Below, piece by piece: positions 1 through 64,000 of a DNA stretch of 64,000 nucleotides. Below the pieces are notes generated by a model. That model did not search any database and was not told the DNA's origin. It worked only from the letters and a program-made list of their open reading frames with translations. Both the position numbers and the translations under genes were made by a program. Position 1 is the stretch's first letter, and each line of letters begins with the position of its first letter. The DNA is from Chthoniobacterales bacterium (GTDB lineage Bacteria > Verrucomicrobiota > Verrucomicrobiia > Chthoniobacterales > Chthoniobacteraceae): contig JBBQZX010000005.1 in the NCBI GenBank assembly GCA_038207335.1, positions 64,001 through 128,000 of the forward strand, read 5' to 3'.

Positions 1-40
1 GCGGCGAGGATTTCCGTGTAAGCGAAAATGACGCCGCTGG

Positions 41-1804
41 TCATGGGTGGGCGGCGTTGCGCTTGGCGGCGAGGACGGCTTCGATTTTGCCCAACGGGAG
101 GCAGTTCACGACGTCGTCGCGCGTGAGCCAGCCCTTCCTCGCGACGCCTACGCCGAGCCACAGATGCTGGAGCTGCGAGGTGTGGTGTGCGTCGGGGTTG
201 ATGACGCATTTCACGCCTTTGGATTTCGCCAGCGGCCACCAGCGCCAGTCCATGTCGAGGCGGCGTGGAGAGCAGTTCAGCTCGATGATCGTGCCGGTCT
301 CGGCCGCTGCCTCGATGACGGCGGGGACATCGACCTGATAGGCGTCGCGAGAGAGGAGGAGGCGGCCAGTGAGGTGGCCGAGCATGGTGATGTGAGGATT
401 AGAAATCGCGCGGATTATCCGCGCGGTCTGCTCGGCCTCGGGGATGGAAAATGAGGAGTGGATCGAGGCAACCACGTAGTCGAGCCGCGCGAGCAGGTCG
501 TCGGGAAAGTCGAGCGTGCCGTCTTTCAGGACATCGCACTCGATGCCGGCGAAGAGCCGGAAACTGTCGCCGAATGTTTTGTTCAGTTCGCGGATTTCCT
601 CGATCTGCGCGAGCAGCCGATCGGTCTCGAGCCCGTGCGCTTGAAAGGACGCTTTGCTGTGGTCGGCGATGCCGAGGTATTGCAGGCCGAGCTCCTGCGC
701 GGCGTCGGCCATCTCGGCGAGCGTGCTGCGCCCATCGCTCGCGGTGGTGTGGTTGTGGAAAGTGCCGCGCAGGTTTTGCAACTCGAGCATGTCGGGAAGC
801 TCGTGCTTTTCGGCAGCTTGGATTTCGCCGCGATCTTCGCGCAGCTCGGGCTCGACGTAATCGAGATCGAGCGCGCGGTAGAGGTCGCGCTCTTCGTGGA
901 TCGGTGGGATCGGTTCGGGCTCGTTTTTTGGATTTTCGAGCGGGCCGAGGCGGTATTCGTTCAGCGTCCAGCCGCGGGCGAGGGCACGGGAACGCATGAC
1001 GATATTATGCTCTTTGGATCCCGTGAAGTAGCTGAGCGCGAACGGATACTCCGCGCTCTTCACCACCCGGAGATCAGCCTGGATGCCTGATTTCCAGCGC
1101 ACGCTCGATTTCGTGGCGCCGTTGGCGATGACGTTTTCGACCATCTCGTGCTCAATGAAAAACTTCGACACTTCGGCGGGAGAATTCGTCGCCACGATGA
1201 AGTCGAGGTCACCGACGATTTCCTTTCGCCGGCGGTAGCTCCCGGCGATCGCGGCTTGGAAGACATTGGGCTGCTCGCACAGTCCTTCGAGCATCCGCTC
1301 GGCATCCGCGGCGATGTCGCCGAGCCGAAAGCGCCCCGCGTATTTCGCGCGGCCTTCGATGGCCGCGGCGAGATTCGTCGCGGTCTTCTTTCCGAAGCCT
1401 GCGAGCGCAGCGATGCGTCCGTCTTTGCAAGCGGCGTCGAGCTCTGCGATCGAGGTGACGCCGAGCTGATCCCACATGACTTTGATCTTCTTCGGCCCGA
1501 GCCCCTGAAGCTCGAAAAGCTCGAACAACCCGGGCGGAAATTCCGCCTTCAAAATCTCGTAGTAGGCAAGCTGGCCGGTCACGGTGAGTTCCGTGATCTT
1601 GTCCGCGAGTGCTTTTCCGATGCCCGCGATCTCACCGAGGCGGTCCTCCGCCACGAGCTTTGGGAGGTCGCCGCTGAAGGTTTCCAGGGCCCGCGCAGCA
1701 TTCGTGTAGGCGCGGATTTTGAAGAGATTCTCGCCCTTCAGCTCGAGCAGCTTCGCCACCGACTCGAGCGTGTCGGCGATTTGTTCTTTCGTGATCTGGG
1801 CCAT
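41..1804 (-). CDS. polX: DNA polymerase X family protein with C-terminal PHP domain
   Basis: Start moved to MAQITKEQIA (ATG at 1804). N-terminal GENLFKIRAY, HhH motifs (GIGK, GLGPKK), GSYRR, catalytic GDLDF and ADLRVV, YFTGSKEHN. PHP motifs HNHT, DHS, GIECD, NPDAH. Confidence 0.93.
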   Translation of the reverse strand: MAQITKEQIADTLESVAKLLELKGENLFKIRAYTNAARALETFSGDLPKLVAEDRLGEIAGIGKALADKITELTVTGQLAYYEILKAEFPPGLFELFELQGLGPKKIKVMWDQLGVTSIAELDAACKDGRIAALAGFGKKTATNLAAAIEGRAKYAGRFRLGDIAADAERMLEGLCEQPNVFQAAIAGSYRRRKEIVGDLDFIVATNSPAEVSKFFIEHEMVENVIANGATKSSVRWKSGIQADLRVVKSAEYPFALSYFTGSKEHNIVMRSRALARGWTLNEYRLGPLENPKNEPEPIPPIHEERDLYRALDLDYVEPELREDRGEIQAAEKHELPDMLELQNLRGTFHNHTTASDGRSTLAEMADAAQELGLQYLGIADHSKASFQAHGLETDRLLAQIEEIRELNKTFGDSFRLFAGIECDVLKDGTLDFPDDLLARLDYVVASIHSSFSIPEAEQTARIIRAISNPHITMLGHLTGRLLLSRDAYQVDVPAVIEAAAETGTIIELNCSPRRLDMDWRWWPLAKSKGVKCVINPDAHHTSQLQHLWLGVGVARKGWLTRDDVVNCLPLGKIEAVLAAKRNAAHP

Positions 1805-1903
1805 GCGGGAGCGGGAACTTACGACCCTGCGCAAATTGCTGTCACGCGGTTTGAAAGGCGGAACGGCTTGTCGCTGTGTTGCGCGCGCGGCTAGCGTCCG
1901 CAC

Positions 1904-4576
1904 ATGTCTTTGCCACCTACCCCGGAGCATGTGCGCCTCGCGGAGGAGGCGCGCCGAGAGAAGAACTGGAAGAGATGGGGCCCGTATCTTTCCGAGCGCC
2001 AGTGGGGCACGGTGCGCGAGGACTATTCGGCAAATGGCGACGCGTGGAATTCTTTCCCGCACGACCATGCGCGGAGCCGCGCTTACCGTTGGGGCGAGGA
2101 TGGGCTGCTCGGTTTTTGCGACCGCGAGGGACGGCTCTGCTTCGCGCTCGCGCTGTGGAATGGGCGTGATCCGTTCTTAAAAGAGCGGCTTTTCGGGCTC
2201 ACGAATCCGCAGGGAAATCACGGCGAGGACGCAAAGGAGGCCTGGTATTATTCGGATTCCACGCCGACGCATTCTTACGCCCGCGCGCTCTACAAATACC
2301 CTCAGGCTGAGTATCCGTATCGGTGGCTCGTGGAGGAAAATGCGGCGCGGGGAAAGTGGGATCGCGAGTTTGAAATCCACGACACGGGCATTTTCGACGA
2401 CCAACGATACTTCGATGTGACGGTCGAGTACGCGAAGGCCGAGCCGGACGATGTGCTGATCGTCATCACCGTGGAAAATCGGGCGTCCGAGCCGGCGGCG
2501 CTGCACGTTTTGCCGACGCTTTGGTTTCGCAATACGTGGAGTTGGGGTGCCTGCGAAACGGCTTCGGCAAAGCCCTCGCTGGTGAAGCACGCCGCGGCCG
2601 CGGTTCTCGCGACCCACCCGACACTTGGCAAATTTCGCTTCGAGATCGAGCGCGCGGCACCGTTGCTTTTCACCGAAAACGAGACGAACCGGATGCGACT
2701 CTACGGCTGCGAAAATGAGAGCGACGTGGTGAAGGACGGGATCAACGACTTCGTCGTGAGCGGTGTGAAATCGGCCGTGCGCGCCGACGACGGAACGAAG
2801 GTTTCGCCGCATTTTCAGCTCACGATCCCGGCGTGCGGCCGGGAGGTGATCCGGCTGCGGCTGCGGACCGCGGATCAGGGCGGGGAGCCATTTGGCGAGG
2901 AGTTCGCTCACATTTTTGAGCTGAGGAAAAGCGAGGCGAATCAGTTTTACGGACGGAAGATTTCGCAGTCGCTCGGAGCCGATCAGCAGCACGTTGTGCG
3001 GCAGGCGTACGCGGGGCTTTTGTGGACGAAGCAGTTCTACCATTACGTCGTGAAGGAATGGCTCGCGGGCGATCCGGCGATGCCCGCGCCGCCGCCGGGT
3101 CACGCCCACACGCGCAACTGCGACTGGCACCATTTCTACGCGAATGACGTGCTCTCGATGCCGGACAAATGGGAGTATCCGTGGTTCGCCGCCTGGGACC
3201 TCGCGTTTCACATGATCCCGATGGCGCGCGTCGATCCGCAGTTTGCTAAGGACCAGCTCCAACTTCTGCTGCGCGAGTGGTACATGCATCCGAATGGACA
3301 GGTGCCTGCGTACGAGTGGAATTTTAGCGACGTGAACCCGCCCGTCCACGCGTGGGCCTGCTGGCGGGTTTATAAAGTCAGCGCGCCCGCCGGGGAGCGC
3401 GACACGCTGTTCCTCGAGCGCTGCTTCCAAAAACTGCTTTTGAACTTCACCTGGTGGGTGAATCGCAAGGACGTGCAGGGCCGCCACGTCTTCGCTGGTG
3501 GATTTCTCGGGCTCGATAACATCGGACTCTTCGACCGCTCAAAGCCGCTCCCGAGCGGGCAGACGCTCGCGCAGGCGGACGGCACGGCGTGGATGGCATT
3601 CTACTGCGGCACCATGCTTTCGATGGCGCTGGAACTCGCGCTCACGCGGCCCGCGTATGAGGACATCGCGTCGAAGTTTTTCGAGCATTTCATCGAGATC
3701 GTCGATGCGATGAATGCGGTCGGCGGCGGTGGGCTGTGGGACGAAACGGACGGGTTTTATTACGATCAGCTTTTGATCGAAGGGCGCGACACCGTGCCGC
3801 TCCGCGTGCGCTCGCTGGTCGGGCTCATTCCGCTGCTCGCGTGCGAGGTGCTCGATCAGCGGACGGTCGAAAAGCTGCCAGGCTTCCGCAAACGGATGCG
3901 CTGGTTCGTGGACAATCGGCCCGATCTGGCGCGCCACATTTCATGCATGGATCGGCAGGAGCGCGAGGGTCTGCACACGCTGCGGCTGCTTGCGATACCG
4001 TCGCGCGAGCGGCTCGAGCGCGTGCTGACTTACGTGCTGGATGAGAGCGAATTTTTATCGCCGTTCGGCATCCGCTCGCTGTCGCGGCATTACGAAAAGC
4101 ATCCGTTCGAGATCAGTCTCGACGGCAGCGAATACCGCATCGACTACGAGCCGGCGGAGTCGCGCTCGAACATGTTCGGAGGCAACTCGAATTGGCGCGG
4201 GCCGATCTGGTTTCCGATCAATTACCTGCTCATCGAGGCGCTCGAGCGCTACCACCACTTCTACGGGGAAAAGCTCACCGTCGAGTTTCCCCGCGGCTCT
4301 GGGAAAATGGTCACGCTCGACAAAATCGCGCACGAGATTTCGCGGCGGCTCTCGCTGATTTTCACGCTGGATGAAAACGGGAAGCGCCCGTGTTTCGGCG
4401 ACAACCACCGATACGCCACCGACCCGCACTGGCGCGACCATGTGCTCTTCCACGAATACTTTCACGCCGACATCGGCTGCGGCCTCGGCGCGAGCCATCA
4501 GACCGGCTGGACTGCGCTCATCACCCGCTGCCTCGGCATCGTCGGGCGCGTGTCGAAAAACACGGTGCCCGGCTGA
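1904..4576 (+). CDS. MGH1-like / GH63-type glycoside hydrolase (glucosidase)
   Basis: WGPYLSERQWGTVREDYS, MPDKWEYPWFAAWDLAFH, GGNSNWRGPIWFP, GLGASHQTGWT motifs. Confidence 0.85.
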   Translation: MSLPPTPEHVRLAEEARREKNWKRWGPYLSERQWGTVREDYSANGDAWNSFPHDHARSRAYRWGEDGLLGFCDREGRLCFALALWNGRDPFLKERLFGLTNPQGNHGEDAKEAWYYSDSTPTHSYARALYKYPQAEYPYRWLVEENAARGKWDREFEIHDTGIFDDQRYFDVTVEYAKAEPDDVLIVITVENRASEPAALHVLPTLWFRNTWSWGACETASAKPSLVKHAAAAVLATHPTLGKFRFEIERAAPLLFTENETNRMRLYGCENESDVVKDGINDFVVSGVKSAVRADDGTKVSPHFQLTIPACGREVIRLRLRTADQGGEPFGEEFAHIFELRKSEANQFYGRKISQSLGADQQHVVRQAYAGLLWTKQFYHYVVKEWLAGDPAMPAPPPGHAHTRNCDWHHFYANDVLSMPDKWEYPWFAAWDLAFHMIPMARVDPQFAKDQLQLLLREWYMHPNGQVPAYEWNFSDVNPPVHAWACWRVYKVSAPAGERDTLFLERCFQKLLLNFTWWVNRKDVQGRHVFAGGFLGLDNIGLFDRSKPLPSGQTLAQADGTAWMAFYCGTMLSMALELALTRPAYEDIASKFFEHFIEIVDAMNAVGGGGLWDETDGFYYDQLLIEGRDTVPLRVRSLVGLIPLLACEVLDQRTVEKLPGFRKRMRWFVDNRPDLARHISCMDRQEREGLHTLRLLAIPSRERLERVLTYVLDESEFLSPFGIRSLSRHYEKHPFEISLDGSEYRIDYEPAESRSNMFGGNSNWRGPIWFPINYLLIEALERYHHFYGEKLTVEFPRGSGKMVTLDKIAHEISRRLSLIFTLDENGKRPCFGDNHRYATDPHWRDHVLFHEYFHADIGCGLGASHQTGWTALITRCLGIVGRVSKNTVPG

Positions 4577-4630
4577 CGCTCAGGAACAGCGTGCTTCCCA
4601 GAGGGGGTGTGCGGCGTTGTAACTTCACCC

Positions 4631-6316
4631 ATGCCTGTGCGCTGGATTTTCCCCGAGACGAATGTCGAAGCCGCGCGGACGCTTGCTGAGAGGCTGGATG
4701 TCGCGCCTTTCGTCGCGGAGCTCTTGTGGAGCCGCGGGTTTCGCTCGGATGCGGACGCTGCGCTTTTCCTCGATCCGCGGCTGAAGTCGCTGAGCGATCC
4801 GTTTTTACTCCCGAGCATGACGGCGGCGATCGAGCGGCTCGTCGTGGCGATCGAAGGGCGCGAGCGCATTGTGCTTTTTGGCGATTACGATGTGGATGGC
4901 GTCACGTCGCTCGCGCTGATGGCGCGGGTGCTGCGGGCGTGTGGCGCGGAAGTGGAGTGCTTTTTGCCGTCGCGGATCGATGAGGGATACGGGCTGAGCG
5001 CGGAGGGAGTTGCGCGCTGCGTGGCGGAGTGCTCGCCGCGGCTGCTGGTGGCGGTGGATTGCGGGACATCCTCGGCGGCGGAGATCGCCCGGCTCGGGGC
5101 GCGCGGGGTGGATGTGATCGTGCTCGATCATCACGAATGCGGCGGCGAGTTGCCGAAGTGCGTGGCGCTGGTTAATCCCAAGCTGAGCAGCGGCCACGCG
5201 CCATTTTGCAGCGTCGGCATCGTCTTCAAAGTCGCGCACGCGCTGTTGAAACGGCGTCCTGTGGAGGGGATCGACTTGCGCGAATATCTCGATCTCGTCG
5301 CGCTCGGCACGGTCGCCGATCTCGTGCCGATCGTGGGTGAAAATCGCATCCTCGCGAAGCGCGGTATCGCGCAGCTCGAGCGGACGCGATGGCCCGGCGT
5401 GCAAGCGCTGATCGATGTCTCCGGCCTGCGCGCGCCATTTTCGCCCTCGAATATCGGCTTCGCGCTAGGCCCGCGCCTGAACGCCGCGGGACGGCTCGGT
5501 ACGGCGCAGAATGCGCTGGAGCTGCTGCTGACGGACGACGCCGGGCGGGCGCGCGAGATCGCTCAGGAGCTGGATGCGAGCAATCGCGAACGGCGCACGG
5601 TGGAGGACGCTGTGCTGCGCGAGGCGGAGGCGCAGATGGAGGAGTGTTTCGATGCGGGGCGCGATGCGGCGATTGTGGTCGGGGCGGCGGGGTGGCATCC
5701 GGGCGTGGTCGGGATCGTGGCGTCGCGGCTCATGCGGCGGCACCATCGGCCGACGCTCGTTGTTGGCTTCGACGAGGCGGGAGTGGGAAAGGGGAGCGGG
5801 CGCAGTATCGAGGGGCTGTCGCTGGTGCATGCGCTCGGCGAGTGCGGCGCGTTGCTGGAGAAATTTGGAGGTCACGAGATGGCTGCGGGGCTCACGATGC
5901 GGCACACGCGGTTCGAGGAGTTCCGTGCGGCCTTTCGCTCCTGTGCCAGCGGTCTTCTCAGCGCGGAGCAGCTCCAGCCCCGGCTGCGGCTGGACTCGCT
6001 GGTGGCGCTCCGGGAGATCGATATCGAGCTGTTGCGGCAGCATGAGGCGATGCAGCCTTTTGGGATGGGAAATCCGCAGCCCGTCTTTGTCGCGCGGGGG
6101 GTGACTCTGGCGTGCGAGCCGCGCGTGATGAAGGAAAAGCACCTCTCGCTGACGCTGCGGCAGCAGGGGCGCGAGCAGCGCGCTGTGTGGTTTGGCAGCG
6201 CGTCGGAGGAGCTGCCCGCGCAGCCGTGGGACGTGGCTTTTCAACTCGAGCGCAATGAATGGCAGGGCCGTGTGAGCCCGCAGCTTCAAATCCGCGCGGT
6301 GCGGGCGGCGGGGTGA
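4631..6316 (+). CDS. recJ: single-stranded DNA-specific exonuclease RecJ
   Basis: GDYDVDG, VDCG, DHH, GTVAD, PRLNAAGRL, GSGRS, FGGH, PFGMGNP. Start at ATG 4631. Confidence 0.95.
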   Translation: MPVRWIFPETNVEAARTLAERLDVAPFVAELLWSRGFRSDADAALFLDPRLKSLSDPFLLPSMTAAIERLVVAIEGRERIVLFGDYDVDGVTSLALMARVLRACGAEVECFLPSRIDEGYGLSAEGVARCVAECSPRLLVAVDCGTSSAAEIARLGARGVDVIVLDHHECGGELPKCVALVNPKLSSGHAPFCSVGIVFKVAHALLKRRPVEGIDLREYLDLVALGTVADLVPIVGENRILAKRGIAQLERTRWPGVQALIDVSGLRAPFSPSNIGFALGPRLNAAGRLGTAQNALELLLTDDAGRAREIAQELDASNRERRTVEDAVLREAEAQMEECFDAGRDAAIVVGAAGWHPGVVGIVASRLMRRHHRPTLVVGFDEAGVGKGSGRSIEGLSLVHALGECGALLEKFGGHEMAAGLTMRHTRFEEFRAAFRSCASGLLSAEQLQPRLRLDSLVALREIDIELLRQHEAMQPFGMGNPQPVFVARGVTLACEPRVMKEKHLSLTLRQQGREQRAVWFGSASEELPAQPWDVAFQLERNEWQGRVSPQLQIRAVRAAG

Positions 6317-6451
6317 AAGTCGCAGATCGGGTGTCTGCGAATCAACGAAGCCTCACCGTCGCGCGCGGGTCGCGCGAGTCGGTAAAAAAGAAAAGAGAGA
6401 AAAGGGAAATGACGATTGTGTTAACCGGGACGGTGTTCAGGGTGCGCGATT

Positions 6452-8497
6452 ATGAAAACAAAACGCCCCCATCGTTCCTCCCTCGCCGCCTGTTTTTCCA
6501 ACTTTGAAATCCTCGAGTCGCGCATCGCGCCGGCGGTCTTCATCATCACGAGGCTCACCGACGGTCCCGGCGATGCGGACGGATCGACGAATGGGTGCTG
6601 AGCCTGCGCGAGGCGATCATCGCGGCGAATACGAACACGGCTTTCGGCGACGCTCCCGCGGGGGATTCGGCGAGCGTGGATCAGATCATTTTCTCGCCGA
6701 CGCTCGCGGGCGGGACGATCACGCTGGGCAACGGTGAACTTTCGATCACGGACGCTCGAACGGCACGAATGCGCCTGCCGGAATCACGATCGATGGGCGC
6801 GGCGCGAGCCGCATTTTTAACATCGACGCGAATGGCGCGGTGACGATCACGGACCTGTCGCTCATCGGCGGCGAGAGCGGCACGGGAAACTCGGGCGGCG
6901 GCATTTTCATCTCCACCGGGGAGACGGTGAAGCTGACGGGAAATCACGCCGACCTCAATGGCGGCGCGATCTTCAACGATGGGAGCAGTCTGACGATCGA
7001 CAGCACAGCGGTGACGAATACGGTAAAAATCACCGGCAACTCCGCGATCGGCGGAGCGATCGGCGGCGGCGGCGGCATTTTCAGCGCGGGCGGGACGGTG
7101 GTCATATCGAAAACCACGATCTCGACAAAAACCGCATTGACTGCGCTCGGGAATGGCGGCGCGATACTGATCGGCGGTGCCACGGGGAGCCTGACGGTGA
7201 ATGGAGGCTCGATTCACCGGGAATCTCGCGGCGCGCGCGGGCGGCGGCATCGAGATCGTGGCGGGCACGGTGCAGATCACGGGCGCGAAGGTGACGAATA
7301 ACGATGTCACGGCGAGCGGGACACTCACGACCGCGGCGGCGCCGGGAAATGGCGGCGGCCTGCATGTGACCGGCGCGGCGACGGTGACTGTGAACGGCGG
7401 GCAATTCAGCTCCAAAAAAGCGGCGAAGGAGGGCGGCGGGCTGTGGAATTCGGCGACCGGCACGCTCTTCATCCGCGCCTACCAAGGCACGGGGACGGTA
7501 ATTAATAGCAATATCGCGGACGGGAACGGAACCGAGCAGGGTGGCGGCGGCGTCTTCAATGACGGCGGCACGTAATCATCAGATCGGCGACCATCGCCAA
7601 CAACGTCTCGACGGCGAGTGCGATCGGGAATGGCGGCGGCGGCATCTTCAACGACGGGCGCCTAATGCTGGAGAACGTCACCGTCACCTCGAATCGCGCG
7701 GACTCCCCCATGGCGTATGGCGGTGGCATTTTGAATTGCGACGGAGGGACGCTCACGGTCATCGGCGGCACGATCAGCTACAATTCTGCCGCGCGCGCGG
7801 GCAGGGGCATCGAGAACAATCTCGGCACGGTCACCTTGACCGGCGTTTATTTGCAGTTCAACGCGGCCGGGGTCAATGGCGGCGGCCTGCACACGAGCGG
7901 AGCGGGGTCGGTCACGATCACGGGCGTCATCGTTAAGGGCAACACCGCGGGGCAGGAGGGCGGCGGCTTGTGGAACTCCGGCACGGGCACCCTCACGGTG
8001 AACTCCAGCGCCCTGGGTGCGCGCACAATGGCGACGGCTTCGGCGACATCATCACCGCGTCGGCCAGCTCGAATTTCGGCGCGCTCGTCCGCGTCTTCAG
8101 CGGCCAAAATGGACGCCAGATCGACAGCTTCCTTGCATTCGACGACAAGCGCGTGAAGGGGGTCTTCGTCAGCGCGGGCGAAATCAATGGCGACGGCCGT
8201 GCCGACATCATCGCCGGCACCGACGCGACCAAGGCCCCGAATCTCCGCGCCTTCAGCCGCCCCGGCTTCGGCATCCCGTCCGCCGTCCTCGCCGACATCC
8301 TCCTCGACGCCGCCTACGCGGGCGGCGTGCGCGTCGCCTCCGCCGATGTGAATGCCGACGGCATCGCCGATATCATCGCCAGCACCGGCAAGTCCAAAAC
8401 GCCGCAAATCCGTATCTACGACGGCGCGACGACCGGCCTCCTAAACACGATCGCCCTGACCGACAAAGATTCCCGCACCGGCCTCTTCGTCGGGTAA
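6452..8497 (+). pseudogene. frameshifted secreted LEPRxLL-type beta-helix (GG[AG]IFN repeat) protein with C-terminal FG-GAP-like repeats
   Basis: ATG 6452 reads MKTKRPHRSS...ILESRIAPAVF, then LSLREAIIAAN and GGGIF/GGAIFN repeats, and ends with NGDGFGDII / EINGDGRADII / DVNADGIADII. The coherent protein switches frame near 6592, 6755, 7215, 7572 and 8020. Confidence 0.8.
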
Positions 8498-8549
8498 AGG
8501 CGCTGGAAACGTGGCCCTCGCATCGTTCCGCAGTGCGATGCGCGGCGGT

Positions 8550-8583
8550 GAAGCCCTTGCACACGGGTGGATGCAAGGGCTTC
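8550..8583. repeat. 12-bp perfect inverted repeat (hairpin), possible terminator or REP-like element
   Basis: GAAGCCCTTGCA-N10-TGCAAGGGCTTC, about 50 bp after the pseudogene stop. Confidence 0.5.
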
Positions 8584-8739
8584 GTGACGCTTGGTTTTAA
8601 CGGCCGTCGGCGATTATCCGTGGAGGACGGGACCTGTTTTGTAGCATCGATCAATTGGTAGAAACGATTCTTTTAAGAAGCGATTGATATCGGTGCGGAT
8701 CGGCGTATCGGAGGGGCTCGTTCCCACAAAAACACTCCT

Positions 8740-10434
8740 ATGTCCCGCTCCCGTATCCTCTCAAAAGACGTCCGCAATATTCTCCCGCGTCTCTGTCTAG
8801 GCGCAGGGCTCATGGCCGGCGGGTTCGCGCACGCCGGGGTGATCGATGTCTTTCTGGTCGGCGGGCAATCGAATGCGCTGGGCCGCGCCGATCCCTCGAC
8901 TTTGCCCACGGCGCTGAAGAATCCGCAGCCGGATGTGCCCTACTACTACTCGACGAGTGTGGGGCTGACGACGCTGCGGCCGCGGGCGACGGAGTTTGGC
9001 CCGGAGATCACGTTTGGGCGGGCGATGGCGGACTATTACGAGGCGCGGGCGGGGCAGATCGCGATCCTGAAATATGCGGTGGGTGGGACGAATCTGTATT
9101 CGCAGTGGAAAGCGGGGGGCGATGCGACGACGACCGGGGATGGTCCGCTCTACCAAGATTTCCAGACGACGATCAGCGCGGGGATGATCGCGCTGCAGAT
9201 GGCGAATCCCGGAATGACGCTGGTGCTGCGCGGGATGATCTGGATGCAGGGAGAGAGCGATGCGATCCCGGCGCAGAGCGCGAATTACGAAGCGAATCTG
9301 ACAGCATTCATCAGCGATATTCGGAAGACATACGGAGCGGGGCTGTTTTTCACGATCGGCGAGCTTTCGACCGGCCAGACTGGCACCGGGCCAGCGGCGG
9401 ACCTCGCGACGGTGCGCGCGGCGCAGGAACATGTTGCGGCTGCGGACCCGCTGACGAGCATCCTGAATACCAATAGCTACAGCCTGAAGCCCGACAATCT
9501 GCACTGGGACACGGTCGGGCAGCAGCAGCTCGGCAATGGCTTTGCGACCACGATGCAGACGCAGCTCGTGCCGGAGCCCTCGACGGCGGGGCTGTTACTT
9601 TTCGGCGCTCTCGGCCTCGGGCTGCGCCGCCGCCGTGCCCGGCACACTCCACTTTCCAACCCAACCCAAGAACCTACCAACCACACGATGAAATCCATGC
9701 ACCTCACTTCGCTGGCGCTCGCCTCGGCGCTCGCTCTCACCACTATCAGCGCGCACGCGCAGACCCCGGTCGCCGCGTTTGACGTCGGCGGAAATGCCGG
9801 AAGCGCGACCAGTCCCGTGGAGACGGGGTTCACGGCGTTTAGCTTCGCGGACGGGCTCGGGCCGAACGCGGTCGTGGCGGGCGGGATCACCGGGATCATC
9901 GCCGGCGGCACGACGCTGGCGGGCGCGACGGCGACGGATGCGAACGGGGATTTCAGCTCGACGGCGCAGGTGGTGCACCGGGATCGCCTCACACCCGCGG
10001 CGGACATTGGGGCGTTCACTTTCAGCGAACTCTACCGGGATTTTGCGACGCAGAACTTTCTAGCGATCGAATTCAAGGGCCTGACTGTGAGCACGGAATA
10101 TCTGCTGACGTTTTACGCGTACGACAACAACGGCAACCGCACGCAGACTTTCACCAATATTACGGGCGGAGCGTCCGCGCCGTTTGGGACGGTGACCTAC
10201 ACAGCGGGGTTCGCATTCAACTCCGCGACACCGAACGATGTGTTCTCCACGAGCTTCAACGCGACTTCCGATGCGCAAGGACGGCTCTTTTTCACGGAGT
10301 CTGGTGTGGGGACAGGCGGCAGCACGAGTGTGGCGCTGGTGAATGGGTTCACGTTGACGCCCGTGCCCGAGCCAGCATCCGCGGCGCTCCTGCTCTTCGG
10401 GGCGACGGCGCTCGGCCTGCGTCGGCGGCGGTAG
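8740..10434 (+). CDS. sialate O-acetylesterase (SASA/SGNH) PEP-CTERM protein running in frame into a second PEP-CTERM protein
   Basis: Signal peptide, GGQSNA, WMQGESD, DNLHW. Internal VPEPSTAGLLLFGALGLGLRRRR, a second signal peptide from ATG 9688, and terminal VPEPASAALLLFGATALGLRRRR. Confidence 0.8.
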   Translation: MSRSRILSKDVRNILPRLCLGAGLMAGGFAHAGVIDVFLVGGQSNALGRADPSTLPTALKNPQPDVPYYYSTSVGLTTLRPRATEFGPEITFGRAMADYYEARAGQIAILKYAVGGTNLYSQWKAGGDATTTGDGPLYQDFQTTISAGMIALQMANPGMTLVLRGMIWMQGESDAIPAQSANYEANLTAFISDIRKTYGAGLFFTIGELSTGQTGTGPAADLATVRAAQEHVAAADPLTSILNTNSYSLKPDNLHWDTVGQQQLGNGFATTMQTQLVPEPSTAGLLLFGALGLGLRRRRARHTPLSNPTQEPTNHTMKSMHLTSLALASALALTTISAHAQTPVAAFDVGGNAGSATSPVETGFTAFSFADGLGPNAVVAGGITGIIAGGTTLAGATATDANGDFSSTAQVVHRDRLTPAADIGAFTFSELYRDFATQNFLAIEFKGLTVSTEYLLTFYAYDNNGNRTQTFTNITGGASAPFGTVTYTAGFAFNSATPNDVFSTSFNATSDAQGRLFFTESGVGTGGSTSVALVNGFTLTPVPEPASAALLLFGATALGLRRRR

Positions 10435-10519
10435 GGCAGTGGGCAAAAAAATTGCGTCGCGGCTGGAACATCGGGCGCGGGCAGGGCACGGTGCGGGGGT
10501 CTTTTGAAAATCCCGCGCC

Positions 10520-11425
10520 ATGTCTCTGCTTGAACCGCTGCGCCGCCTCGGGCGTCAAATCTCCGCTTCGCATCGCGGCGTCGCGCGGCTGGAGGGCGCG
10601 CTGGAGCAGGTGCGAGAGGCGCTCGGGCGGATCGAGGAAAGGCAGACGGCCACGGCCGCGGATTCGGGTCTGGAGGCGAATGAGTTCCGCGTTTTCTCGC
10701 AATGGGGCGAGGACGGGATCATCGCGCATCTGCTGCGGCATGTGCCAATTGCGCGGCGGGTGTTCGTGGAGTTTGGCGTGGAGACTTACGCGGAGGCGAA
10801 TACGCGCTGGCTGCTCGTGAATGAAAACTGGAGCGGCGTGGTCTTCGACGGCAGCGAGGCGAATATCGCGGCCGTCCGCCGCAGTCCGATTTACTGGCGG
10901 CACAATCTCAAGGCGGCACAGGCGTTCATCACACGCGAGAACATCGACGCGCTGCTCGTGGAGCACGGAGCGACTGGCGACATCGGGCTGCTCTCCGTCG
11001 ATATCGACGGGGTCGATTACTGGGTCTGGGAGGCGATCACCGCCGTGCAGCCCGCGATCGTCGTCGCGGAATACAACGCGCGCTTCGGCCCCGAGCGCCG
11101 CGTGACCGTGCCGTACGATCCGCACTTTTCACGCACCGCCGCGCACCACGCCGCGATCTACTACGGCGCGTCGATCGCCGCGCTCACGGCGCTCGCCGGA
11201 CGAAAGGGCTACGTGCTCGTCGGTGGGAATAGCGCGGGGAATAACGCGTTTTTCGTGCGGCGCGAACTGCTGCGTGCGCCGCTGGCGGAGGTTGCGCCCG
11301 CGCAGGCGTGGCGGCGGTGCCAGTTCCGCGAGACGCGCGATCCCGCGGGCCGGCTCACCTTTTCCACCGCCGCCGAGGAGGATGGGATCCTCGCTGCGCT
11401 GCCACTCGTGGAGGTGCCCGCGTGA
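10520..11425 (+). CDS. FkbM-like SAM-dependent methyltransferase-family protein
   Basis: FSQWGEDGII, FVEFG, LLSVDIDGVDYWVW, VAEYN. First gene of the glycan cluster. Confidence 0.6.
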   Translation: MSLLEPLRRLGRQISASHRGVARLEGALEQVREALGRIEERQTATAADSGLEANEFRVFSQWGEDGIIAHLLRHVPIARRVFVEFGVETYAEANTRWLLVNENWSGVVFDGSEANIAAVRRSPIYWRHNLKAAQAFITRENIDALLVEHGATGDIGLLSVDIDGVDYWVWEAITAVQPAIVVAEYNARFGPERRVTVPYDPHFSRTAAHHAAIYYGASIAALTALAGRKGYVLVGGNSAGNNAFFVRRELLRAPLAEVAPAQAWRRCQFRETRDPAGRLTFSTAAEEDGILAALPLVEVPA

Positions 11426-12339
11426 GCACCGCGCTCATTGTCGGAGTCGCCGGTTTTCTCGGCCGATACGCCGCGCGTGAATTTATCCGGCTCGGCTGGC
11501 GCGTCGTCGGACTCGACATCGTGCCGCCAGAAAATGGGCCGCACGGCATCATCTACTTCCAGATGCCGCTCCCGTCGCCTGAGCTCGCCACGCTGCTCCG
11601 AGCCGAGTCGCCGCAAGTCTGCATCAACGCCGCCGGACGCGCCTCCGTGCCGCTCTCGATGGAAAATCCCGCCGACGATTTTCGCGACAACGCCGTGCTC
11701 ACTTTCGAGCTCCTCGAGGCGCTACGCCGCGATGCGCCGCACTGTCGCTTCCTCTTCCTCTCGAGCGCCGCGGTTTATGGGAATCCGATGTCGCTTCCAG
11801 TCTCCGAGTCGCACGCGATCATGCCGCTCTCGCCGTACGGATACCACAAGCGGCAGGGCGAGTTGCTGTGCGAGGAGTTCTCGAAAATCTACGCCGTCCC
11901 GACCGCGTCGCTGCGGCTCTTCTCCGCTTACGGCCCCGGCCTCCGGCGGCAAGTCATCTGGGACATGTGCGAGCGCGTCTTCGTCACCGGCGCGCTGCAG
12001 CTCCGCGGCACGGGTGAGGAAAGTCGCGACTTCATCCACGCCGCGGACGTGGCCCGCGCCCTCGCTATGCTCGCGACCGATGCGCCGTGTGGCGGAGAAA
12101 TCTACAATATCGCCAGCGGGCGCGAAGTTAGCATCGCCGAATTAGCCGCGCTCGTGCTGGCCGAACTGGGCACCGACATCGTCGCGCAATTCGACGGCGC
12201 GGAAACCCCCGGCCAGCCGCGCAACTGGCGCGCAGACACCGCGCGCGCCGCTTCGCTCGGCTTCACCACATCTGTCGTGCTAGAGCAGGGTCTCAGCGGC
12301 GTCGCCGCGTGGTGTCGTGCGGAACTCGGTAACGCATGA
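11422..12339 (+). CDS. NAD-dependent epimerase/dehydratase
   Basis: GVAGFLG, SSAAVYG, YGYHK (YxxxK), RDFIH. GTG start overlaps the upstream TGA. Confidence 0.9.
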   Translation: MSTALIVGVAGFLGRYAAREFIRLGWRVVGLDIVPPENGPHGIIYFQMPLPSPELATLLRAESPQVCINAAGRASVPLSMENPADDFRDNAVLTFELLEALRRDAPHCRFLFLSSAAVYGNPMSLPVSESHAIMPLSPYGYHKRQGELLCEEFSKIYAVPTASLRLFSAYGPGLRRQVIWDMCERVFVTGALQLRGTGEESRDFIHAADVARALAMLATDAPCGGEIYNIASGREVSIAELAALVLAELGTDIVAQFDGAETPGQPRNWRADTARAASLGFTTSVVLEQGLSGVAAWCRAELGNA

Positions 12340-13511
12340 GCGCTCCGCTCCACATCGGCCTCGTCGCGCAGGGCGGACCGGGCTGGGCCGGCGGCACCGA
12401 GTACATTCGCAATCTCCTCCGCGCCCTCGCCGCCGCCGGAATCGCAGACCGCACCGTGGTGTGCGCCGAGAGCCAGCGCGCCGCCTGGAAGCCCACGAAT
12501 GCCGATGAATACAGGCTTTCCACCGTTCCTGTAAAAGCCGCGCCTTCCAAAATTCGCAGCCTTTTCACATCGCCGAACGCCGCATTCAGCGCCGCCGTCC
12601 GCGCCTCCGGCTGCGGCTTCATCTACCCCTTCACTTACGACAACGTCCACAACGTCGGCGTCACCCTCCCGCTCGGAAACGCGCTCGGCCGCTGCCGCTG
12701 GGCGGGCTGGATTCCAGACTTCCAGCACCGCCACCTCCCGCATCTTTTTTCCGAGAAAGAGGTCGCCCGCCGCGAGCGCGGAATCGCCGCGCTCGCCGAT
12801 GAAGCTCCGCGTGTCGTTCTCAGTAGTGAAGCCGCCGCCGCCGATTTCCGCGCCGCATTTCCCGCACAAAACAGCAAAGCCGAGGTGCTCCGTTTCGCCA
12901 CGTTTCCGCACGCCGATTGGTATGCCGATTCCACCGAGGATCTCCGCTGGCTTCCGCCGCGTTTCTTCCTCGTCAGCAACCAATTCTGGAAACACAAAAA
13001 CCATCTCGTGCTCTTCGAGGCGCTCCGCATCCTAGCCGCGCGCGGCATCCGCCCCGCCGTCGTCTGCACCGGCGCACTCGCCGATTTTCGCGACGCCGAT
13101 TTTGCAAACGTGATCCTCCAGACCATCCACCGCAGCGGCCTCACGAGCCAGGTCATGCTCCTTGGACTCGTGGCCCGCCGCACGCAAATCGAACTCATGC
13201 GCCGCTGCCTCGCCGTCGTGCAGCCGTCGCTTTTCGAGGGCTGGAGCACCGTAGTCGAAGATGCGCGTGTGCTTGGCCGGCCGACCATTCTCTCCGACCT
13301 CGATGTTCATCTCGAGCAGTCGCCACCCGGCGCGAAATATTTCTCCCGCGACAATCCCGACGCACTCGCCGACGCACTCGCCGAAGCGTGGGAAATCCTC
13401 GCGCCCGGTATCGACAGCGACGCAGAGAAAAAAGCACGATCGCTCGCGGATGCTGCAATCATCGGCGTTGGCGATCGGTTCATCGAAATCGCGCACGCCG
13501 CCGGGGCATGA
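12336..13511 (+). CDS. glycosyltransferase family 4 (GT-B)
   Basis: IPDFQH, NQFWKHKNH, PSLFEGW..VVEDA. Confidence 0.85.
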   Translation: MSAPLHIGLVAQGGPGWAGGTEYIRNLLRALAAAGIADRTVVCAESQRAAWKPTNADEYRLSTVPVKAAPSKIRSLFTSPNAAFSAAVRASGCGFIYPFTYDNVHNVGVTLPLGNALGRCRWAGWIPDFQHRHLPHLFSEKEVARRERGIAALADEAPRVVLSSEAAAADFRAAFPAQNSKAEVLRFATFPHADWYADSTEDLRWLPPRFFLVSNQFWKHKNHLVLFEALRILAARGIRPAVVCTGALADFRDADFANVILQTIHRSGLTSQVMLLGLVARRTQIELMRRCLAVVQPSLFEGWSTVVEDARVLGRPTILSDLDVHLEQSPPGAKYFSRDNPDALADALAEAWEILAPGIDSDAEKKARSLADAAIIGVGDRFIEIAHAAGA

Positions 13512-14362
13512 ACGAGCCGCTCGTTTCCATCGTCGTCCCGACGTTGAACCAGGCCGCCTTCATCGAGCAAACGCTCGCCTCGATCGTCGGCCAAAACTGG
13601 CCGCGTCTCGAACTCATCGTCATCGACGGCGGCAGCAACGACGGCACGCACGCGGTCGTCGAGCGCTACCGCCACGCGATCGCGCACTTCATTTCAGAGC
13701 CCGACCGCGGCCAGGCCGACGCGATCAACAAAGGCTTTAGGCTCGCGACCGGCGATGTCCTCGCGTGGCTGAATTCCGACGACATGTATCTCCCGTGCAC
13801 TCTGCAAACCGCCGTCCGAGCGCTCGGCGACACCTCCGCGCCATGCCTCGCATACGGCGCGTGCATCACCTTTTACGAAGGCTCATCTCAAGCGCGCACG
13901 CTCCTCGCCGAGCCGTTTGATCGCGAGCGCCTCCGCCACTGCGACTACATTTTCCAGCCGAGCGCATTCTGGACGCGCGCTCTCTGGGAGCGCACTGGCG
14001 AGCTGAATGAAGCGCTCCATTTCACCCTCGATTGGGACTGGTGGCTGCGCGCCGCCGCACACTGCGATTTCACGCCCATCCCGCAGCCGCTCTCGCTCTA
14101 CCGCTTTCACACCGCGCACAAAAGCGGCAGCGGCAGCGACCGCCGCACGCGTGAGGTCGTCGAGTTCGTGGAAAAGCACGCCGGCCCGGAATGGGGCGCG
14201 GCCTTCCGCGAAGTCTCCGCCAACATGACGGCGCTCGCTGACAGCCACGACCGCCTTCGCCGGATCAATCTCCACGGCTTCCGCACATGGCTTCACCGCG
14301 GGCTCTATCGGCGGCATGGTGCGAAAGTGAAAGTCGCCATGTCGCAGCTCCGTTCGACGTGA
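13508..14362 (+). CDS. glycosyltransferase family 2
   Basis: VSIVVPTLNQ, DGGSNDGT, GQADAINKG, WLNSDD. ATG 13508. Confidence 0.9.
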   Translation: MNEPLVSIVVPTLNQAAFIEQTLASIVGQNWPRLELIVIDGGSNDGTHAVVERYRHAIAHFISEPDRGQADAINKGFRLATGDVLAWLNSDDMYLPCTLQTAVRALGDTSAPCLAYGACITFYEGSSQARTLLAEPFDRERLRHCDYIFQPSAFWTRALWERTGELNEALHFTLDWDWWLRAAAHCDFTPIPQPLSLYRFHTAHKSGSGSDRRTREVVEFVEKHAGPEWGAAFREVSANMTALADSHDRLRRINLHGFRTWLHRGLYRRHGAKVKVAMSQLRST

Positions 14363-15231
14363 AAATCTCGATCGTCACTCCGTCCTTCAATCAAGCCGCA
14401 TTCCTCGAGGAGGCGATGCTCTCCGTGCTGTCGCAAGATCACGAGCCTCTGGAATACATCGTCGTCGATGGCGGCTCAACCGACAGCAGCACCGAGATCA
14501 TCCAGCGCCACGCCGCGCGCCTCGCGTGGTCCGTGAGTGAGCGCGACGGCGGAATGTACGACGCGCTCAACAAAGGCTTTGCCCGCACCACCGGCGAGGT
14601 GATGGCGTGGCTGAACAGCGACGACAAGCTGATGCCCTGGGCGCTCAGCATCGTCGCGGAAATCTTCGCGACTTTTCCGGAGGTCGAATGGCTCACCACA
14701 CTCGCCCAAATCCGCTGGGACGAACGCGGCCGCGCCGTCCGTTGCCTGCCGCAGCGCGGCTTTTCGCGTGCCGGTTTTCAGCGCGGCGAAAACCTCCCGT
14801 ATGCCGAACAATTCAGCACCGGATGGATTCAGCAGGAGTCCACATTCTGGAGGCGATCTTTGTGGGAAAAAGCCGGCGCGCGTGTCGGCGCGGAGTTTGA
14901 GCAAGCCGGTGATTTCGAGCTCTGGGCGCGCTTCTTCCAGCACGCCGAACTTTTCTCCGTCGAGACTCCGCTCGGCGGATTTCGCTTCCACGGCGAACAA
15001 AAAACGGGCGCGGGCCACGGCCGCTACGTGGTGGAAGGCGAGCGCGCCCTCACTCTCCACGGCGGTCGCCGCCACGGTGCGTTTGAGCGCACCGCGCGCC
15101 GCATCGCCTACGAGTGCTGCCCGCGCTCGCTGCAGCCAATCGCGAGCAAATTCGGCCTCCTGCATCCCGCGCGCATCTGCCGACACAACCGCCGCACTCG
15201 CCGCTGGGAAATCGTGACGACGTATGCGTGA
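14359..15231 (+). CDS. glycosyltransferase family 2
   Basis: ISIVTPSFNQ, DGGSTD, WLNSDD, QESTFWR. GTG 14359. Confidence 0.9.
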   Translation: MKISIVTPSFNQAAFLEEAMLSVLSQDHEPLEYIVVDGGSTDSSTEIIQRHAARLAWSVSERDGGMYDALNKGFARTTGEVMAWLNSDDKLMPWALSIVAEIFATFPEVEWLTTLAQIRWDERGRAVRCLPQRGFSRAGFQRGENLPYAEQFSTGWIQQESTFWRRSLWEKAGARVGAEFEQAGDFELWARFFQHAELFSVETPLGGFRFHGEQKTGAGHGRYVVEGERALTLHGGRRHGAFERTARRIAYECCPRSLQPIASKFGLLHPARICRHNRRTRRWEIVTTYA

Positions 15232-16150
15232 GACCGTCGCCGTCATCATCCCGGCGTTCAATGCCGAGCCCTTCATCGCCGAGGCCATAGAAAGCGTTCT
15301 CGCGCAGACCGCGTCCGCTTCGCAGCTCATCGTCGTCGATGACGGCAGCACCGACTCCACCGCCGCTTCCGCCGAAAAATTCGGTGACGCGCTCATGCTC
15401 CTGCGGCGCGGAAATGGAGGCGTTTCCGCCGCGCGCAACGAAGGCGCAAAACAGACCACCTGCGACTGGCTGCTCTTCCTCAACGCCGACGACCGCCTGC
15501 TCCCCGCGGCGATCGAGAACATGCTCGCTCGAGCCGAGTGTGCTGAGTTCGGAGTGGTCTATGGGCAGACCAAGTTCTTCGACGATACCACCCGCGAAAG
15601 CAGGCTCCACGGGCTTTCCGAGTCCGAAGGCCCACCACCCGCCGCCGCGCGCGCGAGCTTTTGGAAAGCCGCAATCGCGACCCCCGGCGCTGCGCTCATC
15701 CGCGCGGATTTCTTCAACGAAATCGGCGGCTTTGATCCGGTAGTGAACACCCTCGCCGACCGCGACTTCTGGATAAGAGCGGGTGCATTGCGCGAGTTCG
15801 GCTTCATCCCAAAACCGGTGATCGAAAAGCGCGAACATAGTGCAAACATGTCCGGCGATCTCAGCCGCGCCCGCATTCAAGCCGTCCAGGTTCAGTTCAG
15901 CTTCCTCGACTGGTGCAGCGCGCGCGGCATCTCCATCGACTTCCTCCAAACCTCGCCGGGCGAGATCATCGAGCGCAATCTTCAGCGCGCACTGGAGACG
16001 CGCAGCTTCGCCGCTGCGGAGTGGATTTGCGCCGAGGCCGCGCGCCGAGAAATGGACTCGCCTATTGTTTCGCGCGCCCGGCGAATTCTCGCGATGCCAG
16101 CCTTCGCGCGAGAGGCGGAACTAAAAGTGCGGGAACTTCTGAACCGATGA
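15224..16150 (+). CDS. glycosyltransferase family 2
   Basis: VIIPAFN, VDDGSTD, GVSAARN, FLNADD. Confidence 0.88.
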   Translation: MRETVAVIIPAFNAEPFIAEAIESVLAQTASASQLIVVDDGSTDSTAASAEKFGDALMLLRRGNGGVSAARNEGAKQTTCDWLLFLNADDRLLPAAIENMLARAECAEFGVVYGQTKFFDDTTRESRLHGLSESEGPPPAAARASFWKAAIATPGAALIRADFFNEIGGFDPVVNTLADRDFWIRAGALREFGFIPKPVIEKREHSANMSGDLSRARIQAVQVQFSFLDWCSARGISIDFLQTSPGEIIERNLQRALETRSFAAAEWICAEAARREMDSPIVSRARRILAMPAFAREAELKVRELLNR

Positions 16151-17046
16151 GCCCGCCCTATTTCTCGGTCATCACGCCGTCCTACAATCAAGCGCCCTGG
16201 CTCGAAGGATGCCTTCAGTCCGTCCTCGTGCAGGGCGTCACCGACTTCGAGCACATCCTCTTCGACAACTCCTCCACCGACGGCACCGGCGCCATCCTCG
16301 CGCCCCATCCGCACCTCATCGCAAAGTCCGAACCCGACAGCGGCCAGGCCGACGCGCTCAACAAAGGCCTCCGTCTCGCACGCGGCGAAATCGTCTGCTG
16401 GCTCAACGCCGACGATCAATATCTCCCCGGCGCGTTCGAAGTCGTCCGCCGCGAATTCGCAAAGCCCGGCGTCGATGTGATTTTCGGCGATGCGCTCGAA
16501 GATGCCTGCGACGGACGCCCTCCCTCGCTCCGCCGCGCGCGATTCCGCGACCGCGCGGACCTGCTCATCTGGTGGGAGAAGCGCACCGACATTTTGCAGC
16601 CCGCCGTCTTCTTCCGCCGGTCGCTCCTCGATCGCGCCGGACTCCTCCGCGAAGACCTCCACCTCATCCTCGACACTGAGCTGTGGTGGCGTCTTTCCGA
16701 GCGTTCCACTTTCCACTACATCCCCGAGCCGCTCGCGCTCCAGCAGCGGCAGCCTGACTCGAAAACCGTGAAACACGCGCACCGAATTTATGAGGAAAAG
16801 GCGCGCGTCTTCGCTCCGCTGCTCCACGAGGCGCAGCCCGGGAAACGGCTCCAGCACATGCTTTCCCGCCGCCTCGGCATGGGCCGCAGATACCTCGGCC
16901 TCGCCCAGCTCAGCGGCTTGGCGCACCGCGCCGACGCTTTCCGAAATCTCAAAACCAGCGCCCGCCAGAACCCGCTCATGCTGCTCGCGCCGAGCTGGCT
17001 GAGGACGCTCGCCTTTCTCCTCCGGGCCCGCACCCCGCATGTCTGA
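16147..17046 (+). CDS. glycosyltransferase family 2
   Basis: FSVITPSYNQ, GQADALNKG, WLNADD, QPAVFFR. ATG 16147. Confidence 0.88.
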   Translation: MSPPYFSVITPSYNQAPWLEGCLQSVLVQGVTDFEHILFDNSSTDGTGAILAPHPHLIAKSEPDSGQADALNKGLRLARGEIVCWLNADDQYLPGAFEVVRREFAKPGVDVIFGDALEDACDGRPPSLRRARFRDRADLLIWWEKRTDILQPAVFFRRSLLDRAGLLREDLHLILDTELWWRLSERSTFHYIPEPLALQQRQPDSKTVKHAHRIYEEKARVFAPLLHEAQPGKRLQHMLSRRLGMGRRYLGLAQLSGLAHRADAFRNLKTSARQNPLMLLAPSWLRTLAFLLRARTPHV

Positions 17047-17836
17047 GCCGCAATTCATCGGCATCCTTTTGGTGCGCAACGAAGACCGCTTTCTGCGCCG
17101 CGCAGTCGGTAACGTGCTCGACTTCTGCGACCGCATTTTCATCGCCGATCACCAATCCACGGACGGCACTTTCGAGCTCGCGCAGGAGCTCGCGCGTGAG
17201 TCCGCGAAGATCGAGCCGCACCGCATCCGCGATCCGCGCGAATCGAGCGAAATGCTGGAGCCCTTTGCCAACACGCAGACTTGGGTTCTCGGCGTCGATG
17301 GCGATGAAATCTACGATCCCGCCGGTCTCGCCTTCACGCGCGCGCAACTCGTCGCGGGTGCGTGGAGCGACTCGTGGATCGTCTTTGGAAACGTGGTGAA
17401 TTGCATCGAGATCGACGAGCGCGCAAAGACCGCGCGCGGCTGGCTCGCTCCACCTTGCCGGAGCATGACGAAACTTTATAACTTCGCCGCCGTGCAATCG
17501 CTCGACCCCGATTCTCCGCAGCGCCTCATGGGATTGAACAACGTGTTCAATCCCGGCTTCGACGCGTCTCAACGCCTCGAAGTCCACAAAGCGATCGCGT
17601 GGGACGACGCGCAATTTCGCTGCCTCCACGCCTGCTTCCTCCCCCGGAGCACCGCCGACTCCGCGCAAAGCGCCGCACGCGAAAACATCACCGAACTGCG
17701 AAAATTCTCCCCCACTTCTTGGCTCAGCCGAACCTTCTCCAAAGCCGCCGGCCGGGAAGCCGCATCGGTCTGGAAACAAGACAAATACACGCGCGGCGAG
17801 CTTGTGACCGTCGATGCGTCACCTTTTTTTCCATGA
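17039..17836 (+). CDS. GT-A fold (family 2-like) glycosyltransferase
   Basis: LLVRNE, DHQSTDGT, WVLGVDGDE. Confidence 0.7.
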   Translation: MSEPQFIGILLVRNEDRFLRRAVGNVLDFCDRIFIADHQSTDGTFELAQELARESAKIEPHRIRDPRESSEMLEPFANTQTWVLGVDGDEIYDPAGLAFTRAQLVAGAWSDSWIVFGNVVNCIEIDERAKTARGWLAPPCRSMTKLYNFAAVQSLDPDSPQRLMGLNNVFNPGFDASQRLEVHKAIAWDDAQFRCLHACFLPRSTADSAQSAARENITELRKFSPTSWLSRTFSKAAGREAASVWKQDKYTRGELVTVDASPFFP

Positions 17837-18426
17837 TCGACCTCCAGCAATTCAAAATGGATCCTGCGGAGGAGGCGCTGCTGGCAAAGCTGCTCGCCGA
17901 GACCGCGCCGCGCACCATCGCGGAGTTCGGCTCGGGCCTCACCACGCGTTTTTGGGCCCAGCAAAGCGATGCGAAAATCGTGACATGGGACAATTTCCCC
18001 GAGTGGATCGCCGAGTTGAAAACCGCGTTTGCCGGCGCGCCGTGGCTCGAGCGCGTGGAGTTCCGCGGCTACTCCGTTTCGCCCGGCGGGCCGCGCATCG
18101 TGCAGAAAGACGCGGTGCCGTGGGACGGCGCTCCGTTCGACTTTTTGTTTCTCGACGGGCCGCGCTCCGCCCACCCGCCGAGCTTTGGACGCAGCGGCAG
18201 CTTTCTCTTTGCCACACAGCACGCGCGGCCCGGATCGACGATCGTCTGGCACGACAACGAACGCGGCCACGAGCGCGCGCTGGCGATGCGCTTTTTCGGC
18301 CATCTCCGCTGCCGCTCGCGCGGCACCGTCGGCTGGTGCATCTGGCAGCCGCCCAGCGCCGCCGCCCCGCTCATCCGCGCGGTAAACTACCTCGCGCAGC
18401 CGTCGCGAATTCTCGCGCGCGAATGA
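17833..18426 (+). CDS. class I SAM-dependent methyltransferase-like protein
   Basis: EFGSGLTT (motif I), FDFLFLDGP, IVWHD. ATG 17833. Confidence 0.7.
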   Translation: MIDLQQFKMDPAEEALLAKLLAETAPRTIAEFGSGLTTRFWAQQSDAKIVTWDNFPEWIAELKTAFAGAPWLERVEFRGYSVSPGGPRIVQKDAVPWDGAPFDFLFLDGPRSAHPPSFGRSGSFLFATQHARPGSTIVWHDNERGHERALAMRFFGHLRCRSRGTVGWCIWQPPSAAAPLIRAVNYLAQPSRILARE

Positions 18427-19412
18427 TCATTTTCGGCCCTCCGCCCATCGCCACCGTGGCGATCAATATGCGCCCGCGCCGCGGCCCGTGGGGCGGCAGC
18501 AGCCCCTTCGTCTGGCAGCTCCGCGCGTTTTTACAGGCGCGCGGATACGCCGTGCGGTTTGATCTTTCGCGCAAAACGGACGCGATCATCGTGATCGATC
18601 CGCGCGACGATCTGGAGGGAAAGGCATTCGGAATGAGCGCGATTGCGGCCTACAAAAAAGCGCATCCCGAGGTGCAAGTGATCCATCGCGTGAACGAATG
18701 CGACCAGCGCAAGAACTCGAATTTCATCGACGCTCTGCTGGAAAAGGCGAGCGCGACCGTCGATCACACGGTCTTCATTTCGGAGTGGCTGCGCGATTAT
18801 TTTGCGCAGCGCTGGTTCGACACCACGCGGCCCCACTCGGTCATCTACAACGGTGCCGCCGCCGCCCATTTTCACCCGATCGGCAGCGCGCGATGGACGC
18901 CCGGCGAGCCGATACGAATCGTCACGCACCACTGGTCCGACAACCCGCTCAAGGGCTTCGACGTGTATGAAATCGTGGACCGTCTCATCGCCGACGGAGA
19001 GCTACCCGGCTTCGAGCTGCGGGTGATCGGGCGGTGGCCGAAAAACATCTCGTGGCGGGCTGCGCGCACGTATCCACCGGCGCACGGTTTGGCGCTCGGC
19101 GACCTGCTGCGGCAGTGCCATCTTTACCTCACCGCGACGCGATGGGAGCCGTGCGGGATGCATCACGTCGAGGGCGCGCAATGCGGATTGCCCCTCGTTT
19201 ATCACACCGATGGTGGTGGCGTCGTGGAGGCAGGGCGGCGATACGGCATTGGGTTTTCGGACGACGTGAAAAGCGCACTGCTCGCCGCTCGCGACCGCTT
19301 CTCCGATCTTCGGCACGCGGCGCTCACCGAGGCGCCGTCGGGCGACCGGATGGCGCTGGATTTCGGCGCGCTCATCCAGTCGCTGATCGCCAACGCACCG
19401 CGCGGGTCTTGA
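18423..19412 (+). CDS. GT-B (family 4-like) glycosyltransferase
   Basis: PWGG N-terminus, VFISEW, IYNG, KGFD, EPCGMHHVEGAQCGLP. ATG 18423. Confidence 0.75.
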   Translation: MIIFGPPPIATVAINMRPRRGPWGGSSPFVWQLRAFLQARGYAVRFDLSRKTDAIIVIDPRDDLEGKAFGMSAIAAYKKAHPEVQVIHRVNECDQRKNSNFIDALLEKASATVDHTVFISEWLRDYFAQRWFDTTRPHSVIYNGAAAAHFHPIGSARWTPGEPIRIVTHHWSDNPLKGFDVYEIVDRLIADGELPGFELRVIGRWPKNISWRAARTYPPAHGLALGDLLRQCHLYLTATRWEPCGMHHVEGAQCGLPLVYHTDGGGVVEAGRRYGIGFSDDVKSALLAARDRFSDLRHAALTEAPSGDRMALDFGALIQSLIANAPRGS

Positions 19413-20524
19413 GCCGGAAGCTGCGAGTCGGGTTCGTGCTGGAAAATCGCGTGCCCGAGTGGGCGAGCGTCGCCGCCGGGCGCGTGCGTCCGTGGTCGCT
19501 GCTGACTGGCGCGCCGACTGGCGGATCGGTGCCGATGATGCGCTTCCGCTGGATCGCGAGCACCGTGAATCGCGACCCCGCGAGTCCGCTTCGCTACGAG
19601 CTTTTCAAGCCGTGGCGGCGATACGACGCGGTGATCTTTTTGAAGTCGATGGGCGCGGAATCCGCCGCGCTCGCGAAGCGGCTGCGACTCGCGGGGACGC
19701 GTGTAATTTTCGACCTGAACGTCGATTATCTCACGCCCGCGGAGGGGCGGTTTCACTACCCCGGAATGGCGCCGACCGCCGTGCAGCACGACGCCGCACA
19801 CGAGATGCTGCGGCTCTCCGATGCGGTCATTGCGGATTCGAGCCACCTCGCCTCAATCGCAGCGCGGCATCACGCGGCGGTTCATTGGATTCCCGACAAC
19901 GTGGACATGGGCTTCGTGCCCGCAAACGCTGTGTGGAAGGGGTCAGGCAAGCTGCCACTTCTGTGGAGCGGAGAGTCTGTGAAGCTCTTCGACCTGCTGA
20001 AAATCGAGGGCGTGCTGCGGGATTTTGCGCGCGATGTGAAGCTCACGATCGTGACGAGCGCGATGACGGGACTCGACCGCTGGGAGGCGGCGGAGCGGGA
20101 GCGATTCGAGAAAATGCTGGCCGCGATCGAACACGAAATCATTTCGTTTCGCTCGATTCCCCGGCTGTTTGAAATCTATCGGCGCGGCGGTGTCGTCATC
20201 TCGCCGCGCTTCCTCGACAACTCCTACAACCTCGGCCACACGGAATGGAAACTGACGCTCGCGATGGCGTGCGGACGCCGCGCAATCGGAAGCCCGGTGG
20301 CGAGCTACTGCGATGTGGAGCGGCTCGCGGGTGGAAAGGGAATTCGCATTTGCCACACCGATGCCGAATGGTCGGCCGTGCTCTCGGAACATCTCGCCGA
20401 CCCGCCCGAAGTGTGGGCCGCAGAGGAGCTCTCGGCGCGCGATGTTGTGGAGACAAATTACTCCACCGCGGTCGTTGCGCGGCGGCACCGCGAGCTGCTC
20501 GAGAAAATCATCGACCGCCCGTGA
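19409..20524 (+). CDS. putative GT-B glycosyltransferase-like protein
   Basis: DAVIADS, LLWSG, KLTLAMACG. TTG start overlaps the previous stop. Confidence 0.6.
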   Translation: MSRKLRVGFVLENRVPEWASVAAGRVRPWSLLTGAPTGGSVPMMRFRWIASTVNRDPASPLRYELFKPWRRYDAVIFLKSMGAESAALAKRLRLAGTRVIFDLNVDYLTPAEGRFHYPGMAPTAVQHDAAHEMLRLSDAVIADSSHLASIAARHHAAVHWIPDNVDMGFVPANAVWKGSGKLPLLWSGESVKLFDLLKIEGVLRDFARDVKLTIVTSAMTGLDRWEAAERERFEKMLAAIEHEIISFRSIPRLFEIYRRGGVVISPRFLDNSYNLGHTEWKLTLAMACGRRAIGSPVASYCDVERLAGGKGIRICHTDAEWSAVLSEHLADPPEVWAAEELSARDVVETNYSTAVVARRHRELLEKIIDRP

Positions 20525-21660
20525 AGCCGCTTCGCCACATGGTTTCTGAGCTGCTGCCGGTTCCCTTACGCCTACTCGGGCGGTGCATTTTGCAGACGCC
20601 TTCGCGGCTCGGATTTCGTCAGAATCTGGGGTCCAGAAAATTGTCGCCGCGTGCGGGCGAGGTGGCGCTGAATTTCGGCGGCGTCCTTCCGCGGGAACCG
20701 GGCGCGCTCGTTCACGGAGGGAAGGTGAAACTGCTGCATCTCGACGCCGCGTTCCCCGAGCGCGACGACGATTTCAACATCCTCTACCTCGTGAGCAGCG
20801 CGATCCCACGGCACGCGATCGAACTGGTGAAATGGGCGCGAGCGTGCGGCGCGAAATTCGTCTGGAATCAAAACGGTGTCGGCTTTCCGGCGTGGGCCGG
20901 GAGGCACAGCGAAGAGTTCAATCGGCCGATGCGCGAGTTGCGGCGGCTCGCGGACTTCGTCGTCTATCAGAGCGACTTTTGCCAGCGATCGGCGGAGCGA
21001 TTTCTAGGGCCGGCGAGCGCGCCTAGCCAAGTGCTCTTCAATCCCGTCGATCTGTTGGCGTTCTCGCCTGCGGCGGAGCCGTTGTCGCGGGAACGGTGGG
21101 AATTGCTGGCGGCGGGGACGCATCAGGAACGCGAGCGCGTGACGCTCGCGATCGATGCGCTCGTGGAGATTTTGCGAGGCGGGCACTCGGCGCGGCTGAC
21201 GATTGCGGGTCGGTTTCATTGGCCGGGAGGCGATGCGGAAATTCACGAGGCGATTTCTCTCGCGGGCGTCGGGTCGAATGTGCGGCTTGCGCCGACGTTC
21301 GCGCAGGCGGATGCGCCGGGGATGTATCGCGAGAGCCATGTGCTGCTGCACCCGAAGTTCAACGACCCATGTCCTACCGTGCCGATCGAGGCGCTCGCGT
21401 GCGGCGTGCCGGTCATCTGCTCGGCGAGCGGCGGGATGCCAGAGTTGGTCGGCGCGGAATTCGGCGCGTTGTTACCGGTGGCAGAGGGCTGGGATGTGCC
21501 GCGCTATCCGACGGCGAGGGCGATGGCGGCGGCGGTGCAAAATGTGATGGCCAACTGGGAATCAAGAAGCCGGGCGGCTCGGGGGCGGGCGGAACGGCTT
21601 TTCGATCACCGAGATTGGGTGGCGCGGCATCGCGCGATTTTTGAGAGGGTGCTCGCGTGA
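20521..21660 (+). CDS. glycosyltransferase family 4
   Basis: NPVD, DPCPTVPIEALACGVPVI, GGMPELV. Start GTG 20521 or ATG 20539. Confidence 0.85.
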   Translation: MKPLRHMVSELLPVPLRLLGRCILQTPSRLGFRQNLGSRKLSPRAGEVALNFGGVLPREPGALVHGGKVKLLHLDAAFPERDDDFNILYLVSSAIPRHAIELVKWARACGAKFVWNQNGVGFPAWAGRHSEEFNRPMRELRRLADFVVYQSDFCQRSAERFLGPASAPSQVLFNPVDLLAFSPAAEPLSRERWELLAAGTHQERERVTLAIDALVEILRGGHSARLTIAGRFHWPGGDAEIHEAISLAGVGSNVRLAPTFAQADAPGMYRESHVLLHPKFNDPCPTVPIEALACGVPVICSASGGMPELVGAEFGALLPVAEGWDVPRYPTARAMAAAVQNVMANWESRSRAARGRAERLFDHRDWVARHRAIFERVLA

Positions 21661-22715
21661 ATGCGCCCGCGATCAGCGTTCTTTTGCCCGCTTACAATGC
21701 GGCGGCGTTCATTCGTCCGGCAGTTGAGAGCGTGCTGACGCAGACTTGCGGGGATTTTGAACTGCTCGCGATCGACGACGGCTCGACCGATTCGACGCGG
21801 GCGATTCTCGCGGAATATCGCGACCCGCGGCTGCGGTTGCTGGTGAATGAGCGTAACATCGGACTCACAGCGACGCTCAATCGCGGACTGAGGGAGGCGC
21901 GCGGTGAATTGATCGTGCGACAGGACGCGGACGACGTTTCGCAGCCGGAGCGATTTGCAAAGCAGCTCGCGTTTTTGCGCGAGCATCCCGACGTGATGCT
22001 GCTTGGCACGGCGGCGCGGCAGTTCGATGCGGCGGGGCGTTCACTCGGTGCGCTCGACATGCCGTGCAGCCCGCTCGCGGTGCGATGGGCGATGCTTTTC
22101 GACAATCCGTTTCTGCACACGGCGGTCATGTTTCGCCGCGCCGTGGTCGGAGAATTCACGGGTTACGACGAGTCGTTTTCGATCTCGCAGGATTACGAAT
22201 TGTGGTCGCGGATCTCGCGTAAATATCCCACGGCGAATCTGTCGGAGCGGCTGCTCACGCTGCGCGCGCACGGCGATTCGCTCATGCGTTCGCGGCGAGA
22301 GGAACTCGATGCGGAGACGCGCCGCATTCAATCGGCAAGCGTCGCGGCGAAGTTTTCGGAACTCAGTTTTTCGGAACGCGAAATGGAGTTGCTCGGGCAG
22401 TTTCGGTGGAAGCTGGAGCCGTCCGCTCTCGCGGAGTTTTGGGCGCTGTTCGATCGGATGCTCACGGCTTTTCACGCAGCGCACCCGGCTGCGAGAGAAG
22501 ATGGAAACTTGCGCGAGACGATCGCCGTGCAGATCGGGCGGGTTGGCTACAACCTTTTGCCGGAGCACCGTGGCGCGGCGTTGCGCGTTTTGTGGCGGGC
22601 GTTCTGCGCGTCTCCGCAGGCGGCGATTTCGTTGCCCTGGGCGCGCATTGCGGCGCTGGTGATTGCTGGAAATTCGGCGCGCGCATTTTACGAAAGGCTC
22701 GCTCCTTCCCGATGA
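21657..22715 (+). CDS. glycosyltransferase family 2
   Basis: SVLLPAYN, IDDGSTD, RQDADD, DYELW. Confidence 0.9.
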   Translation: MNAPAISVLLPAYNAAAFIRPAVESVLTQTCGDFELLAIDDGSTDSTRAILAEYRDPRLRLLVNERNIGLTATLNRGLREARGELIVRQDADDVSQPERFAKQLAFLREHPDVMLLGTAARQFDAAGRSLGALDMPCSPLAVRWAMLFDNPFLHTAVMFRRAVVGEFTGYDESFSISQDYELWSRISRKYPTANLSERLLTLRAHGDSLMRSRREELDAETRRIQSASVAAKFSELSFSEREMELLGQFRWKLEPSALAEFWALFDRMLTAFHAAHPAAREDGNLRETIAVQIGRVGYNLLPEHRGAALRVLWRAFCASPQAAISLPWARIAALVIAGNSARAFYERLAPSR

Positions 22716-23848
22716 ATCGCCGCTACCGAGTTTTGCATGTCATCGACTCGCTCGACCTCGGTGGGGCGCAGGCGGTGATGATGAATTTGATCAAGCATGG
22801 CGACCGGGATCGGTTCGAGTTTTCGGCGGCTTCGATTCATGGGCGCGGAGTTTATTGGGAGCCGCTTCGAGCGCTCGGGGTGCCGACTTTTTCGCTGTCT
22901 TTTCATCCGCGATTTCCGAGCTACATGCCGCGGATGGCGTGGCTTTGCCTGACTCGGAGATACGATGTTGTTCACACGCATCTGCTGGCTGCGAATGTTG
23001 TGGCGAAGCCGATTGCGGCGCTGTGCGGGGTGCCGGTGCGGATCAATCACGACCACTGCAACGACAAGCTAACGGACCCGCGAAAGTGGGCGCCGGCGGC
23101 GGACAAATTCACGAACCGGTTTTCGACGCATGTCGTTGCGGTTTCAGAGACGACGCGGCGGTATGTGGTGGAGGAGGAAGACGTGCCAGTGGAGCGCGTG
23201 ACGACGATTCACAACGGCGTCGATCTCGAGGCTTTTCAGCCGCGACCGGAGCGACGCGCGGAGGCGCGGAAGCGCTTGGATTTGGCGGAGGATGCGTTCG
23301 TCGTCGGCGGAATCGGGCGACTGACTTTTCAGAAGAATTTCGCCCTGTTCATCGAGGTGGCTGGTGAGGTTTTTGCGAAGAACCCTGGTGCGACATTCGT
23401 CATCGCGGGCACGGGTGAGGACGATGTGGCGCTCCGGGAGCAGGCGCGGCGTGCGGGGATTCCGGTGCGATTTCTCGGCTATGTCGGCGACATGGCGGCG
23501 CTGTATCCTGCGCTCGATATGCTGCTGCTCACTTCGCGTTATGAAGGTCTGCCGATCACCATTTTGGAAGCGATGGCGTGCGGCGTGCCGATCGTGTCGG
23601 CGGAGCTGGATGGGGTGCGCGAAATTTTGCGCGATGGTGAAGATGCGGCGCTCGTGGAGCCGGGAAATCTCGCAGCATTTTCTGCGCGTGTGAGTTCACT
23701 GATTGCGCAGCCTTTTCTCGCGAAAAAACTCGCGAACGCGGCGCTGACGAAAGTGCGCGCGGGGTATTCTGCGGAGGCGATGACTCGCGCAGTGGAGGTG
23801 ATTTATTGGAAGTATCTGGAACCGGCAATGGGCCGGGAAGGCGCATGA
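22712..23848 (+). CDS. glycosyltransferase family 4
   Basis: [47 protein letters not shown] 22712. Confidence 0.92.
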
Positions 23849-24342
23849 ATAGTTGGTTTCAGGACTGGGAGGCAAATCGCGGGAATCCAAAGGGACAGCT
23901 CGTGATGTTCCTTTTTCGGAAAGCGCATTGGGTGAGGGAACTGCCCGCTCCGTGGTGCTGGATCGGGGGACCGCTGTTCGTGTTTTACCGGGTTTTTGTC
24001 GGCGCTTTTTTGGGGATCGAGTTGCGATACCGGATGCGCGTGGGGCCAGGGTTGCGGCTTTTTCATGCACAGGCGCTGGTGGTGCATGAAGGGACGGTGA
24101 TCGGGCGCGATTGCACGCTACGACAATCGACGACGATCGGGAACAAGACGCTCGCAGATGGGTCGCTCGGCGCTTGTCCGGTGATCGGGGATCGCGTGGA
24201 TGTGGGGGCGAATGTGGTGATCCTCGGGGTGGTGAAGATCGGCGACGGGGCAGTGATCGGGGCGGGGTCTGTGGTGGTGAAGGATGTGCCGGCGGGCGTG
24301 GTAGTGGCGGGGAATCCGGCGCGGGTGATTCGGACCGTTTGA
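23845..24342 (+). CDS. hexapeptide-repeat (serine acetyltransferase / WcaB-like) acetyltransferase
   Basis: Hexapeptide repeats, [24 protein letters not shown] 23845. Confidence 0.85.
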
Positions 24343-24505
24343 GCAGCGGGGGAGGAGGAGTTTTCGCCGCGAATAAGCAAAGACGCGACGGCAGAAAGAG
24401 AGGAGTGAACGTCGATTTCGCGGAGGATTTTGGGCGGTCATCGCGCTTCCACCGGTTTGAAAATGCGCTAATTTCAGCGCCCCTTTGCGACTCTCCCACA
24501 CGCCC

Positions 24506-27500
24506 ATGAAACGTCATTTCTTCTCGCTTTTCTTTCTCTCACTCGCGCTGGTCGCGGCCCTAGCATCGGCTGCGGAGCCGCTTCGAGTCTATATTCGCAG
24601 CGGCGTGAAGACTCATGGGCCGAATGCACACGACCATCCGCATTTCCTCGCGACGTGGGTACCGCTGCTGACGGAGCGCGGGATCAAAGTGGAGGGCGCG
24701 ATCGGGTGGCCGACGGCGGAGCAGATGGCGCAGACGGATGTGATCATCGTGGATGCAGATGAGGCGGGCGACGTGACGCCGGAGGAAAAGGCGAACGTCG
24801 ATGCGTTCACGAAGCGCGGCGGAGGGCTGGTGGTGATTCACGCAGCCTCGGTCGCGATGAAAGAATCCGCGTGGTGGAAAGCGACGATTGGGGGGTCTTG
24901 GGTGAAGGGCCAAACGAAGTGGAAGGAGGGGCCGATGGATTTGTATTTCGTGGAAAGTGAGCGGATCGAACATCAGCACCCGATCACGAAAGGCGCGGCG
25001 AATTTTCACCTCGACGACGAGATTTACTACGACATGGGCATCTCGGCGGACGTGCGCGTGCTGGCGACGAGCTACACGCCAAATGTGCCCGCGGGGAAGA
25101 AAGTGGCGGAGGGCGGGAAGGTGAATATTTACGACATCCAGCCGCAGATGTGGGCTTACGAAAAAGACGGCTACCGGGCGTTCGTCAGCATTCCCGGGCA
25201 CATGAACTCGACGTTCGAGCTGCCGAATTATCGCGCGATTTTGCTGCGCGGAATCGCGTGGGCGGGGAAGCGGGAGAATGTGGATGAGTTTTGCACGAAA
25301 GAGGAAATCGCGTCGCTGACGTATCCGCCCGGCGGACCGCAGCGGCCGGCGGATACGCGGAAGGCGCTGGAGGTGCATCCCGATTTCACGATGACGCTGG
25401 TGGCAAGCGAGCCGATGATCAATAAGCCGATGAATTTCGACTGGGATGCGGCGGGTCGGATGTGGGTGGCGGAGACGCCGGAGTATCCGAATGGGCGGCG
25501 CGGGATGCGGCCGGATTATCGCGGGAAGGAGTGGAAAGATCACGGTGGTCTCGCCCCGGAGCCGGGCGTGCAGGAGCGCAAGGGGCAGGATAAAATCAGC
25601 ATTTTGACAGACACCGACGGCGACGGTGCGATGGATAAAAAGGAGATTTTCTACGAAGGGCTCGAGCTGGTGACGGGGCTCGTTTTTTACAAAGACGGCG
25701 TGATCGTGACGCAGGCGCCGGACATCCTCTGGCTGCGCGATACAACCGGCGACGGGAAGTGCGACAAGGTGGAGAAGCTCTACACGGGGCTCGGCACGGG
25801 CGACACGCACGCAGTCATCAATAATCCGCGGTGGGGCTGGGACGGGTGGATTTACTGCACGCACGGCTACAGCGGCTCGCGCGACGTGACGAATGGCGAC
25901 GGCTCGAAGCATTTCGGGACGATCGGTTCCGGTGTCGTGCGGTTCAAGCCGGACGGCTCAGCCTTTGAGCAATACAGCTCGAAAGGCGGGAATACGTGGG
26001 GGCTGGAAATCACGGGGGATAATCGCGTGATGTGGACGCAGCCGACGAGCGGCGAACTGCTGATGCAGACGGTGCTGCCGGAGTACGCGCTGGCGCGCGG
26101 GAAGATCGGGAAGACGGCGAGCTACCACGTCGTCGAGCCGTCGAAGAAGACGTTTCCGCTGATGACTTGGGAGGAGCAGGCGTATCGGCAGATCGATTGG
26201 GTCGGGTCGTTCACGGCGGCGGCGGGCTGCGTGATTTACGACGGCGGCTCGTGGCCGGCGGAATACAACGGCGACTATTTTTGCACGGAGCCGACGATCA
26301 ATATCATCCATCACGCGCGGCTGACGCCGGAGGGTTCGAGCTCCACTTTTCACAAGCTGCCGGGTCGGGAAGAGACGGAGTTCGTGCGGAGCGGCGACAT
26401 GTGGTGGCGGCCGATCGAGGTGCGGGTGGGGCCGGATGGGGCAATGTACGTGGCGGATTTTTACAATCAGGCGGTGATCCACAACGACACGCGCGGGCCG
26501 GATCATAACAAGGTGAACGCGGCGGTGCGACCGGATCGGGATCATTATTTCGGGCGCATCTGGCGGATCGATCACAAGGACGCGAAGAACCTGGCGGTGC
26601 CGGATTTGTCGAAGGCGGGCGTGGAGGAATTGGCGAAGGCGCTGGAGCATCCGAACCGCGTGGTGCGGATGACGGCGAGTCGGCTGCTCGTGGAGAAAGG
26701 GACAGTCAAAGACGCGACCGCCGCGCTGCAACCAACTGCGATTGCGCGGGCAGTGAATCCGATTCTCGCGCGGGGAAACCCCGAGAGTCGAATTGCGGCG
26801 CTGTGGACCCTTCTCGGCATCCGAGGCATCACGGGAGATGAACTCAACAAGGCCACTACTGACACAGATGCCTCGGTTCGCCGGAATGGCGCGCTTATTG
26901 CCGAAGAGTTAAACACTGTCTTCTGGAGCAGGATAAATGACGGAACGAATCCGAATCGGTCGAAAGAAATTGATCTGCTGCCTTATGGACTGATCACCGA
27001 TGCCGATGCTCAAGTCCGCGTCGCGGCGCTACGCGCCATTGCTGCGAGTGGCGCTGCTGCCGCTGCAGTCGGCCCTGCGTCAGACAGCGGTGACGCTGCT
27101 CGCTTTATTATTCAGGCGTGGCCGAAGTTTGATGACGACTTCCAAAAATCTGCGGCCATCGGGGCGGCGGCGCAGAACCCAGCGGCGAGCATTGCGGCGG
27201 CTTTGGATGCGGCGGATTCGGCTTCTCTTGCGCCGTTGGTTTCGGCGCTCGCGGAGACGGTGGGCGAGCGGAATGACACGGCTGCGGCGGCAAAGCTGGT
27301 GGTCGCACTTTCGACCAAACCGGCGGGCGCGGATGCGCTGAAACGCAGCATCCTCGACACGCTCGCGAAATCGCTCAAAGACGCGCCAGCGATGACGCCG
27401 GAGATCGCTGATGCGCTCGGGAACCTGCTGGCAAGCGGCGCGAGCGGGAGCGTGCTGCCGTTGGCGGCGAAGTGGGACGAGACCGGCGCACTCAAGCCCG

Positions 27501-28987
27501 CGATTGAAAAACTCACGACCGGTCTTCTCAGCGCGCTCACTTTCGCCAATGGCGACGAGGCGCGCATCGCGGCGGTTCGCAGCTTGATCGGGCTGCGCGA
27601 AAAGGACGCGCGCATCTTTCCAGCGATCACGAAACTACTCGGGACGGACACCACCGCGCCCGCTTCGCTGCAGCGCCAAATCATCGTGGCGCTCGGCGAA
27701 ACCGGCGACCCGGCGATCGGCTCCGCGCTAGTCGCATCATTTTCCAAACTACCGCCGGAGGCGCAGACTGCGGCGTTCGAGGCGCTGCTGCAGCGCGCGG
27801 ATTGGTCGCTGGCGATGCTCGATGCGGTGAAGGCGAAGCAGGTCGATCTCGCGACTTTTGGCCCGGCGAATCTCGCGCGGCTGCGGACGCATCCCGACAA
27901 GCAAGTCGCGAAGCGCGCGAACGCGGTGCTCGATGAACTGATGGGCCCGGCGATTGCGGCGAAAAACGAGGTGATCGCAAAGCTCACGCCGGAGGTGGAG
28001 AAGCCGGGTGACGCGGTGAAAGGCAAGGCGCTCTTCACGGCGACGTGCGCGATTTGCCACAAGCTCGGCGACGCGGGTGCGGACGTGGGCCCGGCGCTCA
28101 CAGGCATGGGCGCGCATGGCGCAGCGGAGTTGCTCACGGCGATCGTCGATCCGAATCGCGAGGTCGATCCGAGCTTCGTCGCGTGGAATATCGAGACGAA
28201 AGACGGCAATTTTCACGCCGGTGTTATCGCACGTGAAAACCCCGCGAGCCTTTTGCTGAAGAGCCTCGCGGGGCAGGAGGAGATCAAAGTCGCGGACATC
28301 AAAAGCCGCGTGAATACGGGTCGCTCGCTGATGCCAGAAGGCTTCGAGGCGCTCGGCGGCGAAGCGCTGCGCGACATCCTCAGCTACGTCTGCGGCGAGG
28401 ATGCGCGGTTCCGCGTGCTGAATTTGAAGGACGCGTTCACCACGACGACGGCGCATGGGATTTACGAAAATGAAGCGGCTGCGAACATCGAACTCGTGAA
28501 GAGCGGCAACGTGCTTTTCGACTCGGTGCCGTTCGATCTGGTGTCGGAGAAGAAGGCGCCGAAGAACGTGGTCGTGCTCCGGGGTGGGCCGAGTGACACG
28601 CTGGCGAGGAAGATGCCGAAGACGGTAGAGATCAAGGCGGGCGGCTTTAAGGCGAACCGGCTCCATTTTCTCGGCGGCATTGGCGGCTGGGCTTTTCCGT
28701 ACGATCGCGACGATGTGGTCGTGATGCGCGCGACGGTCGAGTACGTCGGCGGCGAAAAGGAGACGCTGGAGTTCAAGAATGGCGTGGAATTTGCCGACTA
28801 CAATGGGCAGCCGGAAGTGCCGGGCTCGAAGCTCGCGGCGGGGCTTTCGGCACGCGGACAAATCCGCTACTTTTCCAAGCGGCTCGCCAAAGGCGGAGCG
28901 ATCGACAAGATCATCCTCGAAAGCCCGGCGACGGCAATCGCGCCGACGACATTCGCCATCACTGCAGAACTCGCAAAAACCCCATGA
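24506..28987 (+). CDS. PVC-type heme-binding CxxCH protein: ThuA-like domain, beta-propeller dehydrogenase-like domain, HEAT-like repeats, cytochrome c domain
   Basis: Signal peptide. ThuA motifs (GGGLVVIH, DEIYY, PGH). ASEPMINKP..WD..GRMWVAE, GPDGAMYVADFY. CAICH near 28046, then VGPALTG and SLMPEGFE. Confidence 0.85.
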   Translation: MKRHFFSLFFLSLALVAALASAAEPLRVYIRSGVKTHGPNAHDHPHFLATWVPLLTERGIKVEGAIGWPTAEQMAQTDVIIVDADEAGDVTPEEKANVDAFTKRGGGLVVIHAASVAMKESAWWKATIGGSWVKGQTKWKEGPMDLYFVESERIEHQHPITKGAANFHLDDEIYYDMGISADVRVLATSYTPNVPAGKKVAEGGKVNIYDIQPQMWAYEKDGYRAFVSIPGHMNSTFELPNYRAILLRGIAWAGKRENVDEFCTKEEIASLTYPPGGPQRPADTRKALEVHPDFTMTLVASEPMINKPMNFDWDAAGRMWVAETPEYPNGRRGMRPDYRGKEWKDHGGLAPEPGVQERKGQDKISILTDTDGDGAMDKKEIFYEGLELVTGLVFYKDGVIVTQAPDILWLRDTTGDGKCDKVEKLYTGLGTGDTHAVINNPRWGWDGWIYCTHGYSGSRDVTNGDGSKHFGTIGSGVVRFKPDGSAFEQYSSKGGNTWGLEITGDNRVMWTQPTSGELLMQTVLPEYALARGKIGKTASYHVVEPSKKTFPLMTWEEQAYRQIDWVGSFTAAAGCVIYDGGSWPAEYNGDYFCTEPTINIIHHARLTPEGSSSTFHKLPGREETEFVRSGDMWWRPIEVRVGPDGAMYVADFYNQAVIHNDTRGPDHNKVNAAVRPDRDHYFGRIWRIDHKDAKNLAVPDLSKAGVEELAKALEHPNRVVRMTASRLLVEKGTVKDATAALQPTAIARAVNPILARGNPESRIAALWTLLGIRGITGDELNKATTDTDASVRRNGALIAEELNTVFWSRINDGTNPNRSKEIDLLPYGLITDADAQVRVAALRAIAASGAAAAAVGPASDSGDAARFIIQAWPKFDDDFQKSAAIGAAAQNPAASIAAALDAADSASLAPLVSALAETVGERNDTAAAAKLVVALSTKPAGADALKRSILDTLAKSLKDAPAMTPEIADALGNLLASGASGSVLPLAAKWDETGALKPAIEKLTTGLLSALTFANGDEARIAAVRSLIGLREKDARIFPAITKLLGTDTTAPASLQRQIIVALGETGDPAIGSALVASFSKLPPEAQTAAFEALLQRADWSLAMLDAVKAKQVDLATFGPANLARLRTHPDKQVAKRANAVLDELMGPAIAAKNEVIAKLTPEVEKPGDAVKGKALFTATCAICHKLGDAGADVGPALTGMGAHGAAELLTAIVDPNREVDPSFVAWNIETKDGNFHAGVIARENPASLLLKSLAGQEEIKVADIKSRVNTGRSLMPEGFEALGGEALRDILSYVCGEDARFRVLNLKDAFTTTTAHGIYENEAAANIELVKSGNVLFDSVPFDLVSEKKAPKNVVVLRGGPSDTLARKMPKTVEIKAGGFKANRLHFLGGIGGWAFPYDRDDVVVMRATVEYVGGEKETLEFKNGVEFADYNGQPEVPGSKLAAGLSARGQIRYFSKRLAKGGAIDKIILESPATAIAPTTFAITAELAKTP

Positions 28988-29742
28988 AAACACACCTCCT
29001 CGCTCTCGCCCTCTTCCTGCCTTTCGCCGCGCTCGATGCGCGCGCGGCGGAGTTCAAGCCGCAATTCACCGACGCCGTCCCGCAGCCGCCAGCAGCCAAG
29101 CCGGAGAAAGGCCCGCGCGTGCTGCTCGTCGGAGGTGGGAGTTCGCACGACTTCGTGAAATTCTTTGGCGCGTCGGACAAGGCGACGCTGGAGTCGGTCA
29201 CAGGCTGGGTCGATTTCACGCAAAATCTCAACGGCATCGGTGCGATTTTGCCGAACATCGACGTAATCGTTTTGAGCGCGAATCAGCCGATCAACGACGA
29301 GACGAAAGCGGCGCTGCTCGAGTTCGCGAATCGCGGCGGTGGGATCGTCGCGCTGCATCCCGGGACTTGGTATGCGTGGAGTAATTTCGCGGATTGGAAC
29401 AAGCAGATCGTCGGCGGCGGGACGCGCGGACACGACGCGCTCGGGCCTTACAAAGTGGAGGTGAAAGAGCCGGAGAACCCGATCACCAAAGGAGTTCCGG
29501 CCGATTTCGAAATCACGGACGAGCTCTACAATTACACCCCGGACAACGCCGCGACGCCGATCGAAGTGCTCGCGACAGCGACCAGCCCAAAGAGCGGGAA
29601 GACCTTTCCGCAAGTCTGGATCGTGAAGAATCCGAAGGCGCGGATCGTCGGAATCACGCTCGGCCACGACGAGCGCGCGCATGATCTCCCGGCGTATCAT
29701 GCGCTGCTGAAGAACGCAGTGCTCTGGGCTGCGGGAAAGTAA
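28984..29742 (+). CDS. secreted ThuA-like domain protein
   Basis: Signal peptide, SSHDF, GGGIVALH, DELY, TLGHD. Confidence 0.8.
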   Translation: MKTHLLALALFLPFAALDARAAEFKPQFTDAVPQPPAAKPEKGPRVLLVGGGSSHDFVKFFGASDKATLESVTGWVDFTQNLNGIGAILPNIDVIVLSANQPINDETKAALLEFANRGGGIVALHPGTWYAWSNFADWNKQIVGGGTRGHDALGPYKVEVKEPENPITKGVPADFEITDELYNYTPDNAATPIEVLATATSPKSGKTFPQVWIVKNPKARIVGITLGHDERAHDLPAYHALLKNAVLWAAGK

Positions 29743-29775
29743 AACCCGTCGTTCGCTTTTCCCGCTCCGATGCGG

Positions 29776-30876
29776 TCAGTTCCGCAGAGGGGCAGGGACT
29801 TCGCGGAGAGCGGCGTCGGGGAGGATGAATGCGGACGAAGTGAGCGGGCTCGGCTCGTGGAGGATGTCGGGATGCAGGATGCCGGGGATGACTTGGACGG
29901 CGAAGATTTCCTGCACGGTGCCCTCGAAGCGGAGGAAGGCGACGGTGGCACCGGTGCGGAGGTCGATGACCCAGATGCCGCAACTGCGCTCGGCCATTTC
30001 ATCGAGAGGGATGCCGGCGAAGGTGGCGGTTTCGCGGACCTGCGAGAGGCCGACGAATGCGAGATGGCCGTGGAAGTCGAGGCCGCGCGTGAAGCCGGGG
30101 ACGCGCGCGAGGACGGTGGTGGACGCGCTTTTCATATCGACGACGGAGAGCGCGCCGATGCCGGACTCGAGGATGTAAAATCGGTCGGCGTGGATGCGCG
30201 GCGAGTGGGGCATGCAGAGGCCGGTGAGGAGGGCGTCGCCGGAGTTTACGTCGAGCAGGCAGCCGCCGGTGGCTTTGTTTTCGCGCCAGCCGCCGGGGGT
30301 GTCGGTGCGGCCGAGGCAGGTGACGTATTTTACGTGATCGTGGACGATGGCCATGCCGTTCAGGTGGCAGCGGTCCTCGGGGGCAAGGGCGGTGACGAAG
30401 GGCGGACGCCAGCGCGGGACGAAGCTGTGGTCGGCATCGAATGTGCAGAGGCAGGAGAAGCGGGTATTGACGGCCCAGAGCTCGGAGCCGATCCAGCCGA
30501 TCTCGTGGATGCGGATGTCGCCGCTGTGGTGGCGGCGGCGGGGGAGGAATGCGGCGTCGTGCGAGCCGGCGGGTTCGATTTTTCGCGCGACATCGGGCTG
30601 GTCGCGGAATTCCCAGACTTCGTTTTTCGTGCCGAGCGCGAGGCGGCCGGTCTCGGGCTGGTAGGCGAGGCCCATGGGGCTGGGAAAGTTGCGAAAGTGG
30701 GTATTCAGGGCGTCGTCGTCGGGGCGGACGAGGATGACGCGGCCGGCTTGGTAGGTGGAGACGGCGAGGGAGATGCCGAGTTCGCGGAGGAGCGCTGGGA
30801 AATTGCTCGTGTGGCTGCTGGTGAAAGGCGGCGGATCGGCGGGCGATGGCTCGCCAGGAGGGGTTTCGATGCTCAC
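29776..30876 (-). CDS. TIGR03032/DUF4915-like uncharacterised protein
   Basis: STYQAG, HEI, VNTRFSCL, PEDRCHLNG, MPHSPR, PGFTRGL, FVGLSQVRE. Start estimated at GTG 30876. Confidence 0.8.
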   Translation of the reverse strand: MSIETPPGEPSPADPPPFTSSHTSNFPALLRELGISLAVSTYQAGRVILVRPDDDALNTHFRNFPSPMGLAYQPETGRLALGTKNEVWEFRDQPDVARKIEPAGSHDAAFLPRRRHHSGDIRIHEIGWIGSELWAVNTRFSCLCTFDADHSFVPRWRPPFVTALAPEDRCHLNGMAIVHDHVKYVTCLGRTDTPGGWRENKATGGCLLDVNSGDALLTGLCMPHSPRIHADRFYILESGIGALSVVDMKSASTTVLARVPGFTRGLDFHGHLAFVGLSQVRETATFAGIPLDEMAERSCGIWVIDLRTGATVAFLRFEGTVQEIFAVQVIPGILHPDILHEPSPLTSSAFILPDAALREVPAPLRN

Positions 30877-30923
30877 GGGAGACGCACTTGACAGAAGCGA
30901 TTGGCGCTGTCGATAACGCGAGG

Positions 30924-33503
30924 ATGAGGAACCCCCGAATGGTCTCGCATTGCTCGCGCCTTGAGAGGCTCGAGTCACGTATCGCACCCGCCACGATCAT
31001 GGTGCTGAATTATTCGGATCACGACGCCGGCAGCCTGCGGGTTGCGATCGAGAAGGCGAACATGGACCCGGGAAGCGACACGATTGTCTTCAAATCGAAA
31101 GGCGTAGTGAAGCTGCTGTCGGCACTGCCGACGATTACGGACGATCTCATTGTCTCGGGAGGGAAAAAGGCGAGCATTGACGGAGCGAACAAGGTGTCGC
31201 TGCTGTCGGTTTCCGGAGCGGGCCTCGATGTGACGCTGGACGGGCTGAAGCTCACGCATGGCTTCGGCGAGACTGGCAGCGCGCTTTTCATCGATGCTGA
31301 GGGCGGCACCCTGAAGCTCAAAAACTCGATCGTGACGGGCAATGTCGCGGCGCCCACGGTCGATGAATATGGCGACGCAGTCGGAGCGACGGATGTGAGC
31401 GGTGGCGCGATCACGAACGCGGCGGGGACGCTGGAGATCACGTCGAGCAAGATCACGAAAAATCAGGCGAAGACGGCGTTTGACGGCGCGAGCGCGAGCG
31501 GCGGTGCGATCTTCAATGCGGGGACGCTCAAGATCTCTGGAAAGACGACGATCAGCGGAAACAGCGCGACTGGTGCGATTGCGATGGGTGGTGCGATTTT
31601 CAACGATGAAGGCGGGAGCGTGAAGCTCGATGGAGTGCAGCTTTCGAAGAATGCGGCGAGAGGGGCGAATGGCATCGCAGGTGTGAACGGGAGCAAAGGC
31701 GCAAACGGAGCCCGTGGGGCGAAGGGCGAGGATGGCGAACCCGGGGAAGACGGCGTGAGCGGAGCGGATGGCACGGATGGCGGGAATGGACAGGCAGGTG
31801 CGATTTTCAATCTCGGCACGCTCACGATCGAGAGGTCGAAGATCACGGGAAATGCGGCTACCGGAGGCAATGGCGGCAACGGAGGCAATGGAGGCGCGGG
31901 CGGAAGTGGCGGCGCGGGTGGGGGCGGATATTCATACGGCGGATACCATTATCCTGGAGGGAGTCGTGGCTACGGCGGCGCGGGTGGCTACGGCGGCGCG
32001 TCGGGCTCGGGCGGCGTGGCGAGCGGCGGTGCGATTCAGAATGGCAGCGATGGAGTCGTCACGATCTCCGGGACGACGATTTCCAAGAATTCCGCAAAGA
32101 GCGGCACTGCGGGCAAGGCGGGAACGGGTGGAAAAGGCGGAGCCGTGGGCGGTCTATCGGGCGAAAACGGCGCTGCCGGAGTCGATGGTGCGTCTGCCGC
32201 TGGCGGCGCGATTTTCAACGAAGGCTCGGTGTCGATGGCAGAGAAGACGTTTGTCACCCGGAACTCTGTGGCCGGCGGAGACGCAAGCGGCGGTGGTATT
32301 CACAACACTGGCACGCTCGAAGTGGTGAACTCAACGATCGCGGGCAACTCGGCAAAGGGCGCGAATGGGCCGAACGGTGCGGCGGGAGGAAAAGGCGCAA
32401 ATGGAGCTAACGGGGAGAAGGGCGAAAATGGTGATAGGGGACAAGATGGCGGCGACGGCGGCGATGGTGAGGACGGGAGTGAAGGCGGCGCAGGTGCCGC
32501 GGGAAACCCCGGCGGCTTCGCGAAAGGTGGAGGCATTTTTAATTCGGCAGAGGTGACGATCCAGAGATCGACCATTTCCGGGAATGTGACGATTGCCGGG
32601 AACGGTGGGAATGGTGGGAGCGGGGGCGACGGCGGAAAAGGCGGTGCAGGGGGTGCAGGCGGGCGGGGAGGGAAGGCTTACAGTTACGAAGGTTACCACT
32701 ACCCGGCTGGGCACAAAGGAGCCCACGGCGCTGCCGGTTACGGCGCGAACGGAGGCTACGGCGGGGAGGGAGGTGCTGCGGGAGCGGCGCAGGGAGGTGG
32801 TATTTTCAATGGAGACGATATCGACGCCACACTGGTCGTCCGGGACTCAACCATCTCCGGCAACGTGGTCAAAGGGGCGCAATCGGGCAAGGGTGGCAAT
32901 GGTGGGAAAGCCGGTGCCGGGCGTAGTGGCGGTGCAGCATTGGGCGGTGAACGTGGGCTGGATGCCGAACCGGTGCCGGGCGAGGGCGGCGGGATATTTT
33001 CAGGGGACAGTTCGCTGACGATCTCGCAGAGCACCATCGCGAAAAACAGCGCGAGCGGAAATGGAGGGGGTATCGCGGTGATCGAAAACGTGTTCACGTC
33101 GGTCCACAACTCCACGATCGCTGCCAACCGCGCCAAAGCGGCGGGTGGCGGGCTGTACGCGGAACTCGATCCGATGGGCGACGTCGTCTTGGTGATCAGT
33201 ACGATCATCGCGAAGAACTCCGCCGCGGGGGCCAAAGATGTGAGCGGGACGATCAGTGCCTCATTTAGCCTGATTCAAATAACCGACGGCACGACGCTGA
33301 CTGGCGCGAGCAACGTCACCGGCGTCGATCCGAAGCTCAAGGCGCTCGGTACGCGTGGCGGGCCGACGCAGGTCATGCTCCTCCTTCGCAGCAGCCCGGC
33401 ATTGAATGCGGGCAGCAATCCCGACGCACTCGCGAAAGATCAGCAGGGCGACGACCGTGTCGTCGGAGCGGGGATCGACATCGGCGCTGTCGAGTCGCAA
33501 TAG
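30924..33503 (+). CDS. secreted LEPRxLL-type beta-helix protein with Gly-rich/collagen-like loops and choice-of-anchor-Q-like C terminus
   Basis: LESRIAPA, GSLRVAI..AN, repeated GGAIFN, long G-X-Y runs. C-terminal DPKL..L...GGPT...SPALNAG...DQQG...DIGAVE. Confidence 0.8.
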   Translation: MRNPRMVSHCSRLERLESRIAPATIMVLNYSDHDAGSLRVAIEKANMDPGSDTIVFKSKGVVKLLSALPTITDDLIVSGGKKASIDGANKVSLLSVSGAGLDVTLDGLKLTHGFGETGSALFIDAEGGTLKLKNSIVTGNVAAPTVDEYGDAVGATDVSGGAITNAAGTLEITSSKITKNQAKTAFDGASASGGAIFNAGTLKISGKTTISGNSATGAIAMGGAIFNDEGGSVKLDGVQLSKNAARGANGIAGVNGSKGANGARGAKGEDGEPGEDGVSGADGTDGGNGQAGAIFNLGTLTIERSKITGNAATGGNGGNGGNGGAGGSGGAGGGGYSYGGYHYPGGSRGYGGAGGYGGASGSGGVASGGAIQNGSDGVVTISGTTISKNSAKSGTAGKAGTGGKGGAVGGLSGENGAAGVDGASAAGGAIFNEGSVSMAEKTFVTRNSVAGGDASGGGIHNTGTLEVVNSTIAGNSAKGANGPNGAAGGKGANGANGEKGENGDRGQDGGDGGDGEDGSEGGAGAAGNPGGFAKGGGIFNSAEVTIQRSTISGNVTIAGNGGNGGSGGDGGKGGAGGAGGRGGKAYSYEGYHYPAGHKGAHGAAGYGANGGYGGEGGAAGAAQGGGIFNGDDIDATLVVRDSTISGNVVKGAQSGKGGNGGKAGAGRSGGAALGGERGLDAEPVPGEGGGIFSGDSSLTISQSTIAKNSASGNGGGIAVIENVFTSVHNSTIAANRAKAAGGGLYAELDPMGDVVLVISTIIAKNSAAGAKDVSGTISASFSLIQITDGTTLTGASNVTGVDPKLKALGTRGGPTQVMLLLRSSPALNAGSNPDALAKDQQGDDRVVGAGIDIGAVESQ

Positions 33504-33665
33504 CGCTCGCGAAGGAGGCGTGTGCGTGGTGGTGCCCAAACTTCGCGCATTCCCCCCGAACCCCTCGCCTCGCTTCACCAGGAACAGCCGGAAATCGCAA
33601 AGAAACGGTGGCAGAGGGGATTGTTGCGGTGAATCGTCGTCAGCCCGGCGAACCCCCTCTTGCTC

Positions 33666-36074
<2,409 letters not shown>

Positions 36075-36086
36075 GAAGTGTTTGTG

Positions 36087-38741
36087 ATGAAGAGCGTCCT
36101 TTCAGCTATCGCAGTCACCGCGTTCGCCGTCACGGCTCACTCTGCGGAGAAGGTTACTTACAACGATCACGTCCTTCCGATCTTTCGGAACTCGTGCCTG
36201 AACTGTCATAACCCGGACAAAAAGAAAGCCGGGCTGGATCTATCGACTTACCAAAGCGCGCTGCAAGGCAGTGAGAACGGGAAGATTCTCGAATCGGGGA
36301 ATGCTGGCGCGAGTATGCTCTTCAAGTGCATCAAGCAAACGGAGGATCCGAAGATGCCGCCGAAAGGCGACAAACTCAGCGATAAGGACATCGCAGTCAT
36401 CGAGAATTGGATCACGGGCCAGCTACTTGAAACCGCCAGCGGGAAAGGTGTCGCGGCGTCCAATAACAACGTGCAAGTGGCTGTCGTGTCCCTCGAACGG
36501 CCTGCCGGTCCGCCGCCCATGCCGGGCGAGCTTCCACTTGAGCCTATAGTGCAAAGCCCGCGCAAGAATGCCTTGGTCGCGCTGGCTGCAAGTCCCTGGG
36601 CTCCTCTCGTCGCGGTCGGAGGGCAGAAGCAGATCGTCCTTTACAACACGCAGACGCTCGAACCGCTCGGCGTCCTCCCTTTCCCCGAAGGCTTTCCTGA
36701 TGTCATTCGCTTCAGCCGCAATGGACAAGTGCTACTCACAGGTGGCGGACAGGGCGGCAAATCCGGCAAGGTCGTTTTGTGGGACATTAAGACGGGGGAT
36801 CGCATCGCGACGGTCGGCAACGAATTCGACCAGGTGCTCAGTGCGGATCTCAGCGCGGATCAGCAGTTTGTCGCGCTCGGCGGGCCAAGCAAGTTGGTCA
36901 AGATTTACTCCACCAAGGACGGCAAGCTCATCCAATCGATCAAGAAGCATACCGACTGGGTAACTGCGATCGCCTACTCGCCGGATGGCAAGCTACTCGC
37001 CAGCGCGGATCGCAACGGCGGCATTCAAATTTGGGAGGGTGATACCGGCAAGGAATTCAACAGCTTGCCGGGGCACAAAGTCGGCGTGACTGCGTTGGCG
37101 TTCATGACGGGAGTCGTGGCCTCCGCGAGTGAAGACGGGACTGTGAAGCTGTGGGATGTGAAGGAAGCCAAGGAGATCAAGAGCTGGAAGGCTCATGATG
37201 GCGGAGTGTCCTGGGTGGAGTTCACGCCGGATGGGCGCCTCGTAACCTGCGGCCGGGATAAGACTGCGAAGATTTTTGATCAGACCGGCAAGGAACTCGG
37301 GAAGACCGAGGCGTTTGCGGACATCGCACTGCGCGCGACGGTGAGTGGCGACCGCGTGATTGCGGGTGACTGGACTGGCGATATCCGCGTTTGCAGTCTC
37401 GATGGGAAACGCATCGGTGAGTTGAGCGCGACGCCGCCGGCGATCACGGACCAGCTTACAGCCGCACAGAAAGCGCTTGCGGATGCGAAGGCCGCTGCCG
37501 CGCCGCTGCAACAGCAATTCGCCGTCGCGGAACAGCAAACCAAAGCCGATGGGGGTGGAAAGGAAGCGATGCCGCCCGCGGCGACCGATGCCAACAAGCT
37601 GACGGAACTTTCAAAGGCGCTGGAGTCCCAGACTGCGGAGGTCGCGAAGCTGCGTGAGGCGAGAGCTTCACAGAAAGAAGGAACGCCGGAATACAACGAC
37701 GCCAATAACAAAGTGCAGGCGAAGAAGGCTGAAATCGCAACGACCCAGGCCAGTATCGACGCGACAAAGGGAGCCCCAACCGCGCCGGCAGCACCACAGC
37801 CGAGCGGCGCGCAAGAAGGGCTCGCGAAAGCCAAGGCGACGCTGGATGCGGCGAATGCACAAATCGAGAACGCCACTGCGGCAGTGGACAAGTGGACGCG
37901 CGCGCAGGCTTTCATGACTGTCCACTCGGCGCGAGCGACGCTCGCCGAGAAACAAGCGGCATACGCCGACCTCGTGGAAGCCGCCAAGAGCGCGCTCGAC
38001 CTGGCGGAGCAGGTGCGTGGAAGTATCGCGGCAATGAGTAAGGCTTTGGAAGAAGCTCCGAAGCAGCTTCAAGAGAAACAAGCGGCACTGACGAAGGCTC
38101 AACAGACGCTCGATCCACTCTCGAAAGCGGTGGTCGCGGGCGAGACTGCGCTTGCCGAAAAAGAGAAACAGACCAAGGAAGCAACCGAGGCTTTCGACAA
38201 GGCAAACGCGATCGTGGCCGAGCAGACTAAGAAGCTCGAACAAGACAACGCAGAGATCGCCAATCGGCGCAAGGCCCGTGAAGGAAAGCCGGCCGGATCG
38301 CCGGAGTATGAAACCGCGAACAAAAACGTACAAGACTACAAAACCGTGATTTCGCAGACCGAAGCAGTGCTGGCAGCGGCCAAGGCGAAAGTCGAAGAAC
38401 GGAAACCACAGACCGAAGCGCCGCGGGCTGAAATCGTGAAGATGAAGGACGCGCTGGAGAAGAACCGTGCGGACGTGAAAGCAGCGACAGTGGTGGTGAC
38501 AACCGCCGAGAAAGCCTTCGCCGACGCAAAGAAGGACATCGACGCAACGACTCAAAAACTCGCGAAACTCCGCAAAGACGCGCCCGGAATCGTGACCACA
38601 GCAAAGGCCGCAAAAGCCAAAGCCGACAAGGATGCAGCCCTAGCCGCAAAAGAACTCGAAACCTTAAAAGCTCAAACCGAGCAAGTGCGCGCCGAATTCG
38701 ACAAACGCTGGCAGCCCCTGCCAACGGTAGCGGCGAAGTAG
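36087..38741 (+). CDS. planctomycete-type cytochrome c domain + WD40 repeats + coiled-coil protein
   Basis: PIFRNSCLNCH, KMPP, KHTDWVTAIAYSPDG, GHK...VKLWD, long Ala/Lys/Glu-rich helical tail. Confidence 0.88.
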   Translation: MKSVLSAIAVTAFAVTAHSAEKVTYNDHVLPIFRNSCLNCHNPDKKKAGLDLSTYQSALQGSENGKILESGNAGASMLFKCIKQTEDPKMPPKGDKLSDKDIAVIENWITGQLLETASGKGVAASNNNVQVAVVSLERPAGPPPMPGELPLEPIVQSPRKNALVALAASPWAPLVAVGGQKQIVLYNTQTLEPLGVLPFPEGFPDVIRFSRNGQVLLTGGGQGGKSGKVVLWDIKTGDRIATVGNEFDQVLSADLSADQQFVALGGPSKLVKIYSTKDGKLIQSIKKHTDWVTAIAYSPDGKLLASADRNGGIQIWEGDTGKEFNSLPGHKVGVTALAFMTGVVASASEDGTVKLWDVKEAKEIKSWKAHDGGVSWVEFTPDGRLVTCGRDKTAKIFDQTGKELGKTEAFADIALRATVSGDRVIAGDWTGDIRVCSLDGKRIGELSATPPAITDQLTAAQKALADAKAAAAPLQQQFAVAEQQTKADGGGKEAMPPAATDANKLTELSKALESQTAEVAKLREARASQKEGTPEYNDANNKVQAKKAEIATTQASIDATKGAPTAPAAPQPSGAQEGLAKAKATLDAANAQIENATAAVDKWTRAQAFMTVHSARATLAEKQAAYADLVEAAKSALDLAEQVRGSIAAMSKALEEAPKQLQEKQAALTKAQQTLDPLSKAVVAGETALAEKEKQTKEATEAFDKANAIVAEQTKKLEQDNAEIANRRKAREGKPAGSPEYETANKNVQDYKTVISQTEAVLAAAKAKVEERKPQTEAPRAEIVKMKDALEKNRADVKAATVVVTTAEKAFADAKKDIDATTQKLAKLRKDAPGIVTTAKAAKAKADKDAALAAKELETLKAQTEQVRAEFDKRWQPLPTVAAK

Positions 38742-38864
38742 GCCTAACGGGCCGTCAGGTGTTCTGTCGCTTCGATTCGGGCGCTAACAATGCGCTGTAG
38801 CGAAAAGCTCCGCGTATCACGGCAGATGATATTTTTGGCTTGTGAGCATCCGGTGGACTGAACC

Positions 38865-39287
38865 ATGAAATCTCTCGTCGCATTCGTCTTCGGAATTGCC
38901 CTCGGAGTTTTCTCAATGCTCGCAGCCGAGCCTCAGTTCGCGCCACCGCTCTCGATCGTTTGTGTCCCGACGAGCGCAACCAAACGCCATATCGAAGCCG
39001 CCAAGAAGGTCGCCGCCGCATTCGCCATCAGCATCCGCAAGCCTTTGCAGACCGACCGCAACCCCACATGTTGCATCTATCTCGAGATCACCCATTGGCT
39101 TCCCAACGGAGCGAAGGGTTACATCATCAACCACCAACCCGGCGGCACCGTCCTCGCGGCCTCGACGGAGGACGAACTCGATCAGGCAGTCGAGGCATTT
39201 GTTCGCTCCGCCAAGTCAGTGAACGGTATCATTAGTGCGCCGGTTGGCATCCAAACCTCTTACCCAGTTGTGTATACTCCCAAATGA
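38865..39287 (+). CDS. hypothetical secreted protein
   Basis: 140-aa ORF with signal peptide. GYII...VLAAST..EL.QAV weakly recalls GH20 domain-2-like folds. Confidence 0.55.
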   Translation: MKSLVAFVFGIALGVFSMLAAEPQFAPPLSIVCVPTSATKRHIEAAKKVAAAFAISIRKPLQTDRNPTCCIYLEITHWLPNGAKGYIINHQPGGTVLAASTEDELDQAVEAFVRSAKSVNGIISAPVGIQTSYPVVYTPK

Positions 39288-39491
39288 ACGAAGCGCCTAA
39301 TCATGCGCCCTGCAGTGCCAAAGGAAGTCGCACGCCCAACTCACCACTGAGACCAAAGAAAGATCTCTAGCCGTTCGCCGGCGAGAACCACTGCGTGCTT
39401 CCCGGCGCCTGGTTCTGCCACCGCCTTCTCCTCGCCCCGCGTTGTGGATTCGTGCTTTGGTGCTTCGTGTTTGCCTCGCGGAAGGGTGAGG

Positions 39492-41663
39492 CTACGCGAA
39501 TTGGTCGAAGTCCTTTTCTCGGTTGATCCAGCGGCGGACTCGGAAGACGTGAGCGGGGTTGGTGTGAGGGTTGAGTTGCACCCAGTTGCGTTCGCCGGTC
39601 CAGAGGTATCGGGCGTCGGTGAGGAGATCGTGGACTTGATAGGTGTCACTTTCCAGCCATCCAAACTCCGTGACCGGGACGTGGATGAATGAGTCGCGCG
39701 TGTTGTACGGGTCGAGGTTGACGACGACTAGGATGATGTTGTCGCGGGCCTCGGTCATTTTGCCGTAGAAGAGGACGCTGTCGCTGTCGGAGGGATAGAA
39801 GCGCAGGTTTGTGTATTCCTGTAGCGCGCGGTTTCCTCGGCGTATGCGATTGAGCGCGGTGATGAGTCCTTTGATGTTTCCCGGCGCGTCCCAGTCACGC
39901 TCTTTCCACTGATACTTCTCGCTGTCGTAGTATTCTTCGCGACCCGGAAGGGCGGCATTTTCACATAGCTCGAAGCCGGAGTAGATGCCGTAGATGGAGG
40001 AGAGGGTCGCGGCCAGGACTGCGCGGATCATAAAGGCGGGGCGGCCGCCTTGTTGCAGGAAGAAGGGGAGGATGTCGGGCGTGTTGGGCCAGAGGTTTGC
40101 GCGGAAGTAGTCCTTCATCTCGGTCTGCGTGAGCTCGGTGAAGTATTCGATGAGTTCCTGCTTGGTATTGCGCCAGGTGAAGTAGGTGTAGCTGTGGGTG
40201 AAGCCTGCTTTCGCCAGCGCCTTCATCATCTTCGGCTTTGTGAAGGCCTCGCTGAGGAAGATCGCGTCGGGATAGGTCTCCTGGACTTTGCCGATGAGAT
40301 ATTCCCAAAAGGCGACGGGCTTGGTGTGCGGGTTATCGACGCGGAAGATGCGGACGCGGTGCTCGCACCAGAATAGGATGACGCTCGTCAGTTCCTCCCA
40401 CAGTGCCCGCCAGTTCGGGTTGTGGTAGTTCATCGGATAGACGTCCTGGTACTTTTTCGGCGGGTTTTCGGCGTATTTGATGGTGCCGTCGGGCCGCTTG
40501 TAGAACCACTCGGGGTGGTCGTGGACGTAGGGGTGATCGGGCGAGCAGTTGATGGCGTAATCGAGGGCGACTTCCATGCCGCGCGATTCGATCTCGGCGA
40601 CGAGCCAGTCAAAATCCGCGAGGGTGCCGAGTTCCGGTGCGACGTCTTTGTGGCCGCCGCCGTTGGGGCATTTCTGGTGGCGATTACCGATGGCGTAAGG
40701 GACGCCGGGTTCGCCGGGCTCGCAGGTGACGGCGTTGTTGCGGCCTTTGCGCGCGGTGATGCCGACGGGATGGACAGGCGGGAAGTAGATGACGTCGAAG
40801 CCCATGGCGCGGGCGTCATCGACGCGGGGTAGGCAGTCGCGGAACTTCGAGCCGCGGTCGCCGTGACCCTCGGCGCAGCGGGGGAAAAACTCATACCACT
40901 GCGAGAAGAGGGCGCGGTCGCGATCGACGGTGATGAACGGGTAGGCGGGGACCGGGACGGGTGGCGCAGGGTCGGTGAGGACGGCGATGGCGGGCTCAGC
41001 GGCTTTCTTCTTTCGGGCGACTGGTTTTTTTGCGGCCGCGGACTGGGGTGGCGCGCTGCTTTCCACGAGGACGGCGACGGGCGGGGTGGCGAGGATGAAT
41101 TCGGAGCCGTCGCCTCGGTCGGAATAGGTGTGCATGAGCGCCTCGAGTTCGGGGCGATGGGCGAGGTCGTTGACTTCGGAGGGCGTGCCCGCCCGAAGCC
41201 GCGCGGCGATTTCGAGTAACTGTTTTTCGTCCGCCTTTTGCCCCTGCGCGGCGGCTTGCGCGGCGGCTTTCTCGACGATGCCAGCGCCCTCGATCGACTC
41301 GCTTTTCAAGTCGGTGAGCCCGGCGGCGTGCTTGGTGTGAAACTCGTGCTGCCACGAAAGGAACACGTCGCCCCATGCCTCGATGGTGAATTCGTAGCGC
41401 GCGTTTTCGTAAAATGAACACGCCCCCTGCCAGCGGTCGTTGCCGTTTGGCATCGGCGCCATCGGCGTCTCGTGCCAGCGGGCGGCATCGGCTTTGCGCC
41501 ACTTCAGCATGGCCGACATGATGTCGTGGCCGTCTTTGAAGATGTCGGCCGCGACGAGCAGGCTCTCGCCGGCGGCGCGCTTGATCGGAAATCGGCCCGC
41601 ATCGACGAGCGGCGAGACGTTTTCGATGACGACTGTCGAAGGACGCAGAATCATGCGGTGCAT
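39492..41663 (-). CDS. glgE: alpha-1,4-glucan:maltose-1-phosphate maltosyltransferase GlgE
   Basis: WYEFFPR, MGFDVIYFPPVHP, YAENPPKKYQD, FRVDNPHTKP, SEAFT, NTPDILP, DSEKYQ. Confidence 0.95.
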   Translation of the reverse strand: MHRMILRPSTVVIENVSPLVDAGRFPIKRAAGESLLVAADIFKDGHDIMSAMLKWRKADAARWHETPMAPMPNGNDRWQGACSFYENARYEFTIEAWGDVFLSWQHEFHTKHAAGLTDLKSESIEGAGIVEKAAAQAAAQGQKADEKQLLEIAARLRAGTPSEVNDLAHRPELEALMHTYSDRGDGSEFILATPPVAVLVESSAPPQSAAAKKPVARKKKAAEPAIAVLTDPAPPVPVPAYPFITVDRDRALFSQWYEFFPRCAEGHGDRGSKFRDCLPRVDDARAMGFDVIYFPPVHPVGITARKGRNNAVTCEPGEPGVPYAIGNRHQKCPNGGGHKDVAPELGTLADFDWLVAEIESRGMEVALDYAINCSPDHPYVHDHPEWFYKRPDGTIKYAENPPKKYQDVYPMNYHNPNWRALWEELTSVILFWCEHRVRIFRVDNPHTKPVAFWEYLIGKVQETYPDAIFLSEAFTKPKMMKALAKAGFTHSYTYFTWRNTKQELIEYFTELTQTEMKDYFRANLWPNTPDILPFFLQQGGRPAFMIRAVLAATLSSIYGIYSGFELCENAALPGREEYYDSEKYQWKERDWDAPGNIKGLITALNRIRRGNRALQEYTNLRFYPSDSDSVLFYGKMTEARDNIILVVVNLDPYNTRDSFIHVPVTEFGWLESDTYQVHDLLTDARYLWTGERNWVQLNPHTNPAHVFRVRRWINREKDFDQFA

Positions 41664-41830
41664 CTTCGCGCCAGGCGCGGGGAACGTGGAAGCACTTTGC
41701 GATTCCGATTTGCCGGACGGATCTTTTCAACCATGGCGGATGCGGCGAAAATGCGCTGAGCGAAAAGGTCCGATCTTTGCGGCGTTGCGCTTTGCGGGCG
41801 GGGTTCGAGACGGTAGCTTCGGCGCGATTT

Positions 41831-43135
41831 ATGAGTCTTTCGCATCGCCCCTCGCTCGTCGCCGGATGTCTCGCGGGACTTGTCGTCGGGGCGTTGGTTG
41901 CGCTGGTTGCGGGTGGGAGATTTTCGGGAAAGTCGGATGCCGGCGCGCGGCAGGTGCAGATTCTGCGGGAAGAAAATGCACGGCTTCGAGGGGTGGTTGC
42001 GGAGAGCGAAAAGGCGAAGGCTTTCGCGAAGAACAAGGCGCAGCGGGAGGCGATCGAGCGGGAGGTCGTGGCGATTCGCGGGCTGGAATTCAAGACGCCG
42101 GTGGACTATCAGGTGCTCGATCGAAAGGAGATCAAGGCGACGCTTTCACGCAAGATGTCGGAGGTTTTTTCGGAGGAGGAATTTGCGAATATGACGGCTG
42201 CGCTTGCGCGGCTTGGGTTGCTGGAGGAGGGGTTTCCGCTGCGGCAGAAATATGTCGATTTGCTCGGGGAGCAGGTGGCGGCATTTTACGATCAGCACAC
42301 GCACAAGCTTTGCATGTTCGAGGATGCGTCGCTGGAGAATTCGCAGAATCGCGTGGTGCTGGCGCATGAGCTGACTCACGCGCTGCAGGATCAGCATTTC
42401 GGGCTCGCGCGCCTGCCGCTGGAGGCAAAGACGAACGACGATCGCGCGGCGGCGGCGAGCGCACTGTGCGAGGGGGACGCGACGCTGGTGATGACGGAAT
42501 TCATGATGAAAAATCTGTCGCTCGGCGCGCTGAAGGACAACGTGTCGGCGTCGCTGACGCAGAACATGGACGAGCTGGCGAAGGCGCCGCGGTTTCTGCG
42601 CGAGATGCTCGTGTTTCCGTATTTGCGTGGGCAGGAATTTTGCGGCGCGCTGTTTTCGGGCGGGGGGTATGAGGCTGTGAATCAAGCATACAAGCGGCCT
42701 CCCAGCTCGACGGCGCAGATTTTGCATCCGGTGAAATTTCTCGGCGACGAGCACGAGGAGCCGGTGGCGATCGAGTGGAAGGAGCTGAAATTTCGCGGAA
42801 AGGAGCCGATCGCGGACAATGTGCTCGGGGAAATGGGGACGCGGATTTTGCTCGGGGATGGAGTGGAGGCAGCGGAGGCGGAGCGCGCTGCGGCGGGTTG
42901 GCGCGGTGATCGGTATTTGTGCTTTGACGGCGGAAAGACGCTCGTGTGGAAAAGCGTGTGGGCGAGTGCGGATGAGGCGTCTGAATTTGCGGAGGCGGAG
43001 AAGCGGACGCTCGCGAAACGATACGGGGCATCGACGCGGGTGACGCTGGTTACGCAGCGCGCGGAGGCGGTGGTGGTGATCGACGCGACGGATGCGGCGG
43101 CGGCGGATGAGCTGGGCGCGCAGTTTGGCGGGTGA
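41831..43135 (+). CDS. membrane-anchored zincin-like (HExxH) hypothetical protein
   Basis: N-terminal TM segment, AAFYD, AHELTHALQDQHF, EGDAT, FPYLRG, PPSSTAQILHP. Confidence 0.7.
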   Translation: MSLSHRPSLVAGCLAGLVVGALVALVAGGRFSGKSDAGARQVQILREENARLRGVVAESEKAKAFAKNKAQREAIEREVVAIRGLEFKTPVDYQVLDRKEIKATLSRKMSEVFSEEEFANMTAALARLGLLEEGFPLRQKYVDLLGEQVAAFYDQHTHKLCMFEDASLENSQNRVVLAHELTHALQDQHFGLARLPLEAKTNDDRAAAASALCEGDATLVMTEFMMKNLSLGALKDNVSASLTQNMDELAKAPRFLREMLVFPYLRGQEFCGALFSGGGYEAVNQAYKRPPSSTAQILHPVKFLGDEHEEPVAIEWKELKFRGKEPIADNVLGEMGTRILLGDGVEAAEAERAAAGWRGDRYLCFDGGKTLVWKSVWASADEASEFAEAEKRTLAKRYGASTRVTLVTQRAEAVVVIDATDAAAADELGAQFGG

Positions 43136-43198
43136 AGGGAATTGAGCCGTCGCCGCCTGCATTGCGCGGGGGATGCCGGGTGCTTTAGCTTTTCCGAA

Positions 43199-44200
43199 AT
43201 GGACAAAAACGAAATGCGTCTCGATCCGCTGACTGGCGTGTGGACGCTGTTTTCATCGGCTCGCGCGGGGCGTCCGTTTTTCGATTCCGCGAGCGCGGAG
43301 GGTGCGCCGGATCCGTTCGTTGCGGGGTGCGAGATGCACGCGCCGCACGCGCTTCACCAGATGCCGGAGGATGAGGGATGGCGGGTGCGCGTGGTGCCGA
43401 ATCGCGCTCCAGTGCTTCGCGTGGAGGGGGATGCGTCGCGACGTGGGGATGGGATTTACGACCGGATGGATGGCGTCGGTGCGCATGAGGTGATCGTCGA
43501 GGACGCAGGAAGTCGTGCGCTCTGCGAGCTTTCACGGAGCGAGATCGAGCAGGTGATTTCGGCGTGGAAAACTCGGATGCTCGACCTGATGCGCGATCCG
43601 CGCATGCGTTCCTTTTCGATCGTGAAAAACGTGGGGCGCGCGGCCGGGGCGCGGGTGGATCATTCGGTGAGCCAGCTCATCGCGATGGCGGTGATCCCGC
43701 CGCTGCTGCGTCGTAAGCTTGAAGCCGCGCGCGATTTTTATGATCGGAAAAAGCGCTCTATTTTCGACGACATCCTCGCCGAAGAGGTGCGCGCCGGGAC
43801 GCGGCTGGTGTATGAAAACAATGGGTTTGCGGTCTTCTGCCCGTATGCGTCGCGCGCGCCGTTCGAGCTGGCGATTTACCCGAAAAGGCAGTGCTCGGAT
43901 TTTCACGGGATCAGCGACCAGGAGTGCGCGCAATTCGCCGACGCCCTCGGTACCGCGCTGCGGAAGCTCGTGCGCGCGCTCGACGGACCCGCGTATCATC
44001 TCATGCTTTTCACGGCACCGACGCGCACCGACAGGCGCGACCATTGGACGACTATCGAGCGGGACTTCCGCTGGCATGTGGAAATCCTGCCGCGGCTCGA
44101 GCCCGTCAGCGCACTGGAACTCGGCACGGGCTGCTGGGTGAATGGCGTGTGGCCCGAGGTCGCCGCGGAATTTCTCTGTGCGCTGGAGGTGGCGGAATGA
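43199..44200 (+). CDS. GalT-like (HIT superfamily) nucleotidyltransferase homolog with degenerate active site
   Basis: [39 protein letters not shown]. The HPH motif is replaced by HSV. Confidence 0.8.
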
Positions 44201-44469
44201 TCGGGCGCCAGATTTTCTACGAGGGGCGAGTGCAGGGCGTCGGATTCCGCTTCACGGTGAAGTCGCTGGCACGCGGATACGAGGTCGTCGGCTGGGTGAA
44301 AAATCTCGCCGACGGTCGCGTCGAGATGCAGGTGAGCGGCGAGCGCGGGGAGGTGGAGGGGTTCATCGAGGCGATCGCGGAGAGCGAGTTGAAGAGCCAC
44401 ATCAAGAGCGTCGAAGCGCACGCCGCGCCCGCGCTGGAAGGCGTGCGTGGCTTCGAGATCGCACGGTGA
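44197..44469 (+). CDS. acyP: acylphosphatase
   Basis: [21 protein letters not shown]. Confidence 0.92.
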
Positions 44470-44589
44470 TCACCGTTGCTCCGGTCGAGTCCAATCCATA
44501 AATTTCTCGGATGAATACAGTCGCTGAGACTCGCCGGACCACCGAACGATTGAACATGGATCTCCGCAGAGCCTGAATTGCTACGAAGC

Positions 44590-45438
44590 GTGAGCGCCCC
44601 CGCGATTTCCATCCGAAACCTGACGAAGGTTTTCCCGATTCCGTTCAAGCGTGAGAGCGTGGTGGCGGTGAAGGAGCTGTCGCTCGAGGTCGAGTCGGGG
44701 CAGGTGTACGGGCTGCTCGGGCCGAATGGTTCGGGCAAAAGCACGACGATGAAAATCGTGCTCGGGCTCGTCGCGCCGAGCTCGGGAAGCACGGAGATTT
44801 TCGGGCGCGATAGTCGGCGCGTGGAGAGCCGCGAGGACGTCGGATTTCTGCCGGAGAATCCGTACTTTTATAAATATCTCACGGGCACGGAGACGCTGGA
44901 TTTTTACGGAAAGCTGTGCGGGCTCGGTGGGAAAAAGCGGCGCGAACGGACGAGAGAATTGCTCAGTCTGGTCGGGCTCGAAAACGCCGCGGACCGGCGC
45001 ATCGGCGGATATTCCAAAGGGATGCTCCAGCGCATCGGACTCGCGCAGGCGCTCGTGCAGGAGCCGCGGCTGCTTGTGCTCGATGAGCCGACGGCGGGCG
45101 TCGATCCGGCGGGTTCGCGCGAGATTCGCGATCTTATTTTGGATTTCAAAATGCGCGGGATCACCGTGCTGCTGTGCTCACATTTGCTCGGGCAGGTGCA
45201 GGAAATCTGCGACCGTGTGGGCATTCTGCATCGGGGCGTGCTGGTGCGCGAAGGCCGGCTCGAGGAACTGATATCGATCGGGAACCAGACGGAGCTGATT
45301 TTGGAAAACGCGTCGCCGGATGTGCTCGCGGAAGTCGAGCAGGTGATCGCTCGGGGACATGGGAGAGTCGTGGAAAAGCGAAAGCCGCAAACGACGCTGG
45401 AGCGGTATTTTCTCAAAGTGACGGGAGGCGAGGAATGA
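44590..45438 (+). CDS. ABC transporter ATP-binding protein
   Basis: GPNGSGKST, YSKGMLQR, LVLDEP, CSH. Confidence 0.92.
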   Translation: MSAPAISIRNLTKVFPIPFKRESVVAVKELSLEVESGQVYGLLGPNGSGKSTTMKIVLGLVAPSSGSTEIFGRDSRRVESREDVGFLPENPYFYKYLTGTETLDFYGKLCGLGGKKRRERTRELLSLVGLENAADRRIGGYSKGMLQRIGLAQALVQEPRLLVLDEPTAGVDPAGSREIRDLILDFKMRGITVLLCSHLLGQVQEICDRVGILHRGVLVREGRLEELISIGNQTELILENASPDVLAEVEQVIARGHGRVVEKRKPQTTLERYFLKVTGGEE

Positions 45439-45508
45439 AAGGGGATTCAGCCTTCGAGCCCGCTACAGGCGGCTTCCGCACCGAAAAAGCCGCCACACTT
45501 TCACCGCG

Positions 45509-46405
45509 ATGAACGCCCCCACAGCCCACCGCGCATTTTCCCCCGGCCGAATCTGGGCCATCGCGTCGAACACTCTCCTCGAGCTCGTCCGGCTGAAGGT
45601 CTTCTACTTCATGCTGCTCTTCGCGCTGCTCATCATCGGCAGCTCGCTGTTCATGGTGAACTTCACGTTCCAGCAGCAATTCCAAGTGCTCAAAGACGTC
45701 TCGCTCGGCGCGATGTCCATCTTCACCTGGCTCCTCGCGGTGCTTGCCACCGCGATGTTGCTGCCGAACGACATCGAGGATCGCACCCTCTACACGATCC
45801 TCGCGAAGCCCGTCCCGCGGCTCGAATACATTCTCGGCAAACTCCTCGGCGTGCTGCTGCTGCTGGCCGTCGCGATCACGCTCATGACCGCCGTTTTCTG
45901 CATCGTGCTCTACGCGCGCGAGCAGATGGTGCTCGCCGAAACCGCGCGAGTCGAAGCGCCGTCCGACGAACTCGCCGCCGCGCTCGCGAACGTCAAAGCC
46001 TCGACCTTCAACGCCAACCTCATCCCCGGCATCCTCATCATTTATCTAAAGGCTGCGGTGTGCGCCGCGCTCACGCTCCTCATCTCGACTTTCGCGTCGT
46101 CCTCCATCTTCACGATCATCGTTTCGGTCGTCGTTTATTTCATCGGCCACCTCCAGCCGATCGCCCGCGAGTATTGGCTCGCCGCGCTTCCCGGTGGCGC
46201 CGATCCGTCGCCTTTTTTGAAAGTGCTGCTCGGTCTTGTCGCGCTCGTCTTCCCCGATTTTCAGCTCTTCAATCTCGTCGATGACATCGTGGTCGGGAAT
46301 GCCGTGCCGCTCGCGATGTTCCTGAAAACGGCGGGGCTCGGGCTCGGCTACATCAGCATCTATACGCTGGTCGCGTATCTGTTTTTTGCAAACAAGGAAC
46401 TGTGA
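45509..46405 (+). CDS. ABC-2-type transporter permease
   Basis: Multiple TM helices, IEDRTLYTILAKPV.R.EYILGK. Confidence 0.85.
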   Translation: MNAPTAHRAFSPGRIWAIASNTLLELVRLKVFYFMLLFALLIIGSSLFMVNFTFQQQFQVLKDVSLGAMSIFTWLLAVLATAMLLPNDIEDRTLYTILAKPVPRLEYILGKLLGVLLLLAVAITLMTAVFCIVLYAREQMVLAETARVEAPSDELAAALANVKASTFNANLIPGILIIYLKAAVCAALTLLISTFASSSIFTIIVSVVVYFIGHLQPIAREYWLAALPGGADPSPFLKVLLGLVALVFPDFQLFNLVDDIVVGNAVPLAMFLKTAGLGLGYISIYTLVAYLFFANKEL

Positions 46406-47172
46406 TGTGGAGGACGCGCCTGATCGCCATGGCTGTGCTGGCGCTATTTGGCGCGGGGAAAATGCGCTTCGAGCAGCAACTCGCTGACGAGCACCGCGCC
46501 GCATTTTTCCACACAGCAAAGCTCGATCTCAGCCTGAGGCAGCAGCTCGGGCAGATGGGATTCCTCGCCGCGCTCAGCGGCTTTCGCGCGGTGCTCGCGG
46601 ACATTCTTTGGCTGCAGGCGCACGCGGCTTGGGAGCGCACGGAGTGGGGACGAATGAAGCTGCTTTTCGACACCGTCACCGCGCTCCAGCCGCGCGCGAT
46701 GTTCTTTTGGGACATGGCCGCGTGGCACATGGCGTGGAATGCGAGCGTCGCCGCGCGAGAGGACAAGACGCAGCCGCGCGAGGCCCTGCGGATCAAGGCG
46801 CAGCGCGAGTATTTCAAAGTCGGCGAAGATTTTCTGCTGCGCGGAATCCAGAATAATCCTGATCGTCCTCTGCTCTACGACGCGCTCGGGCGGCTCTACC
46901 GGGACAAATTTAACGACCACGCGAAGTCGGCCGAGGCTTACGAAAAGGCCGCGAGTTTTCCCGAAGCGCCGGAGTATGACAGGCGATTCGCGGCCTACGA
47001 AATGGCGCAGGTGCCGGGCCGCGAGCGCGAGGCATACAACCGGCTTACGGAGTTTTATCGCATGGGTGAAAAGGAGCGTCTCCCGACGCTGCTGCGACTT
47101 TTGCGCGAGCTGGAGGTGAAATTGAACGTGCCTCCCGCGCAGAGAATCCCCAAAGTGGAGTCCCCACATTGA
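46402..47172 (+). CDS. hypothetical membrane-anchored helical/TPR-like protein
   Basis: LSGFRAVLADILWL, AWHMAWN, FLLRGIQNNP. Overlaps both neighbours. Confidence 0.7.
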   Translation: MMWRTRLIAMAVLALFGAGKMRFEQQLADEHRAAFFHTAKLDLSLRQQLGQMGFLAALSGFRAVLADILWLQAHAAWERTEWGRMKLLFDTVTALQPRAMFFWDMAAWHMAWNASVAAREDKTQPREALRIKAQREYFKVGEDFLLRGIQNNPDRPLLYDALGRLYRDKFNDHAKSAEAYEKAASFPEAPEYDRRFAAYEMAQVPGREREAYNRLTEFYRMGEKERLPTLLRLLRELEVKLNVPPAQRIPKVESPH

Positions 47173-47894
47173 TGCGTTACGCCGTATTCGCCGACATCCA
47201 TGCAAATCTCGAAGCCCTCGAGGCAGTGCTCGCCGACGCCGAATCCCACGGCGTCACGCACTACGTCTGTCTCGGCGACGTGGTCGGCTACAACGCGAAT
47301 CCGCACGAATGCGTCGAGCGCGTGCGCGCGCTGGATTGCCCGGTGGTGAAGGGAAATCACGACGAGCAGGCATCCGTCACGGACGATCTCTCGGGCTTCA
47401 ATCCGCTCGCGGAGGAGGCGATCAACTGGACGCGCAAACATCTCACCGAGGAGGACAAAACCTGGCTGCGCGAGCTGAAAATGGTCCGGCAGGTGCGCGA
47501 CTTCACGATCGTCCACGCGACGCTAGATACGCCGCACAAGTGGGGCTACGTCTTCAATCAGCTCGATGCCGCCGCGAGCTTCAACTACCAGCACACGAAT
47601 ATCTGCTTCTACGGCCACACGCACGCGCCGCGCGCCTACGTTCGCGACGGCTCGGTAAAGAGCCAGGTGCTCGACAAACTGGCGATCGAGCCGGGGAAAA
47701 AATATTTCGTGAACGTCGGTAGCGTCGGCCAGCCGCGCGACGGCGACTGGCACGCCTCGTATTGCCTCTACTACCCGGACAAGCAGCTCGTAGAGGTGCG
47801 CCGCCTCGAGTACGACATCTGGACCGCGCAGGATAAAATCGTGGATGCTGGGCTTCCGCAACGGCTTGCGGACCGGCTGGCGCTTGGGAAGTGA
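47172..47894 (+). CDS. metallophosphoesterase (calcineurin-like)
   Basis: DIHAN, GDVVGY, GNHD, GHTH, NVGSVGQPRDGD. Confidence 0.92.
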   Translation: MRYAVFADIHANLEALEAVLADAESHGVTHYVCLGDVVGYNANPHECVERVRALDCPVVKGNHDEQASVTDDLSGFNPLAEEAINWTRKHLTEEDKTWLRELKMVRQVRDFTIVHATLDTPHKWGYVFNQLDAAASFNYQHTNICFYGHTHAPRAYVRDGSVKSQVLDKLAIEPGKKYFVNVGSVGQPRDGDWHASYCLYYPDKQLVEVRRLEYDIWTAQDKIVDAGLPQRLADRLALGK

Positions 47895-47898
47895 GACA

Positions 47899-47985
47899 GC
47901 TGATGGCTGATAGCTGTAGCTGATGGCTAATTGAAGTCGGCGCGCGTGCTTCCCGATCTATCAGCCGTCAGCCATCAGCCATCAG
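47899..47985. repeat. inverted arrays of a heptamer (GCTGATG / CATCAGC)
   Basis: gctgatg gctgata gctgta gctgatg ... ctatcagc cgtcagc catcagc catcag. Confidence 0.7.
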
Positions 47986-48923
47986 ACATACTCTGCATCA
48001 AGCCGAGTTCGCTCGGGGATGTCGTCCACGCGTTGCCCGCGGTGGCGCGGCTGAAGCGACGATGGCCTGCGAGCCATTTGCGCTGGCTCATCAATCCGGA
48101 ATGGGCATCGCTGCTGGAAGGGAATCCACATGTCGATGAAGTGGTGCTTTTCCCGCGCGGAGAGTTTCGTGGGCCGCGCGGGATTTTGAAAATCGTCCCG
48201 TGGGCGAGGGCGCTTCGGGGCAGCGTGCGGTCGGAACTCGTCGTCGATTTTCAGGGGCTGTTGCGCAGCGCGCTGATCGGGCGTGTGTGCCGACGCGAAA
48301 AGCTGCTCGGGCTCTCCGACGCCCGGGAAGGCGCGCGATATTTCTACGACCAAACGGCGGACGTGCGAGGCATCGCGCACGCCGTCGATCGCTACCTCGC
48401 GCTCGCCCGCTTCGCGATTGGTGAGGCTGACGACGCGCCGCTCGAATGGCCGCTGCCACAGGGTTCGGAGCCCGCGGGCTTCGATGAAAGCAAACCGTTC
48501 GTGCTGCTCCACCCGTTTTCCCGCGGCGCGGGAAAGTCTCTCTCCTCTGCCGATGTTGATGCGTTCTGCGCCGGGCTCGCGCCGATGCGAGTCGTCGTCG
48601 CCGGTCGCGCGGGTGAAACGTTCGCGCCGCTCGCAAATGTCACGGACCTCCTCAACCGCACATCGATTTCCGAACTCATCTGGCTCATCCGTCGCGCGGA
48701 ATTCGTCGTGAGCGTGGACAGCGGCCCAATGCACATCGCGGCCGCGATAACGTCGCGCCTGCTCTCCATCCACACATGGAGCGATCCCGAGAAAGTCGGC
48801 CCGTATCGCCGCGACGCATGGATTTGGAAAGACAGCCGCGTCTTCCAGCGAAACGCACCCACTGCCTCACGCCCGCTGGCGACTCCGGCAGAACTCGCCG
48901 CATTCATCCGCACGTTGCTGTAG
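47931..48923 (+). CDS. glycosyltransferase family 9 (LPS heptosyltransferase-like)
   Basis: IKPSSLGDVVH, DFQGLLRS, VDSGPMHIAAA. Start uncertain (47931 or 47946). Confidence 0.88.
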   Translation: MKSARVLPDLSAVSHQPSDILCIKPSSLGDVVHALPAVARLKRRWPASHLRWLINPEWASLLEGNPHVDEVVLFPRGEFRGPRGILKIVPWARALRGSVRSELVVDFQGLLRSALIGRVCRREKLLGLSDAREGARYFYDQTADVRGIAHAVDRYLALARFAIGEADDAPLEWPLPQGSEPAGFDESKPFVLLHPFSRGAGKSLSSADVDAFCAGLAPMRVVVAGRAGETFAPLANVTDLLNRTSISELIWLIRRAEFVVSVDSGPMHIAAAITSRLLSIHTWSDPEKVGPYRRDAWIWKDSRVFQRNAPTASRPLATPAELAAFIRTLL

Positions 48924-48968
48924 TCGGTATCGATGATCTCGCCCGCGGTATCACCGATACCGGCTACA
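48919..48968. repeat. REP-like GTAG palindrome
   Basis: TGTAGTCGGTATCGATGAT-N12-ATCACCGATACCGGCTACA, 17 of 19 positions complementary. Confidence 0.6.
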
Positions 48969-49022
48969 ACATCGCGCTTGAAGCCACCGCGCATCCCTCG
49001 TTTAGTGCGCCTCGCAGGACTC

Positions 49023-49112
49023 GGATGGGTGACAGAGTGGTCTATTGTGCTCGCCTGGAAAGCGTGTGTGCTTTTATCGGCACCGGGGGTTCGAATCCCC
49101 CCCCATCCGCCA
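49023..49112 (+). tRNA. tRNA-Ser(GGA)
   Basis: Acceptor GGATGGG/CCCATCC, anticodon loop CT-GGA-AA, long variable arm, GGGGG-TTCGAAT-CCCCC T arm, discriminator G and encoded CCA. Confidence 0.95.
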
Positions 49113-49132
49113 CCGCCGGATTTCACCCCGTT

Positions 49133-49179
49133 GTCACGCGTGTGACGCGAACGTGACGCGAACGTGACGTGCGGCTGAC
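49133..49179 (+). promoter_or_regulatory. putative Pho-box-like 11-bp periodic direct repeats
   Basis: GTGAC at 49142, 49153 and 49164, CTGAC at 49175 (unit GTGACGCGAAC), about 100 bp upstream of the phosphoesterase. Confidence 0.55.
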
Positions 49180-49279
49180 GCCACTCTGTGCGCATACTCC
49201 GAAGCACCCCGTCGCGTGCGTCCGGGAAAACAGCTTCCTTTTCCTCTCCACTCGCACCGTCGCGAAACTCACACATCGC

Positions 49280-50065
49280 ATGCTCAAAAAATACCGCACT
49301 GGCTGGATTTCCGACGTGCATCTCGGCACCCGCGGCAGCAATGCCGAGGCGCTGCTCGAGTTCCTGCGCGAAAACGAATTTGAGACACTCTACGTCGTCG
49401 GTGACCTCATCGACGTCTGGTCGCTGCGGCGCGGGATTTACTGGCCGCAGTCTCACAACGACGTCGTGCAAAAACTCCTGCGCGCCGCACGCAAAGGAAC
49501 GCGCGTCATCTACATCCCGGGAAATCACGACGAGTTTGTGAGCGGATTTCTCGGCTCCTACGGCAACATCCAGGTCTGCAACCGCGCGATCCACACGACC
49601 GCGGACGGGCGCCGAATCCTCGTCATCCACGGCCATGAACTCGACACCGTCGTGCAAAACATCAAGTGGCTTGCGCACATCGGCGACGTCGGATACCAGC
49701 TCCTGCTGAAGCTCAACACGCCCATCAACACGATCCGGCGACGGCTCGGCTTCGGATACTGGTCGCTCAGTGCCTACGTGAAAAAGCGGGTCAAAAACGC
49801 TGTCAGTTTCGTCGGGAAATTCGAAGACGCGATCATCCGATTTTCGTGTGAGGATAAAGTCGATGCCGTCCTCTGCGGGCACATTCACACCGCGGCGATT
49901 CGAGAGGAGGGCGAGACGGCGTATTACAATTCCGGCGACTGGGTCGAGAGCCGCACCGCGCTCGTCGAGGACTTCGATGGGAAAATTCACCTCCTCACCC
50001 ATCCTGCGCGAAGCTTGTATTCGAGCCCCTCCGCAGTCGAAAGAGAACTCGCGGTCGCCGGCTGA
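49280..50065 (+). CDS. LpxH-like metallophosphoesterase, PlcP (phosphate-starvation phospholipase C)-like
   Basis: SDVHLGTRG, VGDLID.W, YWPQSHNDVVQKLLR, PGNHD, HGH, YWSLSAYVK, CGHIH, NSGDWVES. Confidence 0.8.
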   Translation: MLKKYRTGWISDVHLGTRGSNAEALLEFLRENEFETLYVVGDLIDVWSLRRGIYWPQSHNDVVQKLLRAARKGTRVIYIPGNHDEFVSGFLGSYGNIQVCNRAIHTTADGRRILVIHGHELDTVVQNIKWLAHIGDVGYQLLLKLNTPINTIRRRLGFGYWSLSAYVKKRVKNAVSFVGKFEDAIIRFSCEDKVDAVLCGHIHTAAIREEGETAYYNSGDWVESRTALVEDFDGKIHLLTHPARSLYSSPSAVERELAVAG

Positions 50066-50073
50066 TATGGCGA

Positions 50074-50898
50074 TCAACCGTAGCGGCCTTCGATATATTC
50101 CGCGGTCTTTTCGTGCTTAGGTGAGAGGAAGAGATCTTCGGTGCGGGCGTGTTCGATGAATTCACCGAGCAGCATGAAGATGCACTCGTGCGAGGCTCGA
50201 CGCGCTTGCGCCATGTTGTGTGTGACGATCACGATCGTGAACCGCCCGGCGAGGCTCCACATGAGTTCCTCGATCGCGCGAGTGCCCTCGACATCAAGCG
50301 CGCTACATGGCTCGTCCATGAGGATGATCTCAGGCTTTAGCGGCAGCAGCCGCGCGATGCAGAGCTTCTGCTGCTGCTCGAGTTGCAGACTTGTGGCCTT
50401 GCTGTGAAGCCGGTCTTTGAGGTCGCGCCAGAGGTTCACTTCGGTCAGCGCCTTTTCCACCGCACCGTCGAGGTCGGACTTCTTTAAGCCGCCTTCGTTG
50501 TGGATGCGGAGGCCGAAGACCACGTTTTCATAAACGCTGATCGGCAGCGGATTCGGACGCTGAAAAACCATGCCGACGCTCTTTCGCAGCTCGGTGAGCG
50601 CGATGTCAGGGTCGTAGATGTTTTTGCCGTTCAGCAAGATTTCGCCCTTCGTGGTGACGTATCCGTAGCGCTCGTTCACCCGGTTGAAGCAGCGGAGCAG
50701 TGTTGTCTTTCCACATCCGCTCGGGCCGATGAGCGACGTGATTTGGCCGTGCTTGATATCGACGGTGATGCCCTTGAGCGCCTGGAATTTGGCGTACCAG
50801 AGCGACAGGTCGCGGGTTTGGATGCCGGGGGCCGGGGTCATCTCGCGGAGCATTCGGGAAGCGCCTGCGGCTGGCTGAACATCCTCTGCATCATCCAA
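50074..50898 (-). CDS. pstB: phosphate ABC transporter ATP-binding protein PstB (degenerate signature motif)
   Basis: GPSGCGKT, GMVFQRPNP, LMDEPCSALD, VTHNMAQA, YIEGRYG. Signature reads LQLEQ. Confidence 0.9.
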   Translation of the reverse strand: MDDAEDVQPAAGASRMLREMTPAPGIQTRDLSLWYAKFQALKGITVDIKHGQITSLIGPSGCGKTTLLRCFNRVNERYGYVTTKGEILLNGKNIYDPDIALTELRKSVGMVFQRPNPLPISVYENVVFGLRIHNEGGLKKSDLDGAVEKALTEVNLWRDLKDRLHSKATSLQLEQQQKLCIARLLPLKPEIILMDEPCSALDVEGTRAIEELMWSLAGRFTIVIVTHNMAQARRASHECIFMLLGEFIEHARTEDLFLSPKHEKTAEYIEGRYG

Positions 50899-51655
50899 AG
50901 ATCCCGTTCACGTATTCATAAGTCCGCCGGTCCGCGGGCTTGTCGCTGAAGATCACGTCGCTTGCGCCCATCTCGATGATCTCGCCATTCCACAAAAACA
51001 TCGTCCGCGCGGCGAGACGACGAGCCTGCTGCACGAGATTCGTCACGAGGATGATCGTCATCTCGCGCTTCAGCTCCTTCAGCACGTCCTCGATGCGCAT
51101 CGTGGTGACGGGGTCGATCGCGATGCTGAATTCGTCGAGGCACAAAATGTCGGGCGAATGCGAGAGCGCGCGGGCGATCGTAAGGCGCTGCTGCTGGCCG
51201 CCGGAGAGCTTCGTGCCGAGCGAATCGAGGCGGTCTTTCACCTCGTCCCACAGGGCGGCTTGGCGCAGGCATTTTTCCACGAGGCCGTCGAGGTCGCTGC
51301 GATTCGTGAGGCCGGCGGCGCGCGGCGCGAATGCGACGTTGTCGTAGATGCTGAGCGGCAGGCCGACGGGCAGCGGCGCGACCATGCCGATTTTGCGGCG
51401 AAGCTCGAAGACGTTGCGCATTTTCTGCACGTCCTCGCCATCGACGCGGATCGTGCCGCTCACGCGCGCCGCGGCGTTGAATTCGATAGTGCGGTTGATG
51501 CAGCGCAGCAGCGAGGTTTTGCCGGATTGCGCGGGGCCGATGATCCCGAGGATTTCATTTGGCTCGATGTGGAACCCGATGCCGTGAATGACTTCGTTCG
51601 CGCCGTAGCTGACGCGGAGATTCTCGACTTCGACTTTGTGTGCGCTGGTGTTCAT
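50891..51655 (-). CDS. pstB: second PstB-like ATP-binding protein (degenerate H-loop, Q-loop and D-loop)
   Basis: GPAQSGKT, AALWDEVKDRL, LSGGQQQRL, LDEFSIAIDP, VTNL, YVNGIFG. ATG at 51655. Confidence 0.85.
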   Translation of the reverse strand: MNTSAHKVEVENLRVSYGANEVIHGIGFHIEPNEILGIIGPAQSGKTSLLRCINRTIEFNAAARVSGTIRVDGEDVQKMRNVFELRRKIGMVAPLPVGLPLSIYDNVAFAPRAAGLTNRSDLDGLVEKCLRQAALWDEVKDRLDSLGTKLSGGQQQRLTIARALSHSPDILCLDEFSIAIDPVTTMRIEDVLKELKREMTIILVTNLVQQARRLAARTMFLWNGEIIEMGASDVIFSDKPADRRTYEYVNGIFG

Positions 51656-51662
51656 CGGCAGG

Positions 51663-52562
51663 TCACCACTTTTTGCGTGAGCGGAGGTAGGCGCGGAGCG
51701 CGATGGCCGTGGCATTCACGAGCAGCACGGCGCAGAGCAGGACGGTGGCGATGGCGTAGGGCAGCGATTTCGCCGCGCCGCTCGCCTGGGTGGCGATGTA
51801 GTAGAGGTGCATCGAGAGGGCCATGCACTGGTCTTTGAATGGCGAATACAAAAACAGCCCCGTGCCCTCGACAGCTTTGTAAGTCGCGACGCCGGTGAGC
51901 ATGACCGGCGCGGTTTCACCTGCGGTGCGGCTGACTTGCAGGATAACGCCAGTGAGGATGCCGCTGATCGAATTCGGCAGAACGATCGCGCGGATCGTCT
52001 GCCAGCGGGTCGCGCCGACGTTCCAACACGCTTCGCGAAACTGCATCGGCACACTCGCGAGCGCTTCTTTCGTCGAGGCGATGATGACTGGGAGCGTCAT
52101 GATCGCGAGCGTGAGAGACGCGGCGAAGATGCTTTTTCCAAACTGCATCGCATACACGAAAGCGCCGAGACCGAAGAGCCCGTGGACGATGCTGGGTACG
52201 CCCGCGAGGTTGACGACCGCGAGATTTACGATGCGCGTAAACCAGCTTTCGCGCGCGTATTCGTTCAAATAGACAGCTGCCAAAACGCCGATGGGTGCAC
52301 TGAGGCAGAGCGAGATGACGACGATGTAAATAGTGCCGACGAGCGCCGACCAGATACCGCCGCGGACGCCGCCCGCGCGCGGATTTTCGGTCAGGAATTC
52401 CCATGACAACGACGGCATCCCTTTGCTCACGACATAGATCACAATGAGGATGAGCGGCACCACCATCGCGAGCGCCATGAGACCAAGCACGGTCTGCGCG
52501 ATGCGCTCTTGGCGCTGCTTGCGGCGGACGGCGGGCGTGGTGGTGAAGCGGGCGGCGCTCAT
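51663..52562 (-). CDS. pstA: phosphate ABC transporter permease PstA
   Basis: AVYLNEY, LAGVPSIVHGLFG, REA...GATRWQT, RTAGETAP. Confidence 0.93.
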   Translation of the reverse strand: MSAARFTTTPAVRRKQRQERIAQTVLGLMALAMVVPLILIVIYVVSKGMPSLSWEFLTENPRAGGVRGGIWSALVGTIYIVVISLCLSAPIGVLAAVYLNEYARESWFTRIVNLAVVNLAGVPSIVHGLFGLGAFVYAMQFGKSIFAASLTLAIMTLPVIIASTKEALASVPMQFREACWNVGATRWQTIRAIVLPNSISGILTGVILQVSRTAGETAPVMLTGVATYKAVEGTGLFLYSPFKDQCMALSMHLYYIATQASGAAKSLPYAIATVLLCAVLLVNATAIALRAYLRSRKKW

Positions 52563-53512
52563 TTGCGGCGCACTCCTTTCACGATGAGATCGGCGGTGAG
52601 ATTGACCACGAAGGTGATCGAGAAGAGCAGGATGCCGATGAGGAAAAGCACCTGGTAGTGGTCCGAGCCTTTGCTCGTCTCGCCGAGTTCCGCGGCGATC
52701 GTGGCGGTGAGCGTGCGGACGGGATCGAAGATGCTGTGCGGGATGCGGATCGAGTGGCCGGTGGCCATGAGCACTGCCATCGTCTCGCCGATCGCGCGGC
52801 CCACGCCGAGCAGCACGGCGGCGAGCAGGCCGTTCTTTGCCGCGGGCAAAAGCACGCGATGAACGATCTGCCAGCGGGTGGCGCCGAGCGCGAGCGCCGC
52901 CTCGCGAAAACTGTCTGGCACAGCTTTCAGCGCGTCCTCGCCGATGCTCACCATGATCGGCACGGACATGAGCGCGAGCAGGATCGCGCCATTAAACATA
53001 TTCACGCCGATGGGCACATGCGCGAACTCGATGAGCAGCGGCGACATGACGCTGAGCCCGATGAAACCCCACACGACGCTCGGGATCGCAGCGAGCAGCT
53101 CGATCACGACTTTCAGCGTTTCCTTCGCGCGGCCCGTGCAAAACTCCGACACGAAAATCGCCGCGCCGAGCCCGAACGGCACAGCCATGAGCATCGCCAA
53201 CGCGGTGACGCTGAGCGTGCCGACGATGAGCGCGCCGACTCCGTATTGCGGGTTCGTCTGCGAGGTCGGGATCCACTTTATGGAAAAGAGGAACTGCCCG
53301 AAGTCTAGCTTCGAGAGGAACGGCGCGCCCTCGCGGAGGACAAAGAAGAAGATGCTGAAAACGAAGACGATCGCGCTGATGCCGCAGAGCCGGATGACCA
53401 GCTCGAGCACACGCTCGCCGACCAGCGCGAGCGTGCTGCGACCGGGCATGACAGCGCGGCGCGGCGTTGCCGGGGCGGCGTCGGAGGCTGTGCGTTCGTC
53501 GTCGGGAGCCAT
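52559..53512 (-). CDS. pstC: phosphate ABC transporter permease PstC
   Basis: ELLAAIPSVVWG, REAALALGATRW, GRAIGETMAV. Confidence 0.94.
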   Translation of the reverse strand: MAPDDERTASDAAPATPRRAVMPGRSTLALVGERVLELVIRLCGISAIVFVFSIFFFVLREGAPFLSKLDFGQFLFSIKWIPTSQTNPQYGVGALIVGTLSVTALAMLMAVPFGLGAAIFVSEFCTGRAKETLKVVIELLAAIPSVVWGFIGLSVMSPLLIEFAHVPIGVNMFNGAILLALMSVPIMVSIGEDALKAVPDSFREAALALGATRWQIVHRVLLPAAKNGLLAAVLLGVGRAIGETMAVLMATGHSIRIPHSIFDPVRTLTATIAAELGETSKGSDHYQVLFLIGILLFSITFVVNLTADLIVKGVRRK

Positions 53513-53555
53513 ACTCGCAGGCTGCTCGGAGCGCGGGCTCCGTGCGGTGGGCGCG

Positions 53556-54458
53556 CTATTTCGGGAGCGGCACGTAGCCGGTCTGCTTCACGATCGCCTG
53601 GCCCGCGTCGCTGTGAATCCAGTCGAGATACTTCTTCACCGCCGCGGTCGGCTCTCCTGCGGTGTACATGAAGAGCGGGCGCGCGATCGGGTAGGTTTTG
53701 TCCAGTGTCGTCTCGATCGAAGGCGTCACGGAAGGCTCGCCTGTTTTTTTGGAAACTTTGATCTGCTTCACGTCGGGCGTGGCGTATCCCATGCCGGAGT
53801 AGCCGATCGCGCCGGGCGTTTTTGCGATGAGTTCCACCACGTCTTTGCTGCCGTTCATGTCGAGTGTGCCCTGCTTGTATTCGCTTTTTTTACCGATGAT
53901 CGCCTCTTTGAAATAGTGATATGTCCCCGAGTTGTTCTGCCGGCTGACGCGCACGATTTCGTCGCTTTTCTCGCCGCCGGGCACGGTGACTCCGAGTTGA
54001 CTCCATTTCGTGATCGTGCCGTTGTCGCGATAGATTTCGCCGAGCTGCTCGAGCGAGATTTCATTCAGCGGATTGTCCTTGTGAATGAAAATCGAGAGCG
54101 CGTCGTAGCCGACCATGAATTCCTTCGGCTCCACGTTCCGCTTCTCTTTCAGCTCGGCGACTTCCTTTTCCTCGAATGTGCGCGAGCAGTTCGCGATGTC
54201 GCAGGTGCCTTGGATCAGCGCCGCCGTGCCGGTGCCCGATCCGCCGCCATTCACTTCGACCGAAACGGTGGGCTCGACGTGCCCGTAAGCCTCCGCCCAC
54301 GCGATCGCGAGGTTCACCATCGTGTCGGAGCCGATGTTCGTGATCGTGGTTTTCTTGCCACCTCCCGCCGAGCTCGCGTCGCCGGATTTGTTACATGCAG
54401 TGAGCGTGAACGCGAACACGGCAAGCGCGGCGCAGGTTAGTTTCAGGGTGGTTTTCAT
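53556..54458 (-). CDS. pstS: phosphate-binding lipoprotein PstS
   Basis: Lipobox LTAC, GSDTM, GGGSGTG, SRQNNSGT, YPIARPLFMY. Confidence 0.93.
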   Translation of the reverse strand: MKTTLKLTCAALAVFAFTLTACNKSGDASSAGGGKKTTITNIGSDTMVNLAIAWAEAYGHVEPTVSVEVNGGGSGTGTAALIQGTCDIANCSRTFEEKEVAELKEKRNVEPKEFMVGYDALSIFIHKDNPLNEISLEQLGEIYRDNGTITKWSQLGVTVPGGEKSDEIVRVSRQNNSGTYHYFKEAIIGKKSEYKQGTLDMNGSKDVVELIAKTPGAIGYSGMGYATPDVKQIKVSKKTGEPSVTPSIETTLDKTYPIARPLFMYTAGEPTAAVKKYLDWIHSDAGQAIVKQTGYVPLPK

Positions 54459-54480
54459 GGGTATGTTTTGGTGTGGAGAT

Positions 54481-55581
54481 TTAGGGAATGCGGTCGGCGA
54501 GCACGGCTTTGCAGAGATCGGAGATATGCTGTTTTAGAAAGTCGAACGTCGCCGCGTAGGCACCCGCTTTTTCCTCGCCGGAGAGGTCTGCGCCGCCCGG
54601 ATTCGGAAGCCCGCTCCAGTCGAGGCAGACGGCTTTTCGCACGGAGGAAAATGCGCGCTTCGCATCGGGCGTGAGCGCGACGAGGATTTGCGTGTGCTCG
54701 AGATTCGGCAGTTGATCGATCGAGTGCGTCGTGGTCCGCGAGACGTCGATTTCTTTCTCCACGAGAAACTGAATCGCACCCGGATCGACCTGCCCCGCGG
54801 TGATTCCCGCGCTCGCAAAAACGAAGAGAGGCAGATTCAGCGAATGCCCGATCGCCTCGGCCATCTGGCTCGCGCAGCCGTTGTCGTCATCGACGAAAAC
54901 CATGCGCCACACATCTCCGCCGAGGTGCTTCGAGTGCTCGCCGGTCGTCATGTAAATGACCTCCTCGCAGATATTCTGAGCCTGGTCGGTCACGCGCTCG
55001 AAGCGCCGCGCGACTGTCATCAGCGGCGTGAGCGCCTTGAGCGGCAGCTTGCCGTCGTGGCGCAGCGCGAAGAGCTCGGCATTGATCGTCGATTTCAGAC
55101 CATCCACCTCGTCCTCCACGGCCATCGTGCGGCGCGCGAGTTCGACATCCTCGGTGAGAAAAGCGCGCACCGCATCGCGCAGCATCGGGATGCTCAGCGA
55201 AGCGATTTGCTCGAATCGCGCGAGCGGAAATTCGCAGTCGAATGCCGATAATTTCAGCACTTGCCGCGCGATGCTTTCCGCGTAGTCGCCGATACGCTCG
55301 ATGTCTTGGTTGATCTTGATCGCGATGTAGGCGAAGCGCAGTTGCAGGGCGACGGGCTGCTGGCGCACGAGGAATTCGAGGCACAGCCGGTCGATTTCCA
55401 GTTCCAGCTCATCGATGCGCCGGTCGCGCAAAATCACCGTGTAGGCGAGTTGCCGGTCGCGATTTGAAAATGCGCGCAACACGGCTTCCAGCGCGTCGGT
55501 CGCGAGATTCGCCATGTCCGAGATGCGGCCGCGGATGCGGTCGATGTCGCGCTGCATGGATGCTTCGTAGTAAGAGGCCAT
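54481..55581 (-). CDS. phoU: PhoU fused to a C-terminal LMW-PTP/ArsC-like domain
   Basis: D..IDELE, RQQPVA..LR, DIERIGDYA, ERVTD..QNICEEVIY. Then VFVDDDNGCASQMAEA, SAG, VDPGA, WSGLPNP. ATG at 55581. Confidence 0.9.
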   Translation of the reverse strand: MASYYEASMQRDIDRIRGRISDMANLATDALEAVLRAFSNRDRQLAYTVILRDRRIDELELEIDRLCLEFLVRQQPVALQLRFAYIAIKINQDIERIGDYAESIARQVLKLSAFDCEFPLARFEQIASLSIPMLRDAVRAFLTEDVELARRTMAVEDEVDGLKSTINAELFALRHDGKLPLKALTPLMTVARRFERVTDQAQNICEEVIYMTTGEHSKHLGGDVWRMVFVDDDNGCASQMAEAIGHSLNLPLFVFASAGITAGQVDPGAIQFLVEKEIDVSRTTTHSIDQLPNLEHTQILVALTPDAKRAFSSVRKAVCLDWSGLPNPGGADLSGEEKAGAYAATFDFLKQHISDLCKAVLADRIP

Positions 55582-55656
55582 TCGGGTGGATGGGTAGGGA
55601 AACCAAGCGGGTGATCCAAGGCAAACGCGAATCAAATATCCGCCGTTTTCCAAAAC

Positions 55657-55683
55657 GTCACGATTTCGCCACGCGATTGTGAC
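55657..55683 (-). promoter_or_regulatory. putative Pho-box-like repeats upstream of phoU-pst
   Basis: Plus-strand GTCAC 55657, GCCAC 55668 and GTGAC 55679, at 11-bp spacing. Confidence 0.4.
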
Positions 55684-55823
55684 ATTTGTCGCCCGTCTCT
55701 TTTCCCACGACCGAGAGGCTCGCGTTGAAATTCGGAAAAGCCTTGCGCGTCCACGCCATCGACGGATACCCGAACCCATCGTCGCCGCACAACAGGTACA
55801 CTCGATTTTCTAGCACGCCTTCA

Positions 55824-56612
55824 ATGGAAACGCACGCCCCACAACGCTTCAATGTCCTCGGCATCGGTGTCAGCGCGATTCATTTGGAAAGTGCCGTCGC
55901 CGCAGTTCTCGCAGCGACCGCTGCCCGGCGAAAAGGATACGTCTGCGTGACCGGCGTGCATGGAGTGATCGAGGCACAAGACGACCCGGACTTTCGCGAA
56001 ATCCTCAACCGCGCATTTCTGGTGACCCCCGACGGGATGCCGCTCGCGTGGCTGGGAAAGTTAAAATTCGGCGCGCGGGTGGATCGAGTCTATGGTCCCG
56101 ATTTGATGCTCGCCGTGCTCGAAGCGACACGGGCAAAAACGTGCCGACATTTTTTTTACGGCGGCGCGCCCGGTGTCGCCGAAGACTTGAAAACGCGGCT
56201 CGAAACGCGGCTGCCCGGCGTGCAAATCGTGGGTACTTTTTGCCCGCCTTTTCGCCCGCTCGATGCGGCGGAACAGGCCGAACTGATCGCGCTCGTGGCG
56301 GAGAAAACGCCCGACATCATTTGGGTCGGCCTCAGCACGCCGAAGCAGGAGCGCTTCATGGCGGAATATCTCCCGCGACTCAATACGACGCTCATGTTCG
56401 GCGTCGGCGCGGCATTCGATTTTCATTCCGGCCGGGTCCGGCAAGCGCCGCGCTGGATTCAGCGCTCTGGCTTCGAGTGGCTTTTCCGCACGATCTGCGA
56501 GCCGCGCCGCCTCGCGCGCCGCTACCTGGTGAACAATCCGCGTTTCCTGTTTCGCATCGCCGCGCAGCTTCTCCACCTCCGGCACTATCCGCTTGAAGGA
56601 GTCGTCAACTGA
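55824..56612 (+). CDS. WecB/TagA/CpsF family glycosyltransferase (GT26)
   Basis: PDGMPL, RVYGPDL, WVGLSTPKQE, GVGAAFDF, RQAP.WIQ..GFEWLFR...EPRRL..RY. ATG 55824. Confidence 0.93.
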   Translation: METHAPQRFNVLGIGVSAIHLESAVAAVLAATAARRKGYVCVTGVHGVIEAQDDPDFREILNRAFLVTPDGMPLAWLGKLKFGARVDRVYGPDLMLAVLEATRAKTCRHFFYGGAPGVAEDLKTRLETRLPGVQIVGTFCPPFRPLDAAEQAELIALVAEKTPDIIWVGLSTPKQERFMAEYLPRLNTTLMFGVGAAFDFHSGRVRQAPRWIQRSGFEWLFRTICEPRRLARRYLVNNPRFLFRIAAQLLHLRHYPLEGVVN

Positions 56613-56647
56613 GAGACATTCGCCGACCCATCACCCCACCCTTTTTC

Positions 56648-57652
56648 ATGAATAAAATACTCGTTTGCGGCGCAGGTGGATTCATCGGCGGACATCTCGT
56701 TGCGGACCTTCGTCGGCAAGGTTTTACCGATATTCGGGCTGTCGATCAGAAACCGCTCGACGCGTGGTATCAACGGTTCGACGACGTCGAAAATCTCTCG
56801 CTCGATCTCTCGCGGCTCGACGCCTGCGAGACTGCTGTGAACGGCGCGGACGTCGTTTACAACCTCGCCGCCGACATGGGCGGGATGGGCTTCATCGAAC
56901 TAAACAAAGCGCTCTGCATGCTCACCGTCTTGATCAATACGCACCTGCTCATGGCGGCGCGAAAATTCGGAGTCGGCCGCTTTTTCTACTCCTCCAGCGC
57001 GTGCGTGTACAACGCCGACAAGCAGCGCGATCCAAACGTCACCGCGCTGAAAGAAGAAGATGCCTATCCCGCGCTGCCCGAGGACGGCTACGGCTGGGAG
57101 AAGCTCTTCAGCGAGCGGATGTGCCGTCATTTTCGCGAAGATTTCGGCGTCCAGACGCGCATCGCCCGCTACCACAATGTCTATGGTCCGCACGGCACTT
57201 ACGACGGCGGGCGGGAGAAGGCTCCGGCTGCAGTTTGCCGCAAGGTCATCGACGCGAAACTGAGCGGAAAACACGAAATCGAAATCTGGGGCGACGGGCA
57301 TCAGACGCGGAGTTTCATGTATATCGACGACTGCCTGCACGGCTCGCAGATGCTCACCAACAGCGACTTTCTCGAGCCAATCAACATCGGCAGCAGCGAA
57401 CTCGTCTCGATCAATCAACTCGTCTCGATGGTCGAGGACATCGCCGGGATCACGCTCGAGAGGCGGTACAATCTCTCCGCTCCGAAAGGCGTCAATGGCC
57501 GCAACAGCGACAACACGCTGATCCAAAAAGTCTTCGGCTGGGAGCCCTCGACGAGACTGCGCGTGGGGATGGAAAAAACGTATGCGTGGATTCTGGACGA
57601 GATCATGAAGGCTCGTGCCACCGGGCGTGCGGCCGTCGTGAACGTCGCGTAG
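56648..57652 (+). CDS. NAD-dependent epimerase, GDP-mannose 3,5-epimerase-like
   Basis: GAGGFIG, AADMGGMGFI, SSACVY, YGWEK, GGREKAPAA, GRNSDN. Confidence 0.85.
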   Translation: MNKILVCGAGGFIGGHLVADLRRQGFTDIRAVDQKPLDAWYQRFDDVENLSLDLSRLDACETAVNGADVVYNLAADMGGMGFIELNKALCMLTVLINTHLLMAARKFGVGRFFYSSSACVYNADKQRDPNVTALKEEDAYPALPEDGYGWEKLFSERMCRHFREDFGVQTRIARYHNVYGPHGTYDGGREKAPAAVCRKVIDAKLSGKHEIEIWGDGHQTRSFMYIDDCLHGSQMLTNSDFLEPINIGSSELVSINQLVSMVEDIAGITLERRYNLSAPKGVNGRNSDNTLIQKVFGWEPSTRLRVGMEKTYAWILDEIMKARATGRAAVVNVA

Positions 57653-57724
57653 TTTTCGCGCCTGCGCCCGACTGCGAGAGCGCCTTTGACCGCCCGCGCA
57701 TCGCGAATAGATTGCGACTCCCTC

Positions 57725-58741
57725 ATGCCGGAGCCTGCCCCATCCCAGCCTGTTGCTTCGCCGACGTTCGGTGAAGTGTCGCGACGTTTCATCGAGTGGG
57801 TGCGCGCGCGTCCGCTCGATGCGCTTCTGTGGGCCGCGATCTTCGGCGCGCTCATTTACTTTTTCGGGTTCTTCAAAATCTTCAATAACGGCGACCTCTC
57901 CGCAGCGGTGTGGGCATGGAGCGCGTGGAATCCCGAGAACAATCAGGAGCACTCTGTCGTCATCCTGCCCGTCGCGATTTTCCTCCTCTGGTATCACCGC
58001 GACCGACTCTCCGCCGCGCCGAAGCAGCCCTCGAATGCCGGCCTCGCCATCGCAGCCGCCGGCATCCTCGCGTTTCTCCTCGCCGCCCGCACTCTTCAGC
58101 CGCGCATTGCGGTTTTCGCCCTCCCGCTCATCATCCTCGGTGGCGTCTGGTTCCTGTGGGGGCGGGCCGTCGCGCGCGTCTTTTTATTCCCGTGCGTCTT
58201 CCTGCTTTTCATGATCCCCATCGGCGGCCTCGTGCAGGGCACCGTCTCGCTCCAGCTCCTCGTCTCATCGGTCTGCAATACGCTCGCCAGCCTCATCGGC
58301 GTGAAAATCGAGATCAGCGGCACCACGATCCGCTCGCTTGACGGCAGCTTCAATTTCGAGATCGCCGAAGGCTGCAGCGGCATCCGTTCGCTCATGGCCA
58401 TGATGACCCTCACCGCCCTCTACGTGCATTTCACGCAGCGGCTTTTGTGGAAAAAAGCCGCCATCTTCTGTGCCTCGCTCGTCTTCGCCGTGATCGGGAA
58501 TATTGGCCGCATCTTCACCGTCATCCTCGTCGCGAAATTCATCAGTCCGAAACTCGCGAGCGGGCTTTACCACGACTATTCCGGCTTCGTTTTCTTCCCC
58601 ATCGCGGTCGGTGCGATGGTCGCCTTTGGCAATCTGCTGAACCTCGACTGGAGCAAAATCGCGGCGTCAGCCACAAAGACCGAGCCTCCTCAGATCGATG
58701 CCAGCGGCAAGCCCACCGCGCCGATTTCGTATGACTACTAA
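57725..58741 (+). CDS. exosortase (PEP-CTERM sorting transpeptidase)
   Basis: Multi-TM protein with catalytic triad motifs EGCSGIRS (Cys), NIGRI (Arg) and YHD (His). Confidence 0.92.
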   Translation: MPEPAPSQPVASPTFGEVSRRFIEWVRARPLDALLWAAIFGALIYFFGFFKIFNNGDLSAAVWAWSAWNPENNQEHSVVILPVAIFLLWYHRDRLSAAPKQPSNAGLAIAAAGILAFLLAARTLQPRIAVFALPLIILGGVWFLWGRAVARVFLFPCVFLLFMIPIGGLVQGTVSLQLLVSSVCNTLASLIGVKIEISGTTIRSLDGSFNFEIAEGCSGIRSLMAMMTLTALYVHFTQRLLWKKAAIFCASLVFAVIGNIGRIFTVILVAKFISPKLASGLYHDYSGFVFFPIAVGAMVAFGNLLNLDWSKIAASATKTEPPQIDASGKPTAPISYDY

Positions 58742-59414
58742 CCGCCTCGCGATCCTCCTCGCAGTCCTGCTGGCGGGCCTCAGCGGCGTCTTCCTGCTGC
58801 CGAGACAACTCAACTTCCAGCCCGTCGGGATCTCGCTAAATCTGCCGAGCCACATCGACGAATGGTGGGGCATCGACGTCGCCGTCACAGACCGTGAAAA
58901 GCAAATCCTCGGTCCAGAGACGGAGTTCGCGCGAAAGGGATACACCAATGGCCGCGGCGACGAAATCCTCGCCTCCATCGTCCTTGCCGGGCAGGATATG
59001 AACACCGGCATCCACCGCCCCGAGCGCTGCCTGCCCGCCCAGGGCTGGACCATTACGAACAAAGCCACGCGCATCATCCCGCTCGCAGAGCGCGGCACCC
59101 TCAGCGTCACGCGCCTGCGCAATCTACGCAGCGCGAAAGACGCGCGCGGAAACCCCATCCAGATCTACAACCTCGATTACTACTGGTTCGTCGGGCACAA
59201 CGTCACCACCGGCTCCCACTTCGACCGCACCCTCATCGACATCCGCGACCGCCTCTTCCTCGGCTACAACCAGCGCTGGGCCTACGTCACCATCGCCGCA
59301 AACGTGCAAAACGGTGCCTTCGCCCACGACGAAAAGGAACTCGACGCGATGATCCAGGAGTTCATCCGCAAGCTCGTGCCGCTGGTGGAAAAAGAGTCGG
59401 TCGTCAACGGCTGA
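58731..59414 (+). CDS. exosortase-associated EpsI family protein
   Basis: N-terminal TM, IHRPERCLPAQGW, YYWF. Overlaps the exosortase stop. Confidence 0.88.
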   Translation: MTTNRLAILLAVLLAGLSGVFLLPRQLNFQPVGISLNLPSHIDEWWGIDVAVTDREKQILGPETEFARKGYTNGRGDEILASIVLAGQDMNTGIHRPERCLPAQGWTITNKATRIIPLAERGTLSVTRLRNLRSAKDARGNPIQIYNLDYYWFVGHNVTTGSHFDRTLIDIRDRLFLGYNQRWAYVTIAANVQNGAFAHDEKELDAMIQEFIRKLVPLVEKESVVNG

Positions 59415-59423
59415 CCCCCCGTC

Positions 59424-60398
59424 TCACTCCCCGGACTCCAGTTTCCGGCGCAGCTCCTTCAGCTTCTCCCTCTCCGCATCCGTGCGGTACTGCATCTCCC
59501 GGCGCGCCGCCTCATCCCGCGGGCCGAAGCGCCCAAACGCCTTCGCCCCGTGATCCCGCTCCGCCAGCCATTGGCGCTGACCCTCCCGGAGCGAGGGCCG
59601 CGACTTCTCCGGCAGCCCATCGCGGTATTTTTGGTAAGCCCCATTCAGCTCCCGGTCCACCGCATCCAGCCTCCCCTGCATCACAGCCTCCGCCGGCAGC
59701 GCGTCCACCGACTCCGCCGAGACCAGTTCATACGCCGGATCATCTTCAAATTGTCCACTCCAGCGCCTTCCCGCGCGCTTGTTGTAATCTCGCAAATACT
59801 CACTCACCTCCCACCGCCCTCCGCGCACATTATAATACGCGCCCCAGTGATACACCCCCTCGCCGCCCCTCTCCCCGGCGCGCACCGCATACAGCGCCCG
59901 CGCCCCATCGGGACTCCACGCGATGAAATCCACGATGCCGCGCGTCTCATCCTCCCGGGAGGCATCCGTCGCTCCCTTCCGCCCCGTCGAGCGGTCATAA
60001 AACTGCCAGAGAGACTGCCCGATCGTGCCCTTGTCATGCGCCGGCGCAAACTTCACGCCTTCCATCTGCCGGAACAGCTCCGCGGAAGCCATGCCAGAGC
60101 CGAGATGATACGTGGCGGCGATCCATCGGTCATCCGGTGAAAAAACAAAGCTCCCGGGCTGGGCGTCCCGGCTTTCCCCGAGGCGGGCGCGGAGCTTCGA
60201 GTCCGCGGCAGAGACCACCCACTCCTCCGATTTGTCGTCGCGGTCCGAGGCCTCGATCCACAGCTTCCCCGAGGGACTCGTCGCCACCGCAGGCAAGCCC
60301 TCCTTCTCACCCAAAGCCGTCCCGCAATGAGCCGCGCCGAAAAGCGCCAGCGTGAACACCAGGGGGCGGCACCCGTGTCGCGCAGCATAGCGTTTCAT
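59424..60398 (-). CDS. secreted protein with C-terminal LprI (DUF1311)-like domain
   Basis: Signal peptide, propeller-like FSPD/WSPD segments, DRELNGAY...LREGQRQWLAERD. Confidence 0.65.
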   Translation of the reverse strand: MKRYAARHGCRPLVFTLALFGAAHCGTALGEKEGLPAVATSPSGKLWIEASDRDDKSEEWVVSAADSKLRARLGESRDAQPGSFVFSPDDRWIAATYHLGSGMASAELFRQMEGVKFAPAHDKGTIGQSLWQFYDRSTGRKGATDASREDETRGIVDFIAWSPDGARALYAVRAGERGGEGVYHWGAYYNVRGGRWEVSEYLRDYNKRAGRRWSGQFEDDPAYELVSAESVDALPAEAVMQGRLDAVDRELNGAYQKYRDGLPEKSRPSLREGQRQWLAERDHGAKAFGRFGPRDEAARREMQYRTDAEREKLKELRRKLESGE

Positions 60399-60507
60399 GC
60401 CGAAAATCTTGGGCAAGCGTGCCCGCGAAACAATCCCGAAAAGTCCTCCGGTCTGCCATGTCGGAGAATGCTTGGCAGGCCATTGCGGATGCGGCTTTCA
60501 TTCTGGG

Positions 60508-61026
60508 ATGAAAGTGCGACTCCTCCTCGTTCTCTGTCTGCATTTCCTGTATCCCGGCGGAGCCACATCTGCGGAGAAAAGCGCGCCTCCGCCAGACGCA
60601 AAGCCCGGGATCGTCGAATACTTTCTCCGCCTGCCGAAAGACACCCTCGAAGCGCCGCCCAAAGCATGGCTCACCGACGCCGGGATCGACCGCGCCAATG
60701 GATTCATCGCCGTCGCGGGCGATGGCGCCCAGCCTTCCTTTCAAGTAGTCCTCTTTCGCTTTCGAGATGGCACGCCGCTCCTCGCCTTGGGTGAAGAGCA
60801 GCTCGAATCCGAATCTTCCCGGCTCATCTACCTCCGCTTCTTCACGCAGGCATGGGATGGAAACATGCGCGAGGTCAAGCGGTCCGAATTCCCCGAGAAA
60901 GCGGCTCAGCACCACTATTTTGAGCTGCCACATCACGGACGCACCATCGTCGTCCGGGACGAGCGAAGCGGTCGCGTTCTCCAGCGTCTCACATGGGATG
61001 GGTCGAAATTCCAACCCGCCCAATAA
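60508..61026 (+). CDS. hypothetical secreted protein
   Basis: Signal peptide MKVRLLLVLCLHFL, YFLRLP, ELPHHGRTI, LTWDGSKF. Confidence 0.6.
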   Translation: MKVRLLLVLCLHFLYPGGATSAEKSAPPPDAKPGIVEYFLRLPKDTLEAPPKAWLTDAGIDRANGFIAVAGDGAQPSFQVVLFRFRDGTPLLALGEEQLESESSRLIYLRFFTQAWDGNMREVKRSEFPEKAAQHHYFELPHHGRTIVVRDERSGRVLQRLTWDGSKFQPAQ

Positions 61027-61067
61027 ACCTAGAAACGTGCGCGACTCATCGCGCCGCTGGTCTGGAG

Positions 61068-62063
61068 CTACACTTTCCCCGCGATCACTTTCTCCAGCTT
61101 CACGATATCCACGGCGAATTTCCGGATGCCCTCGGCGGTTTTCTCCGTCGCCATCGCGTCGTCATTGAGCAGGTACCGGAAGGTCTTCTCGTCGATCTTC
61201 ACCCGCTCGATGTCCGCGTCTTTGGCAGCTGCGGCGTCGAGTTTCTTTTCCACGGTCTCGGTGCTGTCAGCGAGCTTCGCGAGCAGATCGGGGCTGATCG
61301 TGAGAAGGTCGCAGCCCGCCAGTTCGATGATCTGGCTCACATTGCGGAAGCTCGCGCCCATCACCTCGGTCTTGTGGCCGAACTTTTTATAGTAGTTGAA
61401 AATCTGCGCCACAGACTGAACGCCAGGGTCCTCCGCGCCTGTGTAGTCGCGCTTGTTCGCATTTTTAAACCAATCGTAAATCCGACCCACGAAAGGCGAG
61501 ATGAGCTGCACGTTTGCCTCGGCGCACGCGATCGCCTGCGCCAGTGAAAAGAGCAGCGTAAGGTTGCAGTGGATGCCCTCTTTCTCCAGCACCTCGGCGG
61601 CTTTGATGCCCTCCCACGTCGACGCAATTTTGATCAGCACGCGGTCGCGCGAGATGCCCGCCTTTTCATAGAGCGCGATGAGCTGCCGCCCCTTGTCGAT
61701 CGACCCCTGCGTGTCGAACGACAATCTTGCATCCGTCTCCGTGGAGACGCGACCCGGCACGATCTTCAAAATCTCGAGCCCAAAGGCGACGAGCACATTG
61801 TCGATGATGTCTTCGACCTGCGCCGCGCCGGTGAGGTCGACGCTTTTCCGGTCGGCGACGACTTTGTCCAAGATGTGCGCGTATTCCGCCTTTGTGGCCG
61901 CCTGCAAAATCAGGCTCGGATTCGTCGTCGCGTCCTGCGGGTGAAAGTCGCGCATCGACTCGAAATCACCGGTATCGGCGACGACTCTGGTGAATTTCTT
62001 GAGCTGCTCGAGTTGGCTCAGTTGCGTGTCGTTGGTCGGATTTTCAGCGGTCGCAGTGCTCAT
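61068..62063 (-). CDS. tal: transaldolase
   Basis: [58 protein letters not shown] at 62063. Confidence 0.96.
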
Positions 62064-62195
62064 AAGTAGGTCGCCCAGACTAGCGGCCACTAGGCTCTTG
62101 GCAAGACGCGGAAACGCCCGCCGGGAACGCACTCTTGCGGTGTCCTTCTCATCAGCGTTCGACGCGCGACGTTTTCCCAAATACCGTCCGCCGCC

Positions 62196-63437
62196 ATGCT
62201 CCCGCGCCTCGTCAGCATCTTCGGCCTTTTCGCCCTGCTTTTCATCGCGTGGGCGATGTCGAATCACCGCCGCGTTTTCCCCTGGCGCACCGCCATTTTC
62301 GGCATCGCGCTGCAATTCGTGTTCGCGCTTTTCATCTTGAAAACGTCGCTCGGCGCGAGCGTCTTCACCGGCGCGCAGCTAGCCGTCAATCACCTCAACG
62401 ACTACGCGATCGAGGGGACAAAAATGGTCTTCGGCCCGCTCGGTGATGGCGCTTCGCTCGGCACGGTCTTCGGCGCGAACAGCTACATTTTTGCCATCTC
62501 GGTCACCGCCACGATCATCCTGGTCTCAGCGCTTTCGTCTCTGCTCTACCACTGGGGAATTTTGCAGCGCGTCGTGCAGGGAATGGCCTGGGTGATGCAG
62601 CGCGCGATGGGCACCAGCGGCAGCGAGAGCCTGGCCGCGGCGAGTAATATTTTCCTCGGCCAGACCGAGGCCGCCCTGCTCATCCGGCCATACATCCCGC
62701 ACATGACCAAAAGCGAAATCATGGCACTCATGACGACCGGCATGGCCACGATCGCGAGCGGCGTCATGGTTGTCTATGCAGAGATGGGCGTCGGTGCCGG
62801 GCACCTGCTCGTCGCGTCGGTTTTGAGCGCGCCGGCGGGACTCATCATTGCGAAAATCATGTTCCCCGAGTTGCAGAAAAGTGAGACCGGCGCGAGCGCA
62901 TCGGCGGGAGTGGAAAAAGGAACAGTGAACGGCATCGACGCGCTCTGTCGCGGTGCGAGCGAAGGAGTCGCGCTGGCGATCAATGTCATGGCGATGCTCA
63001 TCGCATTCGTGGCCATCGTGGCGCTCGCGAACGCGCTTTTCGGCTGGGTGCAAACGCACGTCGGTATCGCGGAGCCGGTCACTTTCCAGCAGCTCCTCGG
63101 CTGGGTGAATGCGCCCTTCGCGTGGCTTATCGGCGTGCCGTGGAAAGACTGCGCGATCGTCGGCCAGGCGCTGGGGGAGCGGGTCGTACTGAATGAATTC
63201 ATCGGATACCTCTCGCTCACCAAACACGCTTCGGAGCTTGATCCGCGGTCGATGACCCTCGCGACCTACGCGCTCTGCGGCTTCGCGAATTTCTCCAGCA
63301 TCGCGATCCAAATCGGTGGCATCGGCGCACTCGCGCCGGAGCGCCGCGGCGACCTCGCGGCGCTGGGTCTGAAGTCGATGGTCGGTGGTCTGCTGGGCTG
63401 CTACCTCACGGCAACCGTTGTCGGCGTGATGCTCTGA
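62196..63437 (+). CDS. nupC: concentrative nucleoside transporter (NupC/CNT)
   Basis: [39 protein letters not shown]. Confidence 0.93.
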
Positions 63438-63446
63438 TTTTTTGGA

Positions 63447-64000
63447 ATGCTCGACGCGATCCTGCGGCAGTTGCTGCCACTCCTGGAGCCGGTCGGTTTC
63501 CTCTGGCTCGCGCTCATCGTCATCGCCGCGCTGCTTTTCTGGAGGCGCCGCCGCGCCCTTGCCGGAGCGGTTTTCGCGGCGGCGCTCGTCCTCACGATCG
63601 TCGGCAGCACGGGCCTCCCGGGCGCGATGCTCGCCAGCTTGGAGCGGCCATTTGCGGGGCGGAAAATCGCGGACATTCTGCCATGCGATGCCGTCGTGAT
63701 GCTCGGCGGCGGGCTCGAGCCGTCGCGGTACGAAGTCGGCGGCGTGCATTTCACGAAGGCCGGAGATCGGATCATCATGGCGTTGGAGCTGATGCGACTC
63801 GGCAAGGCACCCGTGCTCGTGCTCGGCGGCGCGGCTTCGGAGATGGATGGATCGCTGCACGTCGAGGCCGACCTCACGCGCGACTTGCTGGCATCGTGGA
63901 AATTGCCCGGCGGCGCGGGGCAAAAAGTCATCAGCCTCGGCGAGAACGGCAACACGCACGACGAGGCGCTCAAAGTGCACGAACTGGCCTCCACAAATGG
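63447..64000 (+). CDS. YdcF/DUF218 family membrane protein (runs off window end)
   Basis: Not in the ORF track. ATG 63447 reads MLDAILRQLLPLLEP, TM helices, LERPF, DAVVMLGGG, DRI, VLGG, NTHDEA. Confidence 0.8.
   Translation, partial: MLDAILRQLLPLLEPVGFLWLALIVIAALLFWRRRRALAGAVFAAALVLTIVGSTGLPGAMLASLERPFAGRKIADILPCDAVVMLGGGLEPSRYEVGGVHFTKAGDRIIMALELMRLGKAPVLVLGGAASEMDGSLHVEADLTRDLLASWKLPGGAGQKVISLGENGNTHDEALKVHELASTN

Follow-up and report, generated by a model that had tools for sequence, protein, structure and literature searches.

The window analysed here (64,000 nucleotides of contig JBBQZX010000005.1 from a Chthoniobacterales bacterium, GenBank assembly GCA_038207335.1) carries a pst operon with two adjacent pstB genes, pstBα and pstBβ, and neither product holds all the ATP motifs of a canonical PstB in one chain: α lacks the Q-loop Gln and the switch His, and β lacks LSGGQ. 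This α/β pair is real and conserved, and for Pst it seems not to have been described before. We consider it likely that α and β form an obligate heterodimer, in which one consensus site powers transport and the other, remodelled site probably binds nucleotide without hydrolysing it. In bacteria, Pst is the chief importer of phosphate at high affinity, and via PhoU it takes part in phosphate sensing.

The pst Operon and Its Products

The operon has the order phoU-pstS-pstC-pstA-pstBα-pstBβ, with all genes on the minus strand (Table 1), and brings together the pstS, pstC, pstA and pstB genes, plus the phoU gene, of a Pst operon. The top PDB matches of PstS are phosphate-binding proteins (4omb, E 3.7e-46). 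For both ATPases, PstB (TIGR00972) is the best family, at 322.2 bits for β and 271.3 bits for α, both under the curated cut-off of 343.2 bits; despite these scores, PstB is also the best fold match. The two proteins are 38% identical, and α is predicted to be a whole NBD fold (pLDDT 90.8; TM 0.88-0.91 to E. coli PstB) with a Walker B/D-loop stretch that reads DEFSIAIDP.

The original prediction, which took these genes for two PstB paralogs with complementary degenerate motifs, was sound, as both reading frames are real and every motif that it quoted is present; their location on the minus strand is added here. The extent that it gave for β, 50074-50898, is that of a real reading frame, but the start is taken here as the ATG at 50853, which the protein collection uses; initiation at an alternative TTG upstream, at 50898, would lengthen the product to 274 residues. 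Downstream, a gene for an LpxH-like metallophosphoesterase (49169-50065, plus strand) converges on the end of the operon, 8 bases from the β stop.

Table 1. Features of the pst operon, in positions of the window.
Feature	Position	Strand	Remarks
pstBβ (pstB-beta)	50853-50074	-	259 aa (P0141); ATG start at 50853
pstBβ motifs	within 50074-50898	-	GPSGCGKTT, MVFQ, LQLEQ, LMDE, SALDV, VTH
pstBβ signature LQLEQ	50374-50388	-	A-loop, Walker A, Q-loop, Walker B and H-loop canonical
pstBα (pstB-alpha)	51655-50891	-	254 aa
pstBα motifs	within 50891-51655	-	GPAQSGKTS, MVAPLPVG, LSGGQ, LCLDEFSIAIDP, VTN
pstBα switch His→Asn	51038-51046	-	
pstBα LSGGQ	51194-51208	-	intact
pstBα Q-loop Gln→Pro	51362-51385	-	
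pstBα Walker A GPAQSGKTS	51512-51538	-	
pstA, permease	51663-52562	-	TIGR00974 above cut-off; alignment to 9k3s
PstA coupling helix EACWNVG	52014-52034	-	clade form EACWN[MVL]G
pstC, permease	52559-53512	-	TIGR02138 above cut-off; alignment to 9k3s
pstS, phosphate-binding protein	53556-54458	-	TIGR02136 above cut-off
phoU fusion (PhoU + C-terminal ArsC/LMW-PTP-fold domain)	54481-55581	-	TIGR02135 above cut-off; weak ArsC match
PhoU fusion P-loop	54856-54900	-	without catalytic Cys and, in the window, without Arg

In E. coli, PstA R220 and PstC R237 set phosphate specificity (PMC12976172). The residues aligned to them are Arg212 of PstA, conserved in 53/53 sequences of the clade, and Arg239 of PstC, conserved in 48/48. 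By its gene set and substrate residues the operon is that of a Pst importer, and it would be expected to transport phosphate. In five of the 15 genomes examined (G002, G004, G009, G036 and G219), no PstB other than the α/β pair was found; the next-best ABC matches in these five reach at most 190 bits, and each of the four that were checked has a single PstA and PstC. Completeness is 94-98% for G009, G036 and G219; G002 and G004 come without a figure. In the remaining ten genomes, the source genome included, there are further PstB-like genes that could do transport. Besides this operon the source genome contains two further pst operons. One has a PstB with canonical motifs and a PhoU. The other, a third pst-like operon (G000:C6:111000-114300), has a single PstB with the signature LSVGQ and a long branch in the tree, with no PhoU observed next to it.

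Conservation of the α/β Pair

When one 64th of the species-representative genomes was scanned, 602 matches were obtained, of which the best 80 were kept; among these, 23 are 56-77% identical to α and the others at most 48%. β adjoins α in all 23, one being cut by a contig end. For motif counts, we pooled loci L001-L080, L102-L131, L136, L137 and L183-L188 with the window and its two other pst operons, leaving out repeats, low-identity PstB matches and other ABC genes. Assignment to α or β required at least 55% identity to the window proteins, which, counting the window, yielded 59 α and 53 β sequences, besides 68 further PstB. Dropping the doubly degenerate PstB rows of L006, L007 and L110 left a control of 65. 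The pooled sequences are related, so that the counts below are not independent events.

LSGGQ, the Gln→Pro change and the His→Asn change are present in 59/59 α sequences. In their Walker A, Ser→Ala is found in 57/59 and Gly→Asn/Gln in 55/59, with Gly at position 4 in a single sequence; the Lys, the Ser/Thr, the Walker B Asp-Glu and the D-loop Asp are kept throughout (all 59/59). Among the β sequences, the Walker A Lys, the Gln, the Asp-Glu and the His are present in 53/53, and the signature has Leu at position 3 in 52/53 and Glu at position 4 in 51/53; position 4 is Gly in 0/53 and none has GG. The β D-loop Pro (25/53) and the second signature residue are variable, and the signature and D-loop of α are invariant. 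Control PstBs have the Gln, the His and the second signature Gly in 65/65. Against controls, 21 new residues are clade-fixed in α and 14 in β. The same motifs recur in the 120 best database relatives of each protein, itself included: MVAPLPVG, LSGGQ and VTNL in 120/120 for α, and LQLEQQQKL, MVFQRPNP and VTHN in 120/120 for β. Thus the pattern is not private to this genome, the outcome by which the original prediction would have reduced to decay or error.

The genes also keep company. At all 52 loci where both are nearly whole, α and β are separate reading frames with β downstream of α on the same strand, at most 185 nt away, and over these loci their identities correlate at 0.87. A quick tree (113 rows, motif columns retained) sets α and β each apart as one side of a branch with SH-aLRT 99-100, and their subtrees match in subgroups. 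Over nine pairs, dN/dS ranges from 0.05 to 0.31 in α and from 0.04 to 0.23 in β. Judged from their sequences, α and β are under purifying selection and co-inherited. The pair spans eight phylum labels (Verrucomicrobiota, Acidobacteriota, Poribacteria, Binatota, Myxococcota, Planctomycetota, Pseudomonadota and Bdellovibrionota), with a patchy distribution: 7/60 relatives and 2/300 genomes of the phylum, nine candidates being scored per genome. Limisphaera sp. 4302-co (L005) carries the operon in a record that is named and does not come from a MAG. A plasmid search gave 19 matches, all below 60% identity, with no α-like sequence among the ten matches listed. Among the controls, four other tandem PstB pairs (L037, L044, L053 and L059) have canonical motifs in both copies.

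These data bear directly on whether the pair is a duplicated gene in decay, or a sequencing error. Both ATPases score under the TIGR00972 cut-off, and one genome that is 54% complete (G013) has α in two overlapping pieces; however, motifs identical in 120/120 close relatives, the spread over eight phylum labels and dN/dS values of at most 0.31 have already refuted this explanation, to which we give virtually no credence.

Seven loci appeared to have α only. In L021, L115 and L124 β is cut by the contig end, and L118, L121 and L130 end at or inside α; the record of L184 stops 500 bp beyond α, with no β in it. L136 (372-1163) and L184 (1-506) have alike inserted DNA after α, and β of L136 begins about 790 bp downstream. 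Eighteen longer proteins were considered as natural fusions, three of them α+β and the rest mostly PstA+α. These are treated as frameshift artefacts because the upstream part is shortened, α being cut short in the three α+β records, and the linkers are non-homologous.

A Proposed Heterodimer with One Hydrolytic Site

The D-loop of an ABC ATPase acts across the dimer. D-loops lie at the dimer centre, and that of TM288 reaches over to the other site (PMC7756269); each ATP site consists of one NBD's Walker A/B, Q- and H-loops together with the other's signature (PMC12976172, PMC7756269). When the motifs of α and β are tabulated on this basis, the complementary defects all fall in one composite site, as had been predicted. 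Site 1 would be formed by the Walker A/B, Gln and His of β with LSGGQ and the intact D-loop Asp of α. Site 2 would comprise Walker A (Ser→Ala and Gly→Asn/Gln, with Lys kept), the Pro, the Asp-Glu and the Asn of α, facing the L-x-L-E signature of β. An α homodimer would be without Gln and His at both sites and a β homodimer would face LxLE at both; hence, the heterodimer would be obligate. The pattern of variation fits the heterodimer, since the parts of α that would face the consensus site, its signature and D-loop, never vary.

It is probable that site 2 has been re-purposed, because the residues that are new in it are fixed, not a random assortment, and that it still binds nucleotide, because Tyr, Lys, Ser/Thr and Asp-Glu are kept. 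To call it dead, as was first suggested, overstates the case: α retains the A-loop Tyr in 57/59 sequences, in addition to the Walker residues counted above. The IAIDP stretch had likewise been listed as an altered D-loop and a defect of α, but it is not simply part of the defect, since the D-loop Asp and Pro of α are intact in 59/59; it is in β that the D-loop Pro varies. We suggest that site 2 would serve as a hinge or latch that holds the α/β pair in register, with roughly one ATP split per phosphate.

Could site 2 also hydrolyse ATP? A heterodimer in which both sites do so, site 2 being remodelled and slow with Glu175 as the base, is improbable in our judgement, yet it is not without arguments. 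α keeps Tyr17, Lys46, Ser/Thr47, Asp174 and Glu175; ABCC1, whose His→Asn/Gln mutants retain transport, tolerated both His→Asn and Gln→Asn (PMC7756269); and the heterodimeric importer DppD/DppF is active at both sites (PMC12136057). Against this, site 2 combines Gln→Pro and His→Asn with the Walker A Gly→Asn/Gln change and a facing Gly-Gly→Leu-Glu, and β is free to vary at the D-loop Pro and at the second residue of its signature, where the signature and D-loop of α are constant. Precedents for a single working site exist as well: one suffices in HisP (PMC3971661) and in RbsA (PMC13739795). Not every member of this fold class can do with one, however: MalK requires two (PMC3971661).

Alternatively, a β homodimer would be the working form, with α as a subunit of accessory or regulatory function that is exchanged into the complex in certain conditions, much as PstB1 is accessory in E. 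faecalis (PMC12096839). In that species excess PstB2 replaces PstB1 (PMC12096839), so that tandem PstBs need not be obligate partners, and β is the nearer of our two proteins to canonical PstB (322 versus 271 bits). Still, β homodimers would have LxLE at both sites, the LSGGQ that α keeps in 59/59 sequences would be useful only when facing the intact half-site of β, and no β was seen without an adjacent α in loci that were all fetched by an α query. We regard this alternative as very unlikely, and continue with the α/β heterodimer.

Membrane Subunits and the Fused PhoU

In the proposed heterodimer each PstB subunit would likely be tied to one particular membrane protein. Contact with the membrane subunit is made by the Q-loop (PMC7756269), and in DppBCDF different coupling helices fix the NBD partners (PMC12136057); for these reasons PstA may be the subunit that holds α. 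The coupling helix of PstA in the clade has Cys179 in 50/53, Trp180 in 52/53 and Asn181 in 44/53 sequences, each found in 0/54 of the other PstA sequences, and this helix may pair with the altered Q-loop of α. The suggestion is weakened by PstC, which also has clade-specific positions, 18 versus 12 in PstA.

The PhoU of the operon is extended by a C-terminal domain. The PhoU part matches the PhoU fold, and the added domain has the fold of B. subtilis ArsC (1jl3, E 2e-5, target TM 0.85). The active-site loop of ArsC and LMW-PTP is C-x5-R. Among 18 aligned sequences of the fused domain, the first Cys of this loop is present in none and the Arg in six, and the window has neither. The fusion is found in 24 related loci and the window, versus 0/46 PhoUs beside ordinary PstB, and the fused protein is likely regulatory; the altered ATP site had first been suggested as a possible docking site for PhoU. 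Five loci of the clade have a plain or cut PhoU. At L010, L012, L013, L016, L018 and L020-L023 the fusion lies between pstS and pstC rather than first in the operon. Downstream of the pair in L006 (7624-9940), L007 (7742-10170) and L110 (1788-4214) are a second, divergent PstA-like gene, a third PstB and a plain PhoU; this third PstB is degenerate in both halves, with altered Walker A and signature and His→Asn. L006 and L007 are from Poribacteria. An ABC ATPase upstream in L009 stands beside an export-type permease reading frame and, by eye, seems unrelated.

It is tempting to ask whether the complex is mainly a phosphate sensor, acting through the PhoU-ArsC-like fusion with little transport. 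The restriction of the fusion to loci of this kind speaks for such a role, as do the two further pst operons of the source genome. On the other hand, the operon retains one consensus site in full, along with PstS and the two phosphate arginines, no other Pst was found in five of the 15 genomes, and the fused PhoU is absent beside L006, L007, L009, L014, L015 and L019. We regard a complex that mainly senses and transports little as very unlikely. A bolder version of our heterodimer keeps transport and gives site 2 a task in signalling: as a regulatory latch, it would sense a nucleotide or phosphate signal and relay it to the PhoU with its catalytically dead ArsC-like sensor domain, so that pumping, at one ATP per phosphate, would be separated from signalling. 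The Lys and Glu kept in site 2, facing an invariant Leu-Glu signature, would then mark a widespread and undescribed branch of Pst. We put this forward as speculation and think it unlikely.

Comparison with Known Systems

PstSCAB of E. coli (9k3s, 9k3x, 9k3y; PMC12976172) is alike in gene set, NBD fold and phosphate arginines. Its motor is a homodimer of PstB whose two sites are both canonical; the present operon has two distinct subunits instead, which would give one consensus site and an altered one, and its PhoU carries an additional domain. E. faecalis also has, within one pst operon, two adjacent, non-identical pstB genes with unequal roles, and a 2025 paper calls tandem pstB an unstudied feature (PMC12096839). 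Its PstB1 and PstB2, a tandem of the Firmicute type, are both canonical in that account, unlike the present 38% identical pair with its complementary losses. PstBA and PstBB of B. subtilis have been modelled as a heterodimer (PMC11466899).

Asymmetric ATPases offer a parallel for the sites themselves. In TM287/288, TAP1/2, ABCC1 and Pdr5, as proposed here, one consensus and one degenerate composite site are paired, and the degenerate signature of Pdr5, LNVEQ, resembles the LxLEQ of β (PMC7756269, PMC3971661); these have exporter folds, with the NBD fused to the TMD. For Pdr5 and TAP the altered site is reported to be needed (PMC7756269). RbsA and NupO, importers of sugars and nucleosides (PMC11466899, PMC13739795), resemble our pair in that one NBD deviates in its signature and the other in its Walker motifs, which leaves them one working site. 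Theirs is one fused chain that serves other permeases and substrates, and its second Walker A Lys is lost, whereas α and β are separate genes, and α keeps Lys and Glu and has lost Gln and His. It follows that the principle of an asymmetric ATPase is not new, being known in exporters and in the importers RbsA and NupO; the original prediction was right about heterodimeric exporters and had passed over these importers.

α and β share with asymmetric ABC ATPases the losses of cis motifs in one NBD and of the signature in the other, all at one composite site. Most of those described also replace the Walker B Glu or the Walker A Lys, and degenerate exporter sites mostly change the Glu (PMC7756269, PMC3971661); α keeps both residues, including the catalytic Glu, in 59/59. 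The pair is thus likely to be of this asymmetric kind, a placement that would entail the heterodimer and hydrolysis at one site. DppBCDF of E. coli resembles it as an importer with two separate NBD genes, each product matched to its own coupling helix, but DppD and DppF both hydrolyse ATP, and the account in PMC12136057 has no degenerate site. For a degenerate PstB pair no description was found in the main texts of open-access papers, in agreement with the expectation that such asymmetry is undescribed for Pst importers.

Implications

For annotation, the pair is easily misread, as both subunits fall under the PstB cut-off and each looks defective alone. The accounts of Pst cited here describe a motor of two canonical sites. 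If the proposed arrangement is true, a Pst importer can run on one ATP site, and does so across many phyla, sometimes as the sole Pst found in a genome. The pair would then be a suitable system for asking how many ATP molecules are needed per transport cycle, a question on which HisP, with one site, and MalK, with two, differ (PMC3971661), and for asking which PstB conformation or site PhoU reads.
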